Source: Pseudogymnoascus verrucosus (lineage: Eukaryota). Taken from it: a DNA stretch of 64,000 bases. The stretch lies in NCBI GenBank assembly GCA_001662655.1, contig KV460221.1; one strand, written 5' to 3'. Positions 1 through 64,000 of the stretch are shown piece after piece. Under the pieces are notes generated by a model that searched no databases, was not told the DNA's origin, and saw only the letters and a program-made list of their open reading frames with translations. The stretch's first letter is position 1; every line of letters begins with the position of its first letter. The translations under genes and the position numbers were made by a program.

Positions 1-1271
<1,271 letters not shown>

Positions 1272-1459
1272 TCAGAAATGCCGCTCTTGTGCCACTGCTG
1301 ATTGGAGGCTGTGATTGGCTGGCTACTTATCAGCGACCAGAATATACAGACAAATGGGGGAAAATATACACAATTCGCTCCAAATTAAATAATAACCCCC
1401 GGTGACCGTCCCAATGGTATATTTGATTGTGTTTTGGGGATTTTTGTGTTCAGTTTTAA

Positions 1460-1465
1460 GAGTCA
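1460..1465 (-). promoter_or_regulatory. Possible Gcn4/Cpc1 site (TGACTC) upstream of ARG5,6
   Basis: GAGTCA on + about 320 bp upstream of the ATG. Arginine biosynthesis genes are known cross-pathway control targets, but a hexamer can occur by chance. Confidence 0.3.
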
Positions 1466-2237
1466 GAGTTTCTTGGTGCTGTTCCTTCAGCCGAAGTCGC
1501 AGCCCAGGAGATCGGCAACCCGATTGGCCAAGAGCCGTGGTTATCCTTTTGGTCTCTGAACTGGTGAGGAGCTGAGCACATTTCTTTTTTTTTAAAAAAA
1601 AGGCTGCAATATAGCTACATAGGATATTGACGGGGATTAATGGGTGGTTGAGGATATGGATCTATTTGTATGGACAACTGTGTGCTTGTAGGATTATTTG
1701 CATGGGGTCTCAATACGGGGGCCGTGTGGTTACTCTGGTGATGACTTCACGCCTAGACTACTCTACACGCATATGTCAGGGCCGATCATACCATTACTGC
1801 CTCAGCGGCCGAATGCCTTGGAATACACGTATCGCACGTCACCCACATATCACGCCGATGTGACCATGAGAAGGTGGTTTGTCAAACCTCGATTTGGGCA
1901 CGAACTTGAAAGCAGAAGTGACCGAGATAATACACGCAACTCAATTAGGTGGGCAATCCTCCTGCCGCAATGATAGATACATAACGCTGGGTCGTCTCTT
2001 CGTGACCATATCCCTCGGGTGGGTAAGACGCCCAGATCGCATTGCCGAAAATCAACACGAGAACAAAAAATAACGAATCGACAGTGGAACTCCCTTGTCA
2101 CTAGCCACCCCACCCATCAATACTGCCTCTCGAGCCAGCGAGTTTCACGTCCACCTTTGCGGGCATACGTATGACGATCGTGGGCGATTGATATGTTCAA
2201 TGCGCTGCTCGTAAATAGGCTGTCCCCGGAATACCAA

Positions 2238-2934
2238 CTATTTGAAATGTGTGGCTATTTGAAAGGTCAGTTATCGTAATAAGAGGGGAAGAGGGTTGAA
2301 TGGCGATAACCTACCGATCGGAATAATAATAATGCAGAGCAGGACGATGATTCCAACAATCAGAGCGATCTTCCACTTCATATTAGACCTCCACATCTTT
2401 TGCCTGACTCGGTTTGCTCCTTGGTTGAACCCTTGGGCCGAGACCGCCAGATTGTCCGTCTTATCTTGAAGTGAGTTCAGGTTCTCCCCACGTTGCGCCA
2501 ACTTGTCCACATTGTGCTGCATCTTTGCGGTTGCCCCATCGATCTCCTATGGTACCAGACGTTAGCAGACACTCAGTACACTGTATCTACAAGAAGTAGA
2601 ACATCGAGCGAATGTTCATTTTTTTGAATTTGGCGCAAGTAATGCGGGCACACCGGGTAATGTAGTGGTCGTACTCCGCGCGGTCTAGCCAACAGTTCTG
2701 CTAGCTAGAGCCATGTTGCATCCCGTTGGAGACGGTGTGTCCTCTGGTTGTAGTTGTCGGTAGGTGTGGCTGGTGATATTTTGGCCGTTGCAGCGCTCTA
2801 GCTGAGACTCCTCGGAATATCGTGGTCAGACTTACTTGTTGAAGCTGCTCCGTGTCCACATGGGCCCTTGGTCCTTTCGCTGACCCGGCCCCATTGCCAC
2901 TCGGTTGATATGGGTCGTATGGCTGGCTCGACAT
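2238..2934 (-). CDS. SNC1: Synaptobrevin/VAMP-type v-SNARE, 3 exons
   Basis: Exon 1 MSSQPYDPY...EQLQQ|gtaagt; exon 2 EIDGATAKMQHNVDKLAQRGENLNSLQDKTDNLAVSAQGF...MW plus a TM helix; short last exon ending THFK*. The R-SNARE motif is clear. Confidence 0.93.
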
Positions 2935-3329
2935 CTTGATTCAGGGGGTTGAGGAGTCGTTGATAGGTTTTGTGTATTGAGATGAACAGGTCGTATGAAG
3001 TGTATTTGTGGCTTGAGATGTAGAGGAAGTTTGGATGGTGGTTGTGATGGATGAAGTTGTTGTTGAATTGATGATGACGGGAGGCCGGGGGATTAGTGAG
3101 ACGTGACGAAGAGGCGAGTGGCTGAGGCGAAACAGATTCGCAACGGATCCTCTGACAAAGGTTTTGGAGAAAAGATTCAACCTTTTCAACACCTGAAAAA
3201 GCCTTAAAATATGGTAATATCAAGAGGGCTCTTCATCTTCATCACCACAATTCCAGTTCACATTCACGGATACTATATTATAATTAAGAGATATGCTACA
3301 CGTCACCTCCATCTGTTCTCGACACTTGC

Positions 3330-3421
3330 CACGTGACCAATTGAAAAATCTAATGTGGCTGGTGGCGACTCACGTGATGTGAATTCAAGTGGTTACGAAG
3401 TTATAAATAGATTATCACGTG
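3330..3421. promoter_or_regulatory. Cluster of three TCACGTG E-boxes (bHLH/Cbf1-type sites)
   Basis: CACGTG at 3330, 3371 and 3416, each in TCACGTG context on one strand, in the divergent SNC1/GH76 intergenic region. Confidence 0.45.
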
Positions 3422-4198
3422 TGCGTTCCAAGGCAACAGCAACATCCATCACCAACTAATTACTCCCTGTCTACATTTCCAAACGAGCTTCATTCACCTT
3501 CTGGACTATTTCTCTTTTTGACAAGCGCTCAACTCACTGCAGAACCGATCACCCATAATGTTTCTTAATGGTTAATGTTCTCTGGGCCGCTAACATTCGC
3601 AGTCCTAGTTTTTAAAGCGGGAAGACTAAGCTGGGAGGTGTCCCCCTTTTGCCTTGGTTCTCGTAAGCTCTCCTTGAGCATGTCCTCTCAACTTGCTCAG
3701 GGTTAGCTTTGACTATACTGCAATATGTTATATCTTTTACAGCTTTTATGGTTTCCTTCTTGTAATCTTCATGGTTCGGTTTAATAGAGCTTGTGGCTTG
3801 TACTTGCGCTTTTCTAAGCTCCATATGCTGTATATACCAGAGACTAAGCCGCCACATGAGCTATGGTAAGCTTAAATGCGACTATATTACTATTTAGTCG
3901 GTGGTCACACCACTTATTTTTGAAGGCCACTCCTAAACAATATGGCCAGATCAAACGCATCCCCCAGGTTTAGAACCCCATTTCCTTTTGTCCCTTGAAC
4001 CTTTCCTTCATCAAACTATCCATTGTCGACTTATATGCATCTACTTACAGTAGTATTTCTTGACGCCCAGCTCAGCCATTGGCCATTCTCGTGCCTATAG
4101 GAAGTCAGGATAACTAGATGCTCGTGCGGCAACGGGTACCTATCAAGCCAATCTCGTACCTCGACTGACAGCGTTAACGGGTAGAGGTATTCTACATC

Positions 4199-5746
4199 AT
4201 GCATCTCGGTATATATGCAGCTTTTGTCGTTGGAGCCTTACTATCCATCTGTGGCATTTCATCTGCCATCCATGTTGACCTTTCATCCAGTGGTAGCTAT
4301 TCCATGAAAAATGCCTGTAATGGCGATGCCCATTACTCATAAGCTGACCTCGATATAGATGCTATCAAATTATCGGCCAAAGTTCTTGCAGGCGATATGC
4401 TGAGCCACTATCACGGCAATGAACCAGGCCAAATACCAGGAAATCTTCCCTACCCCTACTACTGGTGGGAGTGCGGGGCCATGTTTGGTTCCCTCATCGA
4501 CTATTGGCTTTACACAGGTGATTCTGCGCACAACGATCTCGTCACCCAGGGAATGCAATTTCAAGTAGGTCCAAATAATGATTTTATGCCTCCGAATCAG
4601 ACCAAGACACTGGGGAACGATGATCAATGCTTCTGGGCGCTCGCTGCGATCTCCGCCGCCGAATCAAATTTCCCAAACCCGCCAAAGGATAAACCGCAGT
4701 GGCTTGCACTCGCCCAAGCCGTTTTCAATACTCAAGCACAACGTTGGGACAAGTCAACATGCGGTGGAGGCCTTAAATGGCAGATATACACCTTCAACAA
4801 CGGCTACACGTACAAGAACACAATTTCTAATGGATGTTATTTTAATCTCGGCGCGAGATTAGCCTTATATACGAGGAATGATACGTATGCGGACTGGGCC
4901 ACCGCAGCGTGGAACTGGATGTCGGAAGTGGGCTTAATCGATGAAGAATATGCCGTTTTTGATGGGAGCGACGAGTTGAAACATTGTGCTTCTATCAATC
5001 GCGTACAATGGAGCTACAATGTTGGGATTCTGCTTAATGGTGCAGCAGCTATGTATAATTATGTCAGTACTTTTCTCATTCTTGCCTTTACCTTCACTCT
5101 CGGTATTATCATCAGCCTTCTGGTGTTAGCCGTGAAACAGATGTTTATATTCCCTGCTGACTATTCCCAGACTGGTGGCACCGACACTTGGCGTCGCCAT
5201 ACTTCTGGACTGCTCAAAACCACATCCTCGACATTCTTTCGCGATAAAGTTATGTTTGAACCTGCTTGCGAACTTGATGACACCTGCAATACGGACCAGC
5301 TCTCTTTTAAGGCTTATCTTAGCCGATGGATGGCGGCTACCACCAAATTAGCCCCATTCACATATGGCACTATTAAACCGTTACTAAGGGCCTCCGCGGA
5401 AGCTGCTATGTCACATTGCAACGGAGGTAACAATGGACGTACTTGTGGCCTGAAGTGGTCGAACTGGGGAAACTGGGATGGCTCTAATGGAATTGGTCAG
5501 CAGATGGCGGCGTTGGAGGTGTTGCAGAGTAATCTTATCCATGCGACCAAAGGACCCGTCCGTGAAGAGGATGGCGGTACGAGCCAGGGGAATCCAAGCG
5601 CAGGGGGTGATGGTAGAGGGAATAAAGATGTGAAGGCAGGGCCATGGTCTCAGCCTGCTGGTACGGGAGACCGTGTCGGGGCTGGGGCCTTGACCGCTGT
5701 GATGGCTGCCGGAGTTGTTTGCGGTGTGTGGTGGATTGTTTGCTAA
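4199..5746 (+). CDS. GH76 alpha-1,6-mannanase / GPI-protein transglycosidase (Dfg5/Dcw1 family), 3 exons
   Basis: Signal peptide exon from ATG 4199 (MHLGIYAAFVVGALLSICGISSA). Motifs YYWWECGAM, LGNDDQCFW, CGGGLKWQI, YKNTISNG and DQLSFKAYLSRW. Hydrophobic GPI-like C-terminus. Intron at 5063-5170. Confidence 0.93.
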
Positions 5747-5884
5747 GATTGTCACCTTAGGTATATACTTTAGATTCTACCAGACGAACAAATACGGCGC
5801 TTTAATAATTTAATAAATAATGTATTGGATATGGAGCTGTAAAGATACATGGATTAAAATATAACCCCGACAGTGACACTGTAG

Positions 5885-7294
5885 CTAAATATGCAAAATA
5901 TTTTCTGCCCACTGTACTGTAAGGTAGACACCCGCTGGCATCGATTTGAATGCGTTAAACATGAGCTGTATCAACAGCCACCTTGCTGGACAATAAAGTA
6001 GCCCAAACAGAGCGAAGAAGCAATTTCGAAAGAAGGGCCCCAGCCGATCTTTAGGTGTCCCCCACGCAGCTACTAGCTTTTCCAAATGGAACCTATGATA
6101 TAGTCGTAGCTTCATAGATTCTGTTCGTTGGTTCCAGGGTGGCGATACCGTAGCATTATCGGAAACCTTCCCTAGCCACCTTATTGGCCTCATGAGATCT
6201 ACCACCACGATTAAGTAGCCAAGACCAAGTGCAAAAATAGGCAATATTGTGACAATCAATGCCCCGATTCTCCACGCATATTTCTCAAACTTGGTAGAAA
6301 ATTGAAGGTTCCAAGCGGCAATGTGTATTGAACCGAGTAGACTGGCGAGGATAGAACCAATCACGGATTCTCGTATGGCATTGCCATCAAACCCAAATAG
6401 ATCTTCGCCGTCATATTCCACCCACTCATATCCCCCATTCTGAGACCCAGTCCTGTTTGTCTGATATTTCGCCCTCACCTCCGACGGAAGAACGAAATTT
6501 GGCAAACGGTAATAACCTAGACAGATCTGTGCCTTGGGGGAATCTAACCCCGAACCAACCTCGTCAAGGATGGCCACTTCGGAATCGCTATATGACTTCC
6601 ATAAACGAATGTCGAGCGGTTTGTACCACCAAAAGGCAGTCGTAAGCATTGTACAGCCCACGTAGGCAACAGTGCCTATCTCTAGCTGGCTGATGGGCAG
6701 ATTCTCTGCCGCCCGGGATATGCACTGGACGGTAAACCAAGATACTTGCAAAACGACAATTAGTTGTGACAGACTATCAGTCTTATTCTCTGCCTTGATC
6801 ATGTCATCGCTTGGGAGGCCGATTGAGGGTATTGCTTCTGGCGGGATGATCCTTCTGCCTTTATCGTCACAAAACAGAATAACTCTAGGCCTGTATTTTC
6901 CCTCGACAGATCCGGGGACATTGGGGTCGGCTGGGGCGATTTCAGAATATCGCAGTCCTCCTGATACGCAAAACCATGCCTGTGTCCAACTCACAGTCTT
7001 TAGACGACGTTTTATTGTCCATGCCTGCTTCCACTGATTGAAAGCCAGCGCAGTGACAAATTCCGGGACTATAATAGCGATTCCCATCCATTTTAGTTTT
7101 CTCAAGAAAATCTTTTTCGAGGTGTCTGAGCAAGACGGAATGTTCAGATGCAAGACAGTCCAAGAGCAGAGGAAAATTGTTGAAAGGCAGGTATATAGAA
7201 TATCAATGCTGCCACGGGTATTGGGTGTTTCCGTCCATCCAAGGCGCTCCGAGGTAGCATTGGTGCTATTTGAAGTGCTAGTCGTCACGTTCAT
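5885..7294 (-). CDS. Multi-pass membrane protein of a widespread uncharacterised fungal family
   Basis: 469-aa intronless ORF with GW..P..RGSIDILYTCLSTIFLCSWTVLHLNIP, K.DSLSQLIVVLQVSWF, LPISQLEI, WWYKPLD and IHIAAWN.F motifs. Confidence 0.85.
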   Translation of the reverse strand: MNVTTSTSNSTNATSERLGWTETPNTRGSIDILYTCLSTIFLCSWTVLHLNIPSCSDTSKKIFLRKLKWMGIAIIVPEFVTALAFNQWKQAWTIKRRLKTVSWTQAWFCVSGGLRYSEIAPADPNVPGSVEGKYRPRVILFCDDKGRRIIPPEAIPSIGLPSDDMIKAENKTDSLSQLIVVLQVSWFTVQCISRAAENLPISQLEIGTVAYVGCTMLTTAFWWYKPLDIRLWKSYSDSEVAILDEVGSGLDSPKAQICLGYYRLPNFVLPSEVRAKYQTNRTGSQNGGYEWVEYDGEDLFGFDGNAIRESVIGSILASLLGSIHIAAWNLQFSTKFEKYAWRIGALIVTILPIFALGLGYLIVVVDLMRPIRWLGKVSDNATVSPPWNQRTESMKLRLYHRFHLEKLVAAWGTPKDRLGPFFRNCFFALFGLLYCPARWLLIQLMFNAFKSMPAGVYLTVQWAENILHI

Positions 7295-8274
7295 GGCGAA
7301 TAGAAGCTAGCAATGTTGTAGATAAATAATACAGGCACACATCAACTGGAAAGGCTGTTAGTACTAGGCCGTTGTGAGTAAGATGGGGTGTAGATCGTTA
7401 CCAACCAGTTGAAGATGGTGAAAGACCCGGGAATGCCAGACGAGATACTCGTACAAGCAGAAACACAACGATAATGAAATGAAGGAAAGAGGAAACGAAC
7501 GAGGAGAAGGGGATGCATTTTATTCTTGAATGTGCGCAGCAAGGCTGAACTAATGCCCGCTCGATAGGCCGCATGTAAATGTAGGCAGTGTTTCGCACAG
7601 CCTCCTCCAGCTGTGTGGATGTTGATACACGCTGTTAGGCGACATTGGCCAGGAAAAATCGGCCTTCGACATCGTAAAAAAGCATTGAAGTCATTTTACT
7701 CGTTCTCAGTCTTGTTTCTGTTTACTGTAGCCAGTTCCTGTGGCCTTTCTCTCCTGTGAGCGCGTACCTACATGGTTTTAACGAGGGCGCTTCTGTGGTC
7801 AATCCCAGACCAATCAGATATATGGTACTGAAGCGCGACGACACATTCCGCCCCTCATCGCGCATGATGGATCAAACGCGATCTCTTATCACGAAAATAG
7901 ATATTTTAAAATTAGCACTGTTCCAACAGCTCGGGTGCGAGTGAAGGTGGGCCCTGACCGCTTTTGAGGTAATGCCAGGAGGCCCGACGTGAACGAAGCT
8001 AAAAACTCGGGCCGCGCCGAGCCCTTCCGTGAAGTTGCTGCCAACATCTTCACTCACTCCCAACAATGCCTGTCTACCCCACATTTGTGGTTGATAAACG
8101 CTCAAAAAGGCTGCTATTGTGAAAAGTAAACATGAATACAATTGGGTATAATTCATTCCTACGGAAGTCAGATGCTAATTTCTATCGTGTATGGGTGGAA
8201 GTCTGTTCTCTCAACGCCTTCGATTCTGTGCACTTCTGAAACAATGTCAACAGCCACACTCTAATGACCGGGCT

Positions 8275-9214
8275 TCAATGGGATGGCGCCAAGTTGACTC
8301 GCATCTTTTCGATATCTTCCTCGGTAAATCCGAGATCAGTCTTGAGGTAGCCGACGATGCCCTCCTTAAACCGAGATTCGATCGACTCGACAAACGTGGT
8401 AATTGTGGTGCCTTTCACGCTCATGAACGCCAACATGCCGGGGCTGAAGTGGGTTGGGTTGGAGCCTCTATCGTTCACGCCAGCCTGAAGCGAACTAGAA
8501 AGCGACTGTCGAACAGGCTCAGTGCCAACACGACTGAGGAGGTAGTCGTGAGTAATGTGATCTCTGGGGACACCGACGAGTTGCAAAATGAGTGCAGCGA
8601 GGACTCCGGTTCGGTCCTTTCCGGCTAGTGTGAGGAAAAGCTGTCAGCTTGAGGCCATTCTCCGAATAAGGTTCTTCACTGGAACTCACCAGTGCAATGG
8701 AACAGAAATGGCTTATTCGGTTGGTCCCTGACGTGTGTAAACACTGCCCTAAACGTTGGCTGTAGGACTTTGAGAGCATCGTCGTACATATCTACAAAGG
8801 CAGATACCCCACCATCGTCTTTGGCAAAGGCCTTCATGTCCGTTTTTTGTGGAGTTTTCGCATAGGCCAGCCATACAGTCTCGGCGCGTGGAATTTCGGG
8901 GCCGGGATATTTCTCTCTCTCAGAGGGTTTTCGAAGGTCGAAGATTGTCTTCACACCAACGTCAACGACCAGCTTTCTCATTCCCAAGCCTCTAATTTGG
9001 CCAGGGAACCAGAGCGGTAGGCAAACCCTTGGCGTATGTTGACAGCCGTCCTAGTTCTGCTGATATCCCGCACATTGGCGACACCCGAGATCTTGACAAA
9101 GGGTGGGGAGGACAAGATCTCTGCTACAATCGGAGGAAGAAGCTTCTCTCTCAGATCCGTCCTCACCAGCTCTGAGATATCGTAATCTAAGTTTTCGTTG
9201 GCATGGGAGGCCAT
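8275..9214 (-). CDS. Protein tyrosine/serine phosphatase (PtpB/Y_phosphatase3-like); apparent frameshift near 8989, possible pseudogene
   Basis: GVANVRDI, YRSGSL and TIFDLR motifs, plus the P-loop FHCT|AGKDRTG joined across an intron (about 8630-8689) and DYLLS. The frame changes between LAKLE and LGMRKL. Confidence 0.85.
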
Positions 9215-9853
9215 ATTCAGTGATTGCTTTCTGGAGAGACGCTGTATATTGCTTTCCTATACTTGCGTGCTGGGGTTTCCCATCTGACGGGGGATCACTC
9301 AACCACTTCCACTTGATAGTTTATAGTTATACCTACCGGTCTTCACACTTCCTGTTGGGGGAGGTTATGAATCTGATCTCTTGATGTAAAAGTAAGAAAC
9401 GTGTGTGAGCTTCACAGACAGAATTGCAGTATAGGTAGGGTAGAACGAGGATGGAGAGACTGCTTTGTATTTTCCCCTAGCCTCCGCTCCTACTTAAATG
9501 TCTTTGAGCTGAGCTATTTGTCCACTATTTAGGCAATTGCGCCGTGTCCCAGGGGGTTCTTTCCCTTTACATCTTGAATATCCTGTTGACAGTCACGTGT
9601 TCGTATTTATCAAGGGGTTACGGATTGACAGGACGGATTGCCAAGTTCGTCAAACAAACAGCACAGCAAACAAGTGGGGCCGCAAACAAGCTGCTACCAA
9701 GGCGCCCGTGCACCAGAAAGCTGGGGTTGTACTCAGCTGTGGGTTCAATCGTGGACATCGTAGATATTGTGGATAGCCTCGTCTGAACAGCAACACATCT
9801 TCAGCAGTGTTGCCGTGGTCGTGGTTGTTGACGTGACTTGCATTTTTTACGAC

Positions 9854-12748
9854 ATGGTTCGAAACACAGTCACTGACGGCGCCAGTGAGAGTCGTGAAGG
9901 TCTCTTGCGTCCGTCGCTCGACCAAGCATATCGATCCTCTTCCGACTCCGACCTCGATGCAACCGATTACCTGAAGTACCAGGAGCCACCTTCTACAGAG
10001 TCTTCCGAAATGAAGCCCTTGTCGAAGCTCCGCCGGAGCTGCACCCGCCGCTCAAAATGCTGCCTCATGATCGCCGTGGTGGTCATAATAATCGGAATCG
10101 TGGTTAGTGGGGGCGGATGGTGGGTTTACAACATGGTGCCGGTTGACGGCGAGTCGCCGCCATGGTATCCATCCCCACTCGGAGGAGAAATCGACACGCC
10201 GTGGAAAGAGAGCTATGCCAAAGCTGCCAAACTGGTTGAGAAGATGACAATACCGGAAAAAGTAAATGTGTCGACTGGAGTAGGCTGGCAGATGGGCCTC
10301 GCAGTAGGCAACACTGCGCCAGCTACACATGTCGGCTTCCCAAGCCTAGCGCTCCAAGATGGACCTCTGGGCATTAGATTTGCCGACAATGCTACAGCAT
10401 TCCCAGCGGGGTTGACAGTTGGCGCTACGTGGAACAGAACGTTGATGTATGCAAGGGGGAAAGCGCACGGCCAGGAAGCGCGCTTGAAGGGCATCAATGT
10501 TCTCCTTGGCCCCTGCGTGGGGCCACTTGGGCGTATGCCTGCGGGTGGCAGGAACTGGGAAGGGTTTGGAGCCGATCCCTACCTCCAGGGCGTTGCTGCC
10601 GCCGAGACGGTCAAAGGCATCCAGGGAGAAGGAGTCATGGCTACAATTAAGCACTACATTGGGAATGAGCAAGAACACTTCCGACAGGCTCGGGAATGGG
10701 CCATCCCAAACGCCCTCAGCTCAAACATTGGCGACAGGACTTTGCACGAGCTCTACCTATGGCCATTCGCTGATGCCGTTAAAGCTGGCGTTGCAAGTGT
10801 CATGTGCAGTTACCAGATGACGAACAACTCATACTCTTGCGCCAATAGCAAGTTGCTAAATGGTATTCTAAAGGACGAACTTGGATTTCAAGGATTCGTC
10901 CAGTCCGACTGGCTGGCGCAGCGCGCTGGGGTGGCGAGCACATTGGCAGGGTTGGACATGAGCATGCCAGGAGATGGTCTTGTTTGGGCAAACGGCCAGT
11001 CGCTCTGGGGCCCTGAACTTACCAAGTCGGTTCTCAACGGCTCTGTGCCTGTATCTCGGCTGAACGATATGGTGACCCGTATTGTCGCAGCATGGTACCA
11101 ACTCGGACAGGATGACGAATCTAAATTTGACCGAAAGGGACCAAACTTCTCGTCGTGGACGAATGATGCCAAAGGACGTCTTCATCATGGTAGCCCAGAT
11201 GACACCAACCTTCAAATTGTCAATCAGTTTGTCAATGTTCAAGGCGAAGAGGAAAATTCCCACGCCGAAATCGCAAAGGAGGTGGCAATACAAGGGACAG
11301 TGTTGCTCAAAAACAGTGGCATCTTGCCTCTCAGCCGTGTGGGGTGGCCAGAAGGTGCGACACAGGACAGGAAATTTAGAGTTGGCATATTCGGGGAGGA
11401 CTCTGGGCCAGGAAATGGGCCAAATGCTTGCGAGGATCGCGCCTGTAACCAGGGAACTCTAGGATCTGGATGGGGCTCTGGGGCCGTTGAGTTTCCGTAT
11501 CTCATTACGCCAGTTTCTGCGATCAAGGCGGCCGTTGATAAGGCCAAAGTCGACGTAACCGACTCATTGACCAACAAGGCGCCACCGGGAAGCTCGTCGA
11601 TGCTGAAGGACCAAGATATTTGTATCGTGTTCGTGAACGCTGACTCGGGCGAGGGCTACAAGAAATCCGATGGCATTGCGGGCGATCGAAATGACCTCAA
11701 ATTACACAAGGATGGTGATAAGCTTGTCCAGCAGGTAACAAACGGCTGTGGTGGCGGGAAAGGCGATACTATTGTCGTTGTTCACGCCGTTGGCCCTGTG
11801 TTGATGGAAAGTTGGATTGATCTTCCCGGCGTTAAAGCCGTGGTTATGGCTCATCTTCCTGGCCAAGAAAGTGGCAATGCCCTCGTCGATATCCTTTTCG
11901 GCGACGCGAACCCGAGCGGTAAACTTCCATACACAATTGGAAAGAGTCTCGACGATTACGGGAGTGGAGCCAAGGTTCTCTATTTGCCCAATGCGCCGAT
12001 CCCGCAGCAAAACTTCTCTGAAGGGATCTACATCGACTACAGACACTTTGACAAATATGACATCACACCACGCTTCGAGTTTGGATTTGGTCTCTCCTAC
12101 ACCAAGTTTGAGTATAGCGATATTCAGGTCACTACCGTCAAGGGGAAGTCGGCACTACCTGACCTGCGGCCAAATGCTACAGCTCCACCAACTTATGATC
12201 AAACACTTCCCGACCCCTCATCTGCGCTGTACCCTTCTGGCTTCAGAAGGTTAGCAAAGTACATTTATCCCTACATCGACAACGTATCGGATATTACTAC
12301 AGGGCCATATCCATACCCAGATGGCTACAATACGACACAGCTGCCATCCCAAGCCGGTGGCGGCGAGGGTGGCAACCCATCACTCTTCGATGTCCATGCT
12401 ACCGTGTCCGTGACCCTGAAAAACACCGGCGGGGTGTCTGGCGCAGAAGTTGCACAGTTGTATTTATCATACCCCAAGTCCCCAGTTCCTAGCGACTCCA
12501 TGGGTGGGATGAGACGAGGTGGCTGGTTCGACACTGATATGAGTGACTTCCCAGTTAAAGTGCTGAGAGGCTTTGAGAAGATAAACTTGAAGCCGGGAGA
12601 GATAAAGGATGTCCATTTCAAGTTAACTCGAAGAGATCTGAGCTTCTGGGATGTGAGGGAGCAAAACTGGGTCATGCCTATTGACGGGGCGTTTACGATA
12701 AGGGTTGGGAGTAGCTCAAGGGATATCAGGCTTGAAGGGAAATTCTAA
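9854..12748 (+). CDS. GH3 beta-glucosidase with N-terminal membrane anchor (BglE-like)
   Basis: Intronless ORF with QDGPLGIR, GGRNWEGF, KHYIGNEQE, FQGFVQSDW (nucleophile Asp), FGFGLSYT and a C-terminal FnIII-like region. A single TM segment lies near the N-terminus. The first ATG is at 9854. Confidence 0.95.
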   Translation: MVRNTVTDGASESREGLLRPSLDQAYRSSSDSDLDATDYLKYQEPPSTESSEMKPLSKLRRSCTRRSKCCLMIAVVVIIIGIVVSGGGWWVYNMVPVDGESPPWYPSPLGGEIDTPWKESYAKAAKLVEKMTIPEKVNVSTGVGWQMGLAVGNTAPATHVGFPSLALQDGPLGIRFADNATAFPAGLTVGATWNRTLMYARGKAHGQEARLKGINVLLGPCVGPLGRMPAGGRNWEGFGADPYLQGVAAAETVKGIQGEGVMATIKHYIGNEQEHFRQAREWAIPNALSSNIGDRTLHELYLWPFADAVKAGVASVMCSYQMTNNSYSCANSKLLNGILKDELGFQGFVQSDWLAQRAGVASTLAGLDMSMPGDGLVWANGQSLWGPELTKSVLNGSVPVSRLNDMVTRIVAAWYQLGQDDESKFDRKGPNFSSWTNDAKGRLHHGSPDDTNLQIVNQFVNVQGEEENSHAEIAKEVAIQGTVLLKNSGILPLSRVGWPEGATQDRKFRVGIFGEDSGPGNGPNACEDRACNQGTLGSGWGSGAVEFPYLITPVSAIKAAVDKAKVDVTDSLTNKAPPGSSSMLKDQDICIVFVNADSGEGYKKSDGIAGDRNDLKLHKDGDKLVQQVTNGCGGGKGDTIVVVHAVGPVLMESWIDLPGVKAVVMAHLPGQESGNALVDILFGDANPSGKLPYTIGKSLDDYGSGAKVLYLPNAPIPQQNFSEGIYIDYRHFDKYDITPRFEFGFGLSYTKFEYSDIQVTTVKGKSALPDLRPNATAPPTYDQTLPDPSSALYPSGFRRLAKYIYPYIDNVSDITTGPYPYPDGYNTTQLPSQAGGGEGGNPSLFDVHATVSVTLKNTGGVSGAEVAQLYLSYPKSPVPSDSMGGMRRGGWFDTDMSDFPVKVLRGFEKINLKPGEIKDVHFKLTRRDLSFWDVREQNWVMPIDGAFTIRVGSSSRDIRLEGKF

Positions 12749-13187
12749 TGTGTTGGTTTGGACTTATGACATGGAAGCGGGCGTTTTGGAATTGATACCA
12801 AAATTAGAAGGGGTGTATGGGAGATCCCCCTCGGAAATATTGGTAGAAGGGGAATTTTAGTATGTAAATCAACGACAAATATCGTGTGTTTTCTACGTCC
12901 CTTACTTTTGGTCAAAAGAAACCATCTTGGAAGCCATATGACTTCTTCATCTGTATACTCTCCGTACTACAATAACATTCGGATCCCACTCACCGACACA
13001 TTTTGCCATTTTAGTCTCCCCCTTTTCAAAGCCTACCCAGTGTAGCCACTATTTGCCGCCAGTTCCGTACGTGCTCAAGGCACAACAAATCTCTATTTAT
13101 AATTCAGGCTCATGCTCCCTACCCTTCCATTCTCACTAATCCCGTGCGCAAAAGGAGATAGCAACGTCCACTCTATCAAATATAATA

Positions 13188-16100
13188 CTACGGGCAGCTG
13201 GCGGGGGCGGCTGATTCGGGCTGATTTTCAACGACGTCTGCGCTTGGAGGCTTCCCGGCCCACTTCACTACTGCAGGCCAGAGTCTGGTTCCTGTGGTGT
13301 TGGCGACAGTGATTATCGTGTCGTCGCTGCAATTATATCAGCAAATAAATTAGAGTTAGAAATATAGATAATAAAGTACCTCTTAGCTGAATCACTGCTG
13401 ACAGACCTCGTCTCAGCCATTGTCACGGATCGAAGGAGCAGTGGTACTGCAGGAACGATTCTGGTTTTTTGAGAAATAATGGCTGCCATAGAATTCCTCC
13501 TCGCTGTCACCACGCATTCATCCAGCGCGGGGTTCAACAGCGCCATGGTTAAATGGCCAGTAGTGCTTTGGTCGATTCGGAAACTGGGCTTTTCTTCTCC
13601 AAGACTCGGCCAGTGCGTGGGGTCGGTGAGTATATTGACCTCTGTAGCTGGAAGGACACGTTCGGAGTGTGTGTTCTCTTTGAGGTCGATGTTGGACTTG
13701 TTTCTTTTAAAAAACTTGACCTTCACTTGATTTCCAGCCTCTGACTGAGGGGCTTCACCAGGGTTGTAAATAATCTCATTCGTAGTTAGTTCGTAGCCTT
13801 CATACTTCTTCACTCTGGTCTCGATACCAAGAGATGAGTTGTTACTGTCCGTCTTGCCATGCTTTTTCTTTGAGGATCTGGGCGACCCCTCGTCCGTGGT
13901 TAACTTTCTAGGAGAACCACGGTTCACCTTCGTGGGCCTTTTCAAAGGTGATCTGCCTCCAAACTCGCCGACTCCTGCCAGGCCTTTATTCGAAGTGGGT
14001 TGCGTGGACGATTCTTCGTCTTTTGTCTCTGAATCTAGTTTGGGGGGGTTGTAAGAGCCAGCGTCGTCGTTGTTTGCATCAGATATGCCCTCAGATTTCA
14101 ATGCCTCGGCACTCATCACCTCAGCTGCCGTCTTGCGTGTCGAGTGGCCAGTGCCACCAGTGGCAATTGCAATGAAATCAATGCTCTTAAGCTTTTTCTT
14201 TTTCTTTTTTCCAAGCCTATCCGATTCTCCCATGGTCGTGCTGGGATCACGACGCTCGGGGGAAGCTGAGAGAACGTCGCTGCTAATAAAACTTTCCTTG
14301 TTGCCAGACGAGCTCTCAGAATTCTTCATAGTGTGGTAGAGCAAGGTTTCAGCTGGCGATTCATCAAATATGCTTTCCTTGTGAGTAAAGGATGAACTGT
14401 AGCTGCTGAATGAGGTCCCATATTTTCCTTCCTCGGGCACAGAGAGGTTCTCAGAAACAGCAAGTGACCCCTTACTGGTTGGAATGCCAGGGATGCTGTC
14501 GTTTCTGTCGTATTCAGTCAGTATCTGCCAAATTGTAGATATGGACATTACTTACCGTAGCTTTCCTGTGTCAAAAGACTTCGTCGTCTTGGTTGACTGG
14601 CCTGAGCTTGTCGATCGGTGGCCCTTTCCACCCCTGGGCGTAGTGCCACTTTCAATATATGCCTTCTTAATCGTAAGATTCTGTTTGGATGGCGTATTGT
14701 ATCGTTTTGAAGGCGTGTTGGCTTCTTTTCTCGGCATTTGATCTCCATTGTTTGAAACGCTGGCATTCTGGTCCCTTTCGGTGGTTTTATAAGTTCGCCT
14801 GTGCTCACCAGCTTCAGATGAATCTCCAGTATGATCGCTCATGTAGCGCTGGTTGCCTCTAAACGAGTCTCCTCGGTGGCGATTTGGCCCATTCCGATTA
14901 TCAATCTCTGCCTTTCTCCGATAGGGTGCAACTATCAATACTCTGCCATCATAAAAGAATCCGTTGAAGCGTTGGATTGCCTCTGTAGCACTCGTATCGG
15001 CTTTGAAGCTAAAATAAGGGTTAGAATCCGCGTAAAGGCAACGAAAACATGGCCGAGGGTTCAATAACTTACGTCATAAATGCAAAGTCCTTGAGGGGTC
15101 TGTATCCCTCGATCTCTCCGCAACACTCCATCATTGTTGGAACAAGATCTGAAGTGAACTCGTCGTCTGTAAACCCCCGTATATAGATCGAGCGACCTTC
15201 TTCGATTACGGCGTTCACGAGGGTCGCGGAGTTTTGAATATAATAATATTTCTCCGCAGGATTCTGTGTATCTGGAATCGCAGTTTTTACTTCAACGATT
15301 GCTGCAGCCTCGTACTTTGTAAAGGTTTTGTTCCTGGGTACATTTGAATAGGCCCTGTTCCGGTTCACTCCAGGCTTGGAACCGGATATTACACGATCCT
15401 GGTCATTATCGTTGGCTAATGCTCGGTCTTTGAAGTCGCGAGGTGGCGTATAGGCCGTTGGAATCGGTCCAGCCAGAGACATAGGTCTACTCCGAGAGAT
15501 TCTATGCGGATTATACGTGTAAATCGGTTCGATTTTCGTCTGCGAAACTTGAGAGTAGCGGACCTTGGCAAATAGTTAGTATACATGAGAGCGAAGGGTT
15601 ATCCGTTCTCCTCACCATGCCGCGATTCTTTTCGAGCGAGACCTCACGTCGGTGCACATGATATTCTCCGGCAGACTCTCTGGCAGAAGCAATCCCAAGA
15701 CCTATTGCGTCTGAATTTGGAGATTCCTGCCATGGAATCTGGTGTTGGGCCTTTGGGCCTGGTCGAGTTGGAACTGCCCGGAATTATGTTATTTTTCGTT
15801 CAAATGGTGGCAAATAGTATAGTGCAGCGGTGATTTGTTGATCTTAACTAACCTGGGGGAGCAAAATTATTTCCATCGATTTCCACGGACCGCGCGAGGC
15901 CTTCTCTGATAAGCTGGAGTTGTGGTTGCAGAGCATAGCACCGTTGAGCAAGAAAATTGCATACGTCAACCATATCAGTACGAGGCAAGTTATCGAAGTC
16001 GAAGTACTGATAATCTTCGGGTTCAAATACCGCCATGACAGGTGTGTTGGGGGGGACTCTGGCAAGCTTTGCGAGATTGACTACAGACCATTCGTTGACG

Positions 16101-16591
16101 AATGACTCTATCTGTCGTCTCTTCTCGATATTGGTAGCTGCGAGACGGTGGATGACGTTGAAGCAGAAGCCGGCTCCCTCCATCCAGATATCCAAGGGAT
16201 CAAAGTAAGTGTATAGATCTTCCCAGGCAATCGGCAAAGATTGAATAGTATGAACGAAACCTGGATATTTATCTCGATAGAAATTGGCTCTTTCGTAGAT
16301 ATCGTTTGGATTATTGGTTCGGACCGCATATTGTGGTGCCGGTTTTGGTACAAGTCGAATTGAGCGTGATCTGAGGTTGGTCGAGAAGAAAGCAGGAGCA
16401 TTTGGCGGGAAATTGGTGAACAGCTCAGGAGGCACATATCCTGGGACGACAGGCAGGTCAATGAAGCCAGTGGGCGGCATTGGCGGTGCCATGGGCAGCC
16501 TCTGCGGGGCGAAATCCGAAAGAGGCGTAAGAGCCTACAAGATTAGAAATGAAGCTTAGACTGGTGACCAGGAATGACATACATTCATCAT
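13188..16591 (-). CDS. Multi-exon protein with a central RRM-like RNA-binding domain and long low-complexity regions
   Basis: Four collinear ORF blocks joined by GT-AG introns. RSIYIRGF...CGEIEGYRPLKDFAFMT|F.ADTSATEAIQRFNGFFYDGRVLIVAPY resembles RNP2/RNP1. First coding exon is ATGATGAAT|gtatgt. Exact exon structure is partly uncertain. Confidence 0.7.
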
Positions 16592-16825
16592 GTAGGTCAG
16601 ATCAGAGGGCACGAGCTGCAGATATTGAAGCTGAAGCTGAGATTATCTGTATTGGGTGTTGAGAACATGATTTATAATTGGAGTAGATAAACAGCACTGA
16701 CCTGGAGCCGTCTTATAGATGGCACAGAACTGTCAAGCCAATTTAAATAAGGAGGGGCCAAATAAAGGCTCCTTGTGGATTCTTGTGTTGAATTTCAATA
16801 GTTACGACGCTGTGTCGACCATGTT

Positions 16826-16900
16826 TGAGAGAGAAGTTGCAAGAGTTGTTGGGAGAAAAGTTGAGAGAGAAGTCGGGAGAGAAGTTGAAAGAGAAAGTTA
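16826..16900. repeat. Degenerate 12-bp tandem repeat (GAGAGAAGTTGx, about 6 copies)
   Basis: gagagaagttgc aagagttgttgg gagaaaagttga gagagaagtcgg gagagaagttga aagagaaagtt, upstream of the RRM gene. Confidence 0.7.
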
Positions 16901-17640
16901 AGAAAGAAGGAGAGAAGAGGGAGGAGGGAGGAGTGAAGACGCGTCCACGATAAGAGCGTCGAGCGTTGAGTGCCAGCTATCCAGCAGGAAGGTGCCACCC
17001 AGTTGTGCAGTTCTAAAATTAAACACTCAGATAGGAGGGAGGCAGGAGCAGAAGCTAGCGAACATAAACAAAGAGAACAAAAAACAGAATTCACTTCCAC
17101 TTCCACTTCTTCTTGATGATATTGGAAGCGCGACAGAGCCACGGCAGTAGATTTAACGAGAAGGAGATAACTGGCAGCTTCAGACTATAGCAGCATCATT
17201 GATCCTTCTCGACTCAAGCTGCAAGTGCTTGGATTATATTTCACTTTCTCTCCAAAACGGCAGTCCGTATGAAGCCACCCATTCTCAGATCAGTATCCAA
17301 TCCCATATAACCAACGATGCAAACAAACTACGATAATGAGACTGCTGGTAATATGATAAGGGGTTGTTATTGATCATGAAACATACTGTACAAACCGCTC
17401 TCTGCTGCTACCACAGGTCCCCGCCAAGAATTGAAAGAAGCATATTGACTCTGCACATTCAAAACCACCTTGGGTTCGCTATTTACTTAATTTGCTCGTA
17501 AGCCTGGAAAGAGTGGAGTGAAATTTATCAACCCGCCACGAGGCCAAATCAATCTATATAATCACACTTCTTGACACCTTCACTTGAGGTATCGAGAGAG
17601 ACAGACGGGAAATGCCCGTGTAGGAACGCTAAATTCAAAA

Positions 17641-18173
17641 TCATTCCTTTGGCAGCGATTCCAACAATTTCAGGATCTCCGATTCATTTGCACCTGCCAC
17701 CACCTTTCCGTTGTTCCAGTCGACCGTCTACCTTCTGTTAGCCTGCCGCCATGCCACGCCATTCCAACCGCTGGGAGCTTACCAATGGCCGTTGGAAGCT
17801 ACCCTTATCTTTCTTCCACTTTGTGAAGGCATCCTTCCCACTCGTTGCTCCCTGGACGACTTTGCCAGCTCCATTCTCTCCGACGTATTCGAGAATGCTC
17901 TTCAGCTGATCCGGGGTCGGGGCGTCTTCAATAACGTTGAGCTCGAATTCCGTCTGAACGCTGCTCTTTGTCTGTTGCGTGTGGTCGCTCGCTTGGTCCT
18001 CTGTAGCTGTCTCTCCAGCGGCCGCTGAAGCTTGCTTCAAGAGACTGTGGACTCTCATCGAAGCTGGGGCAGTTGGGCTGTGGAACAGCGTAATCACGTC
18101 GAGGCCTTTGCGCTGGTTGGTTGTTAGCTCCATTCTCGACCCAAGACGGCGGCATACGTACAAATCTGAACAT
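17641..18173 (-). CDS. FMP46: Mitochondrial thioredoxin-like protein (DUF1687/Fmp46 family), 3 exons
   Basis: MFRF|RKGLDVITLFHSP...SMRVHSLLKQ...PTPDQLKSILEY...FQRPL|TVDWNNGK...LPKE*, with canonical introns. Confidence 0.85.
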
Positions 18174-18525
18174 CTTGAAGTATCTATTGGCAATTGATTG
18201 TTATAATTGTTTTAATGTTTCTCACAGTTCGTGGGTTGTAAATAAATGGTATTATGTAGTCAAACACAGTCAACCTTGATGTCGAGGTTGTGGAGCTATG
18301 ACATAGGCGGCTCGGTACGGAATAACTCCTTCCCTTAAACCCCTGCAGGACGACGAATCGCGTTGCTCCAGGGATCAGCAGAAATCGCGAAGTTCATCAA
18401 CAATAAATCGCTGCGACAGCGACCTCAGCAACAGATCGGATTTTCTCCCCTCACAACTACTTCACGTCGCAGCCATCCAGGTTCTTCTTTGTTTATAAGT
18501 CCTCCTCATAATATAAACAGCCGCG

Positions 18526-19931
18526 ATGCCTCCTCTCATTCTTCACAATGTTCCGGACGACGAATTATATGTAGGAGAAGACGGGATCCAGCGCCCATAT
18601 GCGATGGTCTTCCCTGGGTATGTCCTCCTCGCCTTCCATCTCATCCTCAATATCATCACGACCAGGCCAATGACCCTGCTGAACCTTTTGCTGACCTCAA
18701 CTCCCACAGCTCGGAAACCCAACACAACACCCGCGCACGCAAGCCCATCCCCGAAAGCGGCTCCTTTGGACGATCGGTCAGGCGTTCGCGCTCAAAGACA
18801 GGAACGCCAGCCAGGAAAGAAGACCCGAATATTCTTGTTGCAGATGCGATTTTCTCCTCATACGTAGCCGAACTCACCAAAAAGCCGACGCCCTCAGGCA
18901 GTTCAGCCACAGATAAATCTCGCCGGCCCTCAGGTTCACAGCAAAGCCTCACACAACCTGTATCGCAACTTGATCGCAACAGCGACACGGACCATGAGCC
19001 GAACCTCGTACACCACCCCGTCCACCGCATCCCAACCGAGGTCATCCTCCGTGGATTTCCCAGCGCACAACAATATGCGGCCATTTCCCACTACGAGACT
19101 CTTGCAGGCACGATTCTTGAAGACTACCCACGGGACCCAGCTCTATCACAGCTGAAATTCAAGGCCGGTCGCGGAGATCCAACCGCGCTGAGAGCCAGGA
19201 CCCTGACGCCAGAAGAGAGGGCGAAAGCTTTAAGCTTTGCTGGTGGCGAAAACTGGATCAAGATCACATTCGAAAGCGAGGAAGCAGCGGAGGTGGCGAT
19301 TGAAGAAAGCCCACAAACGGTTATGGGATTCAGTGTTTACGCAGAGTTATGGAGAGGCGGACCACCAACAGAGCTCGACGCAGTACCAGCGCCGGGATAT
19401 GGAGGGAGGGAAAGGCATACACTCGGAGCCGCGGCTGGGCGGAAAGATTGGTCTGCTGCAGGGAGGGACAGGCCATTTGGAAGCATGCCGAGGAATTCGA
19501 CGATTTCAAGTGCAGGCAGGTGGGCTAGTATTCCTAGCCCCCCAAGTCCAGATACGAGTGAGGTTACTCTGGACACTGCGACGATTAGCGAGACACAATC
19601 AACTTCAACCCTCGCGGCTGGACCTCAACCACCTGCCAGGAGTAAGGATGACGATGTGTTCTGCCGACGTATTCCTACAGCGAAGAAAATGCAGCTCCTG
19701 CCTGCATCAGATGCCTTGCTTCCACAACAAAGTTATTCACAGAAACTACTTGCCAGCATACCCGTCATCAGCTGGATTACTGGAGATATCATTGGGAGCG
19801 AGGTGCCGAGGAAGGATGATGGGGAATTTGACTGGGCGCTTGCCAGCTTCTACTGGAGGCTTATGTGGTGGCTCGATTTCTGGCTCGGGTTTTTCGGCGG
19901 TGATATCGCAGGCAGCAATAAGGATGACTAG
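18526..19931 (+). CDS. Nup53/Nup35-type RRM nucleoporin-like protein, 2 exons
   Basis: Exon 1 [30 protein letters not shown], then an intron starting gtatgt. RRM-like core EVILRGF...[15 protein letters not shown]...SPQ.V.G..VYAE. Aromatic, amphipathic C-terminus. Confidence 0.7.
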
Positions 19932-20816
19932 TCTCGAATGGTAGAATGCGATGATGTGGATGGAGTCGGGAAGTTTTTCAGCGGGAGTATATTATACGGC
20001 CATGCCACGGGAGGCAAGGAGGGGTGGAGGCATTGTATGTAATGTTAGAAAGGGGTATTGTAGGTTATTATACAAGGAAAATATAATATTCGTACTATTC
20101 GGCTTAAATCTATGTCCTAAAGAATGTTCAATTGTAGTGATTCCTCGCTTTGAAGAGTATATGTTTGTCGAATACATTTAATAAATAAAAATAAAAATAT
20201 ACTAAATCAGAAAATATTATTTCTCACTGCCATCAACTAAAATCAATTGCCCGCAAAGCCAGGCATACAGATATGCCCCGTTGAATATTTATATAAAACC
20301 AACGATATCTTTTAGAGTGATATTCTGATGTTTTCTCATTCCTCGGTGTACCTTCCCCAGAAATGACGCCACAAATTTGGAGCCTTCAACCGAAGAGCCG
20401 ACAGCATATTGAGCTCAACGCCATTTTATTTACCAGATTGTAATATACAAATATATAGAGGCAGTATTATAATTGTTTTTAGAAGTAAATAAAATAATAA
20501 TGTATATCCAAGTGAATCAAGGTCGCTCATGTCATGACCGCGGCTCCCCACATAGTACTCCGTCGAAGCGTAGATTCGTTTCGCTTAGTGTGAAGTCTTG
20601 GCGCCCACAAAGCCAATGCGCCATCTCCCTTGTCAACGACACGACGACGACGGTCAAATTATTGAATTATTGTGGAAACAGCGACTTGTACGTGTCCCTT
20701 CCAACGCCCATTGATCGGATTTTCGACATTACGACTTCCGATACGACTTCCAAGTGCTAACAGGTTGCCCTACAGTCATCCTTCTCCCTCAGTCCACCCC
20801 CAACACAACCGCCATC

Positions 20817-21632
20817 ATGGATATGGACAAGCTGAAGAAGATGCAGCAGTCGGTGCGCATTGGTGAGTTGAACTTCTGACCCCGAGATGAGCCGAATAGC
20901 AAGCTTTGAAGAGCGTGGAAGGCAGTTCATCCTTCACCGACACCCCTGCTGACATATCTTTGTAGGGTAAGCAGATTTCCAAACCTCGACCCATCTATCT
21001 CCGAAAGACGAACCAGGCACAAATGATGGAGAGGAGGCATCAGGGACAGACGAAATTGATGGATTGAGGCTGACAATTGTGGGATTATAGCGGAAAGGGT
21101 ACCCCGAGACGTAAGGTCAAGTCCAAGCCAAAGAACTTTGGTGTCGACGACAAGAAGCTCCAGACCGCTCTTAAGAAGATCAACGTGCAGCCCATCCAGG
21201 CCATCGAGGAGGTCAACATGTTCAAGGCCGACGGAAACGTTATCCACTTCGCTGCACCAAAGGGTATGTACATCCAACTTTCTACCCGACAGCCTCTTCA
21301 AGGCCACATATCCGACGGAAATACATTATGCGGCAACATACAAGGCGGTGTATTGAAATACGAGCTACGAGGCTAACAATATACAAATAGTGCACGCCGC
21401 TGTCCCATCCAACACCTTCGCCATCTACGGTAACGGTGAGGACAAGGAGCTTACCGAGCTCGTACCCGGCATCCTGAACCAGCTGGGCCCCGACTCCCTG
21501 GCCTCGCTCCGCAAGCTGGCCGAGAGCTACCAGTCGATGCAGAAGAAGGAGGGTGAGGAGAAGGAGGACGATGACGACATCCCAGACTTGGTTGCCGGCG
21601 AGACTTTCGACGAGAAGGTCGATGTCGAGTAA
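20817..21632 (+). CDS. EGD1: Nascent polypeptide-associated complex subunit beta (BTF3); exons 20817-20862, 20966 (1 nt), 21091-21263, 21391-21632
   Basis: Spliced product [26 protein letters not shown]...[27 protein letters not shown]...[38 protein letters not shown] probable 5'UTR intron lies at 20688-20763. Confidence 0.96.
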
Positions 21633-22318
21633 GCGCTTAAAAAAAGTTAAAAGCCGAGCAGGATGGATGGGACGCTACTGTGGCGCCAGTACGCAAGGAT
21701 GGCTGCTGAGGTGATGCGATAGGCTGTTTTGGGCGCACATGCGTGGATGGATTTGTGTCTCAGCCTGGCAGAACAGATCTTGGGGGGTCATTCGAAGGGC
21801 GAAGTAGGCTCTTGATGACTTGCTTGTACAAAACTCTTCGAATACAGCCACAGTCAATCTTCCAATGTCCAATCTGCTTGAATATGCGTTGATACGCCAG
21901 GTGAGAATAATGTGGTGTGTTTATGTGGGAGTCACAATGCTAAACTGCTGGCGTTGAACTATAATTCGACCGGCGGCACGCTACTCTATGAGCGCCGTTT
22001 CCATATCGACTGTGATAACTGAACCCCCAATCCAAACGAATGAGGTATGACGAGGTAAGGCAGTCCAAATCAAAATCTCATAGTCTATTTAATTATGTCC
22101 TTTCCCTTTCCCCTTCCCTTTCCAATTCCCATACCTGCATATTCATCTTCTACACTTTCGGTCACATCTATCAACATTAAAGTCTCAAAACGCGGTTTAT
22201 CTTCTCACCCCCATCACTGCACATTCTCACTTCTATCGGCTTCATTCTTGGTCATATATTTAAACTTGGTTTTTGAAATTTAGGGCCAGTCCTACTGGTC
22301 GCTTTCCCACCCACCAAT

Positions 22319-23131
22319 ATGGCACAGCCACTCTCCGGATCGCCGAGCTCATCCTTCTTCGTTATGCGCCCGACGGCCCAAAGCCTCCCTACATCCCTTG
22401 CTCAACAGATGAACCGAGCTTCCACAAATGCCAGCGCAGAAGTATCAGCAGGACGTTCGGCTGGTTATGGGCAACCTTGTCTCCATACGGACCAAACGGT
22501 ACTCCTCCCTCCACAGGGCCCGAGCCAGATTCCAGGGACCTATGCTAGTGCTGCTGAGGCCTGGGATCCTATCACGACTCCTGCTCATAGTTCCCGCGAC
22601 TTCATGTCTGCCGGTAACCGAGGGCAGGCTCATCTTCTCGAGGGGATAGCAGCAACAGACGCTTGCCAAGGGACCGAGGCGCCTTTGAACACAGCTGGCT
22701 CCTCTAGCCCAGCTGGCAACACAACAGGTGCTACGCCTCGCACTAGAATCAAGTGGAGATTCAACAAAAGAAACTTCTGCAAGCTCTTAAGAAAATGTTT
22801 CCGCCGCAGAGAAAAACTTGAATCTGCCCGGTGGACGATTAAAGGGTATATGGCGGAGGACATCCAGTCGGCCGCTAGGATCCGGGATCTAGAGGCGAGC
22901 AATCAGGATCTAAAGGCACTCAATCTGTTTCTAGAGGGACGCTATATTGTCCTAGAGGCACGCAATCTGTTTCTAGAGTCGACCGTGGATGATCTAAACG
23001 GTGAATGCCAGGCACTTTGGGATGCGCGTACGAATTTAGAGCACATGCACCAATTGGACGCAGAGAAGCTGCGACAAAAAGATCACTTAATTTCGACTTT
23101 ACTTGACAGCTTGACAGGGAGGGGTTTGTAG
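22319..23131 (+). CDS. Hypothetical protein with a basic region followed by a leucine-zipper/coiled coil
   Basis: 270-aa ATG-initiated ORF with seven consecutive heptad leucines. No family recognised. Confidence 0.55.
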   Translation: MAQPLSGSPSSSFFVMRPTAQSLPTSLAQQMNRASTNASAEVSAGRSAGYGQPCLHTDQTVLLPPQGPSQIPGTYASAAEAWDPITTPAHSSRDFMSAGNRGQAHLLEGIAATDACQGTEAPLNTAGSSSPAGNTTGATPRTRIKWRFNKRNFCKLLRKCFRRREKLESARWTIKGYMAEDIQSAARIRDLEASNQDLKALNLFLEGRYIVLEARNLFLESTVDDLNGECQALWDARTNLEHMHQLDAEKLRQKDHLISTLLDSLTGRGL

Positions 23132-23168
23132 TTTCTTAGAGTGAATTAGCTGGCGTGGACAGAACTCT

Positions 23169-24632
23169 TTAGTGCCCTCTGGGCCCGACTTTAACTAATT
23201 TCAACGCGTTCTCCTCCCATCCCGAGGCACCGCCATATGCAGCAATCACGTCCTCCACATCGATTTCCGAAAATGGCATTACCCGCCTCCGTCCCAGCAA
23301 GCATTCTTTCCTTGTACTCGGTATTCGCAGCATTTCCTTCTCAAGCTCCCATCCGCAATCTATCGCTAGCTTCGATACCCAGGCGACCAATGAAGCATAC
23401 GCCGAACTCGACACGCCAGCTTCTTTCGACGGCGGCGCGCGGAAGCGTGCACCGGTCAAGTTATGGCTGCAGCATGGTATTGCTATGAAAGGCGACTCGG
23501 ACAAGTTGGCTAAGATGGGGGTCCACGGCGTTAGTTCATCGGCATGGTTTGATATTATGAAAGTTCCTTTTGGGAAGGTCCCAGGATGGGTTCCTTGAAT
23601 GGTGTCTTGCTCATTGGTTAAATCTGTTTTGTTGTCGAGACTTTCGTTATGACTTTGTATTACAGACGGTATCAACACGAGTTCTTTTAGATTTTCTCGT
23701 GTCTTTGGTGAATATGTATCCCAGGATTTCCGCTTTCTTGCATCAAACCCCCAGCCAGTGTAGCCTTCTTGGATGAGAATATGTGTGAGAAGACCGTTGC
23801 CACAGCCGATATCCACAAATCCCGGCCAGTTGTCGCCGTTGGGATACATTTCTGCCCATAGCTCGATTAAAAATGCGGCTATCCCCAGATCTTCAAAGAC
23901 GTGCTTTGCGGGATCTGTGACCTCAACCCAGGATGTGATGAGGTCCTTGGCATACATCGTCTTGAGTTTTGCGTACGTCTGTTGGGTTTTTGCTTGGGGT
24001 AGAACAACGTCGTGATGTACCTTCTTGACGTAGCCGTTCAACAGCCCGTTGCCGTGTTTATGGAGTATCCTGAGCAAGTGCAGAGCCGTTCGTTGGACAG
24101 CCTCTGTCTTGGGTGCAGAATCAAAGAACGAATAATGAATAGAGACTTGCCCTTGCTGAGACTCTGAATTGAACGTATGGAGAAAGGCTATACCATGAAC
24201 AGCTGGATGATAGAAAGGAGACTCGGAAGGAGATTTGAAGTGGGGGAGATAGATGACAAGAGACTTGGTCTCTATTTCACCTTTCTGCGAGTATATGAGG
24301 CACGTCTGATCCATAGGGTTGTCAACCAACGGGTTTCGTGGGATCAAACTCCGGATCGTGACAGTATCGACAGTGAAGCCCGAAACATCGAGAAGCATTG
24401 GTATGGGGTCATACACGGCATCATCTGTATACGGAGTGTCCAACGTGATATCTGCACGAGCGATGAAGGTCGAATTCAGGTTTGGATTGAGGATGAGATT
24501 CCTCATGACCTTGCCGAAGATCTCTGGAGTGAAAGAACAATCATGGCTATAGAGCGGCGTCCAGAAGTTTCCTTTATCATCATGTAGTAACGGCGAAGCC
24601 TCTACCTGATATTCCACAGGTTGGAAAGCCAT
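23169..24632 (-). CDS. TRM44: tRNA(Ser) Um44 2'-O-methyltransferase
   Basis: Motifs GYVKKVHHD, E.TDP.KHVFEDLGIAAFLIELW, FVDIGCGNGLL, GFDARKRKSW, FIISNHADELTPW, PCCSH and E.LRIPSTR. First ATG at 24632. Confidence 0.94.
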   Translation of the reverse strand: MAFQPVEYQVEASPLLHDDKGNFWTPLYSHDCSFTPEIFGKVMRNLILNPNLNSTFIARADITLDTPYTDDAVYDPIPMLLDVSGFTVDTVTIRSLIPRNPLVDNPMDQTCLIYSQKGEIETKSLVIYLPHFKSPSESPFYHPAVHGIAFLHTFNSESQQGQVSIHYSFFDSAPKTEAVQRTALHLLRILHKHGNGLLNGYVKKVHHDVVLPQAKTQQTYAKLKTMYAKDLITSWVEVTDPAKHVFEDLGIAAFLIELWAEMYPNGDNWPGFVDIGCGNGLLTHILIQEGYTGWGFDARKRKSWDTYSPKTRENLKELVLIPSVIQSHNESLDNKTDLTNEQDTIQGTHPGTFPKGTFIISNHADELTPWTPILANLSESPFIAIPCCSHNLTGARFRAPPSKEAGVSSSAYASLVAWVSKLAIDCGWELEKEMLRIPSTRKECLLGRRRVMPFSEIDVEDVIAAYGGASGWEENALKLVKVGPRGH

Positions 24633-24939
24633 GAAGCCGGAGAGTCGGTATTTCCATGCATGCACTTTCAGAGGCAGGCGAACGGAGAAAAGTGATACGC
24701 CCTCAAGATTGGCCAAGTCCAAATCAATTAGTTGTAAAATTGCGAATAAATGATTCCTACTCTAGCATAAATCAGATATGAAAAACGTGACTTCAATATA
24801 TTTTCCAACTGATCCCTCCTACTGGTGTTCCCGATGCCAAGACTTTCCGCCTCTCCGCCCCGACCCTGGCATTGAACTGCACCTCTTGAGGCTCTTGGCG
24901 CTAATTGGTTAGTGCATAATTTCATAAGCGAGAACATTT

Positions 24940-24946
24940 GCCCTAA
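24940..24946 (+). promoter_or_regulatory. GCCCTAA (TTAGGGC) Tbf1-like element upstream of RPL24
   Basis: About 105 bp upstream of the RPL24 ATG. TTAGGGC-type elements are known at ribosomal-protein promoters in non-Saccharomyces ascomycetes. Confidence 0.4.
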
Positions 24947-25048
24947 GTCCACCGTGGGCAGACGGAAATCTCGCGAGGCCAACGACAACGACGCCAGCAG
25001 CCGGCAGCCATCGACACCTAACAACACAGTCGGAGGAAATAAATCAAG

Positions 25049-25811
25049 ATGCGTACCTACGACGACACCTTCTCCGGCACGAAGATCTACCCTGGAAAGG
25101 TACACATACAATCCGATCCCCTCCCAAATCCATGACGCAGAGAGGTGGAAGCCGCGATGACGAGGGGCGAATCCGCGTCGTTGTCGCTCCGGGCTGGGCG
25201 ATTGAAGGAGCACACACAGGCGTCCGCGAGGGAGGGCACACATCTCAGATTATACAGAAAGGCTGACAGTTTTCCGTGTTGCAGGGTAAGATCTACGTCC
25301 GCGGCGACAGCAAGATCTTCCGTTTCCAGAAGGGCAAGTCCGAGTCCCTGTTCCTCCAGCGCAAGAACCCCCGCCGCATCGCATGGACCGTCCTCTTCCG
25401 CAGACAACACAAGAAGGGTATCTCCGAGGTACGCAAGCACTCCGAAGGCGCAACCCCGGCGCAGATGGGAAAAGGATAGAAGAAGAACAAAGAAGAAGAG
25501 GAAGCTAACCGCCGTCGAAACTACAGGAAGTCGCCAAGAAGCGCTCGCGCCGTACCGTCAAGAGCCAGCGTGCCATTGTCGGCGCCTCGCTCGATGTGAT
25601 CAAGGAGCGCCGCACACAACGCCCCGAGGCGCGTGAGGCTGCCCGCAAGGCCGCCATCGCGTCCGGCAAGGAGAAGAAGTCCGCTGCCGAGTCGGCAAAG
25701 AAGGCCAACAAGGCCAAGACCGCTGCGAACGCTGCCAAGGGAGGATCGAGGATCACGAGCAAGCAGGGCTCCAAGGGAGCTCAGGCCAAGGTGGCCGCCA
25801 ACACCCGCTAA
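25049..25811 (+). CDS. RPL24: 60S ribosomal protein L24 (eL24), 3 exons
   Basis: MRTYDDTFSGTKIYPGK|GKIYVRGDSKIFRFQKGKSESLFLQRKNPRRIAWTVLFRRQHKKGISE|EVAKKRSRRTVKSQRAIVGASLDVIKE...; introns at 25100-25284 and 25429-25526. Confidence 0.97.
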
Positions 25812-26752
25812 ATCGTTGGGACGATGGGTTTGGGACTGCTCGGGCTGGGAACTTTTACGTGATACGGGGCTTGCTGGATGCGCATAGTAGCTGTTGTTCA
25901 ATGCAAGTCTGATACGTGTATTCGGGACTACTTGCGGTTTTGTGTGAATGTGGATGTGATACGAATGCGAGGCGGAGTCGATACAAGGCCGATATACGAT
26001 TGGAGAAACGACAAACCCGAGCTATTTTGCCGACAGCCGAACCGGAGACTCTGCCTTGATGTGTTTTGTGTGAAAGGGAAACAGTCGACTGTCTTTGAAA
26101 TTTGTGACTGGGCTTGTTACGCTTTTGTCTACGGATATATCTACCCCTCCATCCCATCCCAGCCCACCCCTGAGGCCAGCTTCTCAAATAATCTCCAGGG
26201 TCCTATTTCCTCCACAACAGCCATGGCACGAAGAAACCCAATTGGAATTGCTTCTATGGCCGTACGAAAACAGTATTTAAATATAATTCTTACCATGCAT
26301 TTTATAATCAAGCGCTTCCTAGCCATAACTTCTCTACCATGCACCTCAGAATCAAGCGCTTCACAAACACGCACTCTATAATTGTTCACTTCATATCCAC
26401 GCACTCCACGTTTACTCACAATCAAGCACTCCATTACCATAGAAACTACCGAAATCCTCATCAAAAGCGGAATTATATTCAGTCATAGATCCAACATCTC
26501 AAACTATTCATGGCTGATATGCCCATCCGAAATATCCCCAGACGCCGCGCGCCGGCCCGTATCACATAGCTCATCCTATCCATACACATACACTCTTCCA
26601 CCGCGGGCGATATACACCCATATAATACACATCCTGCCAGTATCATACACATACATGCCTCCTCTCATCATCTCAAACACACCCTATTCAGGTGCCATGC
26701 CATTGTTCCCACACCTTTGTCTCCGTGCCTTCCCAATCACATTTTGGCGTAT

Positions 26753-27422
26753 CTACCTCTTAACATCCGCCTTCCCCTCAGCGCCCTCGTCATTGCGCGC
26801 AGCCTCGATGGCATCAACGACACCGCGCAGTGGTGTCTTCGTCTGCTCCGCCTGTTTCTGCTCAGCTAGGCGCACGGCATCGGCGATCTTCTTCTTCTTG
26901 GCCTCCATTTCCGCAGCAGCTTCCCAGACTGTGGAGTTATTAGCCCTTGTCCTATCATGCTGACTGACACCTCCGTCCCTTCACACACACACACACACAC
27001 GCGCCCCCTCCCCTCTCTCCAGCTCTACAGGCGCATAATCAGAAAGACTGGGTGGTACTCACTCGGCTTATCACTCTTACTATACTCCTTCAGGCGCGTG
27101 ACGAAGTTATCAAACTCCTCCTGCTTCTGCTGCCTGTTCTCGAGCGAGCGGCGCTGCAGCTCGGGGTTGTAGCGGGAGAAGAGCTCTTCTTCGGTGGGGG
27201 TGAGCCACATGGTGAGGGCGGGGCCGCCGATGCAGAGGATTGCGCCGCTGGAGGAGGGTTAGCTTGGGGTCTTGGAGGGGTGTGGTGGGAGACGGAGGGG
27301 GAGCAGTGGGAGGGGGAGCAGTGGGGATGGGGAGCAGTGGGGATGGGGAAGGACGAAACGAACCCGATGGTCATTTTGGCGTACATGCCCCAGGGCGTGG
27401 GTTTTGGGGCCTTGCGGACCAT
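26753..27422 (-). CDS. CBP4: Cytochrome b (complex III) assembly factor Cbp4, 3 exons
   Basis: [73 protein letters not shown]... Confidence 0.9.
26982..27000. repeat. (CA)n microsatellite in a CBP4 intron
   Basis: cacacacacacacacacac. Confidence 0.85.
27296..27350. repeat. 15-16 bp G-rich tandem repeat (GGAGCAGTGGGGATGG x3) in CBP4 intron 1
   Basis: Three adjacent copies are directly visible. Confidence 0.75.
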
Positions 27423-29162
27423 TTTGTGAGTGGTGGGGGGGAAGAGGTGTGCGTGAGTGGGAGTGTCGGGCTTTTGAGCTTCGCTGGGCTGGGCCTAGAT
27501 AAATAAATCGTGATGATGTCGACGATAGTATAATAAACTACATTGCTGGTCTTACTAGGATACCGTAATTACGAGACTGGATTGTGAGTGCGCTGATTGG
27601 TGGATAGCTAAGCAAGCTAAGACGAGGCTGAGACGAGTGGGAAGGCTGAGGATTGGGGGGTTTTAATCTTAGAGGCGGCGGTGGCTGGCGGGCGCGTGGT
27701 GTCGTCGTGGCGGGTGGAGTGGGCGTCGACGTCAATGGCGGATATCTATACGAGCGGTCATGGAAAGTTTGGAGCGAATACATGGGCATAGGCATAGGAT
27801 GGGATGAAATGGACTGGTAACTGGCTATGGAGGCGTTAAGGAGGCGGTGGAAGGATGACGGACGAGAGAAGGAATGATGGGCCCCTCATGTGACGAGGAT
27901 GGAACGAGTGTCAGGTCAGACTCGCACACTTTGAAACTCGAAACATGTGTCAAGAAGAGGAAAGAAGCTATAGCCGCGCATAGTTGGGTAATAATACTCT
28001 AGGGTGTTTGTGTGGGTTGGGATTAAGTTACGTAGGTGTTAATATTACAAGCAAGAATAAATAATATCGAAATAATATAATATCCGATATTTGATATATG
28101 ATAAATCACAGTCTGTTAGTAACAGATGGCAATACAAGACTGGTAGAGAAGAAGAGTGTAGAGTAAATATGCGAATAATTAACAGGATTCTGTCTTGATT
28201 ATCTCAATATCTCAACATCTCAATATCCCAATAACACCTCATCTCTCTTCTCTCTTCTTGTACCTGCATCTGTCATGCATTAACTATTAACTAGGAAATT
28301 TAACTAGGGAAGGAAGGGAGGAAGGAACGAGTCTGGATGGTAGACGAGGAAAGGCTACGGCAACTACGGGGAGTTGCAAACTCACAAGGTACACCCTATG
28401 GTCACCGTCGACGAGTAAGGTGCTACAGTACTTGGCATTAGGTGTACGCCAACCTATAGCACAAGGTACCCCACCATTTGCCCAATTGCTACTGTACATA
28501 CCCTATACTTACACCTAATACTTACTACCCTGGGACCCTGGGACACTGGGGGAATGTCTACAGCATGAACAACTTCAAACAACAAACTTCCGGCAACATC
28601 TCAGCCCGGATTGCTATCCCGAAGCTTATTTCCACTCCCTCAACAATCTTTCTCGTACATTTCTTATCCCATCTATTATCCATCTATTCGAGTCCTTTGT
28701 TGTCGTCGTCGCTGTTGCTGTCGTTGTGACCACCCTACGACCTGTTAAACAAGTCCTCTTTATTTGTCCTCAAAAGTACGAGTACCGTTCTACCGTCCCA
28801 TCTTTTGTACCGCGCCGCGTTAGTCTGGCCTGACCCCGTTACCTCCACCTTTTTCAGGGTCAAGTGGGACCCATTCACCACCCTTCGTCCCCATAAACCC
28901 TCCACTTTGAAGGTCCCCCGGGGAAAATAGAAAAGAAGACACGAGGGGTTGCATCACCACTACACAGCATCATACTCGACGGGAGCCACAGACACCGACG
29001 AGACCACCCGCCCGCTCGCCAGACACGCCGCAAGTAGCAACGCGCCGAGAGTGTCTCACAGCACCACCTGACCACCGAGGTCGACCCCAGCTTCGTCCGT
29101 CGCATCGCGGGTCGCAAAACCGTAACTTCACACATACGTCGCGCTCGAAGCCAGAACACACA

Positions 29163-32100
29163 ATGGCGTACAACCAGGGCCGTCCTAACGACGGGCGACA
29201 ACCGCAGCAGCAATACCAGGCTTATGGGCCAGGAGGAGGAGGAGGAGGGGGTGGAGGGGGAGGGGGAGGAGGCCAGTACCAGCAAGACGACTACGGCTAT
29301 GACAACGGAGGCGGAGGCGGAAACGGCTACGACCAGGGATACCAGCAGCCGCCGCCGAATGCGCGCGGCGGAGGAGGAGGTGGCCAAGGGCCACCGCCGA
29401 GGGGTTACCCACCACAGAACCAGAACTACCCGTCGGGAGGAGGGTATCCAAATGGCGGGGGTGGTGGTGACCCGAGGGCGCAAGCTCGCGGAGGACGAGG
29501 TGGCCCGGACCTCTATGCGCAGAGACCCCCGCCAAGAGGAGACAGCAGAGGATATGGCGGGGGAGGAAATGCCCCCCCACCACGAGGCGACAGTAGGGGA
29601 TACCCAGGCCAAAGTGGACCGCCTGGGGCTAACATGGGGAGAGGAGGGGGTCGGCCTGGGGGCTCAGATCCAGGTAGTGAGTATTGCGCCTTTCTTTCCA
29701 CGAAAGCGGCTACTGATTATGAGCAGGAGGAGTTGCGCGAAAACCGATGCCTGGTCCGGGAGCACCGCAAGTGGATGGGCTGGCGCAGCAGTTTGCTGGC
29801 GTGGATATAAATGGTGGTGACCGACGACAGGCTCCATCGCAGGGAGGATATCCACCACAAGGCCGAGGAGGGCCACAGCAGGGATATGGAAGGGGGGCAG
29901 GAAATGACGGATATGGGCAAGGTGGCTATGACCAGACCAATGCAGAAGGCAACCCAACCTCACCTATTCGAACAGGTTTCAATGCGAACGGTCAGCAATA
30001 CCCGCTTGAAGCACCAGGCGGTAGCGCACCCTACAATGGCCCGGCTGGCCGAGGGATTCCCAGACCTGCGACGGCATCGTCAGACAGACCAGGTCCCCTG
30101 CAACGCTCATACACACAGCCGCCTCTCCCACAGGGTGGTGGTGGTTATGGTGGTTATGATGATGGGTACGGCACTGCCGGATATGAGCAGAACAATGGCC
30201 GCCAGGGGCATGACAGTGTCATCGACCTTTATGATCATTATTTTGACAGTAGTGGTATGCCTTGTCCCCCCAGCCGATTAACACAGTCTAACAGGAGCAG
30301 CTCAAGATCCCCACAACCGTTCCATGTCCTTAGATCAATCTAGACTAGGTAAGTCGGACGAGCGCTCTAATATTCCCCCTCTTCAAGGGGCCGCCTCGCA
30401 AGTGAGCTATCAAAAGTCTGTTGATGCTCGTGCGGGTGCCGAGGCCCAGTCCGTCGTTTATGGTGTTGCTGCCTCCCCAGGCTTGGATGATTACTCACAT
30501 CGCCAAGGTAACCAAGGCCAAGGATACCAGGACGATGGATACGGCCAGCAGCAGCAGCAGCAGCAGTATAACGGACAGGCCCAAGGCCCTCAAAACGGCT
30601 ATGGAAATGGAAATGGCCAAGACCAAGGGTTCGGGCCACCTGCGCGGTCGGCGACCGAGAATATTGGGGCTGGCGGAAGAGGTAAGGATACCACAACGTA
30701 CTTATTCTACTTATTCATACAACTGACACAGTAGCAGCCACCGGACCAGGTGGTCTCCCAGCACACCCAGCACCGTACAGACCAGGCCACCAACAGCCAT
30801 CCGCCAACCAGATGAACAGCAAGCCCCCGCCGGTCCGCAACTACAACCCCAGCATTGCTTCCGCAGACACCGCCCCATCGAGCTACCCCTCCACCACGTC
30901 CACGCCCGCACCACCCGCGGAACCTGAAGCCGAGTTGACCGTCACACCAGCCGAGCTGGAGCGCCTCCGCGCCATGGTAAGCAACAACCCCATGGATGAA
31001 GCCATGCAGCTCGTCCTAGCGCGCAAGCTGGTCCTCGCCTCCGAGACTCTCGCCACCACGATCCCTGACCCGAAGACGCGCGCCAAGACACGTGAGCGCT
31101 GGGTGATGGAGGCGCACAAGATCCTCAAGAAGATGGTGGCGATCCCGAACATGGATGCCATGTTTTTCCTTGCCGACTGCTACGGGCGTGGCGCACTGGG
31201 ACTGGAGACCTCGCCCTCGCAGGCTTTCACTCTCTACCAATCCGCTGCCAAGGCAGGCCATGCGCAAGCCGCGTACCGCACAGCTGTGTGCTGTGAGATC
31301 GGGCAAGAAGACGGCGGCGGGACGCGCAAGGATCCACTGAAGGCGATGCAATGGTACAAGCGCGCCGCAACTCTGGGTGACCCGCCCGCTATGTACAAGA
31401 TGGGCATGATCCAACTCAAGGGCCTCCTCGGGCAGCAGAAGAACGTGCGCGAAGCCGTAATGTGGCTCAAGCGCGCCGCAGACCTCGCAGACGCCGAGAA
31501 CCCGCACGCGCTGCACGAGCTGGCACTGCTGTTCTCCGCACCGCAGAGCCAGGACACCAGCGTGGTTCGCGACGAGGCGTACAGTCTTACCCTGTTCAGG
31601 CAGGCGGCCGATCTAGGGTACAAGTTCAGTCAGTTCCGTCTGGGCGCTGCGCACGAGTATGGGCTGTTTGGGCTGGTTATTAATCCCAAGGAGAGTATTC
31701 AGTGGTACTCCCGGGCTGCGGTGCAGGAGGAGCACCAGAGTGAGTTGGCGCTCAGCGGGTGGTATCTTACTGGTGCGAAGGATGAGCGGAGCGGGCAGAT
31801 GATCCTGGCGCAGAGTGATACGGAGGCGTATCTGTGGGCGCGCAAGGCGGCGATGGCCGGGTTGGCGAAGGCGGAGTATGCGATGGGGTATTTTACGGAG
31901 ATGGGGATTGGGAGCACCCAAGACATTGAGGGGGCGAAGCGGTGGTATTGGAGAGCTGCTGGTGAGTTTATACTTTTTCTGTTTACCCTTTATACCCCCT
32001 ATTTTTCGACCTTGGCGGCTGTGGCATTTTGTAGTGGCAATGCTGACCATTACTAGCTCAAAACTTCCCGCAAGCGCGCGAGCGCCTTGAGGAGCTGAAG

Positions 32101-32193
32101 CGTTCAGGCGGCAAGGGTGGCCTTCCGAACCGTGACCGCATTTCGCGTAGTAAGGTGGGGAAACAGAATGAGGGCGAGTGCGCGGTGATGTAA
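29163..32193 (+). CDS. CHS4: Chitin synthase activator, Sel1-repeat protein (Chs4/Skt5 family), multi-exon
   Basis: Gly/Gln/Pro/Tyr-rich N-terminus. Sel1 repeats: AFTLYQSAAKAGH, AMQWYKRAATLGDPPAMYKMG, LALSGWYLTG, AEYAMGYFTEMGIG. The last exon ends in the CaaX motif CAVM*. Confidence 0.92.
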
Positions 32194-33927
32194 TGGGGCA
32201 TACCTGCCTGGCTGAGGATGGCAAATAAAAAAAAGCGCGGTGCATGTGCATGGATGGATGGGGCTGGACCCTAGTACTGTTGTGGGAGGGGGAGGATGAG
32301 TGATGAATTGGGGGGGGGGGGGGGTTGTTGGATGATAGATGATGGATGTGAGGGGGATGAGATATGGTAATACCCTGGTAGGGAATAAACGAACGAAAGA
32401 CGGACGATATGGAAGAGAGGATGGATGGATGAAAAAGGGGAGGAAATGGCAGGGTTGGATTTTTATGTATGAACATCCCGCATTTACTACCCCTTGCCGA
32501 GTATCTATCTATTTGGAAGCTAGGAAAGGGAGGGGAGCTAGGGATTTATGGGTTTTGGCGTTTGGGAGAGGGGTGTTTTTGTAGATTCGAAGGGGGGAGT
32601 GAATGAAGTGTGTTGAATCGAGAGTAGTGTTTTTGTGAGATGTGTCGGTGTGTCATGGTTTCTGGATGATTGACGAGTTGAAGTGGGCTGGAGGGGAAGT
32701 CCATCTACCCGTAGTATAAATGTTTATACTGAGTTCGGGTTCGGCCAGAGACTGCATCGCAAAAGATACCAACGAATAAATAAGGGCCAGAGAAGCGATC
32801 GAGGGAAATGCCCATTCAGTACTGAAGAGAATTGCGTATTTAGTGATAGAGAGAGCCAGGCTAGCGATGACTGTGTGGTTGGATCATAGAAAGCATCGAT
32901 ACCATCATCGGCACAATCGGGAGCCAACTGGGATATGGGCTGACGGCGGCTGTGGTACGATCGTCTTATGCATACATGATGGGTCGGTGTATCCTATGCG
33001 ACGGTGGGAAGAGCGCGGGAGAACCTGCTACAGTATTAGTAGCATAGGCTTCTACAGTTCATGGAGTGAGTTGGAGGACGGAGGCCCCTTGTGTGCATCT
33101 TTTGCCCGACTCTCATAGTACAGGGAGTAATCTCCAAGGGGGGCAACAATTCTGTTGTGACTCCATATGTGGCCTTTTATGAGAGCTGTCTCTTGTGCAG
33201 CTGCTCAAGCCAGGCCGGATTTTGACCTTGAATTGAGGAGAAGTAGCAACTACCGTCCCTCCCATCGTCGGTTAGAGAATGCACTTCCCAGATGATCATA
33301 TGTGAGGTATATATGCGTATTCTTTATATTCTAAGCTATATGCTCATAATAATTTATCTATCCCCTTGCCCAAAGCTAAGCTGAACTATATATTTATATT
33401 TCTGTCATGACTGGTATTCGCTTCAAAATTTAGCAATGTATGATTGAGCCACCCGCTTTCTTTGCTCGCATATATGCAGTAGCATCGCATTTATATCTCC
33501 CAAAATCTTTAGCTCAGTGAGATGGAACTTGACATCGCCCATGGTTCTGGTTTCCCTTGCCTCGAGTCGCTGGGCTGTGCGGAGGACCGCTCTGCACCTG
33601 GGCTTCGATGAGAACCGGCCTCCTTGTGCACTGTGCAGTGAAAGGGGTAACTGCGACTTGATTTGTGCCATTTACAAGAAGCAATCGAGGAACCTGGTGC
33701 AGTTGTAGTGATTTTGTAGCCTCTGCTTTGCAGAAAATGGGGGTGGTTATTTGATGATAGGGTCGGTGTATGGTCGCACGATGCTGATGGGACTCGATGT
33801 TCGCCGTTGGCGGTTCATTTCGCTCGGAGTAGTAAACCTTGGGAGTGGTTGCGCCCATTGTGCTCCGAATCTATGCACTTCCGTCTTCACGAATACCTTT
33901 TCTTCCACCGTCCAATATACCACAAAA

Positions 33928-35634
33928 TCACACCTCCTCCTCATCATGCTCACCCTCATCCCACTCCTCCCCCTCCAACTCCTCGCCCCTAATCCCCCAA
34001 CTCGCCACGAACCCCAGCACCGCAACACCCCCAAACACCCCAAACGGGATCCAACCACCACTCCTCCCATTCTTCGGCGCAGCGCTGAACAACCCACCCG
34101 CGATTACGGGACCAACCGCTCGCCCCGCCGCGCTAAGCGTCTGTGCCAACCCGTTCAGAGCGCCTAGGCACTCTGGTTCAGGGGCTGAATTGGTGATGAG
34201 CAGGAGGGCGCTGGAGAGGCCGCCTACGGATGCTACTGTCTTGGCGAGGAGGACGAGGGAGATATGTGCCCACATCCACATGTGTCCTGTGAGGAACTTG
34301 AACGGCGGTTTTGCGTCCGCGAATGGTACAGTCGGGGTTGCGAGGAGGGCAACGGCGAATAAGCCTAGGCCGGCGCGGTACGTCGCTTTGTTTCCCATCT
34401 TGTCGCGTAGGCGGCCGAAGATGAGGACCTGGAAGATGATGGTAGCGACACCGGCGGCGGAGAGCGAGAAACCGATATCTCGGGCGGGGATGTTGCGGCC
34501 GAGTGGGGGGTCAGCGAAGGCGAAAACGGGGTAGAGGGCGTTGAAGGATGCGTTGGAGAGCTGGAAGACAAAGTAGGTTGATAGAAGGAGGAGGGTGGTA
34601 CCACTGAGGAGGTCTTTGATGGGGATGGAGTTAGATGGGCCAGCGAAGATGTCACGGAGGAGGGAGGAGGATGGGGAGGTGCTGCTTGTGCCCGAGACGG
34701 TAGAGCTGTGGGAGTAGGCTCGGCGGTGGCCGTGGTGGTGGAGGGGACCACGGCGGGTGTAGGTTGGGCGGATGGCACCTGCGGCAAACTGCCACATCCA
34801 TGAGAAGAAGGCTCTGACTCTGTCTTGTAGTGGTGGGAGGTCCTTGGCCTCCTCGAGGCTCTCTTCGAGGAATATCAGGATAACTGTAAATTCCACCACC
34901 AGTATGACAGCTGCAACCAGGTTCGGGAGCAAGAACGGGTAGGATTGTTTCTTCGCACTAGACCCTCCTTGCACCAACAATCCTCCCAGTGCCGGCCCTG
35001 AGATAGCGCCTAGACCGTAGATAACGGGCAGCCAGACGAAAGCGCGGCCTTGATTCGAGCGGTCCGTGATCTCGCCCAGACACGTACTTATAAGGCCCTG
35101 ATTCCCATTTACAATCCCCATTATAGCTTGCACGACGATCGCATGCCATAGTTTTGTGCAGAACCCGAACCCAACAAATGCCACAGCTGTGAGGATGGCA
35201 CCGAGGAGGATAACTGGCTTGCGCCCAATGCGATCGGAGAGTGAGCCCCAGAAGTAATTCGTGAGGAGTTGCGCAGCAGCAAATGACGAGCCGATTGCGC
35301 CGACATATAGACCAATTTGTGATGGGTCTGTTGAGGGGAAAGAGGCCACCATCTGTGGCAGGTACGGGGAGATGGAGTTCAGCGCAGTTTGCTCGGCCAG
35401 GGCGATGACCGCAAGAACGGCGAGCTGACGGCGCGGAAGCGGCGACTCATGGTTGTGGTTGTTGTTATGATGCTCGTCGTCGGCATTGGATATCCCATCT
35501 TGGTCGTTGGTGGAGTCGAAGGGGGATGAGAGCGCATGCCCGCGTGATCGTGGGGGAGCTGTGGGGAACGTCTGGTAGTGTGGCGTCGAGGACTGGCGGC
35601 GATTGAGGCCCGCCACGATGGGTTTGCGACTCAT
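33928..35634 (-). CDS. MFS transporter (DHA1/TetA-related, YCR023C-like)
   Basis: Intronless, about 12 TM segments, MFS motif A WGSLSDRIGRKPVIL, and GPALGGLL. Confidence 0.92.
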   Translation of the reverse strand: MSRKPIVAGLNRRQSSTPHYQTFPTAPPRSRGHALSSPFDSTNDQDGISNADDEHHNNNHNHESPLPRRQLAVLAVIALAEQTALNSISPYLPQMVASFPSTDPSQIGLYVGAIGSSFAAAQLLTNYFWGSLSDRIGRKPVILLGAILTAVAFVGFGFCTKLWHAIVVQAIMGIVNGNQGLISTCLGEITDRSNQGRAFVWLPVIYGLGAISGPALGGLLVQGGSSAKKQSYPFLLPNLVAAVILVVEFTVILIFLEESLEEAKDLPPLQDRVRAFFSWMWQFAAGAIRPTYTRRGPLHHHGHRRAYSHSSTVSGTSSTSPSSSLLRDIFAGPSNSIPIKDLLSGTTLLLLSTYFVFQLSNASFNALYPVFAFADPPLGRNIPARDIGFSLSAAGVATIIFQVLIFGRLRDKMGNKATYRAGLGLFAVALLATPTVPFADAKPPFKFLTGHMWMWAHISLVLLAKTVASVGGLSSALLLITNSAPEPECLGALNGLAQTLSAAGRAVGPVIAGGLFSAAPKNGRSGGWIPFGVFGGVAVLGFVASWGIRGEELEGEEWDEGEHDEEEV

Positions 35635-35859
35635 CGCCAAGTGGGATCCGGAAGTTGTGAGATTGTCTGTTTATATAAACGCGAAGTATTGGGTGCGGTG
35701 GCACGACCTGTATGCGTTGTGATGCTTTAGGGTCCTGCCAAACCCGCCCCAGCCACCTCTTTTGGGGACCTGAAAGTGTAGCCTTGAGGATACACAGGGA
35801 CGGCGCGGCTGGAGCCAATTCACACGATCAGTGGCAAATTTGCTGAGTTATAGAGTCGC

Positions 35860-35866
35860 TGAGTCA
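35860..35866. promoter_or_regulatory. AP-1/Gcn4(Cpc1)-type site TGAGTCA upstream of the MFS gene
   Basis: Perfect heptamer about 230 bp upstream of the ATG. Several GATAAG motifs follow at 36002-36032. Confidence 0.35.
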
Positions 35867-37244
35867 TGAAAATGACGGATCACCAAATAAGAAGGGATAG
35901 AATGCTCGGGTTGGATGAAGAAGACCAGTTTTTGTGTGGTCTTGGAGGATGACGTTGCTGTTTCTATTCAAAATGCCAAGATTCAAAAATCTAATCGGCG
36001 CGATAAGATTAAATCGGATCAGATAAGATAAGAAACGGTGATCGGTTCCATGAGGGAGACCACCTTCACATCTTCACATCTTCACATCAACAAAACAGAA
36101 GCATAACTTAACTTCACATATCAGAATATGTCGATGCAAGTCTGTCGTCGGCGATGATAGGAAGGCATGTGAGCAAGAATTATTCAACTGCTTACCGAGA
36201 CTCCGCGGCATAAAAACTGTCATTTCAGCGATTTATGGATTTGCTGGGGCATGTACTCCCCGTGTATGCGCAAGTACAGTACATGTGTCTCAGGGAGACA
36301 CGCGATGATCAACGACGCCCCGCTGTCAAATGTGCAGTAATGCCAAATTCAAACCCCGTTAAAACGGTGAGAATGTCAAGATCCGGCGAGCTGGAAATTA
36401 TGGACACAATATCGTTGCAATAGCGCTGTAATAGTGCTGACATTCCTGATTTTCCTGACATAATTGACCTTCCTATACGGCTATCACCATTTCCACTGCT
36501 GACAGTTGTTTAGTTCACCGGATAAAGGGCATATAAGGTCTTTCTAGGCCAATAGGGCCATAGAGAGTAGTATTGATCACGTACTATTCTCGTACTCATC
36601 TCGTACTGACACCGTACCAATGCTGTTACCGAAGCCGAAGCCAAATTCGAAATGAAATGCTCAACCTCGAACTGCCAAGCTGCCAACAGCTATATCTCAC
36701 GTCAGCACAGCCACAACTCACCCGCCCCATGCCAGCAAACACCGATTTCTCAGCCTTGACCGCCTCGGCCTCTGGCGATTTACGTTTATCGGCATAAAAC
36801 ATCCCGGCCAGAGCCACGCCCACGACATGTTTCTAATTTCTCCAACGCTCTGTTTTGCTTTCTCCGGTCATCCACACGAGAAGAGCCCGCGCCGAGGAAA
36901 GCTCTCGGTCTTCCCTCTTACCGTCCTATTCCGAGTTGGTTGGTTGGGGCTAATATGGCCCCCTCCGTGGGCCCCCCAGCCCAGTCATTGCCATGGAATT
37001 GGGGGCGCTCTTGGGTGCGCGGGTGCGGCTATATTTAACCACGCGCATCAATATACCAGGATGACATGTGTATAGCATAGCATACCTATACATCATGGAG
37101 CTATAAGGTAGGCCATCCCAAACGAAACATTTTTATCTTCCTTCCCCCACCCCAGATAAACCCTCTCATCCTTTCCTCGTCACTCATCTCTCATCTCTCA
37201 TCGTCGCATTTCGTTTCTACTCTTCAACACCACCAATTCTCAAA

Positions 37245-37967
37245 ATGCACATCCAACTTCCCACCCTTCTCCTCGCGGCGCTCGCCTCCACCGCGCTCTC
37301 CACTCCCCTCTCCAACAAAAAACGCTTCGATGCCAACACCGACCCAAGCACCCTAACCCTCCAACAAAAACTCGACCTCGCCCCCACCGAAGTCGACCGC
37401 ATCGCCCTCCTCCCCAACCCCGAAGACCACGTCTTCAGCTTCCAGGACGCCACCATCGGCGTCACCACCGGCCTAGGCGGACACACAGTCAAAGCCGATC
37501 GCTCCACCTTCCCCGCCTTAATCGGGTCGTCCGGTAGCATGACGGTCGGATTTATCGGCCCCTGCGGCTTCAACACACCACACACGCACCCCCGCTCCGC
37601 CGAACTCAACATCGTCGTCGAAGGCACCCTGAAGGGCTCCGTGACGGCCGAGAACGGCGCGCCCCACATGCAACATACGCTCGAGAAGTTCCAGATGACG
37701 GTCTTCCCGCAGGGCGCGATGCACACGGAGTGGAACCCCGACTGCGTGCCTGCGGTGTTCGTGGCGTCGTTTTCGAACGAGGATCCGGGAGTGCAGCAGA
37801 CGCTGCAGACGCTGGTGGGGTTTGAGGATGAGGTTGTAAGGGCGGCGATGGGGGGAGATGGGGTGATAGATGGGAAGGATTTGGAGAGCTTTAGGAAGTA
37901 TATCCCGGCCAATGTGGCGTTGGGCGTGGAGAGCTGTTTGCAGAAGTGTAAGATTGGAATGACGTGA
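37245..37967 (+). CDS. Secreted cupin, spherulin-1/germin-like protein
   Basis: Signal peptide; germin box PCGFNTPHTHPRSAE and FPQGAMHTEWNPDC. The stop overlaps a possible donor (ac|gtgagt), so the C-terminus may extend to about 38083. Confidence 0.9.
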   Translation: MHIQLPTLLLAALASTALSTPLSNKKRFDANTDPSTLTLQQKLDLAPTEVDRIALLPNPEDHVFSFQDATIGVTTGLGGHTVKADRSTFPALIGSSGSMTVGFIGPCGFNTPHTHPRSAELNIVVEGTLKGSVTAENGAPHMQHTLEKFQMTVFPQGAMHTEWNPDCVPAVFVASFSNEDPGVQQTLQTLVGFEDEVVRAAMGGDGVIDGKDLESFRKYIPANVALGVESCLQKCKIGMT

Positions 37968-39019
37968 GTTAAACTGTCTGAACGATGAGTTAGGAATTTG
38001 TGCTAACGGAATGTAGTGGCTCGAGAGCAGTGGCATCGTATATTATGAGGGGGATGGGCGACGATGGGGAGAAGCAGGAGTAGGAGAGTGCATGTGGAGG
38101 GTTACATACTGTACCATGGAGTTTTTGGGGTGGTGTGTAAATATAACGATGGACGACTAGCATATTATCATGGGGCATACGGAGCATATAGAATACTTTA
38201 TAATTAAATATTTGATTTTTGCAAATCCTTGTATGCTGTAAAACTTGCCACATTTGGATCCATGTAGCGCGCTAGGTAAAGCCTAATTTGAAGGCGAAAA
38301 GAGTGAGCACTACGTGCAGTAGAACGTGAATCGGGCGTCGCTCGTCTTATTTTCGACTCGGTAGTGGGTTGAACCGCCGATTCTACCTCCCGATATCTCC
38401 CTAGTACAAGCCATCTCCAAAGCCACAACAAGCCACAGGGGAAAAAGAAATTCAATTAAAAGCTAGCGACATCAAACTGCCTTCTACGTAAAAAGCGAAT
38501 TGGGTGTCGCTAGATTTTAGTTAGTTATTTTTATCAGGGTCCATTTTCTCACAGTGCAGCCTGCCTGGTTGTACCAAGGGGTACCGCTGCTACTTGTTAT
38601 GGCCAGTAAGGCCAGTTCTTGCAGATTCTACGGTTCACTCTCAAGTTTTACCAAGCAAACAGCCTGATGACTTTGCACTACTGTGCTGCAGAAAATATAA
38701 ATTACTGTAACCTAATTACAGTACAGAATTAGCGGGCCAGTTTGGCTAAGTTTACCCCTCTGACATCAGCGGATGACATCGGTTACCTTCACGTGAGAGA
38801 TGAAGGTCCTCTTATGTCAACATCTCGCTGACATTCTCGGTTGGCCCAGAGCAGATTATGGTTCTTACCCTACGTCATCCGACTTTGGCTTTTCTGATAG
38901 ACTCAGGTTAACAATTCTAACAATCACTACTTCTTATTTCCTACAGTAAACACTTCGACTTGATCAGTATAAATTGGAACCCGACTCTTTGTCATACGCT
39001 GCATGTCGAACAGTACATC

Positions 39020-39882
39020 ATGAATACGTCCTCATTTGCTCTGGCTAGAAACTGCACAACACACCTTATAGTTCAACCTTCGGATCTACGCCTTAATCCA
39101 CCAGAAAGTTATCTATTCATCCAGGATGGTTTAATTATTGCATGTGGGCTGCTTTATTCTCTATGCTACCTCTTCTATAGTATAAGAACGTATAGTGATA
39201 AGAGATGTGCTGGACCTGTACTTTGCGTGTACGTTTTATTATTGATCTCCTTCTCCTTAGACAACAAAATATACTAATCTTAAATGCATAGCTGTGGAAA
39301 TTTATCGTACGAATTTTTTTACGCCTTAACAACAACTTCAACGACTTTTGAGAGAACATGCTTTTTAGCTTGGCTTGGTCTTGATGTTCTCTTTACTACT
39401 ACGGCTGTTGTATCTACTTATGCACCTGGTCGAAGACGTACAATAACTATTCGGATTTTTATGGGTTTTCTAGTAGGCGTTTTAGCCTTATATGTACTTT
39501 CAATGACATTTCCAGATGATCGTCAACAGATTACAGCTTACTGGACTGGAATTCTCTTGGAACTCCCAGTAGGTTGGGTAAGCGTATACTTGTTATTAAA
39601 AAACCAAGACACGAGAGGTCACTCTATTGAGATCTGGTAATAGTTAACTCCCTCTTATGAAAAACAACCGCTAACACAAGGTATTTTCTTAGGGTTACAC
39701 GGTTTCTTGGCTGCCTTGCTGCTTATAGTGTCTTTATTTGGCGTTATTTAAACGTTCCAGAGAATTGGGCATATGTTGGTTCTATATGGAGTATTGGGAT
39801 AATGGTATTGACAATAATTCCTGAGATGATTTACCCGTTCACCTTTATATGGATAAGTATGCAAAAGAAGAAAATTTTGTAA
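39020..39882 (+). CDS. PaxB/AtmB/Pyr4-family integral-membrane terpene cyclase-like protein, 3 exons
   Basis: About 250 aa, multi-TM. Matches the family pattern: GLLYSLCYLFYSIRTYSDK...CGNLSYEFFYA, WLGLDV, DTRGHSIEIW|VTRFLG, PEMIYPF. Confidence 0.75.
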
Positions 39883-40499
39883 GGATGGTGAAGATCGCTA
39901 GGAAAGTTTTGGCATAGTTTACGCAATCTGTCACAGTTAGCATTTGTATGAGACTAGATTCCCCAAACACCCTATTACGATGCAAGAAAGCGGCAAGGCT
40001 TTAGAGCATAGTGTCTTCAGGGAAGCCGGTTTCGGGCGCTGTTCCAAGTAATGTTGATCGAGTAATACTTCCTTCTGTGGTGTTTTTTTTTTTTTGAAAT
40101 AATACGGCTTTATATGATTTACACGTAGTAAGTACTTATAAGATAAATTGAATGAAGAGTGGCTGTTTGATCTGCGTTGTAAAATAGATCGTGATACTTG
40201 TGGTAATGAGAAGAGCGTCTGTATGCGCCAAACTTCCAAATAGTGACTGTTCACCAGAGGCCGTAGCACTGACCAGATTACGTATTTCCGCCAGAGTATC
40301 TGTAAAACCAGTCCTCATCTCAATAACAATAATTGTACACCAAAACCATAATATTAGAACTCCAGCTAATTTATGCTCCTCAAGTATATATTCCAATCCC
40401 TCCCATCCCACAAATAAACCATATACCCAAATCAGTGCTCGACACCGTATAGAAACTCCATATATCCCACATATTTCTAAATACACCCTCCACACACAA

Positions 40500-41534
40500 T
40501 CAAGCGCTCAAATCCCTCTCATTCCTGTCATACCTCCCCCCCAAATAACTAAACTCCGTCACCTCCCCGCCCTCCTCCTCCTCCTTCCCCCTCTCCATCC
40601 CCCCCATCCCCCCCATCCCCGGACTCAACAACCCCGGACTCGCCAACGGCGGCTGAAACACCCCTCTCCTCCCCTCCCCCATCTTAGCACCCATATCACC
40701 ACCCCCGCGCGGCGACGGACTAGCGGGGAACCCGAGGGAGCGATTGTCGTCGGGGAGGGGAGAGCGGAAGGAGGATGCGTAGGATGGTGCGGAGAGGGGG
40801 GTGGGGGAGGGGGCGAGGGTGGTGAATTCGGAGGCGTCGTCTTCGGCTGTGGGGGGGCTGCGGGTGCGGGGAAAGAGGAGGGCGGGGTTGGAGGTTTTGG
40901 TGTAGGATTGGGGGTTTGAGTGGCGGGCGTGGGTGAGGTAGGTTAGGGCGAGAATGGTTGATGCGCTGGTGGGGGGGTTAGTTTTGGGGTTTGGGGCTTT
41001 TGGGGTGGAGGGGGGGAGGGGAGGGACGAACAGTGCGATGAGGATGAATGCGAATAATGTTTGGTATAGCCGACAGACCATCATTCCCGTGCTGTTATTC
41101 CATGTCGCGGAACTGCAATGCGAAGTGATCGTTGATTTCGCGACGTGGACAAGTAGGCCGAGGGAGAGAGCCCAGAGACCGAGGAGGACGCCGTTGAGAA
41201 TCAATGTCCGCGCTGGAGGGCGCGCGGCGCCAGCGTAGACGGCGAGGAGGATGATGGTCGCAGTGGATGTGGCGGAGACGAGGAGGTGCTGGTCTTGTTA
41301 GCTTTCCGACTTGGGGAATGTGATACTTGGGGAGCGCACAATAATGAAGGACCAGGGAATGGTCATGCGACTGCCGCGAAGCTGATTGACGAAGTAAAGC
41401 ATGATTCCGAGGACGCCGACAGAGGCGAGGAGCTGGAGGGCCTGTAGGATGTAGAGGGGGAGACGGCCGTGGTGGGTTGGTTCGCGATAGGCGTTCCGCC
41501 GGGAGGAGGGGAATGGGTTTTTGGGCCACTTCAT
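40500..41534 (-). CDS. Four-TM MARVEL-like membrane protein with Pro/Ser-rich tail
   Basis: YILQALQLLASVGVLGIMLYFV...IPWSFII|...LNGVLLGLWALSLGLL...C....W.....MMVCRLYQTLFAF; two probable introns. Confidence 0.7.
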
Positions 41535-42877
41535 TTTGGCGGTTTGGTTGTGAGATAGGGAAGGGTGAGGGAGAGAGAGAAATGAGAATGAAGGAAGTGG
41601 TGAGGAAGTGAGAAGTGAGAATATGAAGAGAGACGCAAAAGAGCGGGCAGGTAGAAAAGATGACGGAGGGTAAAAGCGAAGGTCAAGACCAAGGTGATAT
41701 TTTTTGGACCCCAGAGCACCCCAGCACCCCAGCGACCAGCGGGATCACTGTACAGGGTATACCAGATGTCAGATATAAGCGCCACAGTTTAGAAACACTT
41801 GAGAAGTCGAGGCTGTGCACGTGATATGCAGCTAAATCGAGGACTGTGGCTTGGATTGGCTGGATGGGGGCAAGTGGGCTGGGGGGAGAGCGGGAAGGTT
41901 TGGACCGTCCTATATTTAGACCAAATGGGCCCCCTACCCCCCCCCAGAAATATTTTAGTCAGGGCCATTAAAGTCGGCGATTGCTTCTGACTGTTACTAT
42001 AGTGGGCTTGTTGGGCTTGTTGGTTGGTGTTTGTCTTGGCTGTTTGCGGTTGACAAAGCTGTCTGTCAATAACCGTGGGTTTAATTTGGCGGTCAGGCTA
42101 AAATCTCACTGTTAATGTCCACCATCGATAGAGATTTCGGTGAGAAGTACAATAGAGTACCTCTTCAGTACATACAGATACAACCATGCGGCAGTTGTTC
42201 TGTTAATGGGCCGAGAGAAGCCAAGAGATCTCAAGACAGCTCCAGTGGGTGCTTAGCTAGGAGTCTTGTGCTGGGTATCTATACAGCACCTGTATACCGC
42301 GAGAGATGTACGCCATAGTACGCATCATAACATGTCGGCGGCCTCGGCGACGTCGGCGATGCTGGCTGTTCGGTGTTCGGTGTTCGCGGTATGCTTCCTA
42401 TCGTCTCCCATGGTCGATATCAACAACCCCAACCCAGAGATGCTCGAAACGGCAACTACGACTCATAGTATCCCTATCATTCGCTCCTTCCTCCCTGAAT
42501 GAAACGGCTCTAGATCGGTCTGAGGAAGGAACGACCCGCGTCATTAGGCAACAACGCGCCTTCCGCCAATAACGCGCGATGAAAGAGGCACACGGCATCA
42601 GCTGACAGCGTGTTAATCTCGCGCCGTCGTCGCGCTTGAGCATTACCCCGCTCCAGTTTTGTAACCAGTCATTCAAAGCCGTTCACGTCATCCAAGTGTC
42701 ACAAATGAATCGTGTCGTCGCTCAGAGGACGAGAGGCATAAATATCGTGTCCATGCCCCTCGACCTGTATCGTATCTCTTCCATCTGTATTCTCTCAATT
42801 ATCGGTCTCCAGAGACGCTCATAAGTTCACAAACCCAACCCACAAACACCCCTCCAACTCACCAAACCACCATCATC

Positions 42878-43363
42878 ATGCTTGACCACACCGGCTTCGC
42901 CGTTCCCCCCTCCCAATATGAGGCCGTCATCGCCTTCTATACCGCCGTCCTGGCTCCTCTCGGGATCACCCCACAGATGAACTTCCCCGGCCAGGCCGTC
43001 GGGTTCGGCCCCTCCAAGACTGAGGCCCGATTCTGGGTTTCCTCGAAAGAGGGCGCCACGGAAAAGGCGACAGCAGGTGGGGTGCATGTCGCGTTCAAGG
43101 CGGCGGACCATGAGGCCGTGCAGAAGTTTCATGAGGAGGGCCTGAAGGCCGGGGGAACCTGCAATGGGAAGCCCGGAATCAGGGCCATGCACCCGAATTA
43201 TTATGCGTCGTTTGTGTTGGATCCGCTGGGGTGAGCTATTCCTGCCTTTTTCGTGTTCCCGGTGTTCATAGTGTTTGTGGTTGGGGTGGTGGAGGGTGCT
43301 GCGTTGTGCTGACAAGTTTGCAGGAACAACATCGAAGCTGTTGACCACATTCCTCATGATTAA
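42878..43363 (+). CDS. Glyoxalase/bleomycin-resistance (VOC) family protein, 2 exons
   Basis: MLDHTGFAV...FYTAVLAPLG...HVAFKA...V.KFH..GL.AGG.CNGKPG.R..HPNYYASFVLDPLG|NNIEAV. Confidence 0.92.
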
Positions 43364-44392
43364 ATCGGAGATGACTGTCGGTCTGGCCTCATGTCGGTCG
43401 GCTGGTTGGCTAGTCGTCGGAGTCTGGGTCTTGGTTTGTGTATTGCCGTCTGTATATTACAGAGGATCTACTGTTGATTATCTCGCTGGGGTGAAAGCTT
43501 ATCATTCTTTAAGTTTCCGAATAGTGATAATCCAAAAGTACAGAGTCCACACACACAGTTTATTCCTACCATATCCCCGTGAACTGCCATGTCGCCTGTC
43601 CGATGAACTCCCGTCCCCCACATCATGAACCTGAAACCTTCAACGACGGCTATTATGTATATCACTTTAATCCAGCAGATCTGCCTCTTTCCAGCCCAAG
43701 CGCACCTTCTCACCTGCCGGAGACATGCCGAGTGGCTGCCGCGATGCCGAATTATCTTCATAAAATCACGACTTTCTCCCTCCAGGCTAAATGAGGAGGC
43801 TGTTTGTAACTGTTTGTAAGCTTCAGCTTCATCCTGAATATGCATATAATATCTAATCGGAAATATACAAATACCGACGAGCCTGGCGTTGCGGAAGCAA
43901 CCTTCGTACTTTCGTGCGTATGGGTTGCAACGTCGTGTGCTTGGCGCCAGGGGTAAAATATATTAAGTTCCCCCCCAAACCACCAAGATCGTCGTTCCTA
44001 TATCAATGGGTAAGGCACCAGATCAGGTCGTTAAGATCACCCCGCCACACGTTGTCTGTCCTGTTTAATATATCCGGATATTGCCTGCTTAGATTTTTAG
44101 TAAATCTCATTTATATTGCACCTATCCAACCAAAAAACCCAGTATAGAACCGTTTGCAAGAGCCGATTTCTCCGGATGCGCATTCCCACATCCATAAAAG
44201 GCGGGGAAAATATGGGGATAGAGAGAGGAATCCCGGGGGAGTTCTGCGGCGGCAGGGAGAGAGCTTGATAGTATTTAAACATAAGCAATGCCCCTTCCCC
44301 ACTTCATCCTTGGTTCCTGATCTCCCCACCTGCTTGATTATCTGTTAAAAAGTAGTTTCCGTGGATATTTCGTAGACCTCGTTTAGGAAATC

Positions 44393-45797
44393 ATGCGTTT
44401 TCAGATTCTCACTTTGGGAGCCGTTGCGGCCGTTGCAACTGCGGCTGTAACGTCCAAATTGCCGAAACCGGATAAGGATGGACGGTATACCATCTCTGCG
44501 CCTGGTATTACGGCCAAGGTATGCTCTATTTTCTTTTTATATGGACCCAATGGCTGTTTCTTTCTCCCATACCTCGTATTAAAACTAGAAGTTGACGACG
44601 TTGTTAGTTCATCCCCTATGCCGCCACCTTGACGAACCTCTTCGTCAAGGACAAGCACGGCATCGAGCGTGATGTCGTCCTTGGCTACGACAACACCACT
44701 TTCTACCGTACCTCCCCCGGGCCCCCCAACCCCCTTATGTCTCTCCCTAAACTAACCCCCCCCAAGCCGTCGACCCCGGCCACCCCGTCTACAACGCCAT
44801 CCCCGGCCGCTACGCCAACCGCATCGGCAACGGCACCTTCACGCTGGACGGCGTGACCTACCACCTCGAGAAGAACGACGGCCCCAACACGCTGCACAGC
44901 GGAACCAACAACTGGTCGTACCATTTCTGGAACCTGACTGCGCTGACCAAGAACTCCATCACCTTCTCGTACCACGATGCTGCCTTTGCGGAGGGCATGC
45001 CGGGCCGCGTGGACGCGAGTGTCACGTACACGTTGACGGCGAATACGTGGCATATATCAATGTCTGCTGAGTCGCCTGATGTGCGAACTCGTGAGTTTTT
45101 CCACCCCAGCCAAGAACCAAGACTGCACAACATCGTACTAACACCCCGCAGCAATCATGCTGACAGACCACACCTACTTCAACCTCGACGCCTTCGCCAA
45201 CCCCGCCACGGACCTGATATGGAACCACACCCTCCACCTCCCCTACTCGCACCGCAACCTCGAAGCTGACTCCGCCGCACTCCCCACCGGCAACATCCTC
45301 GAGCCCGAGGAGAACAGCACGGATGACTTCTACTCCGCGCCCCACCAGCTGGGTTTCGCCTCCGGCAACGCGGATTGGGTTAACCACTGCGGCGGCGGGT
45401 GCCACGGGTATAACGGGCAATTCCTCTTCGACGACAATGTGCCCAAGGGAGCGGTGGTGGCAGAGCTGTCGAGCGCGTGGACGGGGATTAAGGCGCAGTT
45501 GAGGACGAACCAGGCGGGTTTGGTGATTTATACGTGTAATTGGAGTGATGGGACGGCGCCGATTAAGAGTACCCAGGGATTGAAGGGGAGGAAGGCGGTG
45601 GTGAATGGGGATGGGTGTGTGGCGATTGAGGCGCAGGATTGGGTGGATGGGATTAACCAGTGAGTCTTTTCGAGTTTGTCTTGGTGGTATTGAGCTAATG
45701 ATTGTGTAGCCCTGAGTGGAACAGATTGGACAAGCAGATCTTTGGCCCGGGCCAGGAGTACAAGTGGGAGAGCTCGTGGACGTTTGGGACGCTGTAG
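44393..45797 (+). CDS. Secreted aldose 1-epimerase (galactose mutarotase-like), 5 exons
   Basis: Signal peptide; FIPYAATLTNLFVKDK.G..RDVVLGYD, GRYANRIGNGTF, LHSG, MLTDHTYFNL and AIEAQDWVDGIN|PEW motifs. Confidence 0.92.
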
Positions 45798-46416
45798 AGT
45801 GGTGGTGAGAAAGGGTTGCCATGAGGCGATAGCCGAGATGTTGACGCGTAGATTAGCCTCCCTTCTGTGTGGCGCTTGACGGTATTGTCTTTACCTTCTG
45901 GAGGCTTATCAGCCTCTGAAATGTAAATATGGATTCTGCACGTAGGTTGCCCGTAATAGAGAGCTTATCTACTGCATGTGAACTAAAATTCTGACCTCAA
46001 GACTATCTCACATTCCCATTTTTTTCCTACTGTTTTTAGTCGGTTGTCAAGTCTATTTTCTGCACATTTCCCACCATTCACGAGGAAGTGTCTAGTTATT
46101 TGTATTGTATGGTATGTTTATCGTGATAGCTGTAGTATACTGTCTCGTCTCGAATAATAATCTCCAACTGCCTGCCCGAGTACAAAGCCAAGCTGCAACA
46201 ATATAGGGGTAACAAAACAACAACAAAGAGGTAAGCTATTCATCTTCAGCAACCAGCAAAATATCCACCAAAAGAGTTTACCAGCCAGCTGCAACTCATC
46301 CACAAAAGCAAATTGGTGAGCAACACATAGCACTATCGGGACTCAGTAGCTCACAAACCGGGCACCTCACAAGTAACATAACGTATAGCATCGTCGGGGC
46401 ACTATAGCAGACGCAA

Positions 46417-48581
46417 TCACAAATTGGGCATCCCGCACATCAAAGCAACCATTCCAAACTCAAGGTCATTCCGGCAATGTGGTAGGGCCGCAAGCTCCTC
46501 ATCGACCCCAAAGATATTATTCCCCGCCCAGTGATCTTCAGCTCGAACGGCTTCAAACATGACGCGCAATGCATCTACAGCAGTGCCTCCCCTGTGAAAA
46601 TAAGACCCAGTGACCGGTGGCCACTCGCCAGAATTGATCCAGGCATCTAGGACATTCTGCACACTGGGAGTAGCGCCGCGGAGCATGGCATCCGCTGCAT
46701 GACCAAAGATATTCACAAACCCGTGGCGGAGGGACCTGTTGGTTTTGAAATTATGCAGAATATCTGGGGCAACGTGACGTGTTAAATTTCTATGCATTTC
46801 AACCCAGAAGTGCCCATCATCGTATTCGTCTAGCATGTCGGCGCACATCTCTGCCTTGGACAGGAGGGCCTCCTTCATTCGGACAGAGAAGAAGCCGTCG
46901 ACACATTGTCCGCAGGTGCACCCAAACTTTAGACGGAGTGATTGGCTTTGACTTGGGACTTTGATGCCTTGCAGGGCAGCGAGACAATTGACAGCGTCAA
47001 TGGGAAAGCCGGAAAAGTGGTCCGAGATACAGATTGTCATCATTCCACGCTCCTTAGTTGTGCGTTTTGCCTCGAGGACATTCTGTAATCCTTCAAGGGC
47101 TGTATAGCCTTTAATGTTCCTGGCAGAACCTAGAGTTTGGCACACGTCGGCATTTTTCAGGAGCCATTCAACTGTTTTGAGCTTGTATTCACAACTTGCG
47201 ATGTGTAATACGGTGTTGAGCTTTTTATCTACCTTCTTCCACTCTTCCTTGGCGTTTGGAAGTTTGTTGACCTCCTCGTAATGTTTGACGCACTCACGTC
47301 TGGAATTGTTAGCGCTGCATGATGCAGAGGGAGGCGTTTCTTCAACAGTTCCATAAGGAGTGAATGCTCCTCCTCTTCTCTAAAGAACGCCTTATCAGCT
47401 GTATGTAAGGCCTCTAGGTCCTCGTCATCTACTTCCTCTTCAGCCGGGTTGTAATCGACATTAATGGAGATTTTGTGAGCTTCGTGATTCGGGTCTACAG
47501 CAAGACCAAAGCACGACGATGCCCCAATTCGACGGAAGCCGATGGAGCGACAGAAAGCCACCGAGATATCGTGGGCGGCGAATTGAATATCTCGCTGTTC
47601 GCGGGGTGTCTTCCCAATGAGGTCTTGACTGATATCCCCATTAAGCCAACCGGGGGATACAAGAGTAAAAGCGAGCTTGTTTGCTTTGTCATCGTTTTTG
47701 TTCAAAAACGACTTCGCCCTTCTGTCGTCAGCACTGGAATTGCTGGCAAGAGTCTCCGGTATTTTCTGCTCAGCGCTGGCTTTGGCAATGAGTGACTCCA
47801 CCATTTTCTTTCCCACGCCTTTGCGTCGCCAGTCCCTTTCCATTAGTACATGTTCGATGATGAAAAGGGAGCCAACGTCAAGCTCACTTCCCCAACAGCC
47901 AGAACCTTTGCGAACGGTATGGTCGACAAACTCGCGATTGAGTCGGCCGTAACGGTCAAAGAGCTCAAAAGCGACACTGGAGAGCTCTTGGCACGGCTTC
48001 TCCGTTTCCCGCCAGAAATTAGCTGTGATGCGATCTCGCTTCACAAAGCTACCAAACGCTCTCCCAATTTCCGTGCCGTCGGAGCTGCAATGGACATGGA
48101 TAGTGTGCATCCAGTCGTCGAATCCCTCGTCATCGTCTTGGATGAAAAGTTTGAAAGTAACTTCAGAGCCACCTAAGGTGTGCCTTTGTTCGTCGACCTC
48201 TCTCTCTGGAGGGCCCAAGTCATCATAATCATCATCATCATGCTCATGCTCATCTCCCCAATATTCTTCGTCTTCATCGTATTCCTCATCTTCATCTTCA
48301 TCGTCACTTCCATTGTCACTTCGGGAGCTGACGCTGGTGTTGGCACTATGGTCAGATTTGGGTGAATCAGATGAAAGTGTGCTTGTCGAGGTGGATGTAG
48401 TTATATCTTCTATACCTTTTAAAACAGAACACTTGTTAGATTGCATAATGCCCAATAATATATACATATAGCATTGCTTACTGTCGACCTCATTCTCTTT
48501 GATCAATTTACTGGTCATTGCGCGACCCGTTCGTTCTGGCGAAGCCTCAGCCTTTCGCTTGATGCCCTGTTGGCCTTCCAT
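46417..48581 (-). CDS. Hypothetical protein: acidic N-terminus, GNAT-like domain, ankyrin-like repeat, Cys-containing C-terminal domain; frame break near 47297
   Basis: IEHVLMERDWRRKGVGKKMV and FCRSIGFRRIG (GNAT-like), NTVLHIASCEYKLKTVEWLL...RNIKGYTALE (ankyrin-like), CTCGQC. Two collinear ORFs differ by one base. Confidence 0.7.
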
Positions 48582-49237
48582 CGCTAGGATAGAACGCGGG
48601 GTCTTCTTTTGCAGAACAGTTTGAGACACAGAACTGTTCGAGGCAGTATTTGCAAGATAGAGGGAATGTCCGAGATGAGAGTGAGATTTGGTGTTGGGTG
48701 TCGAGAAGGTGAAGGATACCAACAGACGCGATTGTTGAGGTTTGAAGTTTGAAACGGGAAGGCGACCTGGAAGGCGGCCTCACTTGAACTGGGAAACCAC
48801 AGGGCCACGAAGCGATAACTTCACTTCAGGTGGACTCAAACTCTGCTGTTTCACACTGCACCTTCTGAAATGGCACAATTTGACTTCTTTGTACTTTTCG
48901 TGGCAATTATTGCATCAAGTGCAAAGCCGTGAAGGTCGAAAGCGATAAAACGGAGATCGGAACAAGGGGAGAAGTTGCCAACCGCACTATATATATTTCA
49001 CTGTATATATTTTGACGATTCTCCCCCCATCAAAGTGCAACTGCGACCTTGATCGTACCTTCCTAATTTAATTTTGTGTTTGCCGGCTGGACAACAATTA
49101 TCATGGCAAGGAAGGTGAAGTTACCAAATCTTTGATCATTATATAAACTTACAGGCTATATTACAGCAGAGAGCTTCCAAAACCACGGCCAATTGGTAAA
49201 ATACTTCCGACAGCGTCATATCCCCCCTTGCGTGTTC

Positions 49238-50860
49238 CTACGACGAGCATACCGGATCAGCGAATCCCCTCGTCCACCGCAAACTCCCCATGATAATCGT
49301 CATGAACGCCAAAGCCACGCCCACGCTCGCGACACCGTAGGTATATGCGTGTTTTCTCCTCAAACTCGTCAGCTCGAGAACCCACGTACTGACGGTGGTT
49401 AAGCAGCCACAGAACCCATCCATAACACCCTGGAGAACCTGACACCCGACCAATCCGCCTCCTATTCGACCCCCCAAAGAGCCCAGAGGTGCATGCTGCA
49501 AGTCCCATGCCATTCCCAAGATGATAGTTCCAAATATGTTGACCACAAAAGTGCCTACAGGGAATGACGGCTTCAGCCCATTCAGCTTCACCGACGCGTA
49601 GAAACGGGCGATACAACCCAGCGGAGCAAAGATAAGGGAGAACAAGACTCTTCCTCGCCAAGTCTCCTGAGCCCAAGTTGTTTCTCCATTCGCGGCGGGC
49701 CCAGTTGGTCGATCAGGAGGCCAGATAGCCATAAAAACTGCTCCGACCCAGACGCCCAGTGCGACGACGACGGTTATACGGTCGAATATTCTCCGCATGA
49801 GACGAACTGGGATGGATGGAGTGATGTAGTGGAGTGCGATTGCGAGATGAGCTCCAAACTTCAGCGCTGCAATGCAGACGCAGAGAGTGAGGATATTGAC
49901 AGCGAGTAGTGCCATAAAACTTAATCCACCGTTTCGGGGAATGACGGACGAAGACCCGCTTGCGGATATGATTGTTGGGGAGCTATTCGAAAGCGCCAGG
50001 AAACCATCTCTAATGAAGCTCGAGAAGGAAGTAAATGAGCCGCAGAAACCGGTCGTGAGCCCGATATATAGCGGTATTGTCTTCTTGAAGGTGAGGTGCA
50101 CCTTTCTAGCAGCAATCCTCAGGGCTTCTGAATCGGGCTCGTTGGCCACGGCGCCTCCGGATCCTCCACGGCCAGTCTCCGGACTGCTTACATTCTCGCA
50201 CGTTTCTTCTTCTGGCGTGGCACCGTTCTGGCCTTTATCACTGTCCATGAAGAGCCTCCTATCTTCGCTGAAATAACCCATAAGGAGACTCCCACCGAAA
50301 TTGGCCCAGAGGACGCTGATGCCAACTGGGGCTCCTGGGTACCTTGTTAACGCATCGAGACCTATTCGGGCAAGCGTACCAAGGATGGAAAAGAGTATCA
50401 GATATGACAGTATATATATCTCAGTGGCAACCCTCGAAGCACGTTCATGGCCTGGAACGGCCTCTTTTGGCTCGTCTGGGGGACTTTCTTGGCCTTCCCC
50501 GCCTTCACCAGCACCACCACCTGACAGCCGTCGGCGCCTTTGATCCCGTTCATATTCCTTCTGCTGTGACCGAGTGGTCTCCAGAAAAGATCTCCGGTAT
50601 TGGAGCTGCTCATGTGGATTCTCATCAGGTGACGGCGCGTCAACTTCGTTCAAGTTTGCGAGCCCTTCTGGAACATCATATGACGCGCCATTGGAGTCGT
50701 TATTTTGGGAAGCAACGCTCTTTTGCTTTCTCCTACGTGGTTCCGCTTGATGTGTTCTGACTTCATCGTCTCTGACAGTTGGTGTTATTGAGGCTAATTC
50801 GTGAGGTCTTTGGGGAATATCTTGGTTTTCACGAGGTGAACCATTCTCGCCGCGTAACAT
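49238..50860 (-). CDS. FEX1: Fluoride export protein (two CrcB/Fluc domains)
   Basis: GTLARIGL, ANFGGSLLMG and GLTTGFCGSFTSFS in the first domain; GCIARF, GTFVVNIFG and DGFCGCLTTVST in the second. Confidence 0.93.
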   Translation of the reverse strand: MLRGENGSPRENQDIPQRPHELASITPTVRDDEVRTHQAEPRRRKQKSVASQNNDSNGASYDVPEGLANLNEVDAPSPDENPHEQLQYRRSFLETTRSQQKEYERDQRRRRLSGGGAGEGGEGQESPPDEPKEAVPGHERASRVATEIYILSYLILFSILGTLARIGLDALTRYPGAPVGISVLWANFGGSLLMGYFSEDRRLFMDSDKGQNGATPEEETCENVSSPETGRGGSGGAVANEPDSEALRIAARKVHLTFKKTIPLYIGLTTGFCGSFTSFSSFIRDGFLALSNSSPTIISASGSSSVIPRNGGLSFMALLAVNILTLCVCIAALKFGAHLAIALHYITPSIPVRLMRRIFDRITVVVALGVWVGAVFMAIWPPDRPTGPAANGETTWAQETWRGRVLFSLIFAPLGCIARFYASVKLNGLKPSFPVGTFVVNIFGTIILGMAWDLQHAPLGSLGGRIGGGLVGCQVLQGVMDGFCGCLTTVSTWVLELTSLRRKHAYTYGVASVGVALAFMTIIMGSLRWTRGFADPVCSS

Positions 50861-51232
50861 TATACATCACCAAACCAGATCTACAGGCTACAGTGTCGAT
50901 GGGCGCGTAGGGATTGGCATGGTAGATCTTCATATCGAGAGTGTTTGATGGCTTCCCATTTTGGCTGTTGTGGTCGTCAAATCACGTGCGATGACTAATT
51001 TTCCCGCTGTCGGAGTTGACAGGTATGAGCCCAGGCGGTGCCAAAAACTCAACCAGAGAAAATTATATAGTGGGTAACATGACTACTAATTTGTGGATTT
51101 AGTGACTCAATGATATAAATTTAGTGATTAGTGATCTTTCCGTAAGTCTTTAGCAAATAGCAAACTATTCCTTTCCTTTATTCAATATTTCTTCTGTTTT
51201 TTAAAAGACTACCACACATACCGCTGCCTGTC

Positions 51233-52844
51233 ATGGCAACTCAAGTGAGTGAAACGGTTGAGCTCGAGCAGTACAGGCAGAGGCAGTCGTCGTCGCCCAC
51301 GCCGGCACAAACTCCAAAAACACCAAATCATCCTACAGGATTGCCATCGTCAGCAAACACTTCGTACTTTGACCCTGCTGATCCAGACAATGTCGTACTG
51401 GCCTCATTGCTAGCAGATTCGCAAGTTCCCGATGGTGGCTATGGCTGGGTCGTTGTCTTTGCCTGCAGCGTACTCTGCTTTTGGTTCGTAGGGACTACAT
51501 ATAGCTGGGGTGTTATTCAAGCTGCTCTAGTGGAGCAGAATCTCTCGAGCCCGGCCACATTGTCATTTGTGGGAAGTTTGACGTGTGCCTGCAATTCCTT
51601 GTTTGCCTTGTTGAATGCTAGGATAATTAGGTGGGCAGGCGCGAGAAATACTGCCCTGGCTGGCATCGTGCTATTTGGAGGTGGGCAGATCCTAAGTGGC
51701 TTTACAGCGCATAGCGTGCCAGGCCTGTTCATTACTATGGGGGTGATCATGGGCATGGGTGTGAGGTGAGATTTTATACTCCGAAGTAGTGAATGTTTGC
51801 TAAATTCTGCTGTCTATAGCAATCTTTTCATGGTAAGTTCTCGAGCTAGAGAACAATTTACACTTACTAACCGCCCAACCCAAGGTGGTTTCCGTGACAC
51901 CTGCTCAGTACTTCAATAAAAAGCGCGGTATCGCCAATGGCATTGTCTACGCCGGCGGTGGTCTCGGCGGCACTGCCATCAGCTTCGCCATGGATGCCCT
52001 GATCCAAAAATTAGGCATACCATGGACCTTCCGAGTCTTAGGAATAGCCATGCTCGTTACCGGGCTTCCCGCAGCGTGGCTGATTAAAGAGCGCGCTCCC
52101 ATCAAAACAACTACGTTCATTGAATGGTTTGTGACCCATCCACATTTATCATATGGTAAATGTATACAGCGGAAGCTAAAGATACTAGGAACCTTTTCCG
52201 GAGCTTCAAATTCACGGTCCTGTTCCTCACAGGGGTGGTCGCTACTTTTCCTCTCTTCGTTCCTCCGTTCTTCCTCCCATTATATAGCACTTCGCTTGGC
52301 CTTTCCCCAAGCGCTGGCGCCGGGCTTGTAGCCGGCTTCAACTTCTCGTCCGCAGTTGGACGTCTTGCCTGCGGGTTTGCGAGCGACCGCTTCGGGCCTC
52401 TGAACACCCTTCTCATGTCGCTGCTACTTAGTTCACTCAGTATGCTTGTATTGTGGCCGGTATCGACTACCTTAGGCCCTCTCATAGCGTTCGTGATCAT
52501 CAACGGTACTGGAAATGGCGGATTTTTTTCGACGATACCAACGGTAGTAGGGAGGGTGTTTGGCTCCGCAAGAGTGAGTGTGGCGATGGGAATGATGGTT
52601 ACTGGATGGGCAGGAGGCTACTTGATGGTGAGTGGGATTATTATAACAGTTATTGCAAACAAGCTGACAAAAACAGGGGGCGCCAATTGCTGGATATCTC
52701 CTTGCTGCATACGGCGGGGAACACAGTACATTGAAGGCGTACCACCCAGCAATCTTCTATGCTGGTTCCATGGCGTTTGGTGCGACGATTTTGGCAGCTA
52801 CAGTGCGGCTTAGTGTCAATAGGAATATTCTATTGAGTCTATAG
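51233..52844 (+). CDS. MFS monocarboxylate-porter-like transporter (Mch family), multi-exon
   Basis: PDGGYGWVVV, QYFNKKRGIANGIVYAGGGLGG and GRLACGFASDRFGPLN motifs; includes a 13-nt exon at 51820-51832. Confidence 0.92.
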
Positions 52845-52942
52845 TGTAGTTAGGCTTATTTGACAGAATATATATGCGAATATATGCTTTATTCTTCCCT
52901 CTGTAACCTGTGTTTGGAGCATAGCAGCTTGAATGATGTGGA

Positions 52943-54789
52943 TTATATTGCGTTTACAGCTTCCAAGACCCTTCCAACCATCGCCAGGACCTTCTCTTCC
53001 TGGAGTTTTCTTCCAATGAGCTGAAGACCAACCGGCAAGCCATGAATCTCGTTTGGATCGTCTTTATCTTGTTAGCGGCTGTTATTTTTATTTTGTGGAA
53101 ATGGTACTTACACTCCTCTCTCGTGGCTTTGTCGACGTCGTTTAACTCAGGAGGCTCATCCGCCTTTCTCACATCAATATCTCTATCTCCGATAACGCCG
53201 CATGGGAATACCGCGACAGAGTAATCCAAGAGATTAAACAATCCAGTGTAACCAGCATGGGTATATTTCGAATGTTTTGCGGAAATGTATGGCGCAGCTG
53301 CCATAATGATTCCATCCAACCCCTCAATCTCATTCCATTGATCCAGCCACTCCTTCCATATCTGATTTCGTTCCCGCTGTAGCTGCCACACGTCATATAC
53401 ACCGATCTCCTGAGATTGCAAGAAATTATCCATGAACTTTGGGGCAGGTTCTTCTCCTTTCTCGAGTTGGCTTCTGATTGTTTTCCCGCCATCGGCGGTG
53501 AATAGACGCCGAAGTAGATTGTAAACCTTCCCAATGGGCTTGTTATCCCATTCAACGACTTCATGGCCAGAGTTCTTCAGCTTCGCAACCGTTGTCTCAA
53601 GAGCCCTCTGTATGGGCGGCGTGACTCTCACATACCCATCATCCCAAATAATCGCAAACTTCAATTTTTGTGGTAACTGAATCTCCCGCCAGGGGATTGG
53701 ATACAACTTTGGGTCTTTAAACCAAGGTTCCGAATCAATGATCGATTTGCTGTAGAGAATTACATCGTCAAGAGTGCGCGCAATAGGGCCCTGGACCGAA
53801 ACGATAGCTTCCTGCCCTGGCATGCCGGCTTTGAAATCAAAGTTTGGAAGCCGGTTGCCGGAAAATCGGACCGTAAAGAGACCAGTAGTCGAGGCAGGAA
53901 GACGGAGTGAACCGCCAATGTCGGTGCCAACTCCGAGCGGGCTTCCGTACGAAGCGATGAGAGCAGATTCGCCGCCTGAGGAGCCGCCTGGGGTAAGTTT
54001 GCGATTGAGAGGATTTGTGGTTCTGTAAAAGGTCAATGGGCGCACCTATATTTTGGAAGAGTATGATCTTACGTTCCGAAAATATTATTTACTGTCTCCG
54101 CCATCATCATTGCCGTCGGAACATTTGTTTTCACATAGATAATAGCTCCAAGCTCGACAAGTAGATCCACCAAGTAGCTGTTCTTTTCCTCTTTCTCATT
54201 CGCGTATGCTACAAACCCAATGGTACTTGGTGCGCCCTTGATGTTGATATTGTCTTTCAGCGAGACAGGAACGCCATGAAGTGGGCCCCTTGGCTTTCCC
54301 GTCTTCGAGAATTCTTCATCTAATTCCTTTGCAGCCGTAATGGCTTCTGGAAATTGCGTGTACGTCAAGCTGTTCACCTATGGGGAGAATATTAACCCCT
54401 ATAAATTCTGTGGGATCAACACAAACCGAACATACCAGTTGATGTGATACCGCAGCAGACTTGCAAAAGGCTTTGGTGACCTCTTCTGCAGTCCAAGTTC
54501 CAGCAACAATATTTGCCGTGATATCGGTTGCACTCGATGCCGTGATTTTAATTTCTCCCTCTGTAAAAAACCCAGAAGTAGCGACAAAATCATCGACCTT
54601 GGTTTGTGATGTTGGTGGCAACAGGTCTTCCGGGATCAGCCATTCTGAAGGAATCCTGGCGTTCACCTCCTCTTTCTTGGCCGCAGAAATGTCCGTCCAG
54701 CTGAGTTTCTCACTTCTAGACACAGGCAGCTTCTCGGATGCTGTTGCAGCGTCAGCTGACCACGGTTTCTCAGCGAGTATAGAAGCCAT
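52943..54789 (-). CDS. Amidase-signature family enzyme (acetamidase/FAAH-like), 4 exons
   Basis: GPLHGVPVSLKD (catalytic Lys), KTNVP, GGSSGGE, GTDIGGSLRLPA (Ser-Ser) and C-terminal GLPVGLQLIGRKLQEE. Confidence 0.94.
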
Positions 54790-55467
54790 GTTACTGATAA
54801 TTACCACGAAATTTAAAGACGTCGGTAAGGTCATTAAATAAATATGACAACGACCGAGTCCCAGGAGTAAACGCAATTTTCCTCATAATGACGCCTTATG
54901 TTAGTGTTAGGGCGGCCATCAGACGCTATTCTGATTGCTTGGTAGATTAATCTCAGTATTATTAAAACTTAAGACTTTGAACGACAAGAAAGAAAAATGC
55001 GTTATTATCATTCATTAGGCATCATCTGGAATGTTGTATGCTCTGGCATTACTGGTGGTGGTTATGCCCAGAAAGATCCGATCAGATTCATAGATTAGAT
55101 AACCACGTGGCAGGGACCACTTGTCTTATTGGGTGGGGGTCTTTAATACAACAACACGACAACACAACAACAACAACAACAACAAAGATTTGCAGTTACC
55201 AAAGAGTAATGGGTACCAGATGACTAAATTAACTATGGCTATACATTTTAATTCTTTTGCTTCAATACCATAACCGGGATATCCAACTGCTCGGCTCCTG
55301 CCGCCCTTGTGTAAGGGACCACCTCATCTAGCCGTCAAGCCGATGTTTATCAAGTTTGCGACGAGTTACCGCTATAGTCAACTCATCAGGACCAACTCAC
55401 TCCATGCCTCGATAGAATTGAAATTATGAAGCACACCGAGAGAAACTACCCTATGGCGAGGGTAGTC

Positions 55468-58400
55468 CTATTTGCCAATGGCCGATCCAGCAGGCACTTG
55501 GGCGCATACTGTTGCGAGGTCACGGAGAATTGGATTCTGGAAGACGTCTCGAATCGTTAGGGAAATACCGTTCTGGCGTGCTACGCTGACGAGACGTATT
55601 GCCCCAATAGAATCACCGCCCATACGGATGAAGCTGTCATCGATGCTGATGCTGTCAAGCTCAATTTGGAGGACTTCTGCCCAAAGCCTTTGGATGAGCC
55701 GCTCCATGTCTGTTTCTGGAGCCCGCCGCTCACCGTCTAATCGACACAACATTGCAATATCCTTTGCAGTTAGCGATGACCCAATCTCGCGAAGTTGTCT
55801 TCGGTCTACCTTCCCCGTAATAGACCTGGGAATGTTTTGGAGAGGAATATAAACCGTTGGAATCATGAACAAAGGTAGCACCTCTGATAGATGGTCATTA
55901 ACCCCGATCGATACTCGTTTGACCTTGGAATCATGTTCTTCGCCAGCGCCATCTACAGAAACAAAAGCTGCGAGCATTTTGTTCTCAGTTCCGCGTGGTT
56001 GGATGGGCTCAGCGAAAACCTGAATGTCAGCCGCTTTGCTAGCCAGGACTTGTCGCAAATGATGCTCCACCTCCTCTAACTCAACTCGCTGACCACGAAT
56101 CTTGACCTGTGTATCTTTGCGTCCAATAAAGAGTAAGCTTCCGTCATCTCTATACCGCACAAGGTCTCCGGTTCGGTAAACTCGACCACGGCGTCCGGGA
56201 CGACCCCCGGGAACGCCACGCAGAAGCCATGCCGGGTCTTGGACAAAGGACACAGCAGTCCTGAGAGGGTCATCGAGATACCCGTCACCAACTGTGGGAC
56301 CCTCGATCCAGAGCTCGCCCACCGTCCCAATTGATGCCAAGATATCCGGGTTATCTGGTTCAACAACCCATGTACAAACTCCAACTCCACGGCCGAGTCC
56401 AACCTCACTGGCCGCTGACAGGTCCAATATTGCTGCAGATGGAGTACACTCTGCGGGGCCATAAGCATTTACAACTCGGGTCTTGTCACCAGCTAAGTAT
56501 GCGTCGGTGGGGAGGACTGCTTCGCCCCCCAACACAAGGGTATTTAAGTTGGAGAGGCCGGTTGTGTGACGGGCCAACGAAGGTGGTAGGTCTACCATTG
56601 TGATATTGTACTTGACAAAACACTCGGACAAGTTTTCCTGCCGTTCATCCGAGGATGGAATACAAAGGCACCCCCCTGGAATTATCAGTGAGTATAAATG
56701 TTTTTCATAACTTCAGTTTGGGCCGAAATAATAAGCAAAAACTCACCTGCTGTCAGTGTATTTAGTAGGTTAGCCCAAACAACATCAAAAGCGTACGAAG
56801 AAAAATCCAAGACACGAGCGCCCTTAATATACCCCAGTGTATCCCGTTGATAGGCAATGGCACTTGAGTAGTTCTTGTGCAGGAGCTTGACGCCCTTCGG
56901 GACCCCGGTGCTACCCGAAGTAAATATAACACATAGTAACTGGGACGGGTCAACACTTGGCAATCCGAGATATCGCTCAGGCAGAGGCCCATGAGTTTCG
57001 TCGCTTTGGGAGTTGGTTTGATTTGAAAGCTGATCTCGTCCCACGACCACTACTTCGTTTATTCCTAGGCGGCGGGCCAGTTCGCTATTTTCAACCGACG
57101 ATAAAATGACCGTTGCTTTGACATGCGTGGTAATGGTGCGCATTCGCTCCTCCGGCTGGGATGTAGGATCCAATGCGACTGCCGCAGCACCAGCCTGTAT
57201 CACAGCAAGCGCGGCCACTGGCATCCACATCGATTTCTCAAAGCAAAGAGGCACAATGGTGCCGTGTCCCACGCCCATCTTAACGAGTTCATAAGATAAG
57301 TTTGTTGATAATTCGAGTAATTGTCCGTATGTTAAATCGCCATCCCATGCACTAATGGCCGGAGCCAAAGGCTGCTCACGAGCTCGCTGGATAATCCAAT
57401 GATGAACACATGCCTTAACCGGCGCCGGCACTGTGGCATTCCAGGTCCATATATCACAGACGTCACGAGGACTAGCCACAGCCAAGGTCCGGATCTTATG
57501 CTCTCGCATGTCCAAGCTGAGCAACTGGTGAAGAATGTGCTCGAACTGGTTGATGATTCGAGTGACTTGTAGCTCCCCAATAACGCTGGAGTCGAATTTA
57601 ATGCACATGTCCGTCCTGTTTTCTTGCACCTGAGTCTCGATTATGAAAGCACAGGAATCAAGACTATCCTGCCAGCTGTCTTTTGTCTCGCCGATAGGTC
57701 CAGGCTGGTGCCCTGCCACTCTGGACGAGTGATCAACCACGTGCAGGAGCATCTGGATATCGCAGCCTAAGGACGCTTCGTCACTCATTAAGCGGATTCT
57801 TCGAAGACCAGTCCTCTCAAATGGAGCAATCTCATAAGCTTGACGCTGAACTTCTTGGAGAAACTCGGCAACACTATCATCGGGTTTCAACAGTATTCGG
57901 ATCGGTACAACTATCTTATCGTCCTTGTCGGTCACTCCGAAAAGGGCCTCATTGGAGCCAAGAATTCGGGTTGCCAATATTGACCATGAAGCCCTTAATA
58001 TTGTGGATACCTCAAACCCACAGCGGTTTGCCCAATTTAGACTTTGTGCACTTTGCCTTATTTCCCTATCAGGCCAGGATCTGTATGTGGCCGTCTTCAT
58101 TGGTGGAAAATGAGACCCTTGGATATTATCAAAGTGAGTCTGCCAGAACGTCCTTGTCAATTGTTCCTCTGTGCCGACGTTATGTTTGAAAAAGCTACTG
58201 ACAAGGGACTGCTCCGAGTTAGGAAAACTTGTGTCGTCAATGTTGATATTCAAGAGGTATTGGATTGCCTTGATAAAGATAGCGGCTGTTTCTTGTGCCG
58301 CATTCAGGCTGACATATGGCGCTCGGAATTCAATCGCACTTTTTATGACATCTTCTTCAATACTGGCGTGGAGGGTCAAGTCATACTATATATGTTAGTC

Positions 58401-61400
58401 TGCCAGAGGCTTATAAACGTACAAAAGCACATTTCGTACCTCGTGTGAATCTTCGCCGTTGTGGGACTTGAATGAAAGGCCCTTTTGCCTCTCAGGACCC
58501 GCCTTGGCTTTGTTGGAAGCATGTATAGACAGGGAAGTATTAAACAACCTTCGCCCAGAGAGGCCGAGCTGATGTTGAATTTCGGCTAAGGAGGTGTGTT
58601 GAATATTCAGATGCTCTATGGATTTCCCCATGGTTCTTTCTAGGACCCGTCTCGCCGGTGCCCGCAAGTCAACGCGACCGATGAGTAGATTAGCAAGAGG
58701 ACCAACCATGGTCTCAACAGAATCCACTGCTGAATCTCTCCCAGAAGCGAGATAGCCGAAACAGGCCTCGAATTTCCCAGTAAATTGCGACAGGGTCATG
58801 GCCCATGCGACCTGAAGGAAGACAGACCGTGTAATGCCCAGCGTTTTGCAAAAGCCTGCAATACCAAAAGTTACATCTACGGGGATGGGGATAGAGTGAC
58901 CCTCACCTTCCGATTCTGGAGGAGCTTGAAGAACCGGAAATTCACAGGGCTCAACACCATTCAATAGCTTTGTCCAAGATGCAATCCTCTGGGTACTTGG
59001 GGTGCTGCTTATGTATCGTATCATGTCACGGAAGGCCGGGGCTGGCGGCAAGACATAGTTATCATATATGGCGATGAAATCACCAACAATAATCGACATG
59101 CTAGCCGCGTCGACAAGGGTGTGATTGGCATCTAGTCTGCAGGACACTTCGCCTGATTGCGATTGACAGATCGTGAAAGCATGTTCAGGCTCGTTAGCGG
59201 CGAATTTTGGCTTTTCAAGACGGTTCAAGGCTTCTGATGGGTTATCGTCTACCGTCATTTGTGTCACGCGAATGTGCGACTCTGGAATGACAATTTGGAT
59301 GAACGCATTATCCTCAGGATGAAGACTGAATACCGATTGTAAAATGGTATGCCGGCTTACAACCGTCCTCCAAGCCGCTTCCAGTCGTGAAGGGGAGACG
59401 GCAGAGGTAGTGTCAGTAGGCACGCACTCCCATACGGAAAAGGTCGCATAAGTGGATATTTCTTTCTGGGAGCTTAACAAGACACCTTCCTGTAGCGGCG
59501 AGCATGGATATATGTCCGCAACAGCATCCGTCCTAATCCCCATACTTGGGAGCTGTTCTGTCAACAGTGTGTCTAACCCGCTGTATGATAGGGAAAGGAG
59601 AGGGAGATCGGCCAGAGTAAAGCTCTGGGCAGAACGCATCAGATCTTCGGTTACGGATCTCAAGGTGTCGGAAAATGTTTCGATCCACTCGTGAATTCGA
59701 TCCTGATGTTTGAGCTTTCTGTGAACGTTGAATGAAATCAGAAACATGCCTTCATCCACATTGGCATCGATTTCAATCATGGAAGGTCGAGTTGCTAATT
59801 TCGAGATTTCTGAAATACCAGTGTCTGCCTTGAATAAATAGCCAGGAACCCCAAACAGGCCATCTTCGGCTTCGAGTTGTTGGTATCTGCCCGTGTAGTT
59901 GAAGAGCAACTCCACAACATCATGACCATGGAACACCTCGCGACCCGATTCGCTATGGTATCGGCATGCAAAATAAGGCTGCCCTTTACCTGGAATCTTT
60001 TGCCGGTTGTCTTTGGCAATACGTATGGCATCGATTACAGAGCTATCGCGTCCAAGACGCACCAAAAGTGGATAGATGGTAGTAAACCACCCGACCGTGC
60101 TTGACACATCGAAAGGTAAGTCATCACTCTGGTCTCTTCCGTGGCCCTCAATCCACAAAACGGGAGGATCACGCTCGGGAAAGGTTTGGAGGAACGAGTA
60201 AAGCATCGAACCGATGATGATATCGACAGGCTCGGTTTTGAGGCTCGTATTACTGCCGCCAAAAAGTCCATCCGAGACATCAAGATCAAATAACTTAGAG
60301 TGCATTTCCACATTATCATACGTGTTTTCGGATAGCGGTAACCCCCAAAACTCAAGTTGTGGCTTCGGAATTGGATACGGAAGCACTGCTAGTGGCGACA
60401 AATTGCGGCCTATATTTGCCTGGCGTCTACACCAGGTTCGGAATGAGGTTGTTGGCTGAGAAAGAAGCGTTCCATGTGTGATATATTCCTCGATGTCATT
60501 CCATATTATGCGCCACGATACTAGGTCAATGACTAGATGGTGGGCTGAGAGTATGATTATTTGGTTGTTATCCGGAATATTGAAAAGGTCGATGGCAAAT
60601 AGAGGGCCCCGTTCGATATCGAAGGATTCCTGTCGCAATTGTCCGGGTTTATCAATCTCGTCATGGTGAGCTACAAAGTGCTCAACAAAAGCAAATGATT
60701 GCGCATCAGCCTCCTTTGGTATAACTTGCGTCCAACGGCCGCTATCAGAGCTTTTACTATATCGTGCACGAAGCAGTGGGTGGCGTCTAATAAGTGTTTC
60801 CAATGCGCTCTTGAGAGCAATTGTTTCTACTGGTCTTTGGAGCTCTAGGATAAAGCTCTGATTGAAGTGGTTAAGGCCATTGGGGTAGGCATCGAAGAAC
60901 ATTTGCTGAATTGGCGAAATCTCAAACGACTCCCCGTCAGTCTCATCCTCTTGCTCATCTTCAAGATCATATTGCGAGACAACTCGACACAAAGCTGCCA
61001 GATTTCGAATAGTCTTCGCTTTAAGGAGATCGCCAACCGTGAAAGTGATATTGTGAAGCCGACCTTGGGATACGGCCTGCATGGCTGAAATTGAATCGCC
61101 TCCTAACCTCGTGAATGGTTTATTGACAGAAGCCTCCTGAGATGATACGCCAAGAACAGACATCCATACTTGTTGGAGGATGGTTTCTAGATCACTCAGT
61201 GATTCCGCTGGGTCATTCATGCTGGAATCCTTTATGTACTGCAAGTATACAGATTCTCCAACAGCTCGAAGCTGCCGTCGATCTGTCTTACCTGAAGTCA
61301 TAATAGGTAGCTTGTAGATTGGAACAAATGCTGTGGGCACCATGTATATTGGTACCATCTCCATTAGGCGATCCGTGAGCGCATCTGTTACCTGTCGGAT

Positions 61401-64000
61401 GGCAGTAGAATGCGACTCCTCCGTCATATTCCTTTCCTCTGCATTTCCAAGGCTGATAAACGCTAGGAGTATTGCATTATTAGCCCCCTCTGGCTGAATA
61501 GTCTCTGCAATAACCTGGATATCGTCCTCATTACTACCCTCGACTAAAAGAAGAGGGAGTACCGCATCGAGGACGTGCTGTTCAACCTCTCCAAGCTCGA
61601 CACGCTGACCCCTAATTTTTACTTGTGTATCTTTTCGACCAAGAATGACAAGTGATCCATTTTCCTTATATTTTACTAAGTCACCCGTGCGATAAAGCCG
61701 TCCGTGACGGCCGGTCTGGTCAAGTCGTCCGGGAACGCCACGGAGTAGCCACGCTGGGTCTTCAACAAAAGCAGCAGCTGTTTTCCCGGGGTCATTAAGA
61801 TATCCCTCGCCGACCAACGGCCCTTCCAAATATAACTCGCCAATAGATCCAATGGGCGCCAACGACTCTGGGTTGTCAGGTTCAACGACCCATATACAAA
61901 CCCCAGCTCCATGACCAATACAATCCGCTGTCGCGTCTCCTAATGTTGCGGTTGGAGTGCATTCGGATGGGCCATATGCATTAAAAACCTTTGTATTTTC
62001 GCCAGCTAAGTACGCATCGCTAGGAAGAACTGTCTCGCCACCTAAAATAAGTGTATTGAGCTTTGAGAGTGCTGCCCGGCTAACAATTCGTGCTACGGAG
62101 GGGGTCATGTCTGCGTATGTAATGTTATATTTCTCTAGACAACGAGGTAAATTATTTCCGAGTTCACTTTGCATTGGGATGCAAAGTGTTCCGCCAGCGG
62201 TGAGAGTGTGCAATATATTAGACCAGGCTACGTCGAAAGCATACGACGCAAGATCAAGCACGCGGGAAGTATTAGAGCACCCTAAGATCTTTTGTTGATA
62301 GGTGATAGCGCTGCAGAAGTTTCTGTGGGTGATAAGAACACCCTTCGGCGTTCCAGTCGTGCCCGAGGTGAGAACGACGTAAAGAATACCCGACGGACTG
62401 ACGGGCGGCAAACTAAAGGGCGCTGGGTGTGACTGATTGGCCCCGACGACTACCACCTCTTTAATACCAGCACTGATCTGGATAGCTAGAGATTCATTCA
62501 TCCGCGATGATAGAATGACCGCCGAATTTACCTGCGCAGCTATGGCAGACAGTCTTTCCAGTGGCTGTTTAATGTCCATTGCCATACATGCGCCGCCGGC
62601 TTTCATAACAGCGAGCGCCGCAACGGGCATGAACATCGATTTCTCGAAGAGAAGCGGGACTATGGTCCCCGATACCCCTTCTTCTGATAGGTGATAGGCT
62701 AGGTTCGTCGATAGATCTTCTAGCTCCCTGTAAGTCAGGTTGCCGTCCCACGCGTTAACTGCTAGAGCAGACGGGTTCTCGCGAACTTTTTCCGAGACCA
62801 AGTCGTGTATGCACGCCTCTATCGGTTTTGGTACCACCGCATTCCACGTCCATATACGGTTAAGGCTCCACTGATCATCATGAAGCCCCCTGAGCGTCTG
62901 GTTGCCTTGGCTACCATCAGATAGCTGAATGATCGTATATTTGAAGCTTTGGGCAATATTCTCTATCTGCTGCTGTCCTATCACGCTCGAATCAAAGTCA
63001 ATACATAAATTGACCCCATCTAACTCCAACTGGAATTCGATAATGATAGAGTAAGTGCTAAAATCTCGACCCTGTGTTTTATTATAGTCACCAACAGGCT
63101 CGTCCAGGAATGGCCTGCCAGGATCACCTTCGCCTTCGCCTTGGTCGGCTGGCTGAATTACAAGGAGAGTCTGAAAGTTAGAACCCAAAGCAGTTTCATC
63201 GTTGAATTGTGCGATATTCTGTAAGCCGGTTTGCTCAAACGCAATCATATCCACTGCCTGACACTGCACCGAGCCAAGTAGTTGGTTTATGGTTGCGTCT
63301 CGGTCCAGTACGACTCTTATTGGGACAGTGGCAATCGTTGGCCCTGCCATAAGCTCGATGCCAGGTACAGGTGCCTGGCGGCCTGTAACAGTCGCACCAA
63401 AAAGTGCCTCATCTCCGCCAGCGCCATTTGCAGCAATCACAGACCATGCGGCTCGGATTAGCGTCGCAGGTGTGAAGTCACTGTGTCCCCAGTCAAGACC
63501 AGGGATTCTCAAACTAATCTGGCGCTCCAATCGCGGATGATGGACTGCTTTTGGAGGAGGAAAGTGCGAGCCTTGTGTACCTGCAAACATTTTTTGCCAG
63601 AAAATCTTCGCAACTGCTTTGTCCTGTTCTAAGATATATTTTATAAACGCCGTCATTGGCTGCAGACCTTGACTGGGTTTATTGAAGTAGGCAAGTTCAG
63701 CCTCTCTCATCAGAAGTGGCATGGAGAATCCATCATACAAGGAGTGATGAATCTCCCATATGAATTGGCTCGGCCTGCCTGCAGCTTTTTCTATTATAGC
63801 GAATTTCGTCAGGGGAGTACCTAGACCTATAGTGGGTCCATTGCTTGTCTGATCCCCCTGAATACTATCGAGCTCAGTGCTAATTGTCCACGATACTCCC
63901 TCGTCTATGACAACCTGGACGACGCCGGTGCCTGGAAGGCTGACAATTCGCGTTCGTAGGATTGCGTTTGCAGCTACAACCCGATCCCAGGCCCCGCAAA
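55468..64000 (-). CDS. Non-ribosomal peptide synthetase, 3' part: C-A-T-E-C-(half C)-A-T; 5' end outside the window
   Basis: C: HHSLYDG. A: TSGTTGTPKG, YGPSE, YRTGD, KIRGQRVELGEVE. T: LGGDSI. E: HHLVIDLVSW, EGHGR, TVGWFT. C: NHTLVDA. Second A, then T: MGGDSI. Two introns (about 58389-58439 and 56676-56746) join the three ORFs in frame. Confidence 0.96.

Follow-up and report, generated by a model that had tools for sequence, protein, structure and literature searches.

The window, i.e., the whole stretch of 64,000 nucleotides of Pseudogymnoascus verrucosus contig KV460221.1 that was analysed, contains on its plus strand a gene for the beta subunit of NAC (NAC-beta, EGD1/BTF3-type). The identification is based on the match of the peptide encoded by exon 3 to Pfam PF01849 (E 5.3e-15, 55.5 bits, cut-off 21.3); in the clean orthologue P0008, the full 57-position profile of this family is matched. 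The exon 3 peptide (57 aa) is 100% identical to NAC subunit beta of Pseudogymnoascus destructans and Pseudogymnoascus sp. WSF 3629, and a taxonomy look-up places the genus in the class Leotiomycetes. The protein encoded from exon 1 starts with MDMD in the window and with MDME in the P. destructans models. A basic N-terminal motif of the RRK type, which we take to be the ribosome-binding element of NAC-beta, is present in the predicted protein.

All parts of the gene lie on the plus strand. The end of the 5′UTR and coding exon 1 (20776–20862) include the ATG at 20817 and end with CGC ATT G in phase 1; RNA contigs from three sequencing runs (X1, X2 and X3) match this piece with zero differences. 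Intron 1 (20863–20965, 103 nt) has the donor GTGAGT (20863–20868), the branch element GCTGAC (20948–20953) and the acceptor TGTAG. It is followed by an exon of one nucleotide, G20966, the middle base of a glycine codon GGC, and by intron 2 (20967–21090, 124 nt) with the donor GTAAGC (20967–20972), the branch element GCTGAC (21069–21074) and the acceptor TATAG. The one-base exon is flanked by a canonical acceptor and a canonical donor (TGTAG-G-GTAAGC), and the element GCTGAC is present upstream of both acceptors. Exon 3 (21091–21263) encodes the first part of the NAC domain and starts in phase 2 with C GGA AAG GGT ACC CCG. Intron 3 (21264–21390, 127 nt), which reads GTATGT...GCTAAC (21372–21377)...AATAG, is supported by joints in X1, X2 and X3, and the coding part of exon 4 (21391–21632) ends with the stop TAA at 21630–21632, with the RNA contigs extending the 3′UTR to at least 21750. 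The search for snoRNA or other RNA families within the introns gave 0 Rfam matches at E up to 1 over positions 20500–21800.

Joining 20817–20862, 20966, 21091–21263 and 21391–21632 gives an open frame of 153 aa, in which the junction of exon 1, the single G and exon 3 reads ATT GGC GGA. When 20862 is joined directly to 21091 without G20966, the frame is shifted and a stop TGA is reached at 21475–21477. An initial annotation, made from the sequence alone, had placed a one-base exon here and considered it necessary for the NAC-beta frame; its coordinates were exact throughout, and the joins with and without the G agree with the need for this base. All single introns that start with GT, GC or AT, end with AG or AC and keep the frame were also enumerated. 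The sole half-plausible candidate, which combined the donor GTTGAA at 20867 with the acceptor at 21090 and would add one residue to the protein (RIGDGKG, the reading of the public P. australis model P0004), was rejected, as the corresponding skip of 224 nt was absent from the RNA contigs.

Twenty-four sequencing runs were listed, and the contigs of four of them (X1, X2, X3 and X15) were aligned to positions 20700–21750. The aligned material consisted of Logan assembled contigs rather than raw reads, so that rare isoforms may have been dropped. Runs X1, X2 and X3 stem from three separate studies; the record of X3 gives metatranscriptomic RNA-Seq, X1 and X2 were assumed to be RNA and were treated as such because their contigs are spliced, and the kind of X15 is unrecorded. 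One contig in each of X1, X2 and X3 (3/3) joins exon 1 to exon 3 at 20862>21090, skipping 227 nt with an ambiguity of 1 nt. A skip of 228 nt, expected from direct splicing, or of 224 nt was found in none of the contigs of these three runs. The skip of 227 nt instead of 228 nt means that the mRNA holds one extra base, i.e., that it is the inclusion form ATT GGC GGA, and at the contig level inclusion of the one-base exon looks constitutive. The joint of intron 3 (21262>21390, 127 nt, GT..AG with the cut moved by +1) is present in the same contig in X1 and X3 and in a second contig in X2. Splicing intermediates were not found among the contigs of the three runs, from which rare forms could escape.

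The aligned pieces of the X2 and X3 contigs begin at 20776, and their loose ends match positions 20658–20687 of the window at 29 of 30 letters when compared by eye, the mismatch being T20670, read as C. This match shows a further intron in the 5′UTR, 88 nt in length (20688–20775, GTACGT...GCTAAC (20756–20761)...CTACAG), and the single mismatch shows that the X2 and X3 RNA samples came from a strain slightly different from that of the window. The contig pieces of X1, X2 and X3 over 21218–21262 also carry one other letter each, which may reflect a difference of strain common to all three or result from how the joint was placed.

The RNA alone does not separate a one-base exon from a single non-canonical intron of 227 nt, because the aligner is blind to the former: an exon of one base is outside what it considers, and it puts the extra G at 21090 or at 20863, with the ends GT..TA. 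A 227-nt intron removed in one reaction would have the ends GT..TA (20863–21089) or TG..AG (20864–21090), and the AG-G-GT inside it would be irrelevant. The alignment of the contigs fits exactly these two placements, and such an intron would also agree with the lack of intermediates among them. We know of no spliceosomal class with either pair of ends, the established pairs being GT-AG, GC-AG and AT-AC. The evidence bearing most directly on the choice comes from the relatives of this gene.

A single scan in which the exon 3 peptide was compared with metagenome contigs gave 80 loci. In 78 of these 80, exon 1 ends in phase 1, exon 3 starts in phase 2 and the core YAG-G-GTRNG lies between them; exon 1 of the relatives ends with R-I-G followed by GT, and their exon 3 starts one base ahead of GGN AAR GGN. 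At L002, the core is present and exon 1 lies off the contig; L001 and L002 are independent assemblies with 98% identity in exon 3. The contig of the first exception, L034, breaks off 128 nt upstream of exon 3 and gives no information on the core. The second, L063, has no coding intron (R-I-G-G-K-G is contiguous); whether the gene itself is intron-less or the contig is cDNA-like, it can be used as a length marker.

Both exceptions have further peculiarities. Upstream of the ATG, L063 (1–1136) contains an intron-like stretch GTACGT...CTGAC...ATATAG; its lineage may have lost all three coding introns, or the contig may be derived from an mRNA with a retained UTR intron. In L034 (1–1109), intron 3 is absent (APK-VHASV is contiguous) and the acceptor region of intron 2 is retained, which reflects either that its lineage has lost intron 3 or that the contig comes from a partly spliced RNA.

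The comparison was based on 64 distinct intervals between exon 1 and exon 3, the window included, which are mutually related and are not independent trials. All 64 have C or T at position -3, the acceptor AG of intron 1, the exon base G and the donor GT of intron 2. Position +3 of this donor is A in 60 and G in 4 of them, and position +5 is G in 60/64. Intron 1 is 63–475 nt long (median 98) and intron 2 is 81–157 nt long (median 133); the motif CTRAY is found 8–50 nt from the acceptor in 60/64 cases for intron 1 and in 63/64 for intron 2. Positions outside the core showed no preference across these intervals, and the third base of the glycine codon, which is the first base of exon 3, is T in 25, A in 21 and C in 18, the free variation expected of a synonymous site. 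Likewise, in the alignment of 12 Leotiomycete-like sequences, nothing is kept except the branch elements of both introns, the AG-G-GTA.G core and the AG at the end. The motif AGGGTR occurs 66 times in 15,353 nt of the intervals, and a motif of this type is found at a splice-compatible place in all 64 of them, while it occurs twice in the chance control, the intron 3 sequences of 55 related loci (5,506 nt in total). The AG-G-GT layout is therefore more than chance.

The main argument for two introns is that a single non-canonical intron needs no internal signals. Such an intron would leave unexplained the internal YAG-G-GTRNG that is invariant in 64/64 distinct sequences, the extra branch element upstream of the internal AG in 60/64 and the drift of the rest of the interval, and we give it very little credence. 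The genomic layout, the additional mRNA base and the fact that both sets of splice signals are conserved are matters of observation, and the preferred reading, that the glycine codon of NAC-beta is split around the exonic G20966 by two canonical GT-AG introns, each complete in itself and 103 and 124 nt long, respectively, is in our estimate correct with a probability of about 0.9.

Another explanation would be an error of assembly or sequencing, the true genome having an additional G at the edge of an exon and one ordinary intron. It can be invoked as a general possibility, and there are G runs at both junctions. Run X15 has the character of DNA, as all 30 bins, also those in introns, have depth, and its contigs at 20835–20971 and 20950–21087 cross both junctions with 0 differences from the window over 20835–21087, although X15 may be the sample behind the assembly of the window and so is perhaps not independent. 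Because of this identity, an extra or missing G is very unlikely, and the same phase-1/phase-2 layout in L001, L002 and 76 further loci also speaks against an error, which we regard as next to negligible. X15 carries two versions of most of the gene, as contigs with 0 and with 8–9 differences cover the same stretches, which suggests two strains or two close species in one sample.

Several of the checks named in the initial annotation have an outcome at the level of contigs. In the comparison of inclusion with skipping, the contigs of all three RNA-type runs (3/3) contain the inclusion form only; other splice sites that restore the frame, which would have spoken against the one-base exon, are used by none of the X1, X2 and X3 contigs; an extra G at an exon boundary is missing from the X15 genomic contigs, which are identical to the window; and the YAG-G-GTRAG core expected to be conserved across loci is found in 78 of 80 relatives.

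In filamentous fungi, short introns are recognised as units (intron definition), so the length of an exon is not limiting, unlike under exon definition. The two introns would be excised in two separate reactions that leave the lone G between exon 1 and exon 3, and the resulting ATT-GGC-GGA would encode the conserved N-terminus of NAC-beta. Positions -3 and -2 of the intron 2 donor are formed by the acceptor AG of intron 1 itself, which makes simultaneous occupation of the two sites unlikely and sequential removal probable. A co-transcriptional order from 5′ to 3′ would be favoured, roughly 60:40, since the polymerase completes intron 1 on passing 20966 and still has some 100 nt to transcribe before the branch site of intron 2 exists; the reverse order is chemically possible too. 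After excision of intron 1, the exon end ...TTGG would abut GTAAGC, and the second step would amount to a recursive splice that retains one base. Probably, the layout is held because any change of AG-G-GT would break the frame of an abundant housekeeping protein.

It had also been proposed that skipping of the exon acts as a regulated switch, in which direct splicing from 20863 to 21090 gives a frameshifted, unproductive mRNA and thereby tunes the dosage of NAC-beta. Such skipping needs only the pairing of the exon 1 donor with the second branch site, and the frameshift would inactivate the mRNA just ahead of the RRK motif. The inclusion form is the sole form among the contigs (3/3 RNA-type runs), from which a rare isoform could escape, and no contig with a 228-nt skip was found in the three runs. 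The skipped form would meet its premature stop (TGA 21475–21477) inside the last exon (from 21391 on), 84 nt downstream of the final junction, a place where junction-dependent decay is not to be expected. The need to keep the frame explains the conservation of the core equally well. In favour of a switch, the plant gene VPS55 has isoforms with and without its one-base exon (PMC8831610); for NAC-beta we nevertheless consider the switch unlikely, and this part of the initial annotation was not upheld. A related idea, to which we attach a similarly low probability, is that the exon is no frozen accident and acts as a conserved kinetic gate: enforced splicing in two recursive-like steps would control how much NAC-beta is made, and occasional skipping would yield a dead mRNA. 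If true, it would explain why both introns are kept across the sampled classes of Pezizomycotina just before the codons of the ribosome-binding motif.

The loci were placed solely by the nearest named protein, using tblastn against 53 organism-named proteins. L004 and L008 are nearest to Hyaloscypha variabilis (98.5–99.3%), presumably a member of Leotiomycetes. Wilcoxina mikolae (95.8%) is the nearest named match of L015, L017 and L018 and Choiromyces venosus (93.7%) that of L029, L030 and L032, both belonging to Pezizomycetes, while L016, L026 and L078 are nearest to Ophiobolus disseminans of Dothideomycetes (99.3%), and L069 and L070 to Pyrenophora teres (97.8%). Weaker nearest matches, of about 86–87%, were obtained with Letharia and Microsporum, which we assign to Lecanoromycetes and Eurotiomycetes, respectively. 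Judged by these nearest named relatives, three or more classes of Pezizomycotina appear to share the one-base exon layout. Within this group the layout is an old one and, since Pezizomycetes are an early branch, it probably dates to an early ancestor of Pezizomycotina. The protein P0045, labelled Quercus suber, is a NAC-beta of fungal type, 86% identical to exon 3 and nearest to L039 (89.8%); it looks like fungal DNA in a plant assembly.

One-base exons had been described in the initial annotation as extremely rare. Their rarity stands, and the wording was too strong, as cases are known from plants, Fusarium and Coprinopsis. Such an exon is reported in APC11 of Arabidopsis (PMC4674806, Guo and Liu 2015), in APC11 and VPS55 across land plants, where it is found in no reference annotation (PMC8831610, Yu et al. 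2022), and in 20 CYP621A orthologues of Fusarium, with an AGGGT core in a glycine codon (PMC12940212, Nelson and Syed 2026). The last source presents CYP621A as the first case in a fungal gene; the long-read annotation of Coprinopsis from 2025 already lists one-base exons in 13 genes (PMC12230235).

The Fusarium exon resembles that of NAC-beta in its phase-1 end and phase-2 start, the AGGGT core, the position of the G in the middle of a conserved glycine codon, the retention among orthologues, the transcript support and the failure of annotation to detect it. It differs in that CYP621A is a rarely expressed P450 of one genus, whereas NAC-beta is a housekeeping chaperone with the layout in at least three classes of Pezizomycotina by nearest named relatives. 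The plant exons are likewise constitutive, flanked by two introns, spread over a very wide clade and missing from reference annotations, and aligners mis-map them unless the junction is supplied. They belong to another kingdom and other genes, and that of APC11 was tested with reporter constructs, while the NAC-beta exon is known from sequence data.

Recursive splicing of long animal introns uses zero-nucleotide ratchet points (AG-GT), at which no base is kept. As in NAC-beta, an acceptor adjoins a donor there, and removal of the upstream part sets the exon against a new donor. The ratchet points retain no base and are located in very long introns; in NAC-beta, one G stands between AG and GT and is kept in the mRNA, so that the site is not a zero-nucleotide recursive site, and both introns are short. 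A stwintron consists of an external intron whose donor, branch site or acceptor is split by an internal one and works only once the latter has been excised (PMC5587772, Fekete et al. 2017). The stwintrons of Pezizomycotina share with NAC-beta two introns in contact, consecutive reactions and positions one nucleotide apart. The kinship with stwintrons put forward in the initial annotation holds as a loose likeness; neither intron of NAC-beta interrupts a splice signal of the other, both being complete in the primary transcript, with donors, branch elements and acceptors intact and non-overlapping in the genomic sequence.

A full-text literature search, with most subscription journals outside its scope, found no paper on a one-base exon in NAC-beta. 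The exon is real and of a kind already known; what sets it apart is the gene that hosts it, its breadth among fungi and how many annotations it leads astray. This gene, a highly expressed housekeeping gene that looks single-copy, has the exon in many ascomycete moulds and lichen-type fungi, which shows that so extreme a layout can last over a very wide clade. The locus offers a convenient natural substrate for studying how the spliceosome deals with a donor that lies one base from an acceptor, and in which order it uses them.

Among the best 120 protein matches, 34 have the correct junction R[IVT]G-GKGTPRRK. Of the organism-named models in this set, 7/53 are correct (Monilinia fructicola, Choiromyces, Wilcoxina, Terfezia, Ophiobolus, Letharia and Pyronema) and 46/53 are wrong at the junction. 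Four types of error were recognised, of the sort with which gene predictors typically mend a broken frame: a shifted donor that adds one residue (RIGD-, RIGT- or RIGE-GKG), translated pieces of introns, as in both P. destructans models, an exon 1 in another frame that is directly spliced (...GVGAHC-GKG), and truncation or fusion of the NAC-beta model. The 27 clean proteins without an organism name, mostly on contigs of about 1 kb, may, at a guess, be transcript assemblies. The fault in annotation is systematic, and one rule, which looks for an exon ending in phase 1, a next exon starting in phase 2 and YAG-G-GTRNG in between, could mend it. Two Pseudogymnoascus models, P0005 and P0007 (324 and 443 aa, respectively), skip part of exon 1 and run into an unrelated downstream frame, and they are probably fused gene models.
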